IMG/VR virus record: IMGVR_UViG_3300021256_000055
Coordinates: 7,124-71,123 of that record
DNA: 64,000 nt
Strand: one strand, 5' to 3'
DNA from: a virus
Taxonomy: Duplodnaviria > Heunggongvirae > Uroviricota > Caudoviricetes
This document shows, one piece after another, positions 1 to 64,000 of this stretch (positions are counted from its first letter, which is position 1; every line of letters starts with the position of its first letter). The notes beneath the pieces are model-generated. The model did no database searches. It worked only from the letters and a program-made list of their open reading frames with translations, and had not been told where the DNA came from. The position numbers were made by a program, and so were the translations under genes.

Positions 1-1417
1 AAATAATCCAGTCACCATTAGTGATATATTTCTTTCCGTCTACTTCAGCAAGACCAGAACCTTCAATAGTTCCATTTTCTACAAGAGCTGTAATATCCCA
101 TTTATAAGCTGTATTAGAGAAAATCCAATAGTCACCCTTTACAAGGCCACGAGCTGGGTCTACATCATCCGCATCATTATCAACAGATGTTTTATCAGCA
201 GCAGTTGGGAGTACAAATCCCGCATATGCCTTAGAGCCATCTGTAAGAGTTACTACATCTGCAGCAGCTGGTGTAGTACCACCATTATATGTGCTCTGAT
301 ATTCCATTGCACCGATAATAGTGTCTGGAAGTTCAGAAATCAAAAGCTTACCAGTATTTGGGTCTAAATCTGCTTTAGTCTTAAATGCTGCTTGTAAAGC
401 TTCTTTAACATTTGTAATTTCTTCGTTACCATATACATGGTCACCATGTTCAGAGCGTGGAAGATCATTTTTAGTAATATAAATTTTAGCTGGGTCATGA
501 GTACCACCAGGAACATGAGTAAGAATAACATCTTTTGCTTCAAGTTTTAACTCATTTGGATTAGATGCACTAATCTTTGCTCTTTCTGACCATTTTTTAG
601 TAGTAGTAACTGTTAAGAAGTCACCTTCTTCGTAGTCTTTACCATCAATTGTACACTCAGCTTCAATTAACCAAACGGTACCTTCTACTTCGCCTAAGTC
701 TTTTCCAGTATCTAAAGTTTTAGTTGTACCATCAGCTTTAACTACGCTAAATGTAAACTTATCACCAGTAACTAATGTGAGCTTATCACCTTTAGTATAA
801 TCGTCTTTATCAACGAGAACACCCATATAAGCAAGTTTCTGGCTATCAAGAGCAACAATAGCATCTTGTACATTTGTTGCGCCAGCTGCATTTGGTGCCT
901 GAGTTACTTTATTATAAAAGTCTGAATCTTTAGCTGTACCACCTGCATTATTAATCTTTACCCATTTATAACCGGACCAGATAATAATGTCACCAGACTT
1001 AATTTCTGGTGTAGAACCTTCATCAGTTCCATCAGAGTGTAAGTTTTCAAACTTTACAGCATCATCCATGCTAACCTGGATATCTTGATCAGCAATATAC
1101 ATTGCGCCTGTAGTTGGGTTAGCAGGTATGCTCTTAATTTTGTATCCAGGAACGTCGTGCTGTGCGTGTGTATCAAAAAATCCTATAGGATTAGTTGTAC
1201 CGATCTTTTTATAAGCGCCATTTGGCCCACCAATAATATTGTTATTGGCGTCTTTCTGTTCAATGGATTTCCATTCATAATTACCATCACCACCAGTACC
1301 AATATAAAGCTGATAACCAGTTCCTGGTGTGGTATCAAGAAAATACTCACCGGCAAGTAAAGGCAAGGCTGCTTGTCTTGTCGCTATCTCACCACGTGCA
1401 ATTTGTATACGCTGCAT
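1..1417 (-). CDS. Virion/tail-fibre-like protein, 3'-partial (runs off the window start); paralogue of 1464..4307
   Basis: Not in the ORF track because there is no stop in the window. Manual translation from ATG at 1417 (SD AGGAG upstream) gives MQRIQIARGEIATRQ...ATNVQDAIVALDSQKLAYMG...KADLDPNTGKLLISELPDTIIGAMEYQ...NGDWII. This matches motifs of the 947-aa neighbour (RIEIARG, ATNVQDAIDELEYEKLSYRG, KAQLDSSGKVPLSQLHDTVLGNLQY, SGDWIVY). Confidence 0.8.
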   Translation of the reverse strand, partial: MQRIQIARGEIATRQAALPLLAGEYFLDTTPGTGYQLYIGTGGDGNYEWKSIEQKDANNNIIGGPNGAYKKIGTTNPIGFFDTHAQHDVPGYKIKSIPANPTTGAMYIADQDIQVSMDDAVKFENLHSDGTDEGSTPEIKSGDIIIWSGYKWVKINNAGGTAKDSDFYNKVTQAPNAAGATNVQDAIVALDSQKLAYMGVLVDKDDYTKGDKLTLVTGDKFTFSVVKADGTTKTLDTGKDLGEVEGTVWLIEAECTIDGKDYEEGDFLTVTTTKKWSERAKISASNPNELKLEAKDVILTHVPGGTHDPAKIYITKNDLPRSEHGDHVYGNEEITNVKEALQAAFKTKADLDPNTGKLLISELPDTIIGAMEYQSTYNGGTTPAAADVVTLTDGSKAYAGFVLPTAADKTSVDNDADDVDPARGLVKGDYWIFSNTAYKWDITALVENGTIEGSGLAEVDGKKYITNGDWII

Positions 1418-1463
1418 TATATATATTCTCCTAATATTTGTTTCTTTTTATAAAATTAGTAGG

Positions 1464-4307
1464 CTACTGCCAAATTCCACCATCTATTCTACTATTAGAT
1501 GTAAGTAAAACACCTGATGTTGCTGGTAAGTCTACATGTACATCCGCTAGTGGATTTAATTCTTCAGTATAAGGATTTCTATACTGTGAATCGCTTTCAA
1601 ATACTCTTTCAGAATGAATAAAGACATTATTAGCATTTGCATTAGCAAAAATTTCATCTCCTGTAATGAGGAGATTTTTTGCTTGCTCTACATGTAATTC
1701 GCCTTCTTTACCAACTGAAAGTTTACCAATTACTAAATCTGTTTCTACAACAGTATCTTCTTCCTCATATTCTCCATTATCCTGTAATGTTTTTTTATAA
1801 GTTTCAAGATACTCTACATCTGATTCAGATTTAACAGACGAAGTTTTCATCATTGTATTAAATAATGCATTTGCAGTCTGTCGTATATTTGAATCAATTA
1901 GTGTTGATCTAGGCTTACCATCTACAATAAGCTCTGGACCAAAAATAGATAAGCGTTTTTCAGTTCCATGTATCTGGTCATTAATATCTGTATCAGTAAT
2001 TAATGTGCCGCTTCTACTAGGAAGGTAAATAAGAATATTTGCAACTTGATACTCATTTGCAAATACACTTGCTTTATATTCTTCTGTAGGTAAATGGCCA
2101 TCTACAAATCTATCATCCGTACCACTTATAGGAGAAGGATTGCCATCCTTATCATAAGATAGTACTTTTTTCTGACCAAAAACAATGTGTCTTATTTCTG
2201 CATTATTTACAGAAAGTGTTGGTGCATGTATTTCTAAGGAATCTACATCTTCATCAGAATAATATTGGTTACCCGATTCATCTAGTTTATGATTACTATT
2301 AGGTACCATATGCTCTTCAATAGATGTATTATCAATATAACCATTCTGGGTAGACTTTGTAATACGTCCACTTATTAAATCTACACCTTTAAGCTTACCT
2401 ATAATAGTTGAACTATATTCTGGTAAGAATACTTGTGAGCCAGGAAAATAATTTGGCTGAACTCTAAGGTCAAGCTCTCTCAAGTCAGTTGTTAAAGTTG
2501 TATCTTTTGCTTGGAAGAACTTTATTCTTGTATCTTTATATCCTACTGTATTTGCATCAAGATGGGGGAAAATGCTAATATCGCCATGTACTTCTGTTTC
2601 AAAAGTATGCGCGTTATCGCCAACGGAAACATTACTATGGAATAATGTGAGCTCTCCCTTATCTTTATCTTTATAATTATAAATTGTAGAATTTTCTAAC
2701 TCATTTTTATTTTCTGTATATCTTGGGAGAACGGTTGCTCGTCCATCCTCATCCAATTTCTGACTTACTAATCGTACACCCGCAACTGTAATAGTTGAGC
2801 CATTTTCCCATAATACCAGTTTATCACTAGCTGCAAGAGTTGGAGTACCAATCCTAGATTCAGTGTGCGGAGTAGGCGTTACTAATGCTTCACCAGTATT
2901 ATGTTCACCATTTATTTCAAAATTTAAGGCGGTAATACGATCGGTATTATCAATTTTTGACCAATGGTAATCATTTTTATCATTACCATCAACGCTAGCA
3001 TCTGATATTGGCGATTTAGAATATACAATCCAGTCACCAGAATTTAATTCGATATATCTGCTATAAAGGCCTGTTTTTGGGTTTAAACTAGTTTTATCTG
3101 CATATTGAACATTATAGCCAGAAGTCTGAATAATATAGTAGTCACCATTATGTGGCATGGATGGCTTACCATCTTCACCTGAGCCATCTGTATCTATTCC
3201 AGCTGGCCAATCATTCTGGTAGGCGGGGTTATTTACACCTTCGGTATTATCAAGAGCTAATGGATTCCAAATACCACAATATTGAAGATTACCTAAAACA
3301 GTATCATGTAACTGACTTAAAGGAACTTTTCCAGAAGAGTCTAACTGTGCTTTATTTGCGAGAATAAAATCTAATGCAGCTTTTACAGTAGTGAGATTAG
3401 AAGTAGCTAATATATGCTGACTATCAAATGTAGTATCACCAGAGTTTGTTGCATTTTGAGAAGCTACTGCTACAGTAGGATCAAAATCTATATCTTCTGA
3501 ATCTGTGTATCCAGATGGTATAATTACCCATCCAATATCTTTATTTACATAATAAGCAAAATCACCTTTTTTGATGTCTCTGCTTGGTACATTTTCTGGT
3601 TTATTAAAATTAAATTGGAGACCATCTGTTACAATAAGCCAAAGCGTACCAATATCAGGTTGTAAACCGTTTACTTGTACTTGAGATGATAAGGTTCCTC
3701 TATAAGAGAGCTTCTCATACTCTAATTCATCGATAGCATCTTGAACATTAGTGGCTTCAAAATTATTATTAGTATTATCAAAACGTGTTTGGTATGCATC
3801 ACCACCTGAACAGTCAATTTTAGTATATTCAATATTACTTGAAAGTCCAGTTTTTATATCAAAATCAGCATGGGTTATGAGTAAAATATCATTTTTACGG
3901 AAGTCTCGGTCATTCTTAAATTCTCCACCTTTAGCATCATTAGCAAAGATGAAGAAGTCTCCCGTTCTTACATACTTAAAAGTATCACCAATTACATCGT
4001 TACTTGTGTATATACCTAACTGCTCTGATAATGCACCCTTATATACGAGTGACTTGAAAGTTCTAGTACCCGCAATTGGCAAAGGCTGTTCATTTATAGG
4101 CTGTCCATTTACGTCTCTTTTTAATGACGGATGTCCTATATAAAGAGTACCCTCATCCCAAGGTTTACTCGCATCATCTCTAAAGCCGGTTTCTGAGTTG
4201 TTTGAATCGTTTTTTGCTTGCCAGAAGAGCTCACCTTCTATAAGCTGCTGTCCATTTTCTAGAAACGCACTTAAAGAACCTCTGGCTATCTCAATTCTTG
4301 AAGCCAC
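1464..4307 (-). CDS. Large virion structural/tail-fibre-like protein (947 aa)
   Basis: Long ORF with GTG start, GGAG SD and upstream ACTAATT motif. Contains LDSSGKVPLSQL and G.W....GDYY/GDW motifs typical of phage fibre proteins. Confidence 0.7.
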   Translation of the reverse strand: MASRIEIARGSLSAFLENGQQLIEGELFWQAKNDSNNSETGFRDDASKPWDEGTLYIGHPSLKRDVNGQPINEQPLPIAGTRTFKSLVYKGALSEQLGIYTSNDVIGDTFKYVRTGDFFIFANDAKGGEFKNDRDFRKNDILLITHADFDIKTGLSSNIEYTKIDCSGGDAYQTRFDNTNNNFEATNVQDAIDELEYEKLSYRGTLSSQVQVNGLQPDIGTLWLIVTDGLQFNFNKPENVPSRDIKKGDFAYYVNKDIGWVIIPSGYTDSEDIDFDPTVAVASQNATNSGDTTFDSQHILATSNLTTVKAALDFILANKAQLDSSGKVPLSQLHDTVLGNLQYCGIWNPLALDNTEGVNNPAYQNDWPAGIDTDGSGEDGKPSMPHNGDYYIIQTSGYNVQYADKTSLNPKTGLYSRYIELNSGDWIVYSKSPISDASVDGNDKNDYHWSKIDNTDRITALNFEINGEHNTGEALVTPTPHTESRIGTPTLAASDKLVLWENGSTITVAGVRLVSQKLDEDGRATVLPRYTENKNELENSTIYNYKDKDKGELTLFHSNVSVGDNAHTFETEVHGDISIFPHLDANTVGYKDTRIKFFQAKDTTLTTDLRELDLRVQPNYFPGSQVFLPEYSSTIIGKLKGVDLISGRITKSTQNGYIDNTSIEEHMVPNSNHKLDESGNQYYSDEDVDSLEIHAPTLSVNNAEIRHIVFGQKKVLSYDKDGNPSPISGTDDRFVDGHLPTEEYKASVFANEYQVANILIYLPSRSGTLITDTDINDQIHGTEKRLSIFGPELIVDGKPRSTLIDSNIRQTANALFNTMMKTSSVKSESDVEYLETYKKTLQDNGEYEEEDTVVETDLVIGKLSVGKEGELHVEQAKNLLITGDEIFANANANNVFIHSERVFESDSQYRNPYTEELNPLADVHVDLPATSGVLLTSNSRIDGGIWQ

Positions 4308-4348
4308 TTAATTTTTCTCCATTTTCTTTATTAAGAAATTAGTAGATC

Positions 4349-6421
4349 TTATACATTGAATACAATTTTAATACCAGAGAACTTTATTCCGGAATCTTTA
4401 TTAATACCAATCGTAATGTCAAGCTTTCCAGCTAATGGTTCATTACCAAATGTAATATATTTTGTATTTGTATCACTTGACTGTACTACTAGACAGCCAT
4501 CATTATTTTCACGAGGTAACAAAACTCCTTCATAAGGAGTAGACATATTTAGCCAACCAGTTTCATGCTCTACTATACATCTAAATTGTGCAATATTACT
4601 AAAAGCATGAGTATCTCTATCTGATATAACATTCTCAGAATCTTCTAAAGAAATCCAGAAGCCATTGCAAAATGGCATATCATAAGAGAAGGTTACATAT
4701 CTTGTACTATTTTCAAGATTAGAATAATCTGGGCCTGATGGTATATCAATAGATATGGTATCCGTTAAATTTAGTTCGGTGAAATTACCATTATTTGTAT
4801 AATTGCCAGACGGCCACTGATATTTGCCATTTAGCATTTGTAATTCGAAAGTCTTCTCTAAAGACTCTTCTGCGGTTATATCAGTCCAGTCTTCTGCTGT
4901 ATAATCAATATCATTAAAATTATATGGTGAAATTTTTCTATCAGACTCATTGCTTATTGTATCTATACGGATATTATAAACTTTATCACTTCTAATATTA
5001 TCTTCAAGTGCAACGTTATTTCCAATAATAGCAACCTTAAACAGCTCACAAGATATATTTTCTGGAATAATAATTTTTCTATCTATAAATTGTGTAGGGT
5101 ACAACTCATTATAAACTTTATCTGATAGAAGAAGCTCATCATAAAAATCATTAATAGATAATTTACCACTAAAGTCATTTTTAAAAAGAGCAACATCTTT
5201 AAGATTAAAGCCGTAATTAAAAGATGCATCCTTTTTAAGTGTTGGTACACCAGATACATATTTAATAGGACTTTCTGAGTTAGTACCGTATTTTAGTTGA
5301 CTTATACGATAAGTTCCAATATATGGCCGCTCAATTTTATTTTCAAAACCAATAGTTATTGGATTACTTGAAATTTTTATGAAGTCATAATATGTATAAC
5401 AATATAATGTAATAAAAGGCTCATCAACGCTTATAAGTGATTTAATTGCGTCCTCTGGAAGAGTAATATATGAATTTATAGATTTATAAAACTTACTTGC
5501 AACCTTACTAGTTCTATATGGGTCAACAACTGATGTTACAGTCCAATAATCATAAATACTTGGACCGCCTACTTTATTCAAATCTACGTCAACTATATCA
5601 AATCCATTTACGTTAATATGGAAAGTTCCTCTGCCAGGATTATAAAATTGTGGTATATGAATCTTATAGTCTTCTCCGAAAAATACAACTGGCATTTTTA
5701 CTTCAGAATTCCATGGTGAAGCATAAATGTCTCTTTCATATTCAAGTGATAAATCTGCATTATCTAATGTAGGCGGAATTTCAGGTATAAGCTTTTCAAC
5801 TATATTAGATATATCACCAGTCATGGCGTCTACATATTTTTTAGTAGCAATGTCTTGGTCCTGGGTTGGATTATAAGTATCTATCATTTGAACAGAGCCG
5901 TCAGACCTTAAGAATGACTCCTCTGCTTTTCTACCTACATATCTATAAAAACTTATTTTAGGATTTTCTAAATAACCCTCTGGCCAGCCACCTAAAAATG
6001 TAATTTCCCCATTATCTGGATCAATTACCCATTGATTGAGACCAAATGGAATTACTTCGCCATTCCAATCTGTTAAAGTTATACTATATCCAGTACCATA
6101 AGATGGGAATATTGAGTCAATTAAATAAACACTTTTATATGTAGCATTAGTTCCATCTACTTTATCTAATGCGATATTCTCTAACTTTTGGAGTATCTTT
6201 AGCCTGCTTGACCCTACGTTTACATAATAAAATCCGTCATCTTCTACATCAGGCGCGTTAATAGGAATATATTTAGAATCTGTCCAAATAGCGTCTAGGT
6301 CCACCCTATGTGCAATTCTACCAGGTTCTTCATAAAATGCTATACCATTCCCAGTATGAGGTTTATCTACCGTATGCTTATATGCAGACTCTGCTATGAA
6401 TTTTGCGTATACACTACTCAT
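4349..6421 (-). CDS. Putative virion structural protein (690 aa); C-terminal half paralogous to 6414..8990
   Basis: Long ORF overlapping the upstream gene stop. Shares (Y/F)VSGV, GPDYS, W.N...P(Y/F).G and Y(I/V)TFG motifs with the upstream gene. Confidence 0.65.
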   Translation of the reverse strand: MSSVYAKFIAESAYKHTVDKPHTGNGIAFYEEPGRIAHRVDLDAIWTDSKYIPINAPDVEDDGFYYVNVGSSRLKILQKLENIALDKVDGTNATYKSVYLIDSIFPSYGTGYSITLTDWNGEVIPFGLNQWVIDPDNGEITFLGGWPEGYLENPKISFYRYVGRKAEESFLRSDGSVQMIDTYNPTQDQDIATKKYVDAMTGDISNIVEKLIPEIPPTLDNADLSLEYERDIYASPWNSEVKMPVVFFGEDYKIHIPQFYNPGRGTFHINVNGFDIVDVDLNKVGGPSIYDYWTVTSVVDPYRTSKVASKFYKSINSYITLPEDAIKSLISVDEPFITLYCYTYYDFIKISSNPITIGFENKIERPYIGTYRISQLKYGTNSESPIKYVSGVPTLKKDASFNYGFNLKDVALFKNDFSGKLSINDFYDELLLSDKVYNELYPTQFIDRKIIIPENISCELFKVAIIGNNVALEDNIRSDKVYNIRIDTISNESDRKISPYNFNDIDYTAEDWTDITAEESLEKTFELQMLNGKYQWPSGNYTNNGNFTELNLTDTISIDIPSGPDYSNLENSTRYVTFSYDMPFCNGFWISLEDSENVISDRDTHAFSNIAQFRCIVEHETGWLNMSTPYEGVLLPRENNDGCLVVQSSDTNTKYITFGNEPLAGKLDITIGINKDSGIKFSGIKIVFNV

Positions 6422-8990
6422 TTATCGACTCCAAAATAGAATTTACTAAAGTTTTACAATTTATATCTTTATTGGCGCTAATACCAATTTTTACAAAAAT
6501 ATAACCACTCTTAATATTTGGTCTTTGTCCAAAGGTTACGTATCGTCTAATATTATCTGACCTAAATAAATCAAGACCAGAAAAGTTAATACCTGATGCG
6601 GTAGAACAACCATCGAATGGTACATTTCCGTTTACCCATACCTCAGGTACTAATGTCTCCGATTGTCCAACATAGATTTTAATATCATTAAGTGTGCCGT
6701 TCTTATTTTTTGAGTAAGACTTTTCCTTACTGTCAATAATATCCATATAAATATTATTTCTAAACTTTGAAGGAAATACAAAATTTATCCATACAAAGTT
6801 TGATTCTGTAGTATTTACGGAATAGTCCGGGCCTAGACCTACTTTACTATAATTTGTATCATCAAATCTAGCGATATTATTACGTAATACCATCTCTAAT
6901 AAAGGAACTTTGTTCTCCGGATGATAGCTCTCAAAAGAACTGTTATAGATAGGTATCTCGGTATCTTCTATAGATGCATCATTTGATGGTATATATCTAT
7001 ATTTTTCTTCATCTACTTCTGTAATATCAAAAATTAAGTGAGGTATATGTAATACAACTTTTGCAGTTTGGTCATTATTATAATTATATACTCCAAACAC
7101 AAAGTTTTTATCTATATCTTTCTCTGAGATGGTTAACTCAAAATCAGCACCAATACAGTGATTATTTAAAACTTCAGTTTCAAGTGGTAAAATTGTATCA
7201 TCACTTATAAGCTTAATGTTATTTATAGGCGCATAAATAGAATCATATGAATGTGCTGCAATAAGCTTACCAGTTACTTTACCATCACCTTGATAAATAT
7301 TTACACCTGAAACAAATTTATTTGGGGCTAGATTATTTAATACGGAAAAATCTAATGTAGGCGTAATTTTTTTATAAATATTTACATCTATAGGATAGGT
7401 TGTATGATGGCCTTCTGGTAATGTATGTACAAATCGAATAGTATGTTTACCCTCTTCTAATTCTTCGGTTGTTGTATAAGCTAATACTATGGATTTATAA
7501 AAACCCTGAAATGAAACTGAGTCGGGGTAAGAATCAGAAATTGAGATTACTTCAAAATTGTCAGATTTTGAACCTGGAGTATTACTTCCATTAAGTATTA
7601 TACTACCCATAGGCTTATCATCTACATAAGCAGTAATAAAGCCTTTATTATATGGATAGATTGGAGTAGATGTTATTATGGCTTGAGTACCAGCAGTTAG
7701 AACTTTTTTTGTAGCAATTTCCAGCACATTTTGCTCATTTTTATATTCTGCTAGTAAATGAACAGTTTCTGCTTTAGCTGGTTCATTTGGTACTACCTTA
7801 CCTACCATGCTTTCGGTATATTCTACTCTTTCAGTTATATCTTTTATTATTTCTGAAATTTTTTCAATAGAATAACCAACTGTAAAGTTTGTTAGGTCTA
7901 TTGCGCCTTTTGTATAATCAACGTTAGTATCGCCCTGTATTGGTTGGTCAGACGCCCATGTATCAGCTTTAGCTTTATTGAGGTCTTTAATATCATCCAT
8001 TACATGGGTGTGCGCTGCGATAGCTGTAGATACCGCGCTTATTGTACCATTATTGTTAATAACAATTGTTTGACCATCAATAGGCAAATCAGTAGCATTT
8101 ACTGTTTTGCGTTCATCTATAAGCTTTATAACAAAATCTTTTAAGTCTACTATTTGGTCTGCAGTATGCTCATGCGTAGCACAACCACCACTGCTAGATA
8201 TTTCACCTTCTGGAGTAACTACAAAATCTGGATTTACTTCAAGCTGGCCATATGCATTAATACGAATAGATGTACCATCTACATTTACATTTAAGAGGGT
8301 TCCACCTTCTACAACTTTAGATTCAAGTCCCGAGTCATCATTTGTAATAACTGCTTGAGACATTAAAGCTGCTTCAATTGCTTCTAATCTTGCAGTTAAA
8401 TCCTCAACCTGTTCTAATGCAATTTTGGCACTATTATTAGTGCTACTATTTCCGCCCTCGCCAGAGCTGCCAATTGCCTGGAGTTCACCAAATTCATTTT
8501 GGTCAATAGTAATACCATCATAATTTACTTCAGCAGAAATAGTCTTTGTATTTGGATCAAATGTAAGTTTTACTGAGCTATCATCATGATTTACAACCAT
8601 TTCTCCAACTACTGATTGTATAAGCTCAATAATATTATCTTTATCTGCTATATCGGATAAATAATGCTTGTGAGGGGGTAAATCATCTTCTTGAAGGTAT
8701 TCTCCCGCAATGATATTACCCTGATTATCTAGTCTTACCTTTGTATAAAAGCCTGGGTCTGGATTATTTGCAGAAGAGGAAGTATTAAATGTAACTATAC
8801 CATTAGTTTTATACCAATTACCAACACCGTCTTTTTTAATATAAACAAGCCAGTCACCTTCATTAAAATTAAGGTTTAAACTCTTATAGGAACCTTTATC
8901 TGTTACGAAATAAAAAGCATAATCTATATCGGCTGGAACTGTTGGTAAAACAAGCTCTAATGGACTCCAAGTGCTAACGATATTACTCAT
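6414..8990 (-). CDS. Putative tail-fibre/virion protein (~858 aa; start moved from TTG 9023 to ATG 8990)
   Basis: His-x-His fibre repeats (HKHYLSDI, HEHTADQI, HTHVMDDI) and repeated (V/Y/I)DG.TI.IN..G.L segments. ATG 8990 lies 5 nt after the ACTAATT motif; TTG 9023 sits in the terminator tail. Confidence 0.7.
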   Translation of the reverse strand: MSNIVSTWSPLELVLPTVPADIDYAFYFVTDKGSYKSLNLNFNEGDWLVYIKKDGVGNWYKTNGIVTFNTSSSANNPDPGFYTKVRLDNQGNIIAGEYLQEDDLPPHKHYLSDIADKDNIIELIQSVVGEMVVNHDDSSVKLTFDPNTKTISAEVNYDGITIDQNEFGELQAIGSSGEGGNSSTNNSAKIALEQVEDLTARLEAIEAALMSQAVITNDDSGLESKVVEGGTLLNVNVDGTSIRINAYGQLEVNPDFVVTPEGEISSSGGCATHEHTADQIVDLKDFVIKLIDERKTVNATDLPIDGQTIVINNNGTISAVSTAIAAHTHVMDDIKDLNKAKADTWASDQPIQGDTNVDYTKGAIDLTNFTVGYSIEKISEIIKDITERVEYTESMVGKVVPNEPAKAETVHLLAEYKNEQNVLEIATKKVLTAGTQAIITSTPIYPYNKGFITAYVDDKPMGSIILNGSNTPGSKSDNFEVISISDSYPDSVSFQGFYKSIVLAYTTTEELEEGKHTIRFVHTLPEGHHTTYPIDVNIYKKITPTLDFSVLNNLAPNKFVSGVNIYQGDGKVTGKLIAAHSYDSIYAPINNIKLISDDTILPLETEVLNNHCIGADFELTISEKDIDKNFVFGVYNYNNDQTAKVVLHIPHLIFDITEVDEEKYRYIPSNDASIEDTEIPIYNSSFESYHPENKVPLLEMVLRNNIARFDDTNYSKVGLGPDYSVNTTESNFVWINFVFPSKFRNNIYMDIIDSKEKSYSKNKNGTLNDIKIYVGQSETLVPEVWVNGNVPFDGCSTASGINFSGLDLFRSDNIRRYVTFGQRPNIKSGYIFVKIGISANKDINCKTLVNSILESINE

Positions 8991-9021
8991 ACAAAAATTA
9001 GTAAGTAATACCTTAACAGGC

Positions 9022-9050
9022 AAAAAAAAATGGTATCCTTACGGATACCA
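9022..9050 (-). terminator. Intrinsic terminator after pnuC
   Basis: TGGTATCC-TTAC-GGATACCA hairpin followed by a T9 tract on the minus strand. Confidence 0.8.
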
Positions 9051-9076
9051 TATAATTTATAATAAAAAGTTAACAA

Positions 9077-9814
9077 CTAGTTAATTTTTTTGTAATCTTC
9101 ATAAACTGCTGATTTATGCCAAAGAATGAAGCCATATATACAATTAATACACCAAAAAACAAATTGTGCTGTCATTACCCAAGAACCAGCTCTGATGGCA
9201 AGAACAACTGAGCCAATGTCAAGAATAAGCCAATAAATCCACTGTTCACGGAAACCAAGTACCATAAATACCTGAGCAATATATGCTGGAACAGAAGTAA
9301 TGCTATCTACAAATGGCTGGCTATCAAGTGCGCCAAACATTGGAACATTTTTAAGGAAAATCCAATATCCAATTGTACCTACTACAAAAATCAAAGCTGT
9401 AATAAGATTTCCTTTCCAACCAAGCTTTTTAGCTTTAATTTCAATAGTCCTAGCATTTTCTTTTCGACGATAATTCTTAGCCCAAATAATAAGACCAATT
9501 ACCATTGAAGTTGCGTACATAATATTTTCAATAAACTCTCCCCAGAGATGCTGAGGCAAAGCAAAACAAAATACATATGTAAATAATTGAATATAACCAA
9601 ACACATAAAAAGAAATTTTTCCCTGTGAACAAAGAACAACCGAAATTACACCTGAAAGACCAGAAATAATCAATCCTACACTATCGGGATTACCAGTGGC
9701 AAAACCAATTGCAATACCAATAATTTGCAATGTAAGACCAATTACAAACATTGCCCAATCCAATGGTTTTTTACCATTGATAAACTCTTCCTTTAGAAGT
9801 TCTCTAAATTTCAT
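9077..9814 (-). CDS. pnuC: Nicotinamide riboside transporter PnuC family
   Basis: About 7 hydrophobic helices, SVVLCSQGK, DSITSV...AQVFMVLGFREQWIYWLILD motif, GFILW at the C-terminus. In an operon with a NadR-like gene. Confidence 0.85.
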   Translation of the reverse strand: MKFRELLKEEFINGKKPLDWAMFVIGLTLQIIGIAIGFATGNPDSVGLIISGLSGVISVVLCSQGKISFYVFGYIQLFTYVFCFALPQHLWGEFIENIMYATSMVIGLIIWAKNYRRKENARTIEIKAKKLGWKGNLITALIFVVGTIGYWIFLKNVPMFGALDSQPFVDSITSVPAYIAQVFMVLGFREQWIYWLILDIGSVVLAIRAGSWVMTAQFVFWCINCIYGFILWHKSAVYEDYKKIN

Positions 9815-9829
9815 TTATTACTCCTTTAA

Positions 9830-10471
9830 TTAAAAATCAATACCTTGTTTAATTATTTGAACTTTCGCTTTAGCCCAAGCATACTTATTTATACCATTAA
9901 GTTTTTCCCGTACTTCTTTTTTAGAAAAATAATGATTCGCATCTCTAAAGTTTTTTGAAAATTCTTCTCTAATATCGTCATAATAGCGCTTTTCACCATT
10001 TATGGTACAGGTAATAATATATCTTTCTATACGATCACATTTATCTGCAAAATAACTTGGATATTCAGCTATAGAATCATCTTCGTCACCCCAACAGGTT
10101 CTTACATCTTTATAGCCCATAGACCAAATCTTAAGAAGTCTACATAATTCAGATCTTCTAAAGGTAGTTTTAACAGTAGGCTTTTTATCCCATTTCATTA
10201 AAGGTATTTCACGATAATAATCACAAGTAGGTGTCTCATTATTCATAAAAAATTTATAAATATCTGAAAAATATGTTATTTTTGACCATTCATCTAACTG
10301 AATATCATCAATATCGCCCTTATTTAGGTCATAAATATCTTTACAGGATTTCTTGATAAACTCTAAATCTTTATCCGAGACCAAAATATGTTTTGTATTA
10401 AACACTAAGTTCCCATCACCAATACATCTTGGATTAGTTATTGAAAGTTGTCTAATATTATCCGTTTCCAT
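9830..10471 (-). CDS. Hypothetical protein between nadR and pnuC
   Basis: 213-aa ORF with SD-like AAGGA; no recognisable motif. Confidence 0.65.
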   Translation of the reverse strand: METDNIRQLSITNPRCIGDGNLVFNTKHILVSDKDLEFIKKSCKDIYDLNKGDIDDIQLDEWSKITYFSDIYKFFMNNETPTCDYYREIPLMKWDKKPTVKTTFRRSELCRLLKIWSMGYKDVRTCWGDEDDSIAEYPSYFADKCDRIERYIITCTINGEKRYYDDIREEFSKNFRDANHYFSKKEVREKLNGINKYAWAKAKVQIIKQGIDF

Positions 10472-10485
10472 AAATTGTTCTTTCC

Positions 10486-11595
10486 TTACGATTGAAATCC
10501 AATACTACGAATATAATCCCTTACAGCACAGAAATTTTCATAATAATTTCCATCTAGCTCTTCAAATTTATATCCAAACATTGTATAAAGTGACTTAAGA
10601 TTATTATAAAAGCCAAGACGGATTTCATAATCTGAGTCAGGCATATAGCGTTCACCATCGTCTACAATTGGTTTTCTTTTTGGCTTAATTAAGAAAATTT
10701 TATTCCACTTGATAGTAGGCGCATACTCTTTAGCTACATCATAAAGAACATTATAATTTTCTTTAGTAAGAGCAAAACCCTCACGATCTTTATATGCTGC
10801 AGCATACATAAGTGTTACCATATTATCAGTATCTGAAATAAATACACCTGGATTTTGTGGAGAACAAATAAGTTCCTCATTATACTTATTCTGCTCAGTA
10901 ATATTATACAAGAAATCTTTGAAATTAAACTCTGTATCATTTTTCAAGTGGCAAATATCACGACCCTTTTCATATGAAAAAGGAATCCCAAAATATTTGC
11001 CAATATCATGTGTAAGAGTTGTTTTACCTTCTGAGGCAGTACCAGCAATAAGAATATTATGTGAATAATAAGCACGGAATGGCTGAGCAATTTTAAACCA
11101 ATGTGCGAGTGGATTCTCTCGACACATTGTACCTGAAATAGGATTTTCTGTTCTATCTGAAAAATCTACATGTACACGATAACTATAAAGTGCACCAAGA
11201 TTTTTGACAGCATTTTTAATATCATCTACATATTTTTGTTCTGCAACATAAAAAGTTACAGTATCACTCCAATCCATATCATTATTTGGATGAGGCGTTT
11301 CCTGAATAAACTTCTCTACCTCACCTAGCCAAACTTTCCAATTATTAGGACACATAGATTCATCAAGTCCTAACTTAGTATCATTTATCATATGTACTGA
11401 TACTGTCTCATCTTTAAGAAAATTTCGGATAATATTAAATCTTTTTTCAAGTGGTAAAAGTTTTCCACGAGGATCGCCATCATAACCACAAACAATAATA
11501 TGAGTAAAATCATTTAACTTTTTAGCTTTCATAATCAGGTCAAGATGGCCCTGATGCATAGGTGAATAACCACCAAAACAAATTCCTATATTCAT
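10486..11595 (-). CDS. nadR: NadR-like bifunctional NMN adenylyltransferase / ribosylnicotinamide kinase (no HTH)
   Basis: N-terminal nucleotidyltransferase FGGYSPMHQGH (HxGH) and ISGT.CR; C-terminal P-loop ILIAGTASEGKTT; DTDN..T and DDG.R motifs. Confidence 0.85.
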   Translation of the reverse strand: MNIGICFGGYSPMHQGHLDLIMKAKKLNDFTHIIVCGYDGDPRGKLLPLEKRFNIIRNFLKDETVSVHMINDTKLGLDESMCPNNWKVWLGEVEKFIQETPHPNNDMDWSDTVTFYVAEQKYVDDIKNAVKNLGALYSYRVHVDFSDRTENPISGTMCRENPLAHWFKIAQPFRAYYSHNILIAGTASEGKTTLTHDIGKYFGIPFSYEKGRDICHLKNDTEFNFKDFLYNITEQNKYNEELICSPQNPGVFISDTDNMVTLMYAAAYKDREGFALTKENYNVLYDVAKEYAPTIKWNKIFLIKPKRKPIVDDGERYMPDSDYEIRLGFYNNLKSLYTMFGYKFEELDGNYYENFCAVRDYIRSIGFQS

Positions 11596-11620
11596 ATTTA
11601 TAATATAGATATAGTAATAA

Positions 11621-11646
11621 AAAAGCCCAAATAATTTTGGGCTTTA
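11621..11646 (-). terminator. Intrinsic terminator after the HD gene
   Basis: AAAGCCCAAA...TTTGGGCTTT inverted repeat with T tract. Confidence 0.7.
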
Positions 11647-11650
11647 TAAG

Positions 11651-12256
11651 TTAAATATCAAATCTGTCTAAAATAATATCACCATTATCATCAAACCTAA
11701 CCGCTAAGAAAGGCCTACTTGCATATAAATCAGCAAAGTGTAATACCCACTCATCAAACTTTTCTGGGGGTCGATTAATTAATTCACCAGTTTTTCTATC
11801 TGTATTCCATTCTGCACGACCCTGATGGCACTCAACTAGTCTAGCTAATGTTTTAGCAGTTTCGGATGATGGGCATGTTTCAACAATAAGCTTTGCCATT
11901 AGTGTTGGATGATTAGCTGAAGTATACTGGCTCTCTTCCCCATTTGGATATTTACATAAATCATGTAAAATTGCAGCTGCAACTATTTCATCTCTTTCAG
12001 ATTCTAATTCTGGGACAGCTCTTACCAATTCTGCTGCATTTAATGCAACCAACTTAGTATGTCTAATTAAACCGCCATCACCTAGAGCAATAGCTGGATG
12101 ATACTTACCAGTAGAGGATGCAGGAGCTGTTTTATGCTTATCTTGTACCTTAGCAAATATTTCTTTAAGAATAATTTTAACTTCAGTCTTTTTAATTTCA
12201 GAAATTTCCTTTGCAAAAATTTCTTCCCAAGTCTTATCTTTATAAGAGTTTGACAA
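11651..12256 (-). CDS. HD-domain phosphohydrolase (YhaM-like HD domain)
   Basis: PAS...YH, GGLIRHT, AAILHDLCK, H, CHQG, HFAD motifs; TTG start with GGAGG SD. Confidence 0.8.
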   Translation of the reverse strand: MSNSYKDKTWEEIFAKEISEIKKTEVKIILKEIFAKVQDKHKTAPASSTGKYHPAIALGDGGLIRHTKLVALNAAELVRAVPELESERDEIVAAAILHDLCKYPNGEESQYTSANHPTLMAKLIVETCPSSETAKTLARLVECHQGRAEWNTDRKTGELINRPPEKFDEWVLHFADLYASRPFLAVRFDDNGDIILDRFDI

Positions 12257-12298
12257 AGTTAACCTCCATATATGTTATTATACTAACATTTTAAAATA

Positions 12299-12326
12299 AA
12301 AAATCCCACATTTTTGTGGGATTTTT
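12299..12326 (-). terminator. Intrinsic terminator
   Basis: AAAATCCCACA-TTTT-TGTGGGATTTT inverted repeat. Confidence 0.7.
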
Positions 12327-12331
12327 ATTAA

Positions 12332-12643
12332 CTATTCTACAATACCAAACTCATTATATTCTGCAGTACCAATAATTTTTTTAATCTCATCCGCAGTGAA
12401 AGCTCTATCCGGAACAAAATAACTTAATTTTCCAGTAGTCTCATCAGCTCTCTCAAGAATATAATAATTTTCGGTTTTAATAACTTTCTTTGAGTCTCTA
12501 TCAACTGTTTCAGTTACAAGACACTTTACAAAATATTCTTTATTAAATACACAATGATAAATTTTTTCACCATCAGCATTTTCTGAGTAGCTACAATAGT
12601 TATCATTAAGGTATTTTTTTAATTTTGCGCTATAGTCAGCCAT
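12332..12643 (-). CDS. Hypothetical protein (103 aa)
   Basis: AAGGAG SD and CCTAATT motif variant upstream. Confidence 0.7.
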   Translation of the reverse strand: MADYSAKLKKYLNDNYCSYSENADGEKIYHCVFNKEYFVKCLVTETVDRDSKKVIKTENYYILERADETTGKLSYFVPDRAFTADEIKKIIGTAEYNEFGIVE

Positions 12644-12680
12644 TTACTAGTCTCCTTAATATTGTAATTAGGAGCTAATA

Positions 12681-12866
12681 AAATAAAAGCTTGAGATTTC
12701 TCCCAAGCTTTGAAATTTAATCATCCATGCCTATTATTTATTTTAATATGTATAAAATACATATACGTTTATCTTCGGCTTAGATACATAGATAAACGAT
12801 TTCCAAGATATTGTAAAACTACAATATATTATAAATACACATATTAAATGTATTTTCCATATGCTT
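12681..12866 (-). ncRNA. Candidate structured non-coding RNA (four hairpins plus terminator)
   Basis: ORF-free ~190-nt interval between an ACTAATT motif (12867-12873) and a terminator (12686-12711). Contains four stems of 7-9 bp. Confidence 0.45.
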
Positions 12867-12876
12867 AATTAGTAAA

Positions 12877-13746
12877 TTAAACAGCAATCGGAGCCTTAAT
12901 AGATGGGTCTGGATTATAATTCTTAAGTTCAAAATCAGTATTCTTCCAATTCCAAATACCATTCCAATTTGTAATTTCAATTGTTGGTAATTCTTTTGGT
13001 GTTCTCTGAAGCTGTTCCTTTACAGCATCCAACTGATTTTCATAAATATGACAGCTACCAAAATATCCAATGAGTGTACCCGGATTATACCCCGTTTCTT
13101 TTGCAATAAGTGTAAGAAGCATGGCATATGAAGCAATATCAAATGGAACACCAGCAAACAAATCGGAGCTGCGCTGGAACCACATCAAATCAATTCGATT
13201 TTGTTCTGGATAAACAAGAAGTTCATAAATCATATGGCAAGGCGGAAGTGCCATCTCGTCAAGCTGCTGTGGATTCCAAGCTGAAACTACCAAACGTCTT
13301 GAAGTTGGATCTTTCTTAATTGTTTCAATTACATTTTTAAGCTGGTCAACACCACCTTCATCCTTGCGCCAATCACCATTAAAATGTCGGTACTGAAATC
13401 CATAAATTGGTCCAAGCTCATTTTCTGCTGCCATCTTTTTCTTTGTTTCTTCATCATTAGCATATGGCACAATAGCTGTACTACACCATGAGTCCCAAAT
13501 ATGACAGTTACGTTCTCTCAAGAATTCTTTATTATGAATTCCCTTAATAAACATTTCAAGCTCTGCACAACAGGTTTTCATACCAATCTTCTTTGTTGTC
13601 AAAGCTGGGAATCCTTTACTCATATCATGCTTAAACATATAGCCTGATGTTGCTATTGTATCAATACCAGTTCTATTATGAGTTTTAACTCCGTTTTCCA
13701 AAGTATAACGAAGCATATCTAAATATTCTTTCACATTATCCTCCAA
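12877..13746 (-). CDS. thyA: Thymidylate synthase family enzyme with Asn-to-Asp specificity change (possible dCMP methyl/hydroxymethyltransferase)
   Basis: RTG, TTKK, IW..W, LGPIYGFQYR, SRR, SAWNP, MALPPCH (catalytic Cys170), QRSSD, HIY motifs. GVPFDIASY replaces the canonical G.PFNIASY. Confidence 0.9.
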   Translation of the reverse strand: MEDNVKEYLDMLRYTLENGVKTHNRTGIDTIATSGYMFKHDMSKGFPALTTKKIGMKTCCAELEMFIKGIHNKEFLRERNCHIWDSWCSTAIVPYANDEETKKKMAAENELGPIYGFQYRHFNGDWRKDEGGVDQLKNVIETIKKDPTSRRLVVSAWNPQQLDEMALPPCHMIYELLVYPEQNRIDLMWFQRSSDLFAGVPFDIASYAMLLTLIAKETGYNPGTLIGYFGSCHIYENQLDAVKEQLQRTPKELPTIEITNWNGIWNWKNTDFELKNYNPDPSIKAPIAV

Positions 13747-13764
13747 TCAATTTTTAAATATTAA

Positions 13765-14175
13765 CTAAAAATTTATAGATAACAAGCCACCTTTACATCT
13801 TTGATACTTATCGAGAGTTTCTTTTAAGTGGGTAGACATATAGGGTACTACTGTTGATTCTTCTTTAATTGGCTTGGTATGAAGTATATAATCATCGATC
13901 TCAACTGCGTCATAACCGAGATATTCAAGATATGAATGAATATCTACTACATATCCACCCTTTGTCAAATCAAAAATATCTATAAAAATCTGTGCATTTG
14001 TTTCTCCACGTTTAGCTGCAGCAACTATTGCGGAGTTTATACAAGTAAGCAAATCTTTATAATTTGACTCTATGGTTTCTATATAAATTTCCTTTGCACT
14101 GCCCGCAGTAATGACTGCATTCTTTTCTGTAGCTACCACTATATTTGTGGATTTTGATAAATCTGTTTTTTTCAT
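13765..14175 (-). CDS. Hypothetical protein (136 aa)
   Basis: GAGG SD; ORF directly upstream of the thyA-like gene. Confidence 0.7.
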   Translation of the reverse strand: MKKTDLSKSTNIVVATEKNAVITAGSAKEIYIETIESNYKDLLTCINSAIVAAAKRGETNAQIFIDIFDLTKGGYVVDIHSYLEYLGYDAVEIDDYILHTKPIKEESTVVPYMSTHLKETLDKYQRCKGGLLSINF

Positions 14176-14186
14176 GTTATTCCTCT

Positions 14187-14285
14187 AAAAATTAATATTA
14201 ACATATTAATAGCTGCTACCGCAAGCTGTAGAATATCTTTAAGTGCTACATTAATTAATATAACTTCAATTTTAAGAAATTCACA
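14187..14285 (-). promoter_or_regulatory. Promoter plus short structured leader/sRNA, copy 1
   Basis: TGTGAA-17 nt-TATATT followed by ATGTAGCACTTAAAGATATTCTACAGCTTGCGGTAGCAGCTATTA. A closely similar unit lies at 61310-61401. Confidence 0.5.
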
Positions 14286-14294
14286 TTTAAAATA

Positions 14295-14318
14295 AAAAAG
14301 CCGCTAAAAAGCGGCTTC
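14295..14318 (-). terminator. Intrinsic terminator
   Basis: AAGCCGCT-AAAA-AGCGGCTT with T tract on the minus strand. Confidence 0.75.
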
Positions 14319-14321
14319 TAT

Positions 14322-15248
14322 TTAATCATCACTATTATCCGTAACACTATCCAAAATTGCTGCAGTATCTTCTTCATTTAAGATATTTATAATCTGCGCA
14401 ATTTGTCTATCTCGTCTTTCAATATATCTTTTCTTTTCAACATTTATCGCATCACGTTTTGTTAAGGATAATGTTCTAGACCTACGTAAAGAATCCGCAA
14501 TAGCCTCTTTTACTTCATGACATCTTTTATCTATAACTTGTTTTGCGATTTCATTATCAATTGGAACAGGGTAGGAAATAATTGTATTTTTTAGGTAGGA
14601 TGAAAGCTGTTCGGCTTTTGACATAATCTCTTCTTCATACTCACGATCAGCACGATTTACTAGGTGATTTTCTTCAATAATTCTATATACTTCCTCAAGA
14701 ATAGGCTTAAAATCTTTTTGTAGTCTACTATCAAAAAATGATAAACCAGAATTACAGCCGCTAGCACACATATTAAAACAAGGTGAATTAGGCTTATCTG
14801 TACCAATACCGGATTGTATTTTAGTTGGAAGGATTGCAGTAGTTTCTATAATAATTTCACCATGCTCATTAAGGGCTGAAGGATGAATACGGCCAGAATA
14901 CTTAGCCATATACATAAGCTTATATTCTTCTATAATATCATTTTTTACTGATTCAATCCTTGATTTTGCGAAATCTTTAGATTGCTTAAAATATCTATTT
15001 TTAATACCAATTACATCATCTACATATCGCTCTTTTGCTTCTTCAATATAGGTAATAACCTCTTTCATATAGCTAACAAAAGCTTTTGATGTAATTTTTT
15101 TAGGTGATTTTGCTTTAACAATAACGCCATTCTTACTAATCATCAAGTCGCTTTTACCATTTATTTTAATAATTACTACGGTAATAGCAACACAAACAAT
15201 TGAGAGAACTATTGCGCTTAATATTGACATATTTGTCGTATCAAACAT
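14322..15248 (-). CDS. N-terminally membrane-anchored helical protein (possibly holin-like)
   Basis: One hydrophobic segment (ILSAIVLSIVCVAITVVII), then a helical region with a Cys cluster (CFNMCASGC). GAGG SD and GCTAATT motif upstream. Confidence 0.6.
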   Translation of the reverse strand: MFDTTNMSILSAIVLSIVCVAITVVIIKINGKSDLMISKNGVIVKAKSPKKITSKAFVSYMKEVITYIEEAKERYVDDVIGIKNRYFKQSKDFAKSRIESVKNDIIEEYKLMYMAKYSGRIHPSALNEHGEIIIETTAILPTKIQSGIGTDKPNSPCFNMCASGCNSGLSFFDSRLQKDFKPILEEVYRIIEENHLVNRADREYEEEIMSKAEQLSSYLKNTIISYPVPIDNEIAKQVIDKRCHEVKEAIADSLRRSRTLSLTKRDAINVEKKRYIERRDRQIAQIINILNEEDTAAILDSVTDNSDD

Positions 15249-15340
15249 AACTCATATTCCTCAGTTTTATATTTTGCAATATATAATTAGCTTAATTAAA
15301 TATTAGAGTTTAATTAAAAATCAATTTTTAGTTATCTTCT

Positions 15341-15347
15341 ACTAATT
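15341..15347 (+). promoter_or_regulatory. Representative copy of the ACTAATT putative phage late-promoter motif
   Basis: The same heptamer occurs just upstream of gene starts or the candidate ncRNA at 1454, 4337, 8996, 12867, 22738 (minus) and 15341, 18681, 20287, 32134, 42544, 52521 (plus). Variants occur at 15285, 18124, 28540 and 34747. Confidence 0.6.
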
Positions 15348-15353
15348 TTAATT

Positions 15354-16523
15354 ATGTACATAAGACTAAATGAAGCCTCTAGCCTATCATTAAAAGCTAG
15401 AATAGCTATTAAAAGATATTGTGAATCAACGAATAAAAGTGACCGTTCCTGGTCAGATTTTTCTTCAAAAAATCCAGGATTTACAGAAGATGAATATAAA
15501 GAAGGCCTTACTCTTTTTGGTAACTTAAAACCAGTAGATAAAGTTAGTGGTATTAAAGAAGTACCAGCACCTACAAAACCAAAAGTTAGCTCTGAGCCAC
15601 CTAAAAATAATAAACCAGAAATTAAAAAACCTGAAATAAAACCTGAGTCCATTAAGGAAGCTCCTAAGGAAGCTCCTAAAGATGAACCAAAAAATGAGCT
15701 TATTGTAGATGGTTTTAAGTTATCCACAAATAAAATATTTAAAATAACAGTACCTTATGTAAAAAGGCGATATGAAGAGTTTAATAAAAAATATTTTAAT
15801 GACGAACTTCCTATATTGCCAGTAAAACTTAATGCTTCTAAAAGAGCCGCAGGTAGCTATGGATATACATCCTACAGAAGCGACCCATATAGAGTAGAAA
15901 ATGAACATATAAATGTTTCAACTTTTTATGATACAAATGAATTTAATTTCTGTAATACTATCCTACATGAAATGATTCACGTATACCAAATTAATGTCTT
16001 AAAGTTAAGTACTAGAGAAATGAGACGATGGGCATATTCACATGGTTATACATTTACTAGTAAAATGAATATGATAAATAAATTTGGCTGGAAAATTGAC
16101 ACTCGTGTTACTGAGGAAGAAAGAGCGGAAATGACAGCTTCCCCAGAACAAATTAGAAAACTAAAAAATAGTAATCGTATAATGGTATATGTAAGTAATA
16201 GATTTTTAGCTTGTATACCTAGAAATAAAGTTGCATACTACAAAATGTGTTATTCATCCTCACACTTGAAATTTTTTGATATTTTAGATGCGGCTCCTTT
16301 TATAGATTATCCAATGTGCAAATCTGCGCTTCGGGGTAGAGGTATGACTCCTAGTAAGCTACAATCTTTAGTAGATGATAAAATATTATCACCAATTGAT
16401 GCATTAAATGAATCTACTCATAATTACCATAGCAGACCACAAGATGAACTTAATGTAGTTGACGGAGCTGATGCTTTATTAATTTCAACAGATGGAGATA
16501 AAGAAGAATGGATACTCGCATAA
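15354..16523 (+). CDS. SprT-like zinc metalloprotease
   Basis: FN.KYF...LP, AAG, TILHEMIH (HExxH) and HG..F motifs; Pro/Lys/Glu low-complexity linker. Confidence 0.8.
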   Translation: MYIRLNEASSLSLKARIAIKRYCESTNKSDRSWSDFSSKNPGFTEDEYKEGLTLFGNLKPVDKVSGIKEVPAPTKPKVSSEPPKNNKPEIKKPEIKPESIKEAPKEAPKDEPKNELIVDGFKLSTNKIFKITVPYVKRRYEEFNKKYFNDELPILPVKLNASKRAAGSYGYTSYRSDPYRVENEHINVSTFYDTNEFNFCNTILHEMIHVYQINVLKLSTREMRRWAYSHGYTFTSKMNMINKFGWKIDTRVTEEERAEMTASPEQIRKLKNSNRIMVYVSNRFLACIPRNKVAYYKMCYSSSHLKFFDILDAAPFIDYPMCKSALRGRGMTPSKLQSLVDDKILSPIDALNESTHNYHSRPQDELNVVDGADALLISTDGDKEEWILA

Positions 16524-17128
16524 TAAATGAAGAAATAACAGATTTAGATGGCGCTTTAGAAGCGGCAAAATATACTGCAGATAAAATGGTAAAATCTCTT
16601 AAGAAAACTTATCCGGATGATATCGTAAAAATGGCTTTTAATTCTGTTTTAAATGAATCAACAGAATTATTCGAAATGATTTACGAGTCTGCATGCCAAT
16701 TAAGGGAAGATAATACTAGTTCTTTTGTAGCTTTTATTAAAAAACTAAGACCTCTTTTTGCAAAACACCAAAAAAATATTAGAAAATGGTATGGAGCTGC
16801 GGCTGTTTATCGTTTTAAAAGCATGGCTAGAGATGTTATTCCAGCAAAGCGCTCACTTTCTGAGTTTCTTGCTGATCTTAAATCAAATGGGTTATCAACT
16901 GATGAAGTTTTAACTGGCGAAGTATACTATGATCTTGTTGCTACTAATGGACAAATGCAAAAAGTACAGGATATGATTTCAGCTGGCGCAAATGCAATAT
17001 TATATGAATATAATGCTCAAAATGAAAGTGAAAAACAAGCTCTACTATTTAATATCCGTGCAACTTGGAATCAAAATATTCAAAAAGCACCAAAAAAATC
17101 ATTCTTGGATAAGTTACTTGGTAGATAA
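16508..17128 (+). CDS. Hypothetical protein, possible internal head protein
   Basis: ORF with GGAG SD and several I/L-x-E sites (IINEE, VLNES, IYES, LRED). Confidence 0.6.
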   Translation: MDTRIINEEITDLDGALEAAKYTADKMVKSLKKTYPDDIVKMAFNSVLNESTELFEMIYESACQLREDNTSSFVAFIKKLRPLFAKHQKNIRKWYGAAAVYRFKSMARDVIPAKRSLSEFLADLKSNGLSTDEVLTGEVYYDLVATNGQMQKVQDMISAGANAILYEYNAQNESEKQALLFNIRATWNQNIQKAPKKSFLDKLLGR

Positions 17129-17132
17129 AAAT

Positions 17133-17158
17133 AAAGCACGCTATTAAGCGTGCTTTTT
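17133..17158. terminator. Bidirectional terminator between convergent genes
   Basis: AAAGCACGCT-ATTA-AGCGTGCTTT. Confidence 0.75.
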
Positions 17159-17160
17159 AT

Positions 17161-17451
17161 TTATAGATATGTTTTAAGCTTTTTTGAATTAGAATTCATC
17201 CAATTTTGAATTTTTTCAAAATAATCAATATGATAATTTTTTTCTTTATACCAAACTCTATCAATTTCTTTTAAGTCTTCATATGCAGCAAAAATATGCG
17301 GTGCAAACTTTTTTACGTATTCATCATCTTCTTTTTCTGTATGACCGACAAAAGCGTGTCGCATATGACCATCAACGCCATTAATCCACATATTTAAGTC
17401 AAAACCTGTAGAATTTCTTGGTAATAGTGCTATATTCACATTTACTTGCAC
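17161..17451 (-). CDS. Hypothetical protein
   Basis: Third of three tightly coupled small ORFs. Confidence 0.6.
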   Translation of the reverse strand: MQVNVNIALLPRNSTGFDLNMWINGVDGHMRHAFVGHTEKEDDEYVKKFAPHIFAAYEDLKEIDRVWYKEKNYHIDYFEKIQNWMNSNSKKLKTYL

Positions 17452-17750
17452 TTAAGATCCTCCCGAATGGTTTTTGAGCATTCAACAAACTTAGTATCCA
17501 TAAGATTTTTAATATTATTATAGCTCTTTTCACTGATACCTTTCTTAAACTCTTCAGAATCTTTTACCTGATTCCATAAATCAAGAGTTCCTTTAATTTC
17601 AGCTTCAAAAAAATTATCTGCACCTTTTTTACCTTTAAGCATTGGTAATATATAATGAATATCATCTCCTAATGCGTCAGCATTCAGATATATCATTCTA
17701 GCAATACCACTTGGACTTAAATCCATTTTTACATTCTTAAAATCCGACAT
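17442..17750 (-). CDS. Hypothetical protein
   Basis: GAGGTG SD; TAATG coupling with the upstream ORF. Confidence 0.7.
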   Translation of the reverse strand: MSDFKNVKMDLSPSGIARMIYLNADALGDDIHYILPMLKGKKGADNFFEAEIKGTLDLWNQVKDSEEFKKGISEKSYNNIKNLMDTKFVECSKTIREDLKCK

Positions 17751-18064
17751 TAAAAATCACCTCTATGCTTAACAGATGTATCCTCAAAATATTTTGAAAG
17801 TCCTCTATTATTGATATAAAGTCTAAATCTCCATTTATTTTTATAAGCATCAATAAGTGGCCCAAAAAAGTAAACATTTTCTACAGGATTAGACTCAAGA
17901 CGACTCAAAAAATCTACAAAGGGTAAAATACCAGTAAGTTCATCATCTTTTGGATACTCATCAAAAAAGTGAATATAAGGTCCATAACCATTTTCACGTT
18001 TTTCAAAAGCCAAATATAAATGATCAAAATAGCTTTTTTCAAAAAGTTTCTTAAGCTTTTTCAT
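17750..18064 (-). CDS. Hypothetical protein
   Basis: Strong AAGGAGG SD; downstream of a sigma70-like promoter. Confidence 0.7.
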   Translation of the reverse strand: MKKLKKLFEKSYFDHLYLAFEKRENGYGPYIHFFDEYPKDDELTGILPFVDFLSRLESNPVENVYFFGPLIDAYKNKWRFRLYINNRGLSKYFEDTSVKHRGDF

Positions 18065-18087
18065 AGAACTTCCTCCTTCTACAATTA

Positions 18088-18120
18088 TATTATGTAGATA
18101 ATTATTAAAAAGTACAAATT
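18088..18120 (-). promoter_or_regulatory. Sigma70-like (early) promoter TTGTAC-17-CATAAT
   Basis: Minus strand TTGTACTTTTTAATAATTATCTACATAAT. A near-identical arrangement occurs at about 49393-49423 upstream of the lipoprotein gene. Confidence 0.5.
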
Positions 18121-18134
18121 TAAACTATTTAATT

Positions 18135-18680
18135 ATGTTCAAAAATACGGAATACTTAAAAGAGTGTATAAAATCTATTTATAATACAAAATATAACTTA
18201 TCTAATGTAATTTACATTAGCGATGATATACCTATAAAGCTAACCTGTCCTAAACATGGCGATTTTTTTGATTCGCCTCTTCACTTAATTTCTAGTCGGC
18301 ATGGCTGTCCAAATTGCTGGAAATATTAATCTTCAGGTGAAATAAAAATTAGAGAAATTCTAGAAGAGTATAATATAAAATTTGAGCAAGAAAAAACATT
18401 TCCATATTTAGAAAATAAATTACCACTTTATTTTGATTTTTATTTACCCGATATCAATACTGCTATAGAATTCCAAGGTCCTCAGCATTTTAAGGCCATT
18501 GATTTTTTTGGTGGTGAAAAAGCTTTTAAGGAACAACAAACTAGAGACAATATAAAACGAGATTGGTGTAAAATAAATAATATAAACTTACTAGAAGTTG
18601 AATTTCATAAAGATATTCTAGAACAATTAAAGCCTCTTATAGATGAATATCTTGATAATAACTTTAATAATAAATACTAA
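18135..18680 (+). pseudogene. Zn-ribbon plus PD-(D/E)xK (Vsr/DUF559-like) homing-endonuclease-like gene interrupted by one in-frame TAA (18327-18329)
   Basis: CPKHG...HGCPNC-WKY*SSGEIKIREILEEYNIKFEQEKTF...YFDFYLPDINTAIEFQGPQHF...RDNIKRDWC...; the frame continues to TAA at 18680. Confidence 0.75.
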
Positions 18681-18715
18681 ACTAATTAAAATAAACTCTT
18701 ATTGGGAGATAATAA

Positions 18716-20233
18716 ATGTTAGATTCAGAATTTATGCATTTAGCAAATAAATATGGTGCAAGTTTAACTAGAGATAACGCTAGCGCATATCTTAGAGATG
18801 CTTGCCGTTGTTGTTGGAACCTAGATGATGTAGACGATAAGTTTGGTGAGCTTGAAGCCAGAATTGAGGATTACGTAACTAGATCATTTCCAGATATGGA
18901 GATTGGTAAAAGAGCCCAACTTGAATATGTGCTTACTCAGTGTTTAGCCTTTGAAATTGGACTTATTGATAGGCCTGATGAGCATGATGTTTCATATCCG
19001 GGTGTTGGTATTATTGCTGAATCATTAATGACAGAAGCTAGGAGTGGTACAATGAGTGCAAAGCCAGACTTTGATAATCCTATAAAACCAGTTTGCTCCA
19101 ATCCAGCAACAGGATTTAGTAAATCATTTACTACTATTAGACAGGCAGCAGAATGGGTAATTAATGATGATAATGGTGATGTCCCACATCCATTTGGAAG
19201 TGTTAAAGCTTCAAAATATAGTTCATATCCTTGGGAAAATCTTCCTAAACACGTTCAGAACTCTATTATGAATAATATTCTTAATGCTGCATGTAAAAAA
19301 GAAACACGTGCTGACTTAGAAGATAGATATCGCGATTCTGGATATGGCTTAGTTTGGGAACTTGATGATCCAGCAGAAATTGAATCAGAGGATATTCGTT
19401 TCTCATATGAAGAAGGCCATGGCTCTAAAGAAGATAGAGACCAGATTAAAGCTAAAATAGCTGTGGAAAAAGCTAATAAAGAACAGAAACTTAAAGCCGA
19501 AAAAATTGAATTTGTAAATAAAAATAAAGATTGGGCTATTAGCAAATTAAAGCAATTTACAAATAGTAAGGGAGTATCCTTATTTGATGATGCTGAGTGT
19601 GAACCAAAGTATGGATATCCAGCATTTGGTATTTATGGTTATTTTGGTGGAGACTTTGATAAGAAAATAGAGCTTATCCAGAAAAAAATTGATGATAGGA
19701 TGGCTGCAAAAGGCAAAAAAGCAAAAAGCCTAGTAAAATATTATAATTACTTATATGACGTATCTGATGACCTAGGCATTAAAATTGATAATACAGGGTG
19801 CTTAGTAGAATCAATGAGTGTATTTAGAGGACTACTCAAAGAGGGTACTACTAGGCCAGTTTATAGGCCTTTTAAAGCACCAAGTAATGCTACATTTGAT
19901 TTTTCTGGGTCGGTATCTTTTACAAACTCTGAAGGAAAAACATTAGAGGCAGATTATACAGTACCAGTTACAGTATATTTTACTGAAGACGGTACAGAAT
20001 TTGATGGCTATGACGATGCTGCTCTTAAAGTAATGCCAAAGGCTGGCTCAGAATCTTATTTGTCAGAAATTACTGAAAAGATTAAAGACTTGCTAGATGA
20101 GGACGCAGACTTAGCAACTGATATTTGTATAAAAGGCGATGAAAGCGTTGCTGATATGCATGAGCGCTATGACTGGGCTTATGAGGATGCAGTTGAAGCT
20201 TGGCAAGATGAACAAAGAGATAAAGAAGACTAA
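18716..20233 (+). CDS. Multi-domain hypothetical protein with NUMOD1-like segment; possible internal head protein
   Basis: F.TIRQAA.W...NILNAAC...SGYGLVW resembles a NUMOD1 HTH. L/I-x-E sites (IAES, MTEA, LVES, LKEG); ACTAATT motif and GGGAG SD upstream. Confidence 0.6.
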   Translation: MLDSEFMHLANKYGASLTRDNASAYLRDACRCCWNLDDVDDKFGELEARIEDYVTRSFPDMEIGKRAQLEYVLTQCLAFEIGLIDRPDEHDVSYPGVGIIAESLMTEARSGTMSAKPDFDNPIKPVCSNPATGFSKSFTTIRQAAEWVINDDNGDVPHPFGSVKASKYSSYPWENLPKHVQNSIMNNILNAACKKETRADLEDRYRDSGYGLVWELDDPAEIESEDIRFSYEEGHGSKEDRDQIKAKIAVEKANKEQKLKAEKIEFVNKNKDWAISKLKQFTNSKGVSLFDDAECEPKYGYPAFGIYGYFGGDFDKKIELIQKKIDDRMAAKGKKAKSLVKYYNYLYDVSDDLGIKIDNTGCLVESMSVFRGLLKEGTTRPVYRPFKAPSNATFDFSGSVSFTNSEGKTLEADYTVPVTVYFTEDGTEFDGYDDAALKVMPKAGSESYLSEITEKIKDLLDEDADLATDICIKGDESVADMHERYDWAYEDAVEAWQDEQRDKED

Positions 20234-20256
20234 ATTCTAAAATATTAAAAATACCA

Positions 20257-20282
20257 AAAGGCTGGCTTATCCAGCCTTTTTT
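20257..20282 (+). terminator. Intrinsic terminator
   Basis: AAAAGGCTGG-CTTAT-CCAGCCTTTTTT. Confidence 0.8.
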
Positions 20283-20299
20283 AATTACTAATTTGTATT

Positions 20300-20980
20300 A
20301 TGGATTTATCAAATAAGAAGATTATTTCGATAGGTGGCGGATGCTTTAGTAATATATTATTGACTCGTCTTAATAAACTTACTGGCTATGATATTCGTGT
20401 TCCAGGTCCTATTGATAACCTTCGCTCTCAACATGGGATTTTAGGTTCATTAAAGCTTTTTGATAAGTCACTAGAAGAACAGCTTTTAGGAAAGAATGCA
20501 AAGCCCTATATTTATAAAAAAGCAGATGGTAAAAAACCTTATGATGAATGTGACGAAGAATTCAAATTTGAAGACTTTGTAATAATTCATAATGACTGGT
20601 CAACAGATAAATATAAAGAAGGCCTTAAAAATAGATTTAATAACTTTTATGATTTTTATGAAAAATCTAAAAAAGATGATAACTATCTTTTTATTTATAC
20701 CCTTTGTGAGTTTGATAATAAATCAATAGATGAATTAAATACAATAAAGGAACATCTAAAAAATTTAGGTATACTTGATAAAACAATATTTATTGGAGAA
20801 GAAATTGCGAAGCAACCTGTAGAAAACTTTGAATTGAGTAATCAAGTTAATTGGCCAAACTTTAATTTTGAAAATTGGAAAAAAATTTTTGAAGATAAAT
20901 ATATAGTTATTCCCAATAGTAATTACTATGGTTTAGCAGCTAAAACCTTTTTAGAGATACTAAAAACATTAAAATATTAA
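20300..20980 (+). CDS. DUF1796-like putative papain-like cysteine peptidase
   Basis: N-terminal IISIGGGC, R.PGPID, ...H, ..RF.NF pattern characteristic of the family (recognised by eye). Confidence 0.55.
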   Translation: MDLSNKKIISIGGGCFSNILLTRLNKLTGYDIRVPGPIDNLRSQHGILGSLKLFDKSLEEQLLGKNAKPYIYKKADGKKPYDECDEEFKFEDFVIIHNDWSTDKYKEGLKNRFNNFYDFYEKSKKDDNYLFIYTLCEFDNKSIDELNTIKEHLKNLGILDKTIFIGEEIAKQPVENFELSNQVNWPNFNFENWKKIFEDKYIVIPNSNYYGLAAKTFLEILKTLKY

Positions 20981-20984
20981 AATA

Positions 20985-21012
20985 AAAACTCCAGCTTAAA
21001 ACTGGAGTTTAT
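20985..21012. terminator. Bidirectional terminator
   Basis: AAACTCCAG...CTGGAGTTT between convergent genes. Confidence 0.7.
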
Positions 21013-21015
21013 TTT

Positions 21016-22731
21016 TTAGATTTCATAAATTGATTTATTAGGATAATATGCGCTAAAAGCATTTTCTATTCTAGTAAAATCAGTTTCAGTAGCTCTATCA
21101 CTATCGTTACAGCACATAGAACGGGTTCTCTTATCTGGGTCCGGCTCTAAAATTTGACTTATAATCTTATCTGTCTCAATGCCTACTTGATAATACTGGA
21201 ACTTAAATGTTTCAAATACACCATGCCCGTGGAATAATGCATTCTCTGTCCAAATATATTGATTAAAGTTTTTCTTTTCTCTAAATCTAGAAATAGATGC
21301 AAGAATTTCAGCTTTATTTTTTTCAAAAAATTCTTTATTTAAGGACCTAAACATAGGCTTACCAATATGTTGTAACTCATAAAGGTGCACACCATCAACG
21401 TATTTTTTAAGATACTCAGGCTTATCTTGTGCAGCTAATCTAAGTGAGTTAATAGGAATTTGTGCCCAAACCTGTTCATAGTCACCATCATGCCAAAGCT
21501 TTCTGACATGCAGGTCTGACCTTAACTTATTTTCTTCATTAAAATAAAATTTAGGTTTTAATATATAATTTGGATACATATCATCATTAGAATATATAAA
21601 CTTATCTGAAAGCCCAAAAATATTATGGATAAACATCTCAATAGTACAACTATTAAATGTTGGTAGATATTCTTCTGGAATAATATCTTTATGTTCAACA
21701 ATTCTAACTTTTGTTTGGTCAATCCAACTTGGTACCTGAGTTTTATCTGATACAATCATATGAATTGTACCTATCCAAGGCATCCATTTTTCAATTGCCC
21801 TAAATTTATATTTAAGTAAGTTTTCACATGCTCGGAATCTTGTAGTACCATTTCTAGTTGCATCAATATCTTTACCAGAATACTTACAATACTCTTTAAT
21901 CCAGACATCTTTTGTATTATCTACATATGGGAATACATAGTCAATTTTTTTATCCCTAGCCAAAACGTCTTCAAAAGTTTTAATTACTAAATCTTCAATA
22001 TACTTAAATCTTGTAAGTTTTCTAAATGCTTTAAGTGAATCTTCAAAACTTCTAATAAGACGAATTTTTCTATCAATACTTAAAACTGAATGGGATAATG
22101 AGTTTGCATTTATTGTATAATTATAAAGAATATCATCAATAGATAATATTTTACCCGCAATACAAAAAGCTTTAATATTAAAAATTGTATCTTCGCACAT
22201 ATCACAAGGTGCAAAAGTTATATTATTATCTTTTAATAATGAAGCTTTATATATTTTATCCCAGCAATGTCCAATATCATAGAGTGGGTCTGAGAATACT
22301 TTTCTATCTTCTGGCTTATAAATTCCTGGCTCACCTAAATGCCATACTCTCCAGTTTTCACCATTCTTTACAACATTTATCGCACTTTGAACAATTAATG
22401 CATTATTCTTTTCAGCCTCAGTTATTGCTACTTCAAATCTATTTGGATTTATCCAGTCATCCGAGTCAACAAATCCAATCCATTCGCCTTTAGCAAGGTA
22501 AATTCCTAAATTTCTACTGGCTGCGGGGCCTTCATTATATTTATGAACTACCTTAAAGCGGGGATCAAAAACAGAGTATGCGTTACAAATAGAACCGGAT
22601 TTATCGCTAGAACCATCATTTATTAAAAAACATTCCCAATCCTGAAATGTTTGGGAAGCAATACTATCTAAACATCTTCTTAAAGCTGACTCAGCATTAA
22701 AAACAGGCACAATAATAGACAACTTTGGCAT
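21016..22731 (-). CDS. GT2 glycosyltransferase fused to a Stealth-family hexose-1-phosphate transferase
   Basis: GT2: SIIVPVFN, INDGSSD, NEGPAASRN.G, FVDSDD, ED..FN. Stealth: CR1 IDYVFPYVD, CR2 RAIEKWMPWI...PTFNSCTIE...FIYSNDD, CR3 SRFR, CR4 CCND. Confidence 0.85.
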   Translation of the reverse strand: MPKLSIIVPVFNAESALRRCLDSIASQTFQDWECFLINDGSSDKSGSICNAYSVFDPRFKVVHKYNEGPAASRNLGIYLAKGEWIGFVDSDDWINPNRFEVAITEAEKNNALIVQSAINVVKNGENWRVWHLGEPGIYKPEDRKVFSDPLYDIGHCWDKIYKASLLKDNNITFAPCDMCEDTIFNIKAFCIAGKILSIDDILYNYTINANSLSHSVLSIDRKIRLIRSFEDSLKAFRKLTRFKYIEDLVIKTFEDVLARDKKIDYVFPYVDNTKDVWIKEYCKYSGKDIDATRNGTTRFRACENLLKYKFRAIEKWMPWIGTIHMIVSDKTQVPSWIDQTKVRIVEHKDIIPEEYLPTFNSCTIEMFIHNIFGLSDKFIYSNDDMYPNYILKPKFYFNEENKLRSDLHVRKLWHDGDYEQVWAQIPINSLRLAAQDKPEYLKKYVDGVHLYELQHIGKPMFRSLNKEFFEKNKAEILASISRFREKKNFNQYIWTENALFHGHGVFETFKFQYYQVGIETDKIISQILEPDPDKRTRSMCCNDSDRATETDFTRIENAFSAYYPNKSIYEI

Positions 22732-22748
22732 AATAAAAATTAGTATGC

Positions 22749-23000
22749 CTACGAATTATAGCCAAAATATTGGTCATAAACATGTTTCATTCTTTCTTGA
22801 CATTTACCAACAGTACACTTAGATAATAAATAATGCGCTTTAGCATGTTCTGCTGGTGTTAAATAAACCCAATTCCAAGATTTATTTTTTAAGAGGGGGT
22901 AAAGACTTCTTGGAAAAATATGATGAAGATAGTACAATTCTCCATCTTGTTTAGTACGGTTTTGCTTAAGAATTTCTTGAATAAAAAGAAAATACTCCAT
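22749..23000 (-). CDS. Small HNH endonuclease-like protein (start probably ATG 23000)
   Basis: HHIFPRS...N.V.LT..EH..AH.LL motif. The GTG at 23030 lies inside the terminator hairpin. Confidence 0.65.
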   Translation of the reverse strand: MEYFLFIQEILKQNRTKQDGELYYLHHIFPRSLYPLLKNKSWNWVYLTPAEHAKAHYLLSKCTVGKCQERMKHVYDQYFGYNS

Positions 23001-23007
23001 ATAAAAT

Positions 23008-23032
23008 AAGTGCACTCGAATTGAGTGCACTT
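23008..23032 (-). terminator. Terminator-like hairpin after DHFR
   Basis: AAGTGCACTC-GAATT-GAGTGCACTT. Confidence 0.7.
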
Positions 23033-23037
23033 TATCT

Positions 23038-23940
23038 TTAATTATAATACCTTATAATCTTACCATTTTCATACTCTTCTAGAACTTCTGACTTAGAAAA
23101 CTTATCTAAAAGGCTTTTATTAAACTTAATATTACCTTCGTATTCTTTATCAAAGATAGTAAGAATAAACTCATCTATATAGCCAATAAGCTGCTCATAA
23201 GTTTTAGCGCCACCAATTATATATGCCTCTGACGGATCAAATTCCAGAATTTTTTTATGATTTGCTTCACATTCTTCTTGCGTCTCATTTTCATCTTTCA
23301 CAGATGGCATATGAGCTTCAATATTTTTGATTGCATTATAAACAGTATTCAATGTATCAAAATCATGCTTATTTTTCAGCTGCTCTTCAATATACATTCC
23401 AAATAAGCTTTTATCAACAAATACAAATCGCTTATCAGTATCTTTTACAAGAATATAAGAATATAATTGAGCTAATGAATCTTTAGTCATATCAACTTTT
23501 AACTCGTTTACATTCTCATTATTAGCATTTTCACCTTCGATATGCTCACAAAGGCCCCAATAATAATCCAAAAATGTTTTTAATTCATCCTTATCTGTAA
23601 TAGACTTAGCATTATCAAGATTAGAATAATACTCATATTCCTTACTTCCTGGTGGACATGCAATATAAAGATTAGGATTATTTGGTACAGATTTTTTAGG
23701 CTTTACTGAATAAAATTTATCATTCTTAGATACTCGGCCAATAACTAGGTTCAAACGATTTTTCAATGGTTTATTAAAACCTTTATAAGTATTATAGCCC
23801 ATAATAACAATATGGTTTGTAGTTAACTTCTTAAAGTTAGCCATATCCCATTTTGTATCTACATCACCTTTCCATGGAAGATCAATACCATTACCAATGG
23901 TACCATTTTTATCCATAGCCATAATTGCCTTAAATTTCAC
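23038..23940 (-). CDS. folA: Dihydrofolate reductase with a long internal insertion
   Basis: AMDKNGTIG...LPW...DM..FK.LT...VIMG..TY...PL.NR.N.V, then a long insert, then YIIGGA.TY...EGN..F. Confidence 0.85.
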   Translation of the reverse strand: MKFKAIMAMDKNGTIGNGIDLPWKGDVDTKWDMANFKKLTTNHIVIMGYNTYKGFNKPLKNRLNLVIGRVSKNDKFYSVKPKKSVPNNPNLYIACPPGSKEYEYYSNLDNAKSITDKDELKTFLDYYWGLCEHIEGENANNENVNELKVDMTKDSLAQLYSYILVKDTDKRFVFVDKSLFGMYIEEQLKNKHDFDTLNTVYNAIKNIEAHMPSVKDENETQEECEANHKKILEFDPSEAYIIGGAKTYEQLIGYIDEFILTIFDKEYEGNIKFNKSLLDKFSKSEVLEEYENGKIIRYYN

Positions 23941-24509
23941 TAGTCTTCTCCAAATACAAAATCTTTAACCTCAGCTGCAATATCCCCAATAGAACGTTTA
24001 CCTACTGTGATAATCTTCTTCTGATCAATTGAAGATTCATTAAAGGCCTCAACAAACTTATCAAGTTCTTCCTTTTTCTTATTTATATCCAAAGAAAAAC
24101 TTAATCCATCACCTCGAAGCTTATCCCTTTCAATTACATTTTCTGGAGTATCAGTAAAAAGAATAAGTTTTACTGCATCTCCCGTAGGAATAATTTGTCT
24201 TTCTGATGCAAAGATATAATACCCATCATAATCACGGTACATTGGTGAATATACATATTCTGAAAGATGACACCTATCAAAGATAAATAAATCTTTAGAT
24301 GCCATTGCATATTCTTTCATAAACTTAAAAATAGAATTATATTCACTTACAGAAAAATCTCTAATAAGGTCTCTATCCTTTCCAAAAGCCTTAATATTAG
24401 AATAATGCAAAATATGTGGTACTATATATCTTTTTTGAGCTTCTTTTACAATCTCATTTATCTGAGTTGATTTTCCAAGGGCATCTGCACCCTCGATAAT
24501 TAATACCAT
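23940..24509 (-). CDS. Thymidylate-kinase-like deoxynucleotide monophosphate kinase
   Basis: IIEGADALGKST P-loop and FDR.HLSEYVY..YR motif. Confidence 0.8.
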   Translation of the reverse strand: MVLIIEGADALGKSTQINEIVKEAQKRYIVPHILHYSNIKAFGKDRDLIRDFSVSEYNSIFKFMKEYAMASKDLFIFDRCHLSEYVYSPMYRDYDGYYIFASERQIIPTGDAVKLILFTDTPENVIERDKLRGDGLSFSLDINKKKEELDKFVEAFNESSIDQKKIITVGKRSIGDIAAEVKDFVFGED

Positions 24510-24527
24510 GTATATCTCCTTATTAAG

Positions 24528-24535
24528 ATATTAAC
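24528..24535 (-). promoter_or_regulatory. Representative copy of the GTTAATAT putative second promoter class
   Basis: The same octamer lies upstream of genes at 13758, 14195, 24528, 48110 (minus) and 31738 (plus). Variants occur at 12280 and 27404. Confidence 0.45.
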
Positions 24536-24549
24536 TTTATGATTAAAAA

Positions 24550-25575
24550 CTAATCATGGTTAAATATCCTATTTTTAACAACTTTAGCTTGTGAAGCCTT
24601 TTTAAGTTCTTCAAAAAGCTTTTTCTGTTCATCAGTTAAATTCTCAGGCGTTTCAACAAAAATATAAATATATAATGGACTATTATTTAATCCTTTATTA
24701 GGCAAAGACAATACATAACCTGTAGAAACACCAGCCGGAATTTGTAATTTTACTTTTGTTCCATCAGGACACTCAAAATCTACTTCATCCCCTAGTACTG
24801 CCTGAGCGCAAGATATATTTAATTGACAAGTTAATATATCCCCTTGTGTTCTAAATCTAGAAAAAACTGAATCTTCCTCGGTTACAATAACAGTTATAAT
24901 TAAATCACCATTTACGCCACCTTTACATGGCATACCAAAGCCTTTTATAACTAATCTATTTCCACTCCTAATTCCTTTAGGAATGTTAATTGATATAGTT
25001 TTATTGGTAGTAATTACACCATTACCCTTACATTTTGGGCAGTCTCCCTTATAAGATTTCCCAAGGCCACCGCATTTATTACAGGTCGTTCTTATACTCA
25101 TAAAAGGCGCATGGGAAGATACCCGCCATCCAGTACCATTACATGCTTCACAGGTTTCTATATCCTTTCCGCCATTACCATTACATTCACTACATATCTC
25201 AATATGCTTAACATCTATATCTTTTTTTACGCCTTTTATACAATCAGATAATGGTATAAAAATAGATTGAGTAATATTATTACCTTTTAATATTTTATTA
25301 GTTTGTTCTGTTCTTCTAAATATAAAATCAGCAAAATCCGCAAAGCCATCAGCAAACTTAAATTTATTAAAATCAAAACCATTTGCTGAATTATTTTTTT
25401 CTCCTGTAAGCGCTTCATATGCTTCAGTTATTTCGGTAAACTTGTCAGCAGCAGCTTTATCACCTGGATTTTTATCTGGATGATATTTTATAGCTAGTTT
25501 TCTATAAGCTTTTTTTATTTCTTCAGGAGTAGCATTTTCTGCTACTCCTAATATTTCATAATAATTCTTGAGCAT
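24550..25575 (-). CDS. dnaJ: DnaJ chaperone (class A)
   Basis: J-domain NYYEILGV...[15 protein letters not shown], four CxxCxGxG repeats and a C-terminal domain (GDL, QAVLG, IPAG). Confidence 0.92.
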
Positions 25576-25585
25576 TTTTAACTTC

Positions 25586-27379
25586 CTAATTTATTTTAAC
25601 AAGCCTATTTTTAAGGTCTTTACTTAAATTACGAGAAGATTTCTCATTATTAAGAATATCAGAAAAACATCCATCAAGAATATATGTATTTGCCCAGTCA
25701 CCATTAAAACGAACACCACGACCAATACCTTGTGATAATCTTGAACAAACATCAAGAGGATACCAGTCTGGGAATAAACTCATTTTAGCTTTTACTAAGT
25801 TATCTGCTAAAGAAGCATATGGCATTTTCATAAAGATAATAAATCTACATCCATCACCTGGGAAATCAAGGCCTTCAATACAAGAAGGACCAACCAATAT
25901 ACCATTAGATGATATATTATACTTCTTTATTGCCTCTCCACGTTCCTTAGAATTATTATATGGAATCATTCTAAATCTAAGTGCTGGCGGTACACTATTA
26001 AAAAGAGCCTGCGACACCTCATAAGAGCCTGTATGAATAATACCTCTCATATGTTTATTTTCTTCACAGATCTTAACAGCTTCAGCTACTACTCTTGGTA
26101 AAGATGCCGCTTTTTCTCGGTAACTCATACGATAGCGTGTATCATAGTAGATGGGTGACTGACTAAAGTCAAAAGTACTTGGCACTTCCATAGCTGCAAA
26201 AGCAGAATCTGGATAGTTATCTCCACCTATTAAGCTACGATAAGTATCAAAATCTCCAATAGTAGCAGACATTAACAGTTCACAATTTGCTAGTTTATGG
26301 AAAAATTCATAGATTAGCTTATCTTCATAGGCACAATTTAATTTAATACCTGTACCATCTTTATTAAGAGTTTTTACTATAACTCTACTTGTATAAGCTT
26401 GAATCAATGTCAAAAATACTTCAAACTTACCAACTATTTCACTTACAGAATGAATTGCATTTAAGTATTTTAAGCTCTCTTTCTTCTTGGATTCTGGATA
26501 AGTTTTAACCTCAGGCTTAACAATATCTTCACCATAATTTTCAAGTGCCTTTAGCTGGTCATACATATGCCTACAACATACACTGATTCTATCTGGATCA
26601 TCAAATCTTATAATATAATCAATAGTGTCCTGAATTGATTTTACAGATGGAATTGTATCTCCATTATCTGCCGCGAATTCATTAAGCGCAACTACATAAC
26701 TCAAATTATTTTTATCCATTTCTGGAGTAAATTGACTCTGTACCAATGATGGTAAGTTATGCGCTTCATCACATACTACCAAATCTCGTGGATAAAGGTT
26801 TATATCTGGCCCATTAGGCTGAACAGCATAAGTAGATGTAGATTTTACACGAATAAAGTAAAGGGCATATGTAAGCAATGTAACTGGTGCTTTAGCTGCT
26901 TGTACCATATCCGTAATGTATGGACAAGATTTTGCACAGTCGTATCCTATACTAGAAGCTGTATTAGTATCTGCAATTAAAGACATTGGCAGCATGGCCA
27001 ACTTACAACGAGCATTACTAATAGTATATCCATTACGGGAACAAAGATAATTATCCTGTCCTTTCAACATTCCCCATGGTAATTTATATTTTTTAATTGC
27101 ATCTTCATACTGCTTATACAATGATAAATCAGATGCTAATAAATATGATTTCTTTTTATAATATTCCCATAAAACGCCTGCTGCAATAATGCCAATAAAA
27201 GATTTTCCAGAACCTGTTGGAGCTTCTACTACTTGTATTTTTGTGGCATATAATACATTTTTTATAATTGCAACAATTGTTTCAAGCTGATATTTTCTAA
27301 ATTTAAAATTTTGATCAATATAAGTATATGTCCAAGTTTTTGCTTGGTCCATAATATCAGCGTCTCTAACTTCATTCAT
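25586..27379 (-). CDS. DinG/YoaA-family SF2 helicase
   Basis: [46 protein letters not shown] motifs. Confidence 0.88.
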
Positions 27380-27441
27380 TTTAATTTAACCTCAATGTTA
27401 ATTAAATTAACTTATTTATACTTTATAAGATATAGGCATAA

Positions 27442-27801
27442 TTAAAGTCCTAATTCTGATTTTGTTATACCAAAATATTTTGCAATATCAAGCCAATCAA
27501 TATTTCCATTATTTGGATATGCAGCATCATCTATATAAACATTTGCTATTAATTTTGGACTTCCAGTTGAAGGACCTTTATTATAAGCATCCATTTGAAT
27601 ACCATTTTCTTTAAGAAAATCCTCAGCAGCATATAAATCTTTACCATGTCTACAAGTCCATAAATAACAAAAATATCCTCGTTTCTGAAAAACTTTTATA
27701 ACTTCTGCTGCATATGGCCTTATTTCACCAATATTTGGGTACTCATTACGTTGTGTAATAGTCCCATCAAAATCAATTGCTATTGTCACTTTCTGCTCCA
27801 A
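27442..27801 (-). CDS. HAD-superfamily small phosphatase (BT0820-like)
   Basis: IAIDFDGTI, LWTCR, K..A.VYIDD motifs. Confidence 0.8.
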   Translation of the reverse strand: MEQKVTIAIDFDGTITQRNEYPNIGEIRPYAAEVIKVFQKRGYFCYLWTCRHGKDLYAAEDFLKENGIQMDAYNKGPSTGSPKLIANVYIDDAAYPNNGNIDWLDIAKYFGITKSELGL

Positions 27802-28114
27802 CTGCTTTCTTAACTTTATATTTACTTAAATCAATATCTCTTTCTTTATCTATATATCTTCTAAGCCTTTCACCCTCTAAAGGCTTCATGCCATTAACCT
27901 GAAGCATAGTATTAAAAAAGGTTAAATCTTCTTCCGCAGAATGCATTTTAACTACTTCTAAAAATTGAGAGACATCAGAAAGCATACTCATAGACATTAG
28001 AATTGGTTCCCATACATCTGGTGCTTCCTTTAGTAGAGTGCTCTCAAACTTAGAGGTATCAACAATAAACTTAGAAATTATTTCATTTAATTTAGAAATT
28101 TGTGATGTCTTCAA
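27773..28114 (-). CDS. Hypothetical protein
   Basis: ORF overlapping both neighbours within the operon. Confidence 0.6.
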   Translation of the reverse strand: MKTSQISKLNEIISKFIVDTSKFESTLLKEAPDVWEPILMSMSMLSDVSQFLEVVKMHSAEEDLTFFNTMLQVNGMKPLEGERLRRYIDKERDIDLSKYKVKKAVGAESDNSN

Positions 28115-28469
28115 TTGTAAGATGTCCTTCTTCTAATTCGTAGTTATCTTTCAAAAAATACATATTCATATTGCTAACAATTGCATGTTCAATCTCACGT
28201 TTTGCACCACTACTTGTTTTCCAATTTGGAAGAATAATAACTGTTTTACAAGCATCCATCATTGCAAAATCAATTGCTAAGTATTCCTCAGCGGTAAATC
28301 CGGTTGTATCTTTAAGATGCCACATAATTGCGGGATTCATAACATAATTTTTATTATTTACTAGAATATCTTCTACTCTATTAAAATTATTAAAGATCTC
28401 ATCAATTGTGAGTCCTGTCATTTTACCAGAAATATAAACTTTGTCATTTTTAATATCATTTAATTTCAT
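28092..28469 (-). CDS. DUF4406 / nucleoside 2-deoxyribosyltransferase-like protein
   Basis: KVYISG.MTG, NPA, D..M...C, LP.W..S.GA..E motifs. Confidence 0.8.
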   Translation of the reverse strand: MKLNDIKNDKVYISGKMTGLTIDEIFNNFNRVEDILVNNKNYVMNPAIMWHLKDTTGFTAEEYLAIDFAMMDACKTVIILPNWKTSSGAKREIEHAIVSNMNMYFLKDNYELEEGHLTIEDITNF

Positions 28470-28601
28470 AATTTTATTCTCCTATAATATAATAGCCTAT
28501 TATATTATCTAAAAATATAGAAAACTAAATAATTTTTAAGCTAATTAAAATAAACATCTTATGTTAATTTATAAAATGGAAAAGGAAGAAAAATTAAAAA
28601 C

Positions 28602-30446
28602 ATGGCTTCAAAAAATTCAAAATCAAAGGTAAATGTAAGTGTACCTAAAAAATTTACAATTGTATGGCCTTCATTTAAGAAAGGCGATGGTATTAAGCCA
28701 ACATTAAACACAACTGACGTTCTTATAAGTGGTATTTTAATAACTTGTATTGCGTTATCTCTTGTTTCAGGATTTATTGATCTTGTATTCTTTTCAGGAT
28801 TATCTAAATCATGGTATACTGTAGCTACAGTTAAAGTTGCAGCAAGTATTCTCTTCTCAGTTATGTCTTTAGGATTCACATCAGCAAAATTCTGGTGTGC
28901 TATGCAACTTGGTGCAATTAATGAATTACAAACAAGATTAAAAAATGATAAATATCCTTGGTATAAAAATCTTGATAAACTAAAGCTTAAATGGCATTTA
29001 GCTCATAAGTTTCTTATAGCTGTATCTCTTATTACATCTATTTCTTTATCAGTCGTTTCTATTGGTGATGCGATTCGTAAAAACCAAAATGTTATTAAAA
29101 GAGCAAATGATGATATCCAAAAAATTACAAAGTATTATAATACAACAGATACATCAGATGACGTTCAATTTCAGGCTTTAGTAAAAGGTACATCTGAATC
29201 ATCTACTGCTGGCGAAAAAGCTACAAAAGCAGCTTCTAAAATTTGGCCAATTATTGAGGAATACCGTGCTGAAATGGCAGAATTCCCAGTTGCGCGTGAT
29301 TCTAAAGACCCAATTGAATGGAAAGGCCAAGAAATAATTCCGGATGATTATTGGACTGAAAGAAATGCTAAAGTCCAGAAAGATGTAAATGTTTATAGAA
29401 ACTTAAGTCTCTATCAGATTAGAACTATTAAATCTGAAGCACAGTTAGCAACTACTATTAAGGAAGAAATCGAAAAATCCGTAGCTAATAGTTCCCTTGA
29501 GGGTTTAACCGAATTAGCGGATAAAACAAAAAATAAAGCTGTTCAAGAAATTAAAAATCTCGAAGGTAGATATTATATGCCCGGAGCGGCTGAGCCTGTT
29601 GTATTTGACCCTAATAATATCTCTGGTTCAATAAACTTGTTAGGCGATATTAAAGCAGCTTATGAAAATGATACTGGTGACGTTGGTGAATCTGCTAAAA
29701 TGTTTATGCTTATTGGTCCAACACTTGAAAGTATGAAAAAGACTAAAGCAACAGATGTAACTGAGGCGTATAACCAAAAAGTAAGTGTATCATCTTTTGG
29801 AACCACAGAAATTATGATGATGGTTCTTATTATGATTTTTGGTATAGTACAAGAATTCTTGATTGCTCTTTTTACCCCAAAATCTACTATTGATAGAAAA
29901 ATGCTTTCTAGATTTGATGCCTATTTTGGTGAAGGCTTTGATATAGATATGTTCTTATTAAGAACTTATAAAGACTACCTTAAAAAAGGTATCATCAATC
30001 AAAGAGACTTTGAAGCAAAAGCTAAAAAAGCTGTTGAGCTTATGGATGATACTATTGATGATGTTATTGCTAGGTACTCAAAAAAGGCTAAAAAGCAAAA
30101 TATAAACTTAAGTAAATCCAATATAGATTTAAATAAATCTAATATAGATTTAACTAAAGCTATTAGCGTAGATCTTAATAAATCTGAAGATGAGAATAAA
30201 TCTTTACCTCAAGCACCTATTAAAGAATCAATAGTAGAAGAGCCTACATCGCATAAATTAGAAAGAATGTATGGTGATACCATAGAATCATCTGCTAATG
30301 ATAGTGATGGCCGTACTATTGGAATTAGCGAAAACGGTATTATTGAAATGAGGCCAGTTGAACCTATAGTCGCTCCTATAAATGATAAACTCGAAAAGTT
30401 AAATGAAGCGCTTAATTCATTTGAAAAAGACTTGGAGGACAAATAA
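28602..30446 (+). CDS. Multi-pass membrane protein with large soluble domains
   Basis: Three to four N-terminal hydrophobic helices and one near residue 410; GCTAATT motif upstream. Confidence 0.7.
   Translation: MASKNSKSKVNVSVPKKFTIVWPSFKKGDGIKPTLNTTDVLISGILITCIALSLVSGFIDLVFFSGLSKSWYTVATVKVAASILFSVMSLGFTSAKFWCAMQLGAINELQTRLKNDKYPWYKNLDKLKLKWHLAHKFLIAVSLITSISLSVVSIGDAIRKNQNVIKRANDDIQKITKYYNTTDTSDDVQFQALVKGTSESSTAGEKATKAASKIWPIIEEYRAEMAEFPVARDSKDPIEWKGQEIIPDDYWTERNAKVQKDVNVYRNLSLYQIRTIKSEAQLATTIKEEIEKSVANSSLEGLTELADKTKNKAVQEIKNLEGRYYMPGAAEPVVFDPNNISGSINLLGDIKAAYENDTGDVGESAKMFMLIGPTLESMKKTKATDVTEAYNQKVSVSSFGTTEIMMMVLIMIFGIVQEFLIALFTPKSTIDRKMLSRFDAYFGEGFDIDMFLLRTYKDYLKKGIINQRDFEAKAKKAVELMDDTIDDVIARYSKKAKKQNINLSKSNIDLNKSNIDLTKAISVDLNKSEDENKSLPQAPIKESIVEEPTSHKLERMYGDTIESSANDSDGRTIGISENGIIEMRPVEPIVAPINDKLEKLNEALNSFEKDLEDK
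30099..30186 (+). repeat. Imperfect 21-nt coding tandem repeat (NINLSKS-NIDLNKS-NIDLTKA-ISVDLNKS)
   Basis: Direct repeats aatataaacttaagtaaatcc / aatatagatttaaataaatct / aatatagatttaactaaagct. Confidence 0.7.
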
Positions 30447-31723
30447 TGGAATTGGATTTAGATAACCTTATAGAAAGAGTACAAAGTACCCATGCAAAAT
30501 ATCTTGATGAGAAAGCTAGGTTCAAAGAAGAATTAAAGTCAATCCAAGATGAAGCAGATACTAAAATTGCTCAACTTACAACAGAATTAAATGTGGCTAA
30601 TGAAACTATTACTGAGCAAGAAGCTAAAATATCTAAAATGGCTTCAAAGGAAGAAGTTGACCAAATTTTAAATAATGATTCAGCAGTTTACAAAGAGCTC
30701 TCTAATAAATATGAAGCATTAAAAGAAAAATATCAAAAGGAGACGGCTGAGTTAACTTCAACTATAGAAAGCTTAAATAAAAATGCTGAAAACTTTGATA
30801 TTTATTCTCAGTCATTAAAGGATGAAATAAAAGAATCATCTACCGCATTAGCTAATCTTCAAAATAGCTATAATGAGCTAGAGCTTTTGAAAAAAGAATC
30901 CGATAATAGCTTATTAGAACTTAAGACAAAATTAGAAAATATTGAAAAAAATAATTTTTCTAATAATTCCATAATTGCTGACTTAAAAAATGAAATTCAA
31001 ACTGATAATGAAAAAATTTCAGAATTGAATAATAATTATAATGATCTAAAACAAAAAACTTATGGTACTATTAAGTATCTTGTTGAAAATGTCATTGAGA
31101 TTAAGGAACAAAAAATAGAAGAGTTACAAAGACTTCTTAATGATAAGTCTAATACAATTGACATTACTACTTATCAAGAGGCCACTAATCAAGTCAATAG
31201 TCTTACTTCTAAAGTTGAGCAATTGACTAAGGATAACGCAACAAAAGATGCTCGTATTGTAGAGTTAACACAACAAATTTCAGGACTTACTGAACAACTT
31301 AAAGAGCTTACACCTGTACAAAAAACACATTCTCATTTACAAGATTACATTGATTCTACTATACCTATCCCAGAAGGTACAGCTGCTGCATCAGCTAATA
31401 GGCCCATAAGAACAACTAAAAGTTTAGAGGAAACAGTTATAACTCCATTTGGTAGAGTATCTCAAGAAGTTATTACTAATGCTACTCGCATGATTGATAA
31501 GCTTTATGAAGATAAAATAAAAAATGCAGACGGGTATTATCCATTAAATAATGCTTTACAAGCAGCAGAGGATGTTGGCTTAAGTATAACAACGGGTAAT
31601 ACTATTATGGATAGGCTTTGCGCTATGTCTAAGGATGGTAAACCAATAGTTTTCTTTAATGGAAATATATATTATGCTACTATAGATAAAGAAGATTTAA
31701 AAAATTATATCCTTAGGGGTTAA
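30446..31723 (+). CDS. Long coiled-coil protein
   Basis: Heptad-rich E/K/L/N/Q sequence over about 290 aa; TAATG coupling and GGAGG SD. Confidence 0.75.
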   Translation: MELDLDNLIERVQSTHAKYLDEKARFKEELKSIQDEADTKIAQLTTELNVANETITEQEAKISKMASKEEVDQILNNDSAVYKELSNKYEALKEKYQKETAELTSTIESLNKNAENFDIYSQSLKDEIKESSTALANLQNSYNELELLKKESDNSLLELKTKLENIEKNNFSNNSIIADLKNEIQTDNEKISELNNNYNDLKQKTYGTIKYLVENVIEIKEQKIEELQRLLNDKSNTIDITTYQEATNQVNSLTSKVEQLTKDNATKDARIVELTQQISGLTEQLKELTPVQKTHSHLQDYIDSTIPIPEGTAAASANRPIRTTKSLEETVITPFGRVSQEVITNATRMIDKLYEDKIKNADGYYPLNNALQAAEDVGLSITTGNTIMDRLCAMSKDGKPIVFFNGNIYYATIDKEDLKNYILRG

Positions 31724-31751
31724 TATAATCTATAGAGGTTAATATTTAATT

Positions 31752-32120
31752 ATGAAAACTTTTGAAATGGATTCAGATACAAAACAGATGCTTCAGGAAA
31801 TTTCTGCAACAATGGGTGTAAAAAATGAAATTGTTCGTGAAGTTTGGGAATTTACTATTTTTACAATTTTACTAAAAATTGCAGAAAATCCTGATAAACG
31901 TCAGAGTATTACAATTCCATATTTTGGACATGTATTATTACGTGATAATGGCATTAAACAGGATGAAGATGGTACAGCATATCATGATATTGAGCCACTT
32001 ACAGCTTTATCTGAAAATTTTAAAAATCTTTATATTAAAACATGTAAGGGCCAATTTGCTGAACTTTCTGAATATTTAGAAGAAAACTATATTAAGCCTG
32101 TACTTGATGAAATTAAATAA
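31752..32120 (+). CDS. HU/IHF-like small DNA-binding protein (tentative)
   Basis: Helix-helix then ITIPYFGHV strand, as in HU-fold proteins. Confidence 0.45.
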   Translation: MKTFEMDSDTKQMLQEISATMGVKNEIVREVWEFTIFTILLKIAENPDKRQSITIPYFGHVLLRDNGIKQDEDGTAYHDIEPLTALSENFKNLYIKTCKGQFAELSEYLEENYIKPVLDEIK

Positions 32121-32182
32121 GTAATAAAACTAAACTAATTAGATAATTATTGTTTTAATAATATTAAAGAGGTAATTATCTA

Positions 32183-34741
32183 ATGGCTAGTAATTCTTTA
32201 AATAATAATCTTATAAATCCTAGAACTGTATGGAAAGCTACTCTTGAAGCATATCCTACAAGATCTCTTTTATCGCTAAAATCATTATGGGAGCTTATTT
32301 ATAATAATAATGGTATTCCCTGGATAAGAGCATTAACTACAGGAGAAAATCTAGATTCAAATGGTAAGGCTTGTAAGCTAGACCATGATATTATCTGCTA
32401 TTCTCAAGCACTTTATCAGAAAGTTGGTGTTATAGACCAAATATCTTATAAGGGTGACAACCTTGACCCAGAAAGAGCTTATGAGCTATTAGGTATTGAC
32501 ATATCTATTCCATTATATGATTCTCGTTCTAAGATAAGAGAGAGAGAAATAAAATCTAATGATGCTGTAACTTTACAAGCTTTAAGTCTTAATAATTTAA
32601 TTGTAGCAAATCCTAGGACAATCTTTAATAGCGGAGTTGGTCTTTGTCATGATAAAAACTCAGCTCTTGAGCCACTTAATATTGATTCCTTTGTAAAGCG
32701 TGGTGTTCAAGTTTCTGATGACTTTACAGAACAAATAACTGTAAATACTAAGTATATAGCGGATTCTAAATATACCGCTCCTCATGTTATAACACTTGAT
32801 AATGTAGGATCAAGTGACAATATTACTGCGCCAATTTGCTTATGTCATGTAGATACTGCTTTTCGTGGTACTTTAACAACAGAAACTGACTTAAATGCTT
32901 ATAATTATATTTTACTTAATCCCTATAATAATAACTGGGTAGCTTGTTTAGTATTACGTGCTTTACAAGAGCAACTTACATATAACAAAACTGGGGATGG
33001 TATATTAATTCAAAAAATATTCTGGGATACTGTTTTAAACCAGTCTGATATTACTACGAACCTTGTAGACTTAGTTTTTAATACGCTCCCTACTCTTATT
33101 GATGGTAAGGAAACTATCGGTGGAGTCAGCCCTAATGGAACCTGGGCAGACATCTTAAAGCATACTTTTGTTTGGGTTAAAGCTCCATTTTTTGGAGACT
33201 ATATTCAACCAGAAGTTTTTAATCAAGACTTATCTAGCGACTCCGATGTTATACATAATAATATAGTAATAAGTGATACAGCAGATTTTAATAAATATGA
33301 TAAATACTCAGAAGTAGGCGACCATAGTAGTGAAGACATTTATTCTTATCCATATATACCTATTACATCACCTGGTTTAGATTTAGTTACACCTAAAATC
33401 TATAAAAGTATTACAGGATCTAGCTCTAATGATACCACGAATCTTGAAGACGCCGCTATCAAAAAGATAATTGAGGAAGGCGATAAAAATGAGAACTCAA
33501 AGATTGGAAGTATCAAATTTGCGCCTAATCTTAGATCAAATGAAACAAATGCTCTTCCAAATTATTTTGACCCAGAAGTAGATTACAGTATTGATAGCTT
33601 AAGACATTTGCCTACAATTATACCATCAAGTGGTAACTTATATACAGATGGTCGTATTATTTCTCCAACAATTGATGAGCTTTGGGTATACCTTAAAAAG
33701 TTAACTGAGGGACGTCGTAAAGACTCTCTTACAGTCTTAGACCCGGAAGAGCTAGATATGGGTCGTGCAATTTCTACTGAAGAGAATAAAAAGCTTATTA
33801 ATGATACTATCCTTACCGCACCGATATCTTCTGAAATGTCATTTAATGTAGATGGTAAAGAAAGATATGGTGATATTATCAATGTAGCTTATACTACAGA
33901 TGATAGAAAAAATATGGAAAATACTATTAAAGTTACAGACTTTATAAATAATAATAATAGTATTAAATATAATATTTTTTCTGCTCTTAAAAGAATTTCT
34001 AAAAGTATTACAGCTTTTGATTTATCTAAATCAAGTACTGGTTCTAAAGAGCGCGAAATTACAAATTTCACAGCTTGGTGTTATACTAACAAAGATGAGA
34101 AAGATGAAGAATATTATAGCACATTAAAAGATGGAGATACCGCTTCAGTAAATGAAAATGACAATATTTGGAGACCTCGTAAAAATGCGCCATACTCGTT
34201 ACGCGAATTAGAAGCTATTACTAAAGGTAATAAATATAATATCATTACCCTAGCCAGATTTATTGAAAATAACTTTAGTGTTGTTGGCCCTCTAGGTTAT
34301 AAATACTATGAAGAAGGTGAAAATTCAGATTCGATAGGAGATGAAACTACGCCTGAACAAGCTGCGGGTTCTCTATATCAATTCCATCGTGACTACAATT
34401 ATAAAGTAAATAATCCAAATACTTTCTTCAGAATGGATGGAGAAGGTAAGAACTTATTTAATGAAGATGGTACAAAAAATATAAAAACATCTGGTTGTGA
34501 TGCATCCTTCAATGACCTTTCCGCAGCTGATGCTGAACCTGAAAACGAGCTTTTACTATATAATTCTAATAGTCCAAAAACCTCAAAAATGCCTCTTCTT
34601 GTAAAAAATTATGGTAAATCTATCTACTTAAAAGATGAATTTGGTAGCTATGCGGGTTCTGATATCTATATGGCTGCAGATGGTACATGGCGTTATACAG
34701 CTGAACACTCTAGAGTTCCTATTTTGCGTTCTCGTTACTAA
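32183..34741 (+). CDS. Large putative virion protein (852 aa)
   Basis: Long ORF with GAGG SD and ACTAATT motif; first of a block of giant genes. Confidence 0.7.
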   Translation: MASNSLNNNLINPRTVWKATLEAYPTRSLLSLKSLWELIYNNNGIPWIRALTTGENLDSNGKACKLDHDIICYSQALYQKVGVIDQISYKGDNLDPERAYELLGIDISIPLYDSRSKIREREIKSNDAVTLQALSLNNLIVANPRTIFNSGVGLCHDKNSALEPLNIDSFVKRGVQVSDDFTEQITVNTKYIADSKYTAPHVITLDNVGSSDNITAPICLCHVDTAFRGTLTTETDLNAYNYILLNPYNNNWVACLVLRALQEQLTYNKTGDGILIQKIFWDTVLNQSDITTNLVDLVFNTLPTLIDGKETIGGVSPNGTWADILKHTFVWVKAPFFGDYIQPEVFNQDLSSDSDVIHNNIVISDTADFNKYDKYSEVGDHSSEDIYSYPYIPITSPGLDLVTPKIYKSITGSSSNDTTNLEDAAIKKIIEEGDKNENSKIGSIKFAPNLRSNETNALPNYFDPEVDYSIDSLRHLPTIIPSSGNLYTDGRIISPTIDELWVYLKKLTEGRRKDSLTVLDPEELDMGRAISTEENKKLINDTILTAPISSEMSFNVDGKERYGDIINVAYTTDDRKNMENTIKVTDFINNNNSIKYNIFSALKRISKSITAFDLSKSSTGSKEREITNFTAWCYTNKDEKDEEYYSTLKDGDTASVNENDNIWRPRKNAPYSLRELEAITKGNKYNIITLARFIENNFSVVGPLGYKYYEEGENSDSIGDETTPEQAAGSLYQFHRDYNYKVNNPNTFFRMDGEGKNLFNEDGTKNIKTSGCDASFNDLSAADAEPENELLLYNSNSPKTSKMPLLVKNYGKSIYLKDEFGSYAGSDIYMAADGTWRYTAEHSRVPILRSRY

Positions 34742-34780
34742 TATTTACTAACTTATAATATTAAGGAAATAGAAAACAAT

Positions 34781-37700
34781 ATGAATAAACTTAAAAAAGG
34801 TCTTACATATATTTCAGAGCGTGGTAGTTTTTACCGATATTCAGATAAAGATTATGATGAAAAGTGGCTTCAGCCTTTAAGTGAGTACATACCCCTTGAA
34901 GCTATTATGCGTGGACAGCCAGTTTCTATTGCAACTAATGAAGATATTAGAGATGCGGCTAATAGGCTCGCTGACAATAATGAGGAATTATCTAATAAAA
35001 TATATAATACTATATTACAAGATTCTCATACATTTGTAGTTCTTACTAGACCAGAACGCCATAAAAATACTATTGGTCTTTCCTATGAATATATGCAGGG
35101 TCCTTCATATAACATAGATGAAGAAGAGCTTATATTAAATGATAAAATCCATATTTTGGATTCTGGAAAATTTGATATTGACCCTGACTATCTACTTAAA
35201 TCCCATCAAGTAAATAATAAGCAGCTCTTACTAGATGTAATAAACAAAGAAGAATATTTACCAGACTTTTTTAAGAAACCATATACAAGTCTTATAGGTC
35301 AGCAGATTTATGTTAAAGGTAATGATGCTGGAAAGCTTACAATTGTACCAGAAGAAGCTTATATAGGCTATAATAATATAATTAAAATAGGCTTTATCTC
35401 TGATGCCTGGATTAATGGTAATAATATTGATGAGGTACAAGAAGATTTAGCTGAAGCTTTAGCTAAAAAGGAAGATGAGCGAACTCCTGAAGAAAAAAAA
35501 CTTATTAGTTCAATACAAAAAGATTATACTGATGAAGATGCTAAAGAATATCTAAAGAATTCAGTAACTATTCAGGTACAAATTCAAGGTGATGACCGTG
35601 GAGCTCTTGATAGTACTCTTTTTGAAGGCACTATTGGAGAGTCAGTTATAATCACAGAAGACAACCCTGTAAGAGTATTTGCGCTTGGTCAAGAAGATAA
35701 TGTTGCTTTCAAAGCACGTATTAACATAACACCTTCTACTACCTATGATATTGATAAAGAAACAGCATTTATTGGCTTCCAAAAAATGGACGGCAAAACT
35801 GTTATTGTATCATTTGGTGAAAACTTTAGTATTGTAAAAGCTAAAGATGCAGGTATTACCGAAGATGCAGCATTTTTAACTATTGCAAATATTTATGACC
35901 CTAAATTTTATGAAACTTGTAAGCCTCATGTAGCAACATATATAAATAATATCGGCACGGATATACAAGACACTCAGAACTCCTTAGCTAATGCTATTAA
36001 GGCCGCTTGGAAAGAACTTACTGATACTGAAATGAATGTAGAGCAACTTACTTCATTCAAACAGGAAACTACGGCAGGCTACTTAGAAATAGAATCATCT
36101 AAGCCAGGTGGATATTACTATATGTATATTTCGGAAAATCTTCATAGAATTTTCCTTCAAGATTCATATACAATTACTAATGGTTCATCTAATAATAAGG
36201 GATATGTTGTTCTTGCTGATAATCGTATTGCGGCACGTCAAAATATAATTGGTATTTATAATTCAGGTATTTATGGCGAACAGCTTGAGGGTAGAAGATG
36301 TATCTTTATGCATGATGGCTTATTCCGCCATAATGCAGAAGATGGTAAATACCAAGAAATAGGAAAAGAATATTTCTTAGGACGAAATGGCTTTGTTACG
36401 CGTATTCCTGATACTGCTTATGAGACTGTTGTTAAAGTTTTTGATGTGCAGGACTCAGAAAAGCTCTTAATTCACTGTGATAATATGCGTGTTAAAACAC
36501 GCGGTGGTGATTTACCATTAGGCTACACAAAACCTGCTGTTAAAGTTGGTGACCAGTTTGCAGCAGAATATGGCTTTGTCTTAATGGATGGCGTAACACC
36601 TTACGATAAAGACGCATATAAAGCACTCTATGAAAGACTCCAAGCATGGTATCCAAAATCACAGCTTGATGCAATTAAAGATACTGATCCAGCAAATTCA
36701 TTTATTATCCCATTATGTACTACTGTTACAGAAAATGGGGGTGAACGAACTCTTATTCAAATTAAAGCTCAAGAATATGGCTTATATGAGAAAGAGCCTC
36801 GCGTTCCATATATACGAAAGGTAGGCACATTTGAAACAGAAGCTGAAAATAAAATAATTATAATCAATGGAAAAGATTATCTTCCTGGTAACTGTGTTCC
36901 TACTATTGGTAAATATTCCGTAAAAGAAAATGATAAATCTGAGATTGTAGAAGTAGATACTCGATTTGAAATTACACCAATTTGTGACCTTTGTATTATG
37001 GAGAATAATATCCAGGAACCTTCTATTGAAAACTTGGATATTAGACTCTTTGTTGACCCAGAATATGACCCTTCTCATGATGTAAAATATCATTGGGTAG
37101 AAATAAGAAATGGTTTCCAAAACTTCAATAATAACACTACATATGGTTTTGAATGGAAACTTGATAAAGAAGATGCTACAAATGATTGTCCATTTGGCAG
37201 ATATTTCTTAAGTACTGATATAAAAGATGGTATGGGTATCTATTACCAAAAATCTGGTAATTTAGCACCTACACGTCTTAGTGGTATGCCATGGAAACTT
37301 GTAGTTAGGCGTCGTGAGACTGTTGCTCAGCAATATGACCTTGATGGTGTAATGCATGCTTACTTAAGAAATCGTGTAGAAGATGAAGAGGGTAAAGCAT
37401 ATACTACTAAAGCTGTAACTGGCGCGGCTGTTATTGATGCAATTGAAAACAGATACTATGTTAAAAACTTAGTTGCAAGACCACATCTTGTAGATGATGA
37501 AGGTAATGTAACTCAAAGTACCCATATACTCCTTGGTAGAGAAAATGAACCTGCGACAGAAGTTGCATTATCTTCTGTTGAAGAACTTAAAATTCATGGT
37601 GTAAATGGTATTAAATTTGAGAATACTACAAAAGAAGGCCCATATAAGGAAGACCATAAAATTGTAGTTAAAGATAACTGGATTTCTGTTGAGAAAGGCC

Positions 37701-40700
37701 ATGATGAAAATAATAAATTGGTGGACTTACCTAAGTTTGCTGATATAAAAGGAAATGAGTTTACTACAAAAGACCAAGTTTTAGAGCATATTACTAAAGA
37801 CGCCACTCTTGGAGTGGATGCTACTAGAGACGATAATACTAAGGTCGTTCATGGTTTAATCTTCGGACCTCGTGGAAATGTAAACGCATCTACATTTAAT
37901 GGATTGCCTCTTGGTACTCATCACTCTGCACGTGTAATTGCAGGGGGTACTATTGCAGAGCCTACTAATAACGAAGACCACCCATCATATTTAAGCTATA
38001 TTTATTATGGACTTGATCCAATCAGTAGAACTGGAGATGCTTATCTTACAAATAGTGAAGGTAAAGTAGTTCATAACCGTCCTAAAATTACGGATGCAGT
38101 AGGTAATGCTATTTCTGGTATATACTCTGTTACTGGATATGAGGATAAAGTAAATACAGACGATAATACCGATAGCTTAACATATGAAGAAAAAATAAAT
38201 AATAACTATAGTATTTTCTATAATAAAGTTACTGGACAATATCGTGGAAGTAAAAATAGTGTTTCAAAAAGTAAAACTTTAGAAATTAAATATAATTTTA
38301 ATACAATAACTTCTGAAGCTACAGGTGATGATAAGCTTACAACTCCATCATACTATGACTTTGAATTCTTAAAGAAACTTGAAGGTGAAGATGAGGCTCC
38401 AGCATCTATAAAAGTTGGTGCTATTGGTATTACATCTAATGCTAAATTTAAGAGAATCTTTGGTGAATCAAAAAATAAATATTCATCAACAACTTCTGTT
38501 GATACACTTATTGGTGATAACAGCAAAGATTATGATGTATTTGAAAAAGACAATGGGTCTAAAGAATACTTAGGCAGCGCTCTTCAAGCTGCTTATGAAA
38601 TGCCAATTGCATACTGGCAGTATATTTCAGAACCAAAATGGTATAAAAAATATATTGGTATAGTTATAGAACGTATAAATGATATGAGAGATAATCTCTC
38701 TACATCAACTTCACGTACTATATTTAATAATAATGACCAAAAATATTGGGCTGAAAATGGTAGCACTGGTTCTACAAAGCCATTTAATAGTAATGATAAC
38801 ACATACCATTATAATGAAGATGAAATTAAGTCTATATCAACATACTTAAATGCTGTTACAGATAATGCTGAGGGTTCTCAGAATGTTATTTCATCTATTG
38901 GCTTATTACTCAAAGCTGCTAAAGAAACTCAGGAGCGTTTGCTTAAGGTTGAAGCATCTACATTTGGTGCGGATGCGCCTACTATTCCAGGTCAGACTAA
39001 AAAGTTCTTGTTCCCTGAAACACCTGATGTAACTCCTGAGGCTACTCACCTCGGTTTGAACCGTTTAATTCGTGCTATGGCTATAGAACTTTATGGCACT
39101 GCAAACCCTGATGATGAAAAACTTGGAGAAATTACTGAATCAAATAATACAAGTACAACTCTTTCAAGAATTGATACATTAGAAGCAGAAATTGAAGGTA
39201 AAACTTTTGATGAGGGTGTTGATACAGATGCAGCAGATAATGTTCTTACTACTAACTCAGCAACTTATCCATATGCAGTAAATGAAGAGACATCCCATGG
39301 CGGTATTACAACTACTAAAGAAATAAAAGATGTAGTTTATATTCCAGTAAATGTATCTGATCTTACTTATAAGAGCGTTCTACATAATACTACACTTACT
39401 ATAACAGATGAAGATGTTCTCTATTATAAAAATAAAAATGATGTAAATAACCCTTATATTGTATACACAGGTGATAAAACAAATATAAGCATTCCAGATG
39501 ATGGTGATGAGCTTTATATAAAAGAAACTTTTGTTAAAGTTCTTGATAATCAGAACCCACTTGATGGTCGCGCGCCTATTGATGGTGAATCTGAAGATTC
39601 TGAAAATCATGGAACGTGGACAAAAATAAACTTTAATAAGCAAACATCATTTGAACAAGTTGATGGCAAATTTATTGCGGATACAGAACATAATCTCGTT
39701 CCTGAAACAGAACGTGATAAGTTTAATGGTACTATTGACGCAATTTCTCGTATTTGTACAAAAGTAAATGCATTAACATATATCGTTAATGGTAAGGATA
39801 ATATAAATTCTACACCAGAGCGCTTAAATACAATTCGTAACAATATTGAGACACTTATTAAAGAAGCTTATTTTGATGGCGCCCCAGAAACAATTGTTAC
39901 AGAAGCAACTGAGAATGCTAAAGCTACAGCCATTACTGAAGATGAAATTATATCTCAGGCTTATATTGATGAGGATTTAGACCATACTGACAAAGGCCGC
40001 ACACTATTCCATCAGCCTTCACAGCCATATGAATTAAAGAAGGCTCATGATAATAAGGGTAAAGACTATACAGGAATTTCAAGATTTGATCAGCTATCAA
40101 AAGACTTATATGACTATGTTATCAAAGGCTTTGATAATTCCAAAAATACTGTTTATACAAACGTAAATTCAGAAGAGAATGGCAAAGACTTAAATGATAA
40201 GAGACATACTGCTATTCAATATACTTCTGAAGCTGATAAAGCAAAGGGAACTTCTAAAACTCAGGTTTTAGCTGGACGTACTTTTAATGGTAAACAGTTA
40301 CTTATTGATGGTATTAGTGATAGTAGCGGCGCAAATGTTACAAGCTTTAATCAAACTAAGTCAGATGCAAACTTACCAACTACATTCCATCTTAATGTGC
40401 CAGATTCTATTGAAGAATATAAGTACGCATCTATAATTGATATTTTAATTGATGCTATTGGTACAGGCTACTTTAGATATCAAATTGAGGAAGACTCAAG
40501 CACAACTTCTAAAGAGCTTCGTCCAACAGAAACTCTTACAAAACGTATTGAGCAGATTGAAAAGGCACTTGATAACGTAGCACATAAGCTTTCTCAGAAA
40601 AAGTTCTTTGAAGGTGATACAACAAAGAATTTTGATGATAACGACTTATTTGAGGGAAATACCGGAAACCCAACATATTCTATTGAAGCATTTATCAACA

Positions 40701-42499
40701 ATCTTAATAAGTGGCTCGGTCTTTCTACAATCTCTAATACTGAATCCACTTGGGATCAGAGTATCTCAGCTGAAGTAGCTTGTGGATATGAAAAAAGAGA
40801 AACTGGTACAAAAAACAGGTACTATATTGTAAATGATGACCGTACTGAATATGTTGATAATAATAGTAATTTCCAAAAAGTACTTGAAAATGATATATTC
40901 TATGTAATAGATTCAACTACTAAAGTCTATAAAAAGGCTACAGCAGAAGACTTAACTTCTGGTAGAGACCTCTTTGTTAAGAGAACTGAGCCAGATGATA
41001 CAGACTATCTCAATAATGCTGATGCAATAGTTAATTCTAACTATGTAATTAAACAGTTACTTAAGAGATTACGTAAAGAAGAATCTTATTATACAATTCT
41101 TACTGAAATCCTTGGTAAAGACTTTGATATAGAAAATGCTAAGGGTCAGATTGAAATTGTAATTGATCCTAAAACTGGCTTACAAAAAATTAAGGGTTCT
41201 TCAGAATATACTCTTACAGATGATATTAAGGATTTATTACTTACAATCTACGGTACAGATGATCTTACCTCTAGAAATGGCGTACAAACAACTTATGAAC
41301 ATCGTTCTAATATTGGTACTAACAGCTTTATTGATGCACATTGTTGGAAAAAACAGGGTTCTGATGAAAAAGCTTATACAAGCGTAGTAATTGGTATTGA
41401 TTCTAAAGTTTGGAAAACTCCTGCTTTTGCTAAGCCTGCTAATTCTGACGCAGAAGTTATAAGTACAATAAGTACAATAAGTAATGATAAAAATACTATT
41501 ACATTAAAGAATGGTAATAGTTATACAAGATATCCTGAGGGTGATGTTCATGAAACATCTAATAATAACAATACTAGATTTACTGGTAATGAACAAGCTC
41601 GTAATATTATTGATGACATCTTAAAAGAATCATATTTTATTCCAGACCCAGTTAAGTATGAATCTGATGAAATCTCAGATAATACAGATGGTAACATAAG
41701 TAAAACTTATAAGAATACAACTACTAGACCTGAAGATTCTAAAGATGTAAAATATACAAATAATACTTATTATGACTTTGATAGCGGTAAATATCACTAT
41801 GACTATGAACATAATTCTGATGATATCCGTGGTGGTGGCGTTGGTAAAGCAATTGGTTATCAAAACCGTAATACACTTTTCCAGGATTACAAAGGTGTTG
41901 AATCCGACATTTTAAGTTCTTCTGGTGTAAAGAATGACGCAGAGTATAGACGCTCACGTTTCGAAGTTCTTGAAGATGAAATCAGACACTTAAGAAGCTT
42001 CTTAGGTCTCAATGAGATTATTGATGATAATACTATTGGTAATAAAAAAGCTGCAGAAACAGTCTATGGTGGCCACTTCTATGGAACCAGTGATACAAGC
42101 TTAGCAGGACATAAATTCTCAGGAGACGCTACACGTAATGGTAACTTCTTTGAAAAATCAAATGCTGCTGCTACAACTACAACTTCCGCAGATTCAAATC
42201 TCTTAACCATGGTATTTAACTTAAGTAATGCTTTAAGAGATATAAGCCGAGAGCTTGGTAAAGAAACAAATTATCATGGCCAAATGAAATCTAAAGTTAA
42301 TGGTGTAACTCTTGATTATACTAAGTTTGACCAGCTTAATAAAGAACGTGAAATGACTATCTATGATAGATTAAACTCCTTAGAGGATATTACTGGTAGC
42401 TTACTTGGTTGGGTAAATAAAAAGAGCTCACAAGGTGGTGAAAGTGAATTTGAGGATGATAATCCTAACGATGGCACATTAAATATTCAGTGGATATAG
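34781..42499 (+). CDS. Giant tail-fibre/spike-like protein (2572 aa) with tail-collar-like and internal peptidase S74-like segments
   Basis: Collar-like LPLG...YGFVLMDG...Y.ALY...F.IP (~aa 575-645). S74-like TSNAKFK...AL....MPI.YWQY...IGI....SIGLLLKAAKE.QERL (~aa 1219-1390). Repeated RI..LE/RF..LE coiled-coil units. Confidence 0.7.
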   Translation: MNKLKKGLTYISERGSFYRYSDKDYDEKWLQPLSEYIPLEAIMRGQPVSIATNEDIRDAANRLADNNEELSNKIYNTILQDSHTFVVLTRPERHKNTIGLSYEYMQGPSYNIDEEELILNDKIHILDSGKFDIDPDYLLKSHQVNNKQLLLDVINKEEYLPDFFKKPYTSLIGQQIYVKGNDAGKLTIVPEEAYIGYNNIIKIGFISDAWINGNNIDEVQEDLAEALAKKEDERTPEEKKLISSIQKDYTDEDAKEYLKNSVTIQVQIQGDDRGALDSTLFEGTIGESVIITEDNPVRVFALGQEDNVAFKARINITPSTTYDIDKETAFIGFQKMDGKTVIVSFGENFSIVKAKDAGITEDAAFLTIANIYDPKFYETCKPHVATYINNIGTDIQDTQNSLANAIKAAWKELTDTEMNVEQLTSFKQETTAGYLEIESSKPGGYYYMYISENLHRIFLQDSYTITNGSSNNKGYVVLADNRIAARQNIIGIYNSGIYGEQLEGRRCIFMHDGLFRHNAEDGKYQEIGKEYFLGRNGFVTRIPDTAYETVVKVFDVQDSEKLLIHCDNMRVKTRGGDLPLGYTKPAVKVGDQFAAEYGFVLMDGVTPYDKDAYKALYERLQAWYPKSQLDAIKDTDPANSFIIPLCTTVTENGGERTLIQIKAQEYGLYEKEPRVPYIRKVGTFETEAENKIIIINGKDYLPGNCVPTIGKYSVKENDKSEIVEVDTRFEITPICDLCIMENNIQEPSIENLDIRLFVDPEYDPSHDVKYHWVEIRNGFQNFNNNTTYGFEWKLDKEDATNDCPFGRYFLSTDIKDGMGIYYQKSGNLAPTRLSGMPWKLVVRRRETVAQQYDLDGVMHAYLRNRVEDEEGKAYTTKAVTGAAVIDAIENRYYVKNLVARPHLVDDEGNVTQSTHILLGRENEPATEVALSSVEELKIHGVNGIKFENTTKEGPYKEDHKIVVKDNWISVEKGHDENNKLVDLPKFADIKGNEFTTKDQVLEHITKDATLGVDATRDDNTKVVHGLIFGPRGNVNASTFNGLPLGTHHSARVIAGGTIAEPTNNEDHPSYLSYIYYGLDPISRTGDAYLTNSEGKVVHNRPKITDAVGNAISGIYSVTGYEDKVNTDDNTDSLTYEEKINNNYSIFYNKVTGQYRGSKNSVSKSKTLEIKYNFNTITSEATGDDKLTTPSYYDFEFLKKLEGEDEAPASIKVGAIGITSNAKFKRIFGESKNKYSSTTSVDTLIGDNSKDYDVFEKDNGSKEYLGSALQAAYEMPIAYWQYISEPKWYKKYIGIVIERINDMRDNLSTSTSRTIFNNNDQKYWAENGSTGSTKPFNSNDNTYHYNEDEIKSISTYLNAVTDNAEGSQNVISSIGLLLKAAKETQERLLKVEASTFGADAPTIPGQTKKFLFPETPDVTPEATHLGLNRLIRAMAIELYGTANPDDEKLGEITESNNTSTTLSRIDTLEAEIEGKTFDEGVDTDAADNVLTTNSATYPYAVNEETSHGGITTTKEIKDVVYIPVNVSDLTYKSVLHNTTLTITDEDVLYYKNKNDVNNPYIVYTGDKTNISIPDDGDELYIKETFVKVLDNQNPLDGRAPIDGESEDSENHGTWTKINFNKQTSFEQVDGKFIADTEHNLVPETERDKFNGTIDAISRICTKVNALTYIVNGKDNINSTPERLNTIRNNIETLIKEAYFDGAPETIVTEATENAKATAITEDEIISQAYIDEDLDHTDKGRTLFHQPSQPYELKKAHDNKGKDYTGISRFDQLSKDLYDYVIKGFDNSKNTVYTNVNSEENGKDLNDKRHTAIQYTSEADKAKGTSKTQVLAGRTFNGKQLLIDGISDSSGANVTSFNQTKSDANLPTTFHLNVPDSIEEYKYASIIDILIDAIGTGYFRYQIEEDSSTTSKELRPTETLTKRIEQIEKALDNVAHKLSQKKFFEGDTTKNFDDNDLFEGNTGNPTYSIEAFINNLNKWLGLSTISNTESTWDQSISAEVACGYEKRETGTKNRYYIVNDDRTEYVDNNSNFQKVLENDIFYVIDSTTKVYKKATAEDLTSGRDLFVKRTEPDDTDYLNNADAIVNSNYVIKQLLKRLRKEESYYTILTEILGKDFDIENAKGQIEIVIDPKTGLQKIKGSSEYTLTDDIKDLLLTIYGTDDLTSRNGVQTTYEHRSNIGTNSFIDAHCWKKQGSDEKAYTSVVIGIDSKVWKTPAFAKPANSDAEVISTISTISNDKNTITLKNGNSYTRYPEGDVHETSNNNNTRFTGNEQARNIIDDILKESYFIPDPVKYESDEISDNTDGNISKTYKNTTTRPEDSKDVKYTNNTYYDFDSGKYHYDYEHNSDDIRGGGVGKAIGYQNRNTLFQDYKGVESDILSSSGVKNDAEYRRSRFEVLEDEIRHLRSFLGLNEIIDDNTIGNKKAAETVYGGHFYGTSDTSLAGHKFSGDATRNGNFFEKSNAAATTTTSADSNLLTMVFNLSNALRDISRELGKETNYHGQMKSKVNGVTLDYTKFDQLNKEREMTIYDRLNSLEDITGSLLGWVNKKSSQGGESEFEDDNPNDGTLNIQWI

Positions 42500-42508
42500 G
42501 AGTAAACT

Positions 42509-42543
42509 AAAAATACCACTTGTTTTTAGCAGGTGGTATTTTT
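42509..42543 (+). terminator. Intrinsic terminator
   Basis: AAAAATACCAC(T)TG...CAGGTGGTATTTTT. Confidence 0.7.
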
Positions 42544-42555
42544 ACTAATTTTATC

Positions 42556-45500
42556 ATGAGTACAACAATATATACAATTTCTAATAAAACTGACGGTCTC
42601 GTAAATGGACATGAAATAATAAAGCCAGCAAAATATAATACTGATATAAACTATAACTGTACGTTTATTATACCTCTTAAGGATATAATTGATACAGAAA
42701 AATATCCTGATGCAAGAATTGAGGGAGAAATTGGCTCAAGTAATGCTTCCATTATTCTAACTGCTGCATATTCAGATGCTGATAAACAAATCCGTCTTCA
42801 AACTGGCCCTTATGTATCCGTAGCGGGTGCAGGAGAAGATTTTATACATGAAGCCTTTGAAGCAAATATAAAATATACACTTAAATATACTGAAGATGGT
42901 GAAGAAATAACAAGAGTAAATTATAGCAAAGTATCATTTTATCTTGAAGTAAATGACACTATTAGCTCCTGTGTAATGACTGCACAAAATGGTACTCTAG
43001 ACCCTGCTGATTATATTGCCGCTCATCAAAATATTGATGGAGGCAAGGATGATCTTGATTCACTAGTAACTAAAAAAGGCCTTATAGCCAATATGAAAGA
43101 GATGGCACGTCAGATTTCTAATAAGATTGGCGCAACATCTGCTTTATCTATAAACTATAATCTTAATGGTGGCCATTGGGATAATGGTTTCGAGCCACGA
43201 TCTACATTTGTAGTGTCAACAGGATATACGCCTAGGCCTCCTAAAAAAGTTGGATATAAATTTACTGGATGGAAAGTATTTGAAGCAAATAGCATAGATG
43301 GTATATCAGAATCATCCACACCGCTTTATCAGGGTGATGTTGCAATTAAAGTTGGTACAAATAAAGATATTACTGCTTGTGCTCAGTGGGCTCCAGTTAA
43401 CTATAAAGTTCAATTTAATAATTTTACAGAAACTCCTTCTGCAAGTTGTACTCTATCAATAGCGTATGGTCAAAATAAAACAGCTGAAAATTCCGAGGGA
43501 TATCAGATTCCTTCCGGTATAACTGCAGGATATAAATTTTCTAATAAATATAAAGCTATTGGTCTTAATAGTCAAGAAGTTATTTATAATATTGGGGATA
43601 GTTTAGATAAAATCTATAGTCTTATAAAGACTGACTCAGAAGTTGATGATACTACAATAATTCTAAATCCAATTGAAGAACCTAAAGTATTTAATATTAC
43701 TTATGATTTATATGGTTCTTCTGATGTTAAACCTAACAATGGTAATGCTAAGTTAGACGATCTCGCAAGTAATACTTATACATATGGTACTACATTTAAC
43801 CTTCCAATTCCAGTTGCTCCTGGCTTTAGTTTTACTGGATGGACTTTTAATGGTATAACTGGAAAAACCAATGAAAGAATAATTAATCCTACAGACTTAG
43901 CTACTGCAGCTAATACTAATATCACTTTTATAGCTACTTGGGAAAAGAAAAATTATCATTTTGAGTATGACTTAAATGGAGGTATTTTACCTGATAAGGA
44001 TAATATCTATATAGTTCCAGGTCAAACATATACGCTAGCTGTACCAGAACGAGAGGGATATAACTTTAAGAATTGGACAACTAAAACTCCAAATAAAGTA
44101 TCTATTAGCGGTAATAAAATTACTACTAATGCAGACTTAGATACTGATGTAATTTTAATTGCAAATTGGACCGCAAAACAAGTACCTGTTACAATAGAAT
44201 ACTGGTATGAAAATATAAACTCTACACGTTTAAATACTGATGCTACTCTAGATAATACTGTATATAATATCTCTAAAACTGAAAGATTGGATTTTGATGC
44301 AACTAAAACTAACGAACAATCTGCTATTTCTGACTCAGAATTGACTATTACATCTCCTACTAGTAGCCAACCTAAAATAGTAATCGCTGGTAGTACTGGT
44401 GCTAATGTAAGCTCTACTATGGAAATAGCAGTTCCTACCGGCTTTACCTATGTAACTAGCTTTATTTCAGATAGTAAAGTTAAAGCCAATGGAACAACAG
44501 TTATTAGATTATATTTTGCTAGAAAAGCTGCATATTATAAAGTAATAGATAAGTATAGTAAAGGTATATATGAGGGATCACAGCCCGTAGATTCTACTAA
44601 TGAGAGAACTGCAGTACAATGTTTATATGGTCAAACAGTTACTGTAAGTCCTTCATTTGGAACAGATAATCCAAAAGAAGGCTATACTGTAGATAAGCCT
44701 TCAATTACAGGCGTGATAACTGGTACATCTTCAGAACCAACTACATTTACTTTCAATTATACAAGAAAATTATTTACCGTCAAGTTTGACACAAATGATT
44801 GTTGTACTCTTGATGGACATGTGGGTAATACATATTCTACTACTGCTTATTATAATGAGAAAATTACATTACCTACTGTACTTAACAATGTAGGTGTTCT
44901 TTCTTCAAAATGGTCTAAAAATGGTGTTGATGCTCTTGAGAATACTTCTGAGCAGACAGAAGCTACTAGAACTATTACTGAAGAAACAATTTTTGTTCGT
45001 ATACCTACTGATATAAACTATACATTAAATATTACCTGTTCTAGTGGTAATTTTAAGTATAATAATGGAGAGGAAGTAAACACCTTAAATATATCAGATT
45101 TAACTCGTAATAACTTTCCATATTTTCTATATAAGATAGAATCTACTGGAAATGACTTTGTTGAATGGCAAATTAAAATGGCGGATGGTTTTGAATCAAT
45201 TCCTAGCCATACAATTTCTAAGGATGTATTTGAAAGATGCGCTAAAGAAAATATTGGTAGCAATGGTACTAGTCAAAAAATTTATGCAAAAGCTATTTTT
45301 AGTATCGCTGAACCTAAAATCTTAGAAGTTGGTAGCAACTGTGTTACTGGTTCTAATAATAATACTAAGTCTCTTAGGATAAAGAAAGTAAGCGCTAAAG
45401 AAAATATAAATACACATATTCAGGTATCAGAAGATACTACACATATAAGTCTTATAAAACTTGGTTCTGAAAGTGGTATAGGTACTCCAATAGCTATTAA

Positions 45501-47646
45501 CGCTAATTCTACTTCCATTAATATTGATAGCTCTTTAGTGGTAAATAGTACAAAAATACTCTTAACTCCAATTAAAGGTACTGGTGATAATCAGGTAACT
45601 GGTAAACCATGTATATTAACTATAGCAAATAATGGTAATACTATTACGGTTACTGCTGAATCTGCATATGGCGCATCTACAGGTGATACAGATACAAAAC
45701 CTGAGTCTGAAAAGTATATTACAAACAAAGAACGCACAAAACTTGCGGGTATTGCAGATAATGCTTCAAAAGTATCAGTTACTTCTATACAAACAGCTAT
45801 CAATGGTCATAATGAAGACGCTGATTATGTACCAGCTGAAAATAATGTAAATAAAACTATTAATTCTTACAAAATAGGTGATATTTCTATAATTCAGGCA
45901 GGTGATGACGCAAATAAAGCTCCTATAGCGCTTTATGGTAAGGATACAACCTACGGACAAGCTAGTAATGATAGTCTCGGTCTTGTAAAACCAGGTAGTG
46001 CAGCTATAATTACTCCTGATAGCGGAACTGATAAGAGAGACTATCCTGTTCAGCTCACATCTGATGGAGAGATGTATGTAAATGTACCTTGGACTGATAA
46101 TCAAAATTTACCAAAAACAAAAATTGTAGCTACTGGAGAAGGTGACTCATATAACGCAACTGAAAACAGTAATAATGATTCTGGTACTGTTCTTCTCCGT
46201 CCTGTAGATGAAACTGTAAGTAGAAATACTGATGGATCATCTTCTACTTCTTATGAAGCACATAATGGTATTAAGCTTACTGGCGCAAGTGGTATAAGTG
46301 TAAAGTCTGATAATAATGGACTAGTTACAATTTCTGGCCATGACGACCCAAAAACTCTTGGTGATTCAGGCGATAATGCTCCAGCAGCTGAAAGTAAATG
46401 CTATATAAAGGCTCCAGCGAAAAATGCTAACTCTGAGGCTTACCTTAAAAAAGATGGTAGCTGGACAGTACCCCCTGATACTCAAATCAAGATTACTCCA
46501 AGCGCAAATGTACGTACTGCTACTACCCCATTTGATGACAGTACCGGTAACTATGGGTTATCTACTAAACAAATTTCATCTCCTTCAGATCCTATAACAG
46601 ATATAAGACCTGGTAATAATATTAAGCTTGTCATTGATGGTAGCAAGTTAATAATCGAAGGTGAAGGTGATACAACTTACGGTGTTGAATCCAACGGAGG
46701 ACTTGAACTTGTTGGTAATAATAAATTTAAGCTTAAGAATGCCTCAGATAGTGAATGTGGCGGTATCAGAGTTGGCATATCTGGTGAGTCTCAGAAGATA
46801 AAGGGAACTGGTATTAATATCCATCGTACAACCTTAGGAACTGGCCTTGGAAATGGTACTTATTACCCAGTAGAAATAACTGATGATGGTGCTGCAATTG
46901 TTTGTATTCCTAATACTAACAGTGTTCCACTTGATGGTACTCCAGGTCAGTTCTTAAAAAAGTCTGATAGCGGACAAGAGTTTGTGAATATCCGTGAGGT
47001 TCCAAATCCTGCTGGCCATACTAATAAGTTCTTAAAAGTATTAAATAGTGATAATGAATATGGTTGGGCTTCTATTAATGAAGTTCCATCTTGTGGCGCT
47101 AATCCTGAGGGATATGTACTCGCAGTTAAAACAGGTGGTACTTACGGTTGGGCTAACATTTCAGATTCAGTAGAAAATATAGCAAGTGGTGTTATAACTG
47201 AAAGGCTTAGTGGCTATATACCATATCCTACTGGTGGTAGTGATAGTCTTCCTATCAATACGGGAAAAGTACTCAAGGTTAACTCAGATGGAAGCGGTGT
47301 AGAATGGGGAGACGCGCCTTCTTCTGGCGCCGCAAAATGGGATAATACTGGTGCTAATAAAATTACTTGTACCTTATCATCAACTGGTACTTTTACACTA
47401 ACATTCCCAAATTCAATTATACATGCAACAGTTATAGCAAGTAAAGCAAACAATACTGGAACTGTAGTAAAACGTCTTATAAGCCATAAAGTAGAGCTCT
47501 CCGGTACAGATGGTATATACGCTTCAAATGTAACAGAAACATATTTCACTATTGATATGCTTGATGATGAAAGTAATGTTCACCATATTATTGCAAAATG
47601 GTGGAAGAATATAGATGATGATACATTCTTTAGAATATATGAATAA
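42556..47646 (+). CDS. Tail-fibre-like protein with Listeria-Bacteroides (InlB B-repeat-like) domains (~1696 aa; start moved to ATG 42556)
   Basis: Repeats Y.LNGG...P.K.GY.F.GW...A.W; fibre motifs AS..SLGLVK, YPVQL...G.MYVNVPW; C-terminal G.(F/V)LKV...W repeats. ATG lies 5 nt after ACTAATT; the TTG at 42520 is inside the terminator. Confidence 0.72.
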   Translation: MSTTIYTISNKTDGLVNGHEIIKPAKYNTDINYNCTFIIPLKDIIDTEKYPDARIEGEIGSSNASIILTAAYSDADKQIRLQTGPYVSVAGAGEDFIHEAFEANIKYTLKYTEDGEEITRVNYSKVSFYLEVNDTISSCVMTAQNGTLDPADYIAAHQNIDGGKDDLDSLVTKKGLIANMKEMARQISNKIGATSALSINYNLNGGHWDNGFEPRSTFVVSTGYTPRPPKKVGYKFTGWKVFEANSIDGISESSTPLYQGDVAIKVGTNKDITACAQWAPVNYKVQFNNFTETPSASCTLSIAYGQNKTAENSEGYQIPSGITAGYKFSNKYKAIGLNSQEVIYNIGDSLDKIYSLIKTDSEVDDTTIILNPIEEPKVFNITYDLYGSSDVKPNNGNAKLDDLASNTYTYGTTFNLPIPVAPGFSFTGWTFNGITGKTNERIINPTDLATAANTNITFIATWEKKNYHFEYDLNGGILPDKDNIYIVPGQTYTLAVPEREGYNFKNWTTKTPNKVSISGNKITTNADLDTDVILIANWTAKQVPVTIEYWYENINSTRLNTDATLDNTVYNISKTERLDFDATKTNEQSAISDSELTITSPTSSQPKIVIAGSTGANVSSTMEIAVPTGFTYVTSFISDSKVKANGTTVIRLYFARKAAYYKVIDKYSKGIYEGSQPVDSTNERTAVQCLYGQTVTVSPSFGTDNPKEGYTVDKPSITGVITGTSSEPTTFTFNYTRKLFTVKFDTNDCCTLDGHVGNTYSTTAYYNEKITLPTVLNNVGVLSSKWSKNGVDALENTSEQTEATRTITEETIFVRIPTDINYTLNITCSSGNFKYNNGEEVNTLNISDLTRNNFPYFLYKIESTGNDFVEWQIKMADGFESIPSHTISKDVFERCAKENIGSNGTSQKIYAKAIFSIAEPKILEVGSNCVTGSNNNTKSLRIKKVSAKENINTHIQVSEDTTHISLIKLGSESGIGTPIAINANSTSINIDSSLVVNSTKILLTPIKGTGDNQVTGKPCILTIANNGNTITVTAESAYGASTGDTDTKPESEKYITNKERTKLAGIADNASKVSVTSIQTAINGHNEDADYVPAENNVNKTINSYKIGDISIIQAGDDANKAPIALYGKDTTYGQASNDSLGLVKPGSAAIITPDSGTDKRDYPVQLTSDGEMYVNVPWTDNQNLPKTKIVATGEGDSYNATENSNNDSGTVLLRPVDETVSRNTDGSSSTSYEAHNGIKLTGASGISVKSDNNGLVTISGHDDPKTLGDSGDNAPAAESKCYIKAPAKNANSEAYLKKDGSWTVPPDTQIKITPSANVRTATTPFDDSTGNYGLSTKQISSPSDPITDIRPGNNIKLVIDGSKLIIEGEGDTTYGVESNGGLELVGNNKFKLKNASDSECGGIRVGISGESQKIKGTGINIHRTTLGTGLGNGTYYPVEITDDGAAIVCIPNTNSVPLDGTPGQFLKKSDSGQEFVNIREVPNPAGHTNKFLKVLNSDNEYGWASINEVPSCGANPEGYVLAVKTGGTYGWANISDSVENIASGVITERLSGYIPYPTGGSDSLPINTGKVLKVNSDGSGVEWGDAPSSGAAKWDNTGANKITCTLSSTGTFTLTFPNSIIHATVIASKANNTGTVVKRLISHKVELSGTDGIYASNVTETYFTIDMLDDESNVHHIIAKWWKNIDDDTFFRIYE

Positions 47647-47658
47647 TTAAAACAACAA

Positions 47659-47688
47659 GGGCTGCTCAGAAACGGGCAGCCAATTTTT
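47659..47688 (+). terminator. Intrinsic terminator
   Basis: GGCTGCTC-AGAAAC-GGGCAGCC followed by AATTTTT. Confidence 0.65.
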
Positions 47689-47728
47689 ATAATAGTATTA
47701 TTTATCTTAGTGCTTCATATAAGAAATA

Positions 47729-48046
47729 TTAGCTAAATAATTGGTTTAGATCTTTATTAATGCTCAAATAGTTCTCTTTTACTTCATCTAAGGCAATTTT
47801 TACTTTTTCTAGGTCTACTTCATCATCAGACTTAAAATATAAACAATTTGGTAATCCTACCCTAATAGGTCCCCAACCTGGGACAACTATAGAATTTTTA
47901 ACATATACGGGTAAGTTATAACCTAATTGTGCCATTTTAATACTTATGGCACCTAGCACAGAATAAATTTTACCTTCGCAATAGCTAAAATCATAACTTA
48001 AAACTTCTTTATTATTTATAATAATTTTAAATTCATTAGGAATCAA
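47729..48046 (-). CDS. Hypothetical protein
   Basis: TTG start with AAGGTG SD. Confidence 0.55.
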   Translation of the reverse strand: MIPNEFKIIINNKEVLSYDFSYCEGKIYSVLGAISIKMAQLGYNLPVYVKNSIVVPGWGPIRVGLPNCLYFKSDDEVDLEKVKIALDEVKENYLSINKDLNQLFS

Positions 48047-48159
48047 TATATTTTTTCACCTTCTCACTTTTTAGATTTATATTTATAAAATATAACTTAA
48101 GTAAAATTAATATTAACATATATCATAAAGCTTAGTGAATAAAATTGCTAAAAAATAAT

Positions 48160-48189
48160 AAAGATCCTGTTTTTTGGACAGGATCTTTT
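48160..48189 (-). terminator. Intrinsic terminator after the lipoprotein gene
   Basis: AAAGATCCTGT...ACAGGATCTTT. Confidence 0.7.
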
Positions 48190-48248
48190 GATAGGTTAGC
48201 TAACTTAAGTAGAAGTTTTCTTTAATAAAAAATCTTTAGTTGTTTCTA

Positions 48249-49331
48249 TTATCTTAGATATATAGATGAATCAACTATAATCATAATTTCATCATTACTT
48301 GAAAATAACGTATCATTAGTTATTTCACAAATAATACCTTTAGATTTCACTTTAATCGCTAAAATTGGAGAATAATACTTATAATCCGTATTGGCAATAG
48401 CACTCTTTATAGATGCAAAAGCTGTAACAATAGATCCGTCTGAATTAAAAGCTATACCCGCAAGTGTGTCATTAAGTTCTGCTCCAGTTGTAGTAATAGG
48501 ATATTTTGCTAATATTTCGCTTCCTTTTACACTTTTAGAAATTTTGTATGATGTCTCAAAAGCATTTGCATAAAATGCTTTGGCGGGAGTATTTTCGTCT
48601 CCTTTATAAACCTTAAATGTAATGGTAATTTTTGCATTATCTTCTTTGAGCTGTTCATTTTCCTCAAGCAATTCATTAACTCTTGCTGTAAGTTCAGCAA
48701 TTTTGGTTTCATATTCTGTTGTATCTACAGCATTTTCTTTATTTTCTTTAAGTTTAGCATTAAGATTAGCAATTTCCTCAGAAATTTTCTGAATCTTATC
48801 TTCTAAAGAAGTATCAGCTTCAGTTTCAATAATGCTATCCAATGAAGCACTCAAGTCGTCAAGCTGTTTCTGAAGTTTATCTTTAGCATCTTTTTCAGCT
48901 TTGAGAGCATCATCGAGTTCTTTGTTTTTATTAGAAAGCTCACTGATAATAGCATCAAGACTTTTAAGTTCTCCTATAATACCTTCAAGCTCTTTGCTAT
49001 ATTCCTGTCCATCAATTTTTCCATCATCAAAATCTTTTGACAATTCTTTAAGATTAGCAATAAGAGCATCATACTCCTCCTGTGCATTCTTAAGTTTTGC
49101 TATCTGTTTAGGAGTAGGATCCTTTAAGTCTTTAAATTTTTCATCCAAGATATTTTTTGCTGCTGTCAAATCAGCAAACTGTTTCTGAAGTTCTTTATTT
49201 TCCTTTTCAAGTCTTTCGTTTTCGGCCTGAAGTTCTGCTAATCCGCTGTTAGGGTCTGCGCAGCCTGTAACCAAAACCATCAATCCTGTAGCAATCAACG
49301 CTACTCCAATAATTTTTGTCAACTTTCTCAT
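48249..49331 (-). CDS. Lipoprotein with long coiled coil
   Basis: Signal peptide II MRKLTKIIGVALIATGLMVLVTG-C, then about 210 aa of coiled coil; AAGGAG SD; own promoter and terminator. Confidence 0.8.
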   Translation of the reverse strand: MRKLTKIIGVALIATGLMVLVTGCADPNSGLAELQAENERLEKENKELQKQFADLTAAKNILDEKFKDLKDPTPKQIAKLKNAQEEYDALIANLKELSKDFDDGKIDGQEYSKELEGIIGELKSLDAIISELSNKNKELDDALKAEKDAKDKLQKQLDDLSASLDSIIETEADTSLEDKIQKISEEIANLNAKLKENKENAVDTTEYETKIAELTARVNELLEENEQLKEDNAKITITFKVYKGDENTPAKAFYANAFETSYKISKSVKGSEILAKYPITTTGAELNDTLAGIAFNSDGSIVTAFASIKSAIANTDYKYYSPILAIKVKSKGIICEITNDTLFSSNDEIMIIVDSSIYLR

Positions 49332-49488
49332 AGTCGTTTTCTCCTTTCAATAAGAGTGTTTTTAGTTTTAGTAGATTTTTCAATCTACATTTATTATATG
49401 TAGACTATTATTTTAAAGTACAAAAACTCCTAAAAGTACTCAACTTTTTAGGAGTAATTATGAGAAAATTAAACTATTTTTATATTTT

Positions 49489-50037
49489 TTATTTTATATA
49501 TTTTTCAATAGTCTTATTTGATTCCTCTAAATCCTTTTTTGCAGTTTCAAGTAAAACCTCAAGCTCTGCAATGCGACGCTTTTTTGCAGAAGCAATTTCA
49601 ACAGTTTCTCGAATACCATAAATTGTATTTATTATTTCTTCTTCACTATACTTACTTTTTTCACCAATTATCTTAACTTTTTCCTGCCATACCTTACGAG
49701 CAATGTCCCAGTCATGATTATACACTCTTACATTTTTCTTTGCGATATGTATCATTTCACAAAGCTCTTTCATACTTACATCATTTCCATTTAACCAAAA
49801 ATGTTCCGCAGTTTTTCTATAAACAATTCTTAAATCAAGCTTATCTAATGAAGTTATACAGCAACGGTCTTCCTTAACTTTATATTCACCATATTTTTGA
49901 AAGCGTTTTAAGTAATATCTTAGTTTATAAAGCCATTCCTGTTCTTTATTAAACTTTTTCTCTTTATCTTTATAATCATTAAAGCATACTTCTAGCTCAT
50001 CGAGAACATCTTTTGTAATTTCAACCATATAGCTCAC
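49489..50037 (-). CDS. Hypothetical protein
   Basis: ORF in a minus-strand orphan operon; the start may be ATG 50028. Confidence 0.65.
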   Translation of the reverse strand: MSYMVEITKDVLDELEVCFNDYKDKEKKFNKEQEWLYKLRYYLKRFQKYGEYKVKEDRCCITSLDKLDLRIVYRKTAEHFWLNGNDVSMKELCEMIHIAKKNVRVYNHDWDIARKVWQEKVKIIGEKSKYSEEEIINTIYGIRETVEIASAKKRRIAELEVLLETAKKDLEESNKTIEKYIK

Positions 50038-50416
50038 CTTTTGTTACCGTTTTACGAAATGGTACTAAAATACATTTATACCAAAAGTCTTCTTTATCTG
50101 GGTTTCCATAATAGCCTTTTACACAATTTATTTCTGATTTTATTTCATCAACTGCTATATCTGGAATATACCCAAAACCTTTCTCTACTTCCCAATATCC
50201 CTCTTCTGGATAATAATAATTGTTTTCAGACTGCCAATATACATGAATCCAGCCGAACATACTAAAATTAAATGAAAATATAGCATATCGTACAGTCTTA
50301 ACTTTTTCGGTACTATCGAATGACATAGGCTTTTTTGATTCTATTACCTTAAACATTTCATCAATCTTTTCCTCAGTCATCCCATCAAAATATATATTTT
50401 TCTGTTTCTTTTTCAT
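50021..50416 (-). CDS. Hypothetical protein
   Basis: AAGGT SD; overlaps the next gene. Confidence 0.65.
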   Translation of the reverse strand: MKKKQKNIYFDGMTEEKIDEMFKVIESKKPMSFDSTEKVKTVRYAIFSFNFSMFGWIHVYWQSENNYYYPEEGYWEVEKGFGYIPDIAVDEIKSEINCVKGYYGNPDKEDFWYKCILVPFRKTVTKGELYG

Positions 50417-50488
50417 TTTTAATAGTACCTTCTCAAATTAACTATAATATATTATTAAAAGTACAAAAGCCCAAAAGCATAAAATCTT

Positions 50489-51028
50489 TTAATTCCAAAC
50501 ATTATCAAATATACCTGGGCCTATATGCATAGTTTTATGACAGTAAGGACAAGCTACCTGTGGCGGATTTGTTGTAAGTATAACATTTGTGCTAAATTTT
50601 TTTCCACAAGTATTACAGGTAAACTTACCATCATTATCGGTATCATTCATAATATCTATTTTCATATTTAAGGAGTCTAACTGGTGTGAAAGCTCATTAA
50701 TTTGACTTTGGAGATTCTCCTTCTGTCGTTTTGCCTCAGCTAATTCTGATTTAATTTTAGCTTCTTCTTTTTTCTTAGAATTATCTTTCGGCTTAATTAC
50801 ATTGACTTGCTTAACTTCTATTTCAATAATATCATAATTATTTATATTAAAATTATGACGTTTTTGGTCAGTCTGCCATTTTGATAAAAGACGTTGAGCG
50901 CCAGCTACTGAAATAAATCTGGCATCTTCAATGTCATCTACCCATTTATTATAATTTCCATTATAATACATATTAGGTTTTTTACTTATTGTTGCTTCTT
51001 TAGAGTAAATTACACATAATTTTTTCAT
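50489..51028 (-). CDS. Coiled-coil protein with C-terminal zinc ribbon
   Basis: CNTC...CPYC at the C-terminus. Confidence 0.7.
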   Translation of the reverse strand: MKKLCVIYSKEATISKKPNMYYNGNYNKWVDDIEDARFISVAGAQRLLSKWQTDQKRHNFNINNYDIIEIEVKQVNVIKPKDNSKKKEEAKIKSELAEAKRQKENLQSQINELSHQLDSLNMKIDIMNDTDNDGKFTCNTCGKKFSTNVILTTNPPQVACPYCHKTMHIGPGIFDNVWN

Positions 51029-51031
51029 TAT

Positions 51032-51772
51032 TTATTCCTTAATTCTACTATGCTGGTATTCTCTAGAATAATTTATATCTTTAATAAATCTTTCTGGTTC
51101 TTTTAAGAAAGAACTTAAGTAATCAAGATTTTCAATACCAATCTCTAATTGATCATATTTCTCTTGCGTAAATATTCCGCTAAATCTTACACTAGTATCA
51201 AAATTATATCTATAATAAACTTTATCTATAAAACTTACATTTCGCATATTATCTGTTATAAGTCTTAAAAGATATCTATCCTCATACCCACTAAAAACAA
51301 TATTTCTCTTTATATTTCTCATTATCATTTTAAGAAATTTTGTTTTAATAAATCTACACCAAAGAGCCATTCCAAAAAGCTCCAAATTATCACTATGTAC
51401 TACACCTGGTTGAGGATTTATTTCACCCTTTGAGTTTTCATAAAAAAATTGTATTACGTCTGATTGATATATATTTCTAAAATCTTTTTCTTCAATATTA
51501 TTTATGATAGAATCATCAGCATCTACATACCAAACATACTGTCCATGGGCTATATCTAATCCTAGGCGTCTGCCTTCAAATTGATAAGCATTTGTTCCAT
51601 TAGAATTAATCTTATAATTACCCTCAGGTAAGTCTGATTTATCGTTTTCACGATTATCAACTAAAATTATCTCATGACTTACTTTTACTCTATTTTGTAT
51701 ATCCCATAAAATATTTGGTAAGTATTGTACGTCTTTATCACAAAATAATACTATTATTGAAAGTAGTTTCAT
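51032..51772 (-). CDS. GT2 family glycosyltransferase
   Basis: LSIIV, EIILVDN, R..G...A.G.YVWYVDADD (DxD), W..F, ED, Y.Y motifs. Confidence 0.8.
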   Translation of the reverse strand: MKLLSIIVLFCDKDVQYLPNILWDIQNRVKVSHEIILVDNRENDKSDLPEGNYKINSNGTNAYQFEGRRLGLDIAHGQYVWYVDADDSIINNIEEKDFRNIYQSDVIQFFYENSKGEINPQPGVVHSDNLELFGMALWCRFIKTKFLKMIMRNIKRNIVFSGYEDRYLLRLITDNMRNVSFIDKVYYRYNFDTSVRFSGIFTQEKYDQLEIGIENLDYLSSFLKEPERFIKDINYSREYQHSRIKE

Positions 51773-52041
51773 TTATCACTAAATTCTCCTATATCTACTG
51801 GTTGTAAAAATGCCCAAACTTCTGGAATTATTTTCCAATAAGATTCCATATCACTTGTTTTATAACAATCTTTATGCAAATAAAATTTTCCAGTATCAGC
51901 TCTAAAAAAACATAAAAAATAATCATTTTTATTTATAGCTTTATCTAGAGCATATACAAGATATAAACCAGTTTCGGTTGGAGAATCTGTATTTAATGAA
52001 CTTTTAATTTTTTCATTATCAAAAATTTCTAAGCCATACAT
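51769..52041 (-). CDS. Hypothetical protein
   Basis: Translationally coupled small ORF. Confidence 0.6.
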   Translation of the reverse strand: MYGLEIFDNEKIKSSLNTDSPTETGLYLVYALDKAINKNDYFLCFFRADTGKFYLHKDCYKTSDMESYWKIIPEVWAFLQPVDIGEFSDK

Positions 52042-52493
52042 TAGAGTAATTCATCCATTAGTTCTTCTTCTTTTTTTCCAAAAAAAGATTTAATAAACTC
52101 ACCATATTCGGGTCTAACATCAAAATTATAAATAAGCCAAAGAGGCTTTCCCTCAACATATTCTGGAAATAGCGCTTGCTGGTCCAACTTTTCAACATCC
52201 AGGCACCATTCATAATGAAACTTTTTTGGTCGCATAGGACTTTTCCAAAAGTTTAATCTAACTTTATCTAAGGAAACCTCATAATGATTTTGAATAAAGT
52301 TAACTTCCTTATAAAGGTCTGGATTTTCCTTTACACGATTTGCAAAATTGCAAATAAGCCTTTCATAGTTATTTAATGGTAGCTCTTTATTATACACATC
52401 TATAATAGGTGCGCTAACATTAGCTATATAATGGGGCTTTTCTACATAAGTTGCTTTTGTATACAAATGTTTTAAAAATTGTTTTACTTTCAT
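52041..52493 (-). CDS. Hypothetical protein
   Basis: First gene of the minus-strand operon; TAATG coupling. Confidence 0.65.
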   Translation of the reverse strand: MKVKQFLKHLYTKATYVEKPHYIANVSAPIIDVYNKELPLNNYERLICNFANRVKENPDLYKEVNFIQNHYEVSLDKVRLNFWKSPMRPKKFHYEWCLDVEKLDQQALFPEYVEGKPLWLIYNFDVRPEYGEFIKSFFGKKEEELMDELL

Positions 52494-52532
52494 ATTATAA
52501 TATTATCAAAAATTTGATAAACTAATTATTTT

Positions 52533-52721
52533 ATGTCAACGGTTATTGAAAATGAAGAATTTGGTTGGAAATTACTTTATACTAAAAAAATGGTTGAAGT
52601 ATGGAGTACCTGTAATAATTCATTTTTAGCATGCTACAAATATGGCGGAATTTATAAGTTCTGTAAAAATTTTGAAGATGCTAAAAAAGCTGTTATAGAC
52701 ATTTCTAATCAGTTAAACTAA
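52533..52721 (+). CDS. Small hypothetical protein
   Basis: ATG 5 nt after the ACTAATT motif. Confidence 0.55.
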   Translation: MSTVIENEEFGWKLLYTKKMVEVWSTCNNSFLACYKYGGIYKFCKNFEDAKKAVIDISNQLN

Positions 52722-52875
52722 TCCCTTTCATAAAAATACTAAAAACGCTTATACTAAAAATCCAATTTATTAACGTTACCATAATAGCCCTTGTAAGTAT
52801 GAAATATATTATTTTGGTATTATTTATTTATTACTTACATATTATATATAGTTTTTAAAAATAAAAGGGCGAATT

Positions 52876-53811
52876 ATGGAACCTAATATCAAATTATATA
52901 CATTAAGCAATAAAAAGAATACTAAAAAGTTTCAAGAAACATATAATAAACTTCTTACTTCACATGTTCATTATATTGGTATTTGCAAAGAAGATCCTTC
53001 ATATAATAATGGGTATACTCAAGGATTATCCCTTTCTACTCCAGATACATCTATTTTTATGTTAGAAGAAGATTGGTCAAAAGAGTTTTGTCCAAATGAA
53101 GAAGTATATAAAAAACTAAAAACTGCTGAAAAAAAGTTTTTTGAAAATAAAAATCTTGAGACAGCTTATAATTTATTAAGCGCATTTAGCTTACTTAATC
53201 CAGAATATGGTAATGTTTGCTTATCCATCAATGATGAGAAGACTGGTAATTTTTATATTTCACTTAATCGTCACCCAGAAGATATGAATGATATGGACGG
53301 GTATAATTTCTCTAAAGAAGACGCTTTTGTACACGTAACTATTAGGGATACAGACTATAGGGATATTGATGATAAATATTTTGATTCAGTTCCTAAAGCT
53401 TATACATTTATGCTTTCAGAAATGAAAACCTTTTCTGAACCGGAAATAGAATTTACTGTTAACCTAGAAAAAAATGACTTATCTGTTTTTGAATTACAGA
53501 AACTACAAAAAAATGCATTTAATGAGAACACTCAAGAATATGCTAATAAGAAATATTTAAAAAATTTTATTAAAAGAAATAAAATTATAGTAGAGTTTGG
53601 TAGTATGTATAAAGTTCCTCTTCTTAGAACTTTTACGGATAAACATACAAGTAAAGTGACTTATATTGGCGCAGCTCGTTCAAAAGACTTGTTTATTAAA
53701 GATGTAGAAAATTATATTAGTAAATATAATGCAAATAATACATCATTATGGCAACCAAATTATATGGCATCTAAATACTCTTATAGAAAAACAGATATTG
53801 AGGAGATGTAA
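52876..53811 (+). CDS. Hypothetical protein (311 aa)
   Basis: Long ORF, no motif recognised. Confidence 0.7.
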   Translation: MEPNIKLYTLSNKKNTKKFQETYNKLLTSHVHYIGICKEDPSYNNGYTQGLSLSTPDTSIFMLEEDWSKEFCPNEEVYKKLKTAEKKFFENKNLETAYNLLSAFSLLNPEYGNVCLSINDEKTGNFYISLNRHPEDMNDMDGYNFSKEDAFVHVTIRDTDYRDIDDKYFDSVPKAYTFMLSEMKTFSEPEIEFTVNLEKNDLSVFELQKLQKNAFNENTQEYANKKYLKNFIKRNKIIVEFGSMYKVPLLRTFTDKHTSKVTYIGAARSKDLFIKDVENYISKYNANNTSLWQPNYMASKYSYRKTDIEEM

Positions 53812-54279
53812 ATGTCTAGTACATACTATATTATTTCAAACCGTATAAATTGGGCAGACGAGCTGAATATTAGTGGCATATTTTTATATACAGGTGCAGA
53901 ATTAAAACAAGCTAAAAATAATATTAACTCTATAAAGAAAAGCTATCCAAAGATTGAAAATAAAACTTACACTGTATATATTGGTACAAATGAGGACATA
54001 GACGTTAGTATCAGCGATGTTGAAGATTTTCTTTCTTCTGCCACAAAAATAACTGAAGGTGAATATAAAACCTTATGTAAATATATAGGCGATATTGGCA
54101 TTAACCTTTATGATTCATTCATTAGTCGGATAGATGATGATATTGAGGAATTGGAAGAAGCTAAAGAAGCTGAAGAAAAAAGAAAACTTGAACTTAAAAA
54201 ATATAAGGCTTCTCCACTTGGAAAAAATGAGTTCGTAGTAAGTAAGCTTATAGAAAAAATTTCAGAGGATATAAAATAA
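53812..54279 (+). CDS. Hypothetical protein (155 aa)
   Basis: GAGGAG SD; coupled to neighbours. Confidence 0.7.
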   Translation: MSSTYYIISNRINWADELNISGIFLYTGAELKQAKNNINSIKKSYPKIENKTYTVYIGTNEDIDVSISDVEDFLSSATKITEGEYKTLCKYIGDIGINLYDSFISRIDDDIEELEEAKEAEEKRKLELKKYKASPLGKNEFVVSKLIEKISEDIK

Positions 54280-55784
54280 TGGCTAAAACAGATTTTAATA
54301 CACTTGGAAAATTATTTGGTGATGCTCAAAAGCTTCTTAATGACACAATAGAGTCCTTTGAAAAAGAATTTGAAGATGCAACAAGCAATGTTGAATTAAC
54401 TATTGAAGAAGTTGATAATTTAAGAAAGAATATATTATCAAAAGGAATTAATAGTACATATCTGGTAACTTGTATAGAAAAAGAATTCTATAGTAATACT
54501 ATTGAACCATTTACAATTTTTGTAACTGGAAAAAATTATAAATTATCTATGCTTCTTTTCAAGTATTATATGCCCTATTTTAATCATGCTGGAAGGGATT
54601 GGACGGATAGAACAAAATTTTCTTACCGTCTTCAGTCTCCTAAAGTTTTAGGTAGGGTTAAAGCAAAAAATATCAATGATGCGACAATAGAATTGGGCAT
54701 TAATGATTCATTAAAAGAACATCTTATGATTAGTAATAAAGAGCATAAAATTACTGATGTGGAGATGCTTGAATGGATTAATAAACATGGTATTAGTGAT
54801 TTACTGAAATCATTAAAAATTAAAGATTATACCGCATATGACTTTGAAGCAGATTTTATTAATGATAATAAACTATCTATTAAAGATAAGCCTCTCAGAG
54901 TTAGAGTAGAAGAAGCCTTCAAAAAGGCTAACATTACTGGACATATTATTTATAAAACTGAAGCGGATTTACTAATAAAAGACTTTAATAAATATATGCC
55001 TTTAATAATTAAAAGCTGTAAAAAATTTGATAGCTATAATGGTGATATTGCCAAACTTCAAGATTTTTATTGTAAAAGCGACCCTTATGATTCTGCTATT
55101 TATAGAGCACCAATTGATGAAAAATCAACTCTAAAAAATATAAATGATGACTTTAGACTGGTAAAACGTCCAGATGTAAATCAAGGATATATTAGTACAA
55201 TAAGAAATTATATTTATAAGGCTAATAAACAGCGAATAGAGTCCACTTTGGAATACGACTATGATAAGTATGTATTGTTTATGGATGATACTTTTATGCC
55301 TATTGAGTCTTTTGATGATGAATACTATTATCATAAATCAGCAGTTTTATTAAGAGACACTATAAACTTTAAGTATAACCCAAAAGTTGAACTGGATGAT
55401 GATATTAAATGGAGCTTTAGCTGTAACAATAGTTGGTATAATAATTTTAAACTTAGACAACTTGAAAATTGCTCGAAGTTAGTATATGCTATTGAAAAAG
55501 ATTCTAATCATGCAAATACTAGCAATGAGTATCCTGATTGGATTAAAACTTGGATAAAATATGCAAATATGCATGTTGTTTCTAACAGTAGCTCCACAAC
55601 AAAATATTTTAAGAATAAATGGGATAAGGAATTAACATCTGTTGATTGTAAGGTTGGTAGACTTATTATAGAAAAAAATGAAAAAGGAAAAAAATATAAT
55701 TATGATAAGGACTTTACTAGCTATCCTAACTTAGATGAAAAGTATGGACTATCTAAAATTGTATTGACTTATCAAAAAGAATAA
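54279..55784 (+). CDS. Hypothetical protein (501 aa)
   Basis: GAGG SD; TAATG coupling. Confidence 0.7.
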   Translation: MAKTDFNTLGKLFGDAQKLLNDTIESFEKEFEDATSNVELTIEEVDNLRKNILSKGINSTYLVTCIEKEFYSNTIEPFTIFVTGKNYKLSMLLFKYYMPYFNHAGRDWTDRTKFSYRLQSPKVLGRVKAKNINDATIELGINDSLKEHLMISNKEHKITDVEMLEWINKHGISDLLKSLKIKDYTAYDFEADFINDNKLSIKDKPLRVRVEEAFKKANITGHIIYKTEADLLIKDFNKYMPLIIKSCKKFDSYNGDIAKLQDFYCKSDPYDSAIYRAPIDEKSTLKNINDDFRLVKRPDVNQGYISTIRNYIYKANKQRIESTLEYDYDKYVLFMDDTFMPIESFDDEYYYHKSAVLLRDTINFKYNPKVELDDDIKWSFSCNNSWYNNFKLRQLENCSKLVYAIEKDSNHANTSNEYPDWIKTWIKYANMHVVSNSSSTTKYFKNKWDKELTSVDCKVGRLIIEKNEKGKKYNYDKDFTSYPNLDEKYGLSKIVLTYQKE

Positions 55785-55812
55785 AGATTACTTGAGTGAT
55801 AATAAAAAAAAT

Positions 55813-55973
55813 GGGGCTGTCTAATAAGTTTAGTGACTGCGGTCATTGAGCCTGTCGCCCGCTTGCGCACGGAGCGAAGCGAAGTAATGACCATTTGTAC
55901 TATATCTGGTGGTTGCTTCGCGCCTTCGGACGAGAACCTCAACCACCACAAGCTTTTCTTTTTGGACAGCCCC
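55813..55973. mobile_element. MITE/REPIN-like GC-rich element with 12-bp terminal inverted repeats
   Basis: GGGGCTGTCTAA ... TTGGACAGCCCC (11/12 match). Internal stems GGTCATT...AATGACC and TGGTGGTTG...CAACCACCA with REP-like GAGCCTGTCG and GGAGCGAAGCGAAG. GC content is far above the flanks. Confidence 0.6.
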
Positions 55974-55983
55974 TGCTATGTCC

Positions 55984-56122
55984 GCCCTTCGCTAAACGCT
56001 CACTCTTTCAGTGAGTCTTTCTTTTAAAAGCAATGCAACTTTTAGTTTTCTCACCTTCCCTTTTTTATTATCATTTTTACATCTTTCTCACTGAAAGGGC
56101 AGGGGTTCCCAGCGCTAAGGCG
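55984..56122. repeat. Second GC-rich palindromic intergenic element
   Basis: CTTTCAGTGAG (~56005-56015) and CTCACTGAAAG (~56087-56097) form an inverted pair around a T-rich spacer. Confidence 0.5.
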
Positions 56123-56183
56123 TCTTAACTGTCTTGTAAGTTAAGCGTTATTTTTGTAAAATAAATTATTATAAGGAATAAAT

Positions 56184-57419
56184 ATGAAAGTAAATGCATT
56201 AAAGGGTATGAGGGATATTCTTCCTCGTGAACAGAAAATAAGAGACTATATACAGCAGAAAATTCTTGAAACCTATCGTTCTTCCGGTTTTGAGCGCATT
56301 TCAACACCTATTCTTGAAGATTCAGAAAATATAGATAAATCTGATGGGGGAGATAACCTGAACCTTGTTTTTAAGGTTTTGAAAAGAGGAGAAAAACTGG
56401 ACTCAGCTCTTGCATCATCTCCTGATGCTAAAAGTCTTTCTGATATGGGCTTGCGTTACGATTTAACTCTTCCTCTTTCCAGATTTTATGCTGCCAACAG
56501 AAATGAGCTTATGACACCTTTTAAGGTAATTCAGACTGACCGTGTTTACCGGGCAGAAAGACCTCAGAAGGGAAGACTTCGTGAATTTGTTCAGTGTGAT
56601 ATCGATATTCTTGGAGATTCAAGCCCTAATGCAGAGGTTGAACTTATCGATGTTACTGCCCGCGCAATGCTCAATATTGGCTTTGCAGATTTTACTATTA
56701 ATGTAAACGACCGCAGAATATTAAGAAACATGCTTGAAAATATGGGTTTTGCAAAAGAATCCCTTGATTCTGTTTCTATCACTTTTGATAAACTTGATAA
56801 AATCGGTCCTGAAGGGGTAAAGACTGAATTGGAAGAAAAAAATCTTCCTTCGACTGCGGTAAATAATCTTATTGATTTTATTTCAAGTCAGAATATCAGT
56901 CTGGATGCCGTTAGTCAGAAGTGTTCTGATCCGTCAATTGCTGATGATTTGAAATATGTAATTAAGACAGTTGAAAGGGTTTCCGGTGGAAAATACAAGA
57001 TTTCCTATTCACCAAATCTTGTTCGCGGTCAGGGATATTATACAGGTATGGTTTTTGAAATTGCCTGTCCTGATTTTTCCGGTGCAGTTGGTGGCGGAGG
57101 CCGCTATGACCACATGATTGGAAAATTTTTGGGAGAAGAAATTCCGGCTGTAGGTTTTTCAATCGGTTTTGAAAGAATCTGTGCAATTCTTCTTGAAAAG
57201 GATTTTAAGATTCCAAGTGAAAAGGAAAAATGTGCTTTTCTTTATTCTGAAAACGAAGATTTTAATGAAATTTTACAGATGGCAGAAGAACTTAGAAAAA
57301 ACTACTCTGTTACAGTTATCAAAAAAGCAAAAAAAATGGGCCCTCAGTTTGCTCTTCTTGAAAAGCACGGCTTTACAAAATTTGCTCAGATAAAAGAAGG
57401 CCAGCTTACAGTAAAATAG
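56184..57419 (+). CDS. hisS: Histidine--tRNA ligase
   Basis: KGMRD.LP, GF..I.TP.LE, LRYDLT.P..R, motif 2 YRAERPQKGRLREF.QCD.DI.G, LVRG..YYTG.VFE, GGGRYD, motif 3 PAVGFSIGFERI. Confidence 0.93.
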   Translation: MKVNALKGMRDILPREQKIRDYIQQKILETYRSSGFERISTPILEDSENIDKSDGGDNLNLVFKVLKRGEKLDSALASSPDAKSLSDMGLRYDLTLPLSRFYAANRNELMTPFKVIQTDRVYRAERPQKGRLREFVQCDIDILGDSSPNAEVELIDVTARAMLNIGFADFTINVNDRRILRNMLENMGFAKESLDSVSITFDKLDKIGPEGVKTELEEKNLPSTAVNNLIDFISSQNISLDAVSQKCSDPSIADDLKYVIKTVERVSGGKYKISYSPNLVRGQGYYTGMVFEIACPDFSGAVGGGGRYDHMIGKFLGEEIPAVGFSIGFERICAILLEKDFKIPSEKEKCAFLYSENEDFNEILQMAEELRKNYSVTVIKKAKKMGPQFALLEKHGFTKFAQIKEGQLTVK

Positions 57420-57626
57420 GGAAGAAAAGCTAAAAAAACTTTTTTTCTTAAGTGCTTTGTTATATAAGGCTACTTCTCCAAATCCAATATGCTCCCATTT
57501 CAAAAAGTGTTCCTACATAATCAGGCTTTTCTAAGCTATATAATCCATCATCTTCTTTTGATTTAAAAATCAATTTACACTTCCTTAAATAACCTAAGTA
57601 TTGGTTTATCTGCTGCTAAATAAAAT

Positions 57627-57648
57627 AAGCCAGGTAAAACTGGCTTTT
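57627..57648 (-). terminator. Intrinsic terminator
   Basis: AAGCCAG-GTAAAA-CTGGCTT. Confidence 0.6.
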
Positions 57649-57659
57649 ATCTTTAATAA

Positions 57660-58391
57660 CTAAAGTTCTGAATAGAGTTTATCAGTTGCTAATTTTGGAT
57701 CCATATCTCTAAAAAACTCATTAAGAATCTGTTTAGATTCAGAATCTATTTGCTTTTTTATTTCTGCGAGTTCATCAATAGCAGTTTTAATATCTTTAAG
57801 ATATACATCATTTAATGCAATACACAAATCAATTAAGTCACCATTAAATTTTGATCCATCCTTAAAATAAATATCCTGAGTACGAACATTAACAGGAACA
57901 AATAGCTTCTCAAACCTATAATAATCTATAGGAAGACATTTTACGAGATTAGATTCCAAAAACTGAATTTGTTTTGATAACTTACTATATGCCGTATAAA
58001 GTATTGGATAGTCCGCTTCCGGTCCATTAACCATAACAAGTACTTTTTCTGCTTTTAGCTCTTCAATATTTTTATAAGGTAATACAAAAATACGGTCATT
58101 TTCAACTTTGCATGCGCCATTTTCATCACGAGTTAAAATACTAAGTATATCTATATTTAAGTCTCTATGTGGATTGTGAAAAAAATTATATTTCTTATAA
58201 TAGTCAGCTACGGAATTAAATTCTTTATCTTTGTCATAAATAAGATAATCATCCGTATGGGCAGAACTTTCTATACAAACTATACTTTTAGTTGGCCACT
58301 TCTGTTCAATAAACATCTTTTTTATATTATTTTCAAGCTTTTCGCGTTGTTTGGCTATTTTAGCCCATTCTCTTTTACTTCTATTAAACAT
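57660..58391 (-). CDS. Hypothetical protein (243 aa)
   Basis: AGGAG SD; follows the oxidoreductase. Confidence 0.7.
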   Translation of the reverse strand: MFNRSKREWAKIAKQREKLENNIKKMFIEQKWPTKSIVCIESSAHTDDYLIYDKDKEFNSVADYYKKYNFFHNPHRDLNIDILSILTRDENGACKVENDRIFVLPYKNIEELKAEKVLVMVNGPEADYPILYTAYSKLSKQIQFLESNLVKCLPIDYYRFEKLFVPVNVRTQDIYFKDGSKFNGDLIDLCIALNDVYLKDIKTAIDELAEIKKQIDSESKQILNEFFRDMDPKLATDKLYSEL

Positions 58392-58392
58392 T

Positions 58393-59904
58393 TTAGTCTC
58401 CTAATATTTTCTCAGCTACATATAATCCAGATGCTGATGACTGGCTTAATGAATGTGTCCACCCTGAGCCATCACCAATAATATATAAGCCTTTATATCC
58501 GTCTGCTTCCAGACTCGTATTTACTTTAACAGTCATATTATAGCGTTTTACTTCTACGCCATAAAGCAGATTGTCATCATTTGTCATACCTGGAACTAAA
58601 TGGTCAAGTTTCTCAATCATCTCAAGAATATCATCAAGTGTTCTCTTAGGTAAAACGTCACCTAAGTTTCCAGGCTCTGCATTCAATGTAGGAGTTACAG
58701 TATTGTGCATCATACGCTCTTTTGTAGAGCGCTTACCTCTAATCAAGTCTCCATAACGCTGAACGATAACTCCACCGCCGAGCATATTTGAAAGTGCCAC
58801 AATAGCATTTCCATATTTTGTGCTATCCTTAAATGGCTCTGTAAAGGTTCTGCTTACTAACAATGCAAAATTTGTATTATTAGTCTTTTTATTTTTATCT
58901 TCAAAAGCATGACCATTAACAGTAATAAGTCCATTTGTATTTTCGGTAACTACCTCACCAGATGGGTTCATACAGAAAGTTCTTACTTCATCTTCATAGA
59001 GTTTTGTTTTATAAACAATTTTAGACTCATATAAATCTTTAGTAATATGACTCCAGATTTCATCTGGACACTCAAATCTAATACCTATATCAACTTTATT
59101 AGACTGTGTTGGAATATTCAAATCTTGACAAAGTTGTTCTACCCATTCACTTCCAGAACGGCCTGCTGCAACTACAACTGTATTTGCAGTAAATAACAAT
59201 CTATTTGAAAGTTTATTTGCACCATTATCAGTTAAACAACTTACTAACCAATGGTATTTTGTGTCACCGATAGAATCAACATTTACTATTTCTTCAGACT
59301 TTTTAATAGCATCTACAGTAGTCTCAAACTTAAACTGAACTCCATTTTCTACAAGAAAATTATAGAGCTTACCATAAATAACTTGACCAATATCCGTACC
59401 TAAATGTCTAATTTCTGCGTCAAGTAAGTGCAAATTATGCTGTGTACAAATTTTTTTATATGAAGAGCTTTTAGAAGAATATAATTTTGGAAAAGCTTGT
59501 TCTGGCTTATTATATTCTATCCAACTAATATTATGCTCATTTTTACAACCAATATTTTCATAATAGAATTGTCTATTTATACCATCTACTTTTTTCTGGA
59601 GTTCTAAAGATTTTTCTTTTCCTATTTTTTCCCAAAGACTTCCACCAAAATCATTTGTAATAGGAAATTTTCCATCTGAAAAAGCTCCAGCTCCGGCACA
59701 ACCAGACATAATTGAGCAAACTTTACAATTTACACACTTTACGCCTTTTTCAATAGCTGGACATTTTCTATTTTCTAAAGATTTTCCTTTTTCAATAATT
59801 AAAACTTTACTTTTAGGATTTTTACTAATCAATCCATATGCGGTATAAAGGCCAGCAGGACCAGCACCTACAATTACAACATCATACCTGATATCTTTAT
59901 TCAT
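58393..59904 (-). CDS. FAD-dependent oxidoreductase (COG2509-like uncharacterised dehydrogenase)
   Basis: YDVVIVGAGPAG, Cys cluster CP...C..C..C.I..G..GAGAFSDGK, RHLGTD, VRTFCMNP.G.V, VNGH, NFALL, YG.EVK.Y, GDG.G motifs. Confidence 0.85.
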   Translation of the reverse strand: MNKDIRYDVVIVGAGPAGLYTAYGLISKNPKSKVLIIEKGKSLENRKCPAIEKGVKCVNCKVCSIMSGCAGAGAFSDGKFPITNDFGGSLWEKIGKEKSLELQKKVDGINRQFYYENIGCKNEHNISWIEYNKPEQAFPKLYSSKSSSYKKICTQHNLHLLDAEIRHLGTDIGQVIYGKLYNFLVENGVQFKFETTVDAIKKSEEIVNVDSIGDTKYHWLVSCLTDNGANKLSNRLLFTANTVVVAAGRSGSEWVEQLCQDLNIPTQSNKVDIGIRFECPDEIWSHITKDLYESKIVYKTKLYEDEVRTFCMNPSGEVVTENTNGLITVNGHAFEDKNKKTNNTNFALLVSRTFTEPFKDSTKYGNAIVALSNMLGGGVIVQRYGDLIRGKRSTKERMMHNTVTPTLNAEPGNLGDVLPKRTLDDILEMIEKLDHLVPGMTNDDNLLYGVEVKRYNMTVKVNTSLEADGYKGLYIIGDGSGWTHSLSQSSASGLYVAEKILGD

Positions 59905-59950
59905 TCTATTCCTCTATTATTCCTAAATAATTTTTTAGCCAAAGTTTATA

Positions 59951-60250
59951 TTAGCCTCTTTCACTAGGAGGCAAAATATCTTTAGTATCTATAATTATAG
60001 ACATTCCATACTGTTTCTCATCCAACTTATATAAAGGCTTATCATTATCTTCATTCGCTCTTGAAATTGTAAATGACTCAAGCGTACCATTACTAGACGC
60101 CTCAATTTGTCGATATGTTTCAGGACTTAAATGGTATACACAATCATTTACTCTTAAAACTAAGTCATTATCATAATATAATTCAAAAGAAGGATTATGA
60201 AAAAAATGCTCAACTACTGTTTTATCTTTATTAAAAACTACAATATTCAT
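59951..60250 (-). CDS. Hypothetical protein
   Basis: ATGA overlap with the upstream gene. Confidence 0.6.
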   Translation of the reverse strand: MNIVVFNKDKTVVEHFFHNPSFELYYDNDLVLRVNDCVYHLSPETYRQIEASSNGTLESFTISRANEDNDKPLYKLDEKQYGMSIIIDTKDILPPSERG

Positions 60251-61239
60251 TCAGCCAACTCCGGAAAGAATTTATTTATATACCTTGAGATATTTTTCAC
60301 ACCAAGTCTGTTTTTAATCTCATTTATATCTGTAATTTTCTGAGATTTAATAATATTTACTTTCTGCTCAAGCTTCTTCATTCTTCTCTCAAAATCAGCC
60401 CAAGTAATATATTCCTTTGGATTTTCAGTATCAAGGATATAAATCATATCTTTAGACTCAGTATCTGTAATACAAACTTTATTATTTTTCATAAAAAGCC
60501 TAATTGGCTCATCAATACAATAACTTGTATGTCCAACTACTTGATTAGGAAAATAAGCTTCTTTCAAAAGAGAATAAGGCCTAACCCATAAAGGGCCCTG
60601 ACAAACTTCATCGCCAGTAGGCGAGAAAAATCCTCTCCAATCAAAAAGTTCATCAAACATACTATTACAAGTATCATCACCATAAATATGAGTATGTTCC
60701 TTAAATACTTTATTTATAAAATCTATAGAGAACTCAGATTCATCCCATACTTTTCCAGGCTCTCCAGTTTCATCATTTGGCCATTCATCATATTCATTAT
60801 GCATTTCATGAATAAAATCATGTACCCAATTTTTTGTAAAACCCGCATGAGAAAATACCCAACCATCAAATTCTTTAGCGATTAAAATATAGTCTTTATA
60901 TAGATTAAGTAATGAACGAATTTCTGATGCATGCTGATACTGGTTACCTGAACAAGATGCTTCTCTATTACAAGTTAAATATTGCCAATCATGATTTCCC
61001 ATTAAACAAAATCTATGTTCTGGGTCTTCTTTCGTCCATTCCATAAAATTCTTAAAGTTTTCACCTTGATCAGGCCACTTATTATCAGATACAATTCTTT
61101 TAATTTTATAATCCCACCGTCCACCATCAAACCAATCACCATGAGAAATAAAATAATAATCTGGATGTTCTTTTGCAATATTTTTTACATCTTCCCAAGC
61201 ATGTGAGCCATGCATATCTGGGATATCAACAATAATCAT
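60247..61239 (-). CDS. Calcineurin-like metallophosphoesterase
   Basis: D.HG, GD.FD, GNHD, SHAG, GPLW.R, QVVGHT motifs. Confidence 0.88.
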   Translation of the reverse strand: MIIVDIPDMHGSHAWEDVKNIAKEHPDYYFISHGDWFDGGRWDYKIKRIVSDNKWPDQGENFKNFMEWTKEDPEHRFCLMGNHDWQYLTCNREASCSGNQYQHASEIRSLLNLYKDYILIAKEFDGWVFSHAGFTKNWVHDFIHEMHNEYDEWPNDETGEPGKVWDESEFSIDFINKVFKEHTHIYGDDTCNSMFDELFDWRGFFSPTGDEVCQGPLWVRPYSLLKEAYFPNQVVGHTSYCIDEPIRLFMKNNKVCITDTESKDMIYILDTENPKEYITWADFERRMKKLEQKVNIIKSQKITDINEIKNRLGVKNISRYINKFFPELAE

Positions 61240-61309
61240 ATAATTACCTTTCTATAGAGTATTTTATAAATTTAAAATTACACTTATATATAATATATTA
61301 TCAAACTTT

Positions 61310-61401
61310 AAAAAGCCTATATAATAGGCCGCTACGCAAGGCTCAAATATACCTTCTCAAGGATCATTAATTAATATAACTTCAATTTACAAAAATTCAC
61401 A
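61310..61401 (-). promoter_or_regulatory. Promoter plus short structured leader/sRNA with terminator, copy 2
   Basis: TGTGAA-17 nt-TATATT, then ATGATCCTTGAGAAGGTATATTTGAGCCTTGCGTAGCGGCCTATTATATAGGCTTTTT; similar to 14187-14285. Confidence 0.5.
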
Positions 61402-61435
61402 TTAATTTAAAAATATTTTTTGTTATTATTAAAAT

Positions 61436-61864
61436 ATGCATGATAAATATAATATAGATACAGATGAATATCTTGGAGATATTGAAATAGGTATAAAAGC
61501 ATATGAATTTAAGCCTGAACCAGCTAAAATAGATGTTAGTTGGAGTAAATTGCGAAGTCTTACAAAAGATAAATCAATTAGAGAGGTAGAAAAGCCAATG
61601 GCTTCTAAAGAAATTACACTTAAACCAGTAACTGTTAAATTTTTTGGATATGATGAAAATAATGTTAAATATGACTTAACAAAAACATTTTATTTGGAAA
61701 AGAACACCCGTAATGCCTACTTTGATAGTCAAATTTTCTCAGCAATTCAAAACTCGTTAAAAGGAACAAACATCATAAAATGGGGCGTAAAACGCGGATT
61801 TATGGGTGATCCTTGTTGGAATGAAATTTGTGATGCTACTGTCTGGGATACGGTAGATTATTAG
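61436..61864 (+). CDS. Hypothetical protein (142 aa)
   Basis: ORF without SD, preceded by GTTATTAT (possibly leaderless). Confidence 0.6.
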   Translation: MHDKYNIDTDEYLGDIEIGIKAYEFKPEPAKIDVSWSKLRSLTKDKSIREVEKPMASKEITLKPVTVKFFGYDENNVKYDLTKTFYLEKNTRNAYFDSQIFSAIQNSLKGTNIIKWGVKRGFMGDPCWNEICDATVWDTVDY

Positions 61865-62256
61865 TTTTCAAAGGCTAGTCGTAAATAGAATACATCATCT
61901 GTACAGTCATTTTCTATATCAACTAGCCATGCCTTACCAGTATATTCTTTTAGAAGCTTTTCTAAATTATTAAAATAGTCAATCCACTTACCAGAGCCAT
62001 TAAGACCACCCTGGAGTTCTGCAATATAATAGTCTTTTCCTTCAACTTTAGCAACATCTAGTAAAGTAATTTTACTTTTTAAGTTATAATTATGCTTAAC
62101 AACTTTATTAAAGTCCTTAAATACTTTACTAGTATGACTTACCTTTTTCCATTTTTCACCAAAGCTATTTTTTATATAGCTTTGGCCACGAGAATTATTA
62201 GCTTTTTTATAAATTGATTCAAAAAGGTTATCTAGGGAATCCATCACAGAAGCCAT
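61861..62256 (-). CDS. Hypothetical protein (131 aa)
   Basis: AGGAG SD; LFES site. Confidence 0.65.
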   Translation of the reverse strand: MASVMDSLDNLFESIYKKANNSRGQSYIKNSFGEKWKKVSHTSKVFKDFNKVVKHNYNLKSKITLLDVAKVEGKDYYIAELQGGLNGSGKWIDYFNNLEKLLKEYTGKAWLVDIENDCTDDVFYLRLAFEN

Positions 62257-64000
62257 CTTCTCCTATTTCATAAGCATCTAACATTGCCTGATAAGCTAAT
62301 TCATCCTCATAAGTTTGCTGAGCAAACCAATCTTCCTCAGCTTGTTGTTCTTCAGTTTTATCAGGTATACTTGACATTAAAGTATCAAATTCTTTATTAA
62401 GGCTTTCTTTATTTTTGTGTCCTGGAAGCTCTGCAAAATGGCATTCATTAAGGCGTTTTGATTCTGCCAATTTATAGATTTCCTTAAACTGCTTATCTAA
62501 TGACTCTTGTACCGGTTCTTCAACTTTTACACGACCGCCAACACTATAACTGCGAATTGTACCATCTACATCTCGCTTAATACTCTTAATTTTTGCTGTA
62601 ACTTTTTTACCTACAATCTTTTGTGGGTCATTAAGAACATCATCATTAGAACAAGACCAAATAATATTATTTCCAGCTGTATCAGTAATTGTAAGAACAC
62701 GATACTCAGCATATTTATTATATGCTACATAATATTCTTGTATTGGACCAGCATCGACTTTTGCTGGTATAAATGTAGCTTTATCGCCTTCTTGTCCTAG
62801 AGCAGGAACATTAACTGTATCATCATCAAAATAATTGTCAGCTTGAGTATAAAATTTAACTCTATTTAGAGTTGTTGATTTCTTTCCTCTAAACTCATTA
62901 AATCTATATATCTCACCAGCTATTTTATTTACAGAATCTAAATCAGCAGGTAGCTCAGATTCATCTACAAATGCTGTAAACTCATAACCTGACTTTGTAT
63001 AAATAGAAATAATATAACTTCCACGGCTTGTTTGTTTACCTTTAACAATCTTAATAATATCTGAAATTGTAACTACATCTTTAATTTTTCCAGGGTAATA
63101 TTCATTATTTGGAACAAATGTAGCTAAGTCAGCTTTTGCTTTTTCTTCTTCAACATATTTATTATACATTGATGGGAAACAACAAACTAAACCAATTTGT
63201 TTTTCTATTACAATATTGCCACTTAATGCAATTTGAATATTTCTCTTGAAATCATCATTAGTTGTATCAAGATTTCTCATGAACTCTTTTGTCTTTTTAA
63301 CGGTTTCAGTAAGTTCATCAATATTTTCATTGATATAATTATTTACTTTTATTGCATTTGAAACAACTGGATCACTAGAAGTTTCAGGTAAATCACCCCT
63401 ATGCTGATAAAGTACCTTTGCAATTTTTCTAGTACAAGTATTTGGTTCTGTATAAATTTGCTGACCCCAGCGAGTAGTATACTCATATACTGGTTTAACA
63501 TAGCCGAATAATCTAACTGCAGCAGTCGCAATAAAGAGTAAAGCATCTACATCATAGAATTTTTGTGCTCTTCCACCCATCATTGGGTCCCAGTGTCTTG
63601 CAACTGAGTAAACATGCGAAAGTGCTAAAAGACCTGTTGGGTCAATACCGGTATATTCTTTAAGACAAGACTTTCCTACCATTCGGTATTCTTTAGTTTC
63701 TGTATTATAAACAATTGATCCAAAATGTCTGTCTCGATTTGTATTACAGTGGTCACACTCTATTCTATTCCTATGAAGGAATTCACTAGGAACATTATAT
63801 TCATCAGTTATTGGAGTAATTACTACACCTTCCTGTGTAGGAACTTTCTGAACTAACGCAATAACTATCCAATTATTATTTTTAATTTTTGAAGCAATTT
63901 TTACTTTATATACTGGAATTAGCTCAGGGTCTCCCCACCATGGAGTGAAATGGCCACGTGTATCATATGGGTTTGCCATATAAACTTGTTTTTGAGTTAC
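62228..64000 (-). CDS. Conserved-looking phage protein with CDHC zinc motif and OB-fold-like C-terminal modules; probably 5'-partial
   Basis: CDHCNTNR.R and VG.SCL..Y.G motifs. The frame stays open from 63979 to the window edge (VTQKQVY-M). Acidic C-terminal tail with QES/AES/LNE sites. Confidence 0.65.
   Translation of the reverse strand, partial: VTQKQVYMANPYDTRGHFTPWWGDPELIPVYKVKIASKIKNNNWIVIALVQKVPTQEGVVITPITDEYNVPSEFLHRNRIECDHCNTNRDRHFGSIVYNTETKEYRMVGKSCLKEYTGIDPTGLLALSHVYSVARHWDPMMGGRAQKFYDVDALLFIATAAVRLFGYVKPVYEYTTRWGQQIYTEPNTCTRKIAKVLYQHRGDLPETSSDPVVSNAIKVNNYINENIDELTETVKKTKEFMRNLDTTNDDFKRNIQIALSGNIVIEKQIGLVCCFPSMYNKYVEEEKAKADLATFVPNNEYYPGKIKDVVTISDIIKIVKGKQTSRGSYIISIYTKSGYEFTAFVDESELPADLDSVNKIAGEIYRFNEFRGKKSTTLNRVKFYTQADNYFDDDTVNVPALGQEGDKATFIPAKVDAGPIQEYYVAYNKYAEYRVLTITDTAGNNIIWSCSNDDVLNDPQKIVGKKVTAKIKSIKRDVDGTIRSYSVGGRVKVEEPVQESLDKQFKEIYKLAESKRLNECHFAELPGHKNKESLNKEFDTLMSSIPDKTEEQQAEEDWFAQQTYEDELAYQAMLDAYEIGEDGFCDGFPR

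Follow-up and report, generated by a model that had tools for sequence, protein, structure and literature searches.

An aspartate-type thymidylate synthase homologue in a jumbo-phage lineage: a candidate dCMP C5-methylase and a probable route to 5-methylcytosine DNA

Does a thyA-like gene in which the residue for pyrimidine specificity is altered still encode a thymidylate synthase (TS), and if it does not, what would this mean for the DNA of the phage that carries it? The question is raised by a 64,000-nucleotide stretch of viral DNA (the window), in which an open reading frame on the minus strand (12877–13746) translates to a 289 amino acid ThyA. The original prediction described this protein as an otherwise canonical ThyA with aspartate in place of Asn177 (E. 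coli numbering), and proposed that it is a dCMP C5-methylase and that the phage genome is cytosine-modified. The window belongs to the genome record of a linear virus (G000; 258.5 kb, 33% GC, estimated to be 88% complete). The GTG at 13734, which follows a Shine–Dalgarno motif by 5 nt, is the more likely start codon and gives a product of 285 amino acids; an identical database protein (P0002) also has 285 amino acids. The gene and its diagnostic residues are as follows:

12877–13746, minus strand: candidate dCMP C5-methylase with a ThyA fold (PF00303, E 1.6e-91; AlphaFold), the sole TS of the contig
13246–13248, minus strand: Leu167 (E. coli Leu143), retained; predicts a methyl and not a hydroxymethyl product (alignment and the rule of PMC13326640)
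13237–13239, minus strand: catalytic Cys170 (E. coli Cys146), invariant in 119 homologues
13162–13164, minus strand: Asp195 (E. coli Asp169), retained, and invariant in the 119 homologues; predicted not to be a 5-hydroxy-dCMP synthase (alignment and the rule of PMC13326640)
13138–13140, minus strand: codon of Asp203 (E. coli Asn177, pyrimidine specificity), from alignment
13054–13056, minus strand: Ser231 in place of E. coli Asp205; Ser or Asn in 118 of the 119 homologues

The A/T-rich intergenic region that follows the gene (12681–12873) is structured, with a folding z-score of -3.97, and includes a terminator hairpin.

Translation and alignment to E. coli ThyA bore out the substitution itself: Asp203, encoded at 13140–13138, stands at the position of Asn177, where the Xp12 TS and T4 gp42 also have aspartate. 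A TS that undergoes Asn177Asp takes dCMP instead of dUMP as its substrate, and contigs with modified cytosine are told apart from unmodified ones best by positions 177 and 147 (PMC8670742). The AlphaFold model (pLDDT 91.9) has the canonical ThyA fold (TM about 0.9), and the phosphate-binding and catalytic residues are intact: Cys146, Glu58, Tyr94, Arg21/126/127/166, Leu143, His147, Asp169, His207 and Tyr209 of the E. coli enzyme are all retained. Fold, catalytic cysteine, arginine quartet and 38–45% identity are shared with the E. coli and L. casei enzymes, including their N177D and N229D mutants, but the window enzyme carries its aspartate naturally and has two further changes, Asp205 to Ser and Trp61 to Met. 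The description ‘otherwise canonical’ therefore holds for the catalytic residues but overlooked the change at 205, where T4 gp42 has serine as well and some Asn-type enzymes have asparagine.

Aspartate at 177 is also common to the T4 gp42 hydroxymethylase and the 5-hydroxy-dCMP synthases of RB69 and DLP3. An acidic residue at 143 is the mark of the hydroxymethylases and Asp169Asn that of the 5-hydroxy-dCMP synthases (PMC13326640). The T4, RB69 and DLP3 enzymes all have an acidic 143, and those of RB69 and DLP3 have Asp169Asn in addition, whereas the window enzyme has neither; with Leu143 and Asp169 kept, the published rules predict a dCMP methylase rather than a hydroxymethylase or hydroxylase. 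It is very improbable that the enzyme is instead a T4-like dCMP hydroxymethylase (or a hydroxylase) whose product is glycosylated by GT2 enzymes encoded in the window, even though Asp177 and Ser205 match gp42 and GT2 genes are indeed present. Not only are Leu143 and Asp169 retained, but the protein nests among true ThyAs at a distance from gp42; T4 keeps a separate Asn-type td besides gp42, whereas none was found beside the window enzyme in G000, and no TET was found, including in G002 and G009. The GT2 gene at 21016–22731 encodes a capsule-type fusion of GT2 with Stealth CR2 that neither the syntenic relative L323 nor three further relatives (G001, G002 and G009) possess. Of the original suggestions, 5hm-dCMP as an alternative product is thus disfavoured and hypermodification of the base by GT2 enzymes is rejected. 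The window enzyme is probably a dCMP C5-methylase.

The substitution is conserved in related phages. Aspartate is found in 117 of 119 homologues (59–80% identity) and asparagine in the other two, and because the aspartate-bearing homologues stem from independent assemblies and use both Asp codons, a sequencing error at Asp203 is ruled out. All of the best 80 cellular ThyA matches have asparagine. A metagenome scan showed aspartate at 13 of 80 loci, mostly the closest ones; the closest phage matches of the window TS are about 44% identical, with no cultured close relative among them. A quick IQ-TREE run, with support by SH-aLRT only, placed a single gain of aspartate at the root of a clade of 41 rows (SH-aLRT 92) that excludes Asn-type enzymes of Patescibacteria and phages, and showed two nested reversions to asparagine and one origin of Val147; the Xp12 TS and T4 gp42 are distant, on long branches of uncertain placement. 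Members of the clade lie on contigs of 200–580 kb, and those viewed look like phages. On this tree, the ancestor of a clade of jumbo-phage ThyAs appears to have acquired aspartate in a single event; asparagine came back twice, which shows that the state is switchable.

The two revertants are L324 (P0193, on a 393-kb contig, a natural control) and P0104. Valine replaces His147 in 17 of the 119 homologues, and a subclade (P0028, P0068, P0101, P0106, P0110, P0113, P0119) carries this change on top of Asp177; an engineered His199Ala/Asn229Asp double mutant of the L. casei enzyme reportedly has higher dCMP specificity. Studies of the specificity switch could draw on natural Asp/Asn and His/Val pairs from this clade, at 60–80% identity. 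Elsewhere, the phage ThyAs of L011 and L013 have a two-residue deletion around 173, with serine aligned at 177, and L412 and L419 encode further Asp-type ThyAs (52–54% identity), the latter also with tyrosine at 147.

Could the enzyme nevertheless act mainly on dUMP, or on both dUMP and dCMP, with Asp205Ser/Asn and Trp61Met compensating for Asp177? The phage has no other TS, the enzyme is canonical in fold and at every other catalytic residue, and two lineages have gone back to asparagine without loss of the gene. Natural Asp-type TSs have been assayed, with 5mdCMP formed in vivo by five of seven and none obtained with the other two (bioRxiv 10.1101/2024.12.05.627091). The absence of aspartate from the 80 best cellular matches, the link between aspartate and dCMP from mutagenesis and MetaGPA (PMC8670742), the origin of His147Val on top of aspartate and a restriction-site pattern that tracks residue 177 (see below) all speak against such an enzyme, which we regard as quite unlikely.

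If the enzyme is a dCMP methylase, where does thymidylate come from? The original prediction had proposed a search for a second, Asn-type ThyA or a ThyX, and none was found in the incomplete G000 contig, which has one TS only. In G002 (411 kb, 98% complete) and G009 (424 kb, complete, with terminal repeats), the Asp-type enzyme is likewise the sole TS and there is no ThyX. With no TS but an Asp-type one, thymidylate would have to come through a deaminase, a point that the original prediction overlooked; the deaminases linked to Asp-type TSs have been proposed as the source of dTTP, on the model of Xp12 (bioRxiv 10.1101/2024.12.05.627091).

Potential partners were sought with a Pfam scan of open reading frames of about 90 to 1,100 amino acids. 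Two lie side by side in the window:

23038–23940, minus strand: DHFR, 300 amino acids, with a split Pfam match (PF00186, E 5e-26)
23940–24509, minus strand: dNMP kinase (PF02223), candidate 5-methyl-dCMP kinase

DHFR is kept in L323 and in G001, the closest relative genome examined (76% complete), and is found near an Asp-type TS in L034, L035 and L036; in G002 and G009 the gene immediately upstream of the Asp-type TS is a homologue of the dNMP kinase. These two genomes each carry a gene for a PF00383 deaminase (dCMP-type) and, 2 kb away from it in G002, one for a dimeric pyrophosphatase that locally resembles T4 gp56 (pairwise E about 5e-6 to 1e-4). In L034 and in L036, the latter a relative at 73% identity, the TS gene forms a cluster with deaminase and DHFR genes. 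Deaminase, DHFR and kinase neighbours accompany ordinary ThyA genes too, and so do not discriminate by themselves. Some relatives have FolD and formate-THF ligase genes close to an Asp-type TS (L034:16818–17621, L035:14053–18268 and L325:14366–16015), as would fit a high one-carbon demand.

G000 itself yielded no deaminase, dUTPase, gp56-like, MazG or PRA-PH gene, and in G001 no deaminase was found, only a trimeric dUTPase-like gene. However, DnaB was not found in G000 while G001 has it, so that the replication block is probably missing from the record and gene absences there mean little; we infer that deaminase and dCTPase genes reside in the missing part. Most of the partners originally listed (DHFR, dNMP kinase, HD protein, DUF4406 protein and GT2) are present, the HAD phosphatase being only a weak match. 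The suggestion that the HD hydrolase (11651) removes dCTP is unsupported: the protein resembles the YhaM exoribonuclease family (best structural-database match, E 0.014) and no known dCTPase, and its conservation does not extend beyond the close lineage. A search for a dCTPase, which gave nothing in G000, instead pointed to the gp56-like pyrophosphatase of G002 and G009.

Outside the window, G000 also encodes a methyltransferase that acts on DNA:

L044:7007–8917 (G000 171007–172917), minus strand: C5 DNA methyltransferase, 636 amino acids, with intact motifs and a long variable region

Its best PDB match is M.MpeI, it is syntenic in a close relative, and its family comprises 17 homologues, one of them in a prophage. 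Under full 5mC substitution this enzyme would be redundant, which counts against full substitution. It is compatible with a dCMP methylase that serves thymidylate supply only (dCMP to 5-methyl-dCMP and then, via the deaminase, to dTMP/dTTP), in DNA with mostly ordinary cytosine and site-specific 5mC from the phage C5 methyltransferase; a single TS gene that occupies a housekeeping place next to deaminase and DHFR genes, and the failure to find a dCTPase in G000, would fit as well. We nevertheless think this unlikely, given the gp56-like enzyme of both G002 and G009, the modified DNA of phage VR7 (PMC6326788; see below) and the restriction-site statistics.

Site avoidance was expressed as observed/expected restriction-site counts under a maximal-order Markov model, in six Asp genomes and ten controls (nine with Asn and one with Ser at 177). 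Ten sites chosen by us as characteristic of m5C systems gave mean ratios of 0.92–1.08 in the Asp genomes versus 0.23–1.00 in the controls, with two Asn genomes also showing little avoidance (p 0.003; as the Asp set amounts to about three independent lineages with different hosts, this and the other p values overstate the case). A second set, mostly of m6A/m4C sites, gave no difference (p 0.43). Calibration of the m5C-site test gave 0.61 for RB49, whose DNA we take to be unmodified, and 1.03 for both T4 and Xp12. The PstI site illustrates the difference, with ratios of 0.91–1.03 in the Asp genomes versus 0–0.72 in the controls. In a list-free test on all palindromes, the share of C/G-rich palindromes with a ratio below 0.45 was 0–12% in the Asp sets, the highest being that of G000 (3 of 26), and had a median of about 35% in the controls (p 0.009, likewise overstated); A/T-rich palindromes did not differ.

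The sites that Asp genomes do still avoid are largely ones that are cut in Xp12/T4gt DNA (MboI, KpnI, EcoRV, ScaI, BciVI) or that contain no C, in a comparison of a few sites, by eye, with the published Xp12 digestion table (PMC7653180). G000 avoids MboI and KpnI sites, which are cut in fully methylated Xp12 DNA (PMC7653180), and those of DraI and AseI, which are C-free; G002 strongly avoids EcoRV, BciVI and ScaI sites, which can still be cut, at least in part, when cytosine is modified, and this is hard to square with a methylase that serves thymidylate supply only. There are exceptions: XbaI sites are avoided in G002 and G009, and KasI/NarI sites in G000 (8 against 22 expected) and G001, though 5mC blocks these last enzymes. 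The C5 methyltransferase might be the cause of the weak site avoidance in G000, but no such enzyme was found in G002 or G009 and it cannot explain their lack of avoidance of m5C-type sites. Two other signals were set aside. Depletion of BanI-type sites is not counter-evidence, since T4 has the same dip, and CpG depletion (0.6) is uninformative as a methylation scar because it comes without a matching TpG/CpA excess and is present in Asn-type genomes too.

A parallel case comes from the Gapriverviruses. The td genes of VR26 (L131:10001–10858) and VR7 (L275:9001–9861) encode a housekeeping ThyA with Asp177, Leu143 and His147, as in the window enzyme; VR26 has no other TS. In the tree their aspartate is an independent gain within T4-like td, and the gene of this group (VR7, VR26, SP18) is still annotated as dTMP synthase. 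In VR7, gp56, denA and alc are retained while no gene is annotated as gp42, and VR7 DNA has been reported to contain modified, unglycosylated cytosine (PMC6326788). A 2021 survey noted that Gapriverviruses keep DenA, DenB, Alc and dCTPase and have no known base-modifying enzyme (PMC8056088). The Asp177 td is a candidate for that enzyme, and these phages offer the best natural precedent for the window: a housekeeping ThyA with one change, alongside modified cytosine in the DNA.

The Xp12-type dCMP methylase is classed as EC 2.1.1.54. The 5mC module of Xp12 and PaMx74 (TS homologue, deaminase, DHFR and hydrolase) resembles the window clade in its single TS with Asp177, in the linkage of deaminase, DHFR and kinase seen in relatives and in the lack of avoidance of C-rich sites. 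The Xp12 TS, however, sits on a long branch and has Pro147 and Asn143, whereas the window enzyme, with His147 and Leu143 unchanged, falls within the ordinary ThyAs; deaminases of the window relatives are only about 25% identical to that of Xp12, and phages of the Xp12 type are 64-kb high-GC siphoviruses, unlike the 200–580 kb low-GC contigs of the window clade. The window enzyme would therefore act like the Xp12 module without, as its sequence suggests, being descended from it. The Asp177 TSs of the MetaGPA/mSCD studies (PMC8670742; bioRxiv 2024.12.05.627091), the second of which mined IMG/VR with an Asp177 TS filter, share the diagnostic residue and the TS–deaminase pairing but differ in that no PRA-PH or carbamoyltransferase partner was found in the genome of the window TS. 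The class of dCMP methylases and 5mC genomes is thus already published (MetaGPA, Xp12), a fact overlooked by the original prediction, and the window clade is a separate, widespread lineage within it. What is new here is that the trait arose on its own, and reversibly, in a large clade of jumbo phages, together with the Gaprivervirus lead.

Our preferred reading, to which we give a probability of roughly two in three, is Xp12-like 5mC DNA, with thymidylate made by deamination of the methylated nucleotide. A former housekeeping thymidylate synthase would have been turned into a dCMP C5-methylase by Asn177Asp, converting dCMP to 5-methyl-dCMP with methylene-THF and releasing dihydrofolate that the phage DHFR would recycle. 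The phage dNMP kinase would phosphorylate the 5-methyl-dCMP, dCTP would be removed, and 5-methyl-dCTP would take the place of most or all C in replication. Part of the methylated pool would be deaminated to supply T, so that no Asn-type TS is needed, and the resulting DNA would resist most C-containing type II restriction sites. Substrate, product and incorporation into DNA are what we infer here. The observations behind them are the residues and their conservation, the single origin, the sole TS, the deaminase and gp56-like genes of near-complete relatives and the site statistics; with the residue rules and the VR7 precedent, they lend support to the original proposal of a dCMP C5-methylase and a cytosine-modified genome. 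Genome-wide or extensive 5mC in the phage DNA is accordingly probable rather than certain.

FlaA and flagellin genes near the TS gene in G001 (L471:2437–5974) and BspA-type repeats encoded by G000 suggest a spirochaete host for this lineage. NadR-like and PnuC genes (window 9077–11595), with NAD synthase, Sir2, PARG, isochorismatase and two NUDIX genes elsewhere in G000, suggest an NAD-restoring set. Outside the window (L039–L048), G000 also has genes of RNA repair and translation (Thg1, two RNA ligases, PTH2, a poly-A-polymerase-type nucleotidyltransferase, a beta-CASP nuclease and three tRNAs), five TerD genes, GroEL and a 5,671 amino acid open reading frame at 178841. A divergent adenylosuccinate-synthetase-like gene (L043:16858–17961; G000 162058–163161, minus strand) is common to G002 and G009; at the position where PurA has its catalytic Asp and PurZ a Ser, that of G000 has Asp, and a Z-genome was accordingly rejected.

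Taken more broadly, we put at about even odds a picture in which a large and abundant radiation of 200–580 kb gut-type jumbo phages has acquired genome-wide 5mC through a single substitution in a housekeeping ThyA, with occasional reversion and later refinement by His147Val, and in which the same substitution accounts for the missing cytosine-modifying enzyme of Gapriverviruses; this would be a recurrent, low-barrier route hidden under thyA and td annotations. The Gaprivervirus td lead is more directly useful than the main finding, being testable in laboratory E. coli phages. If the wider picture is true, common large phages of gut type whose thyA annotation looks routine have 5-methylcytosine DNA, methylation-aware sequencing of such samples would be affected, and the host range of these phages would be shaped accordingly, with most type II systems resisted and modification-dependent ones a threat.
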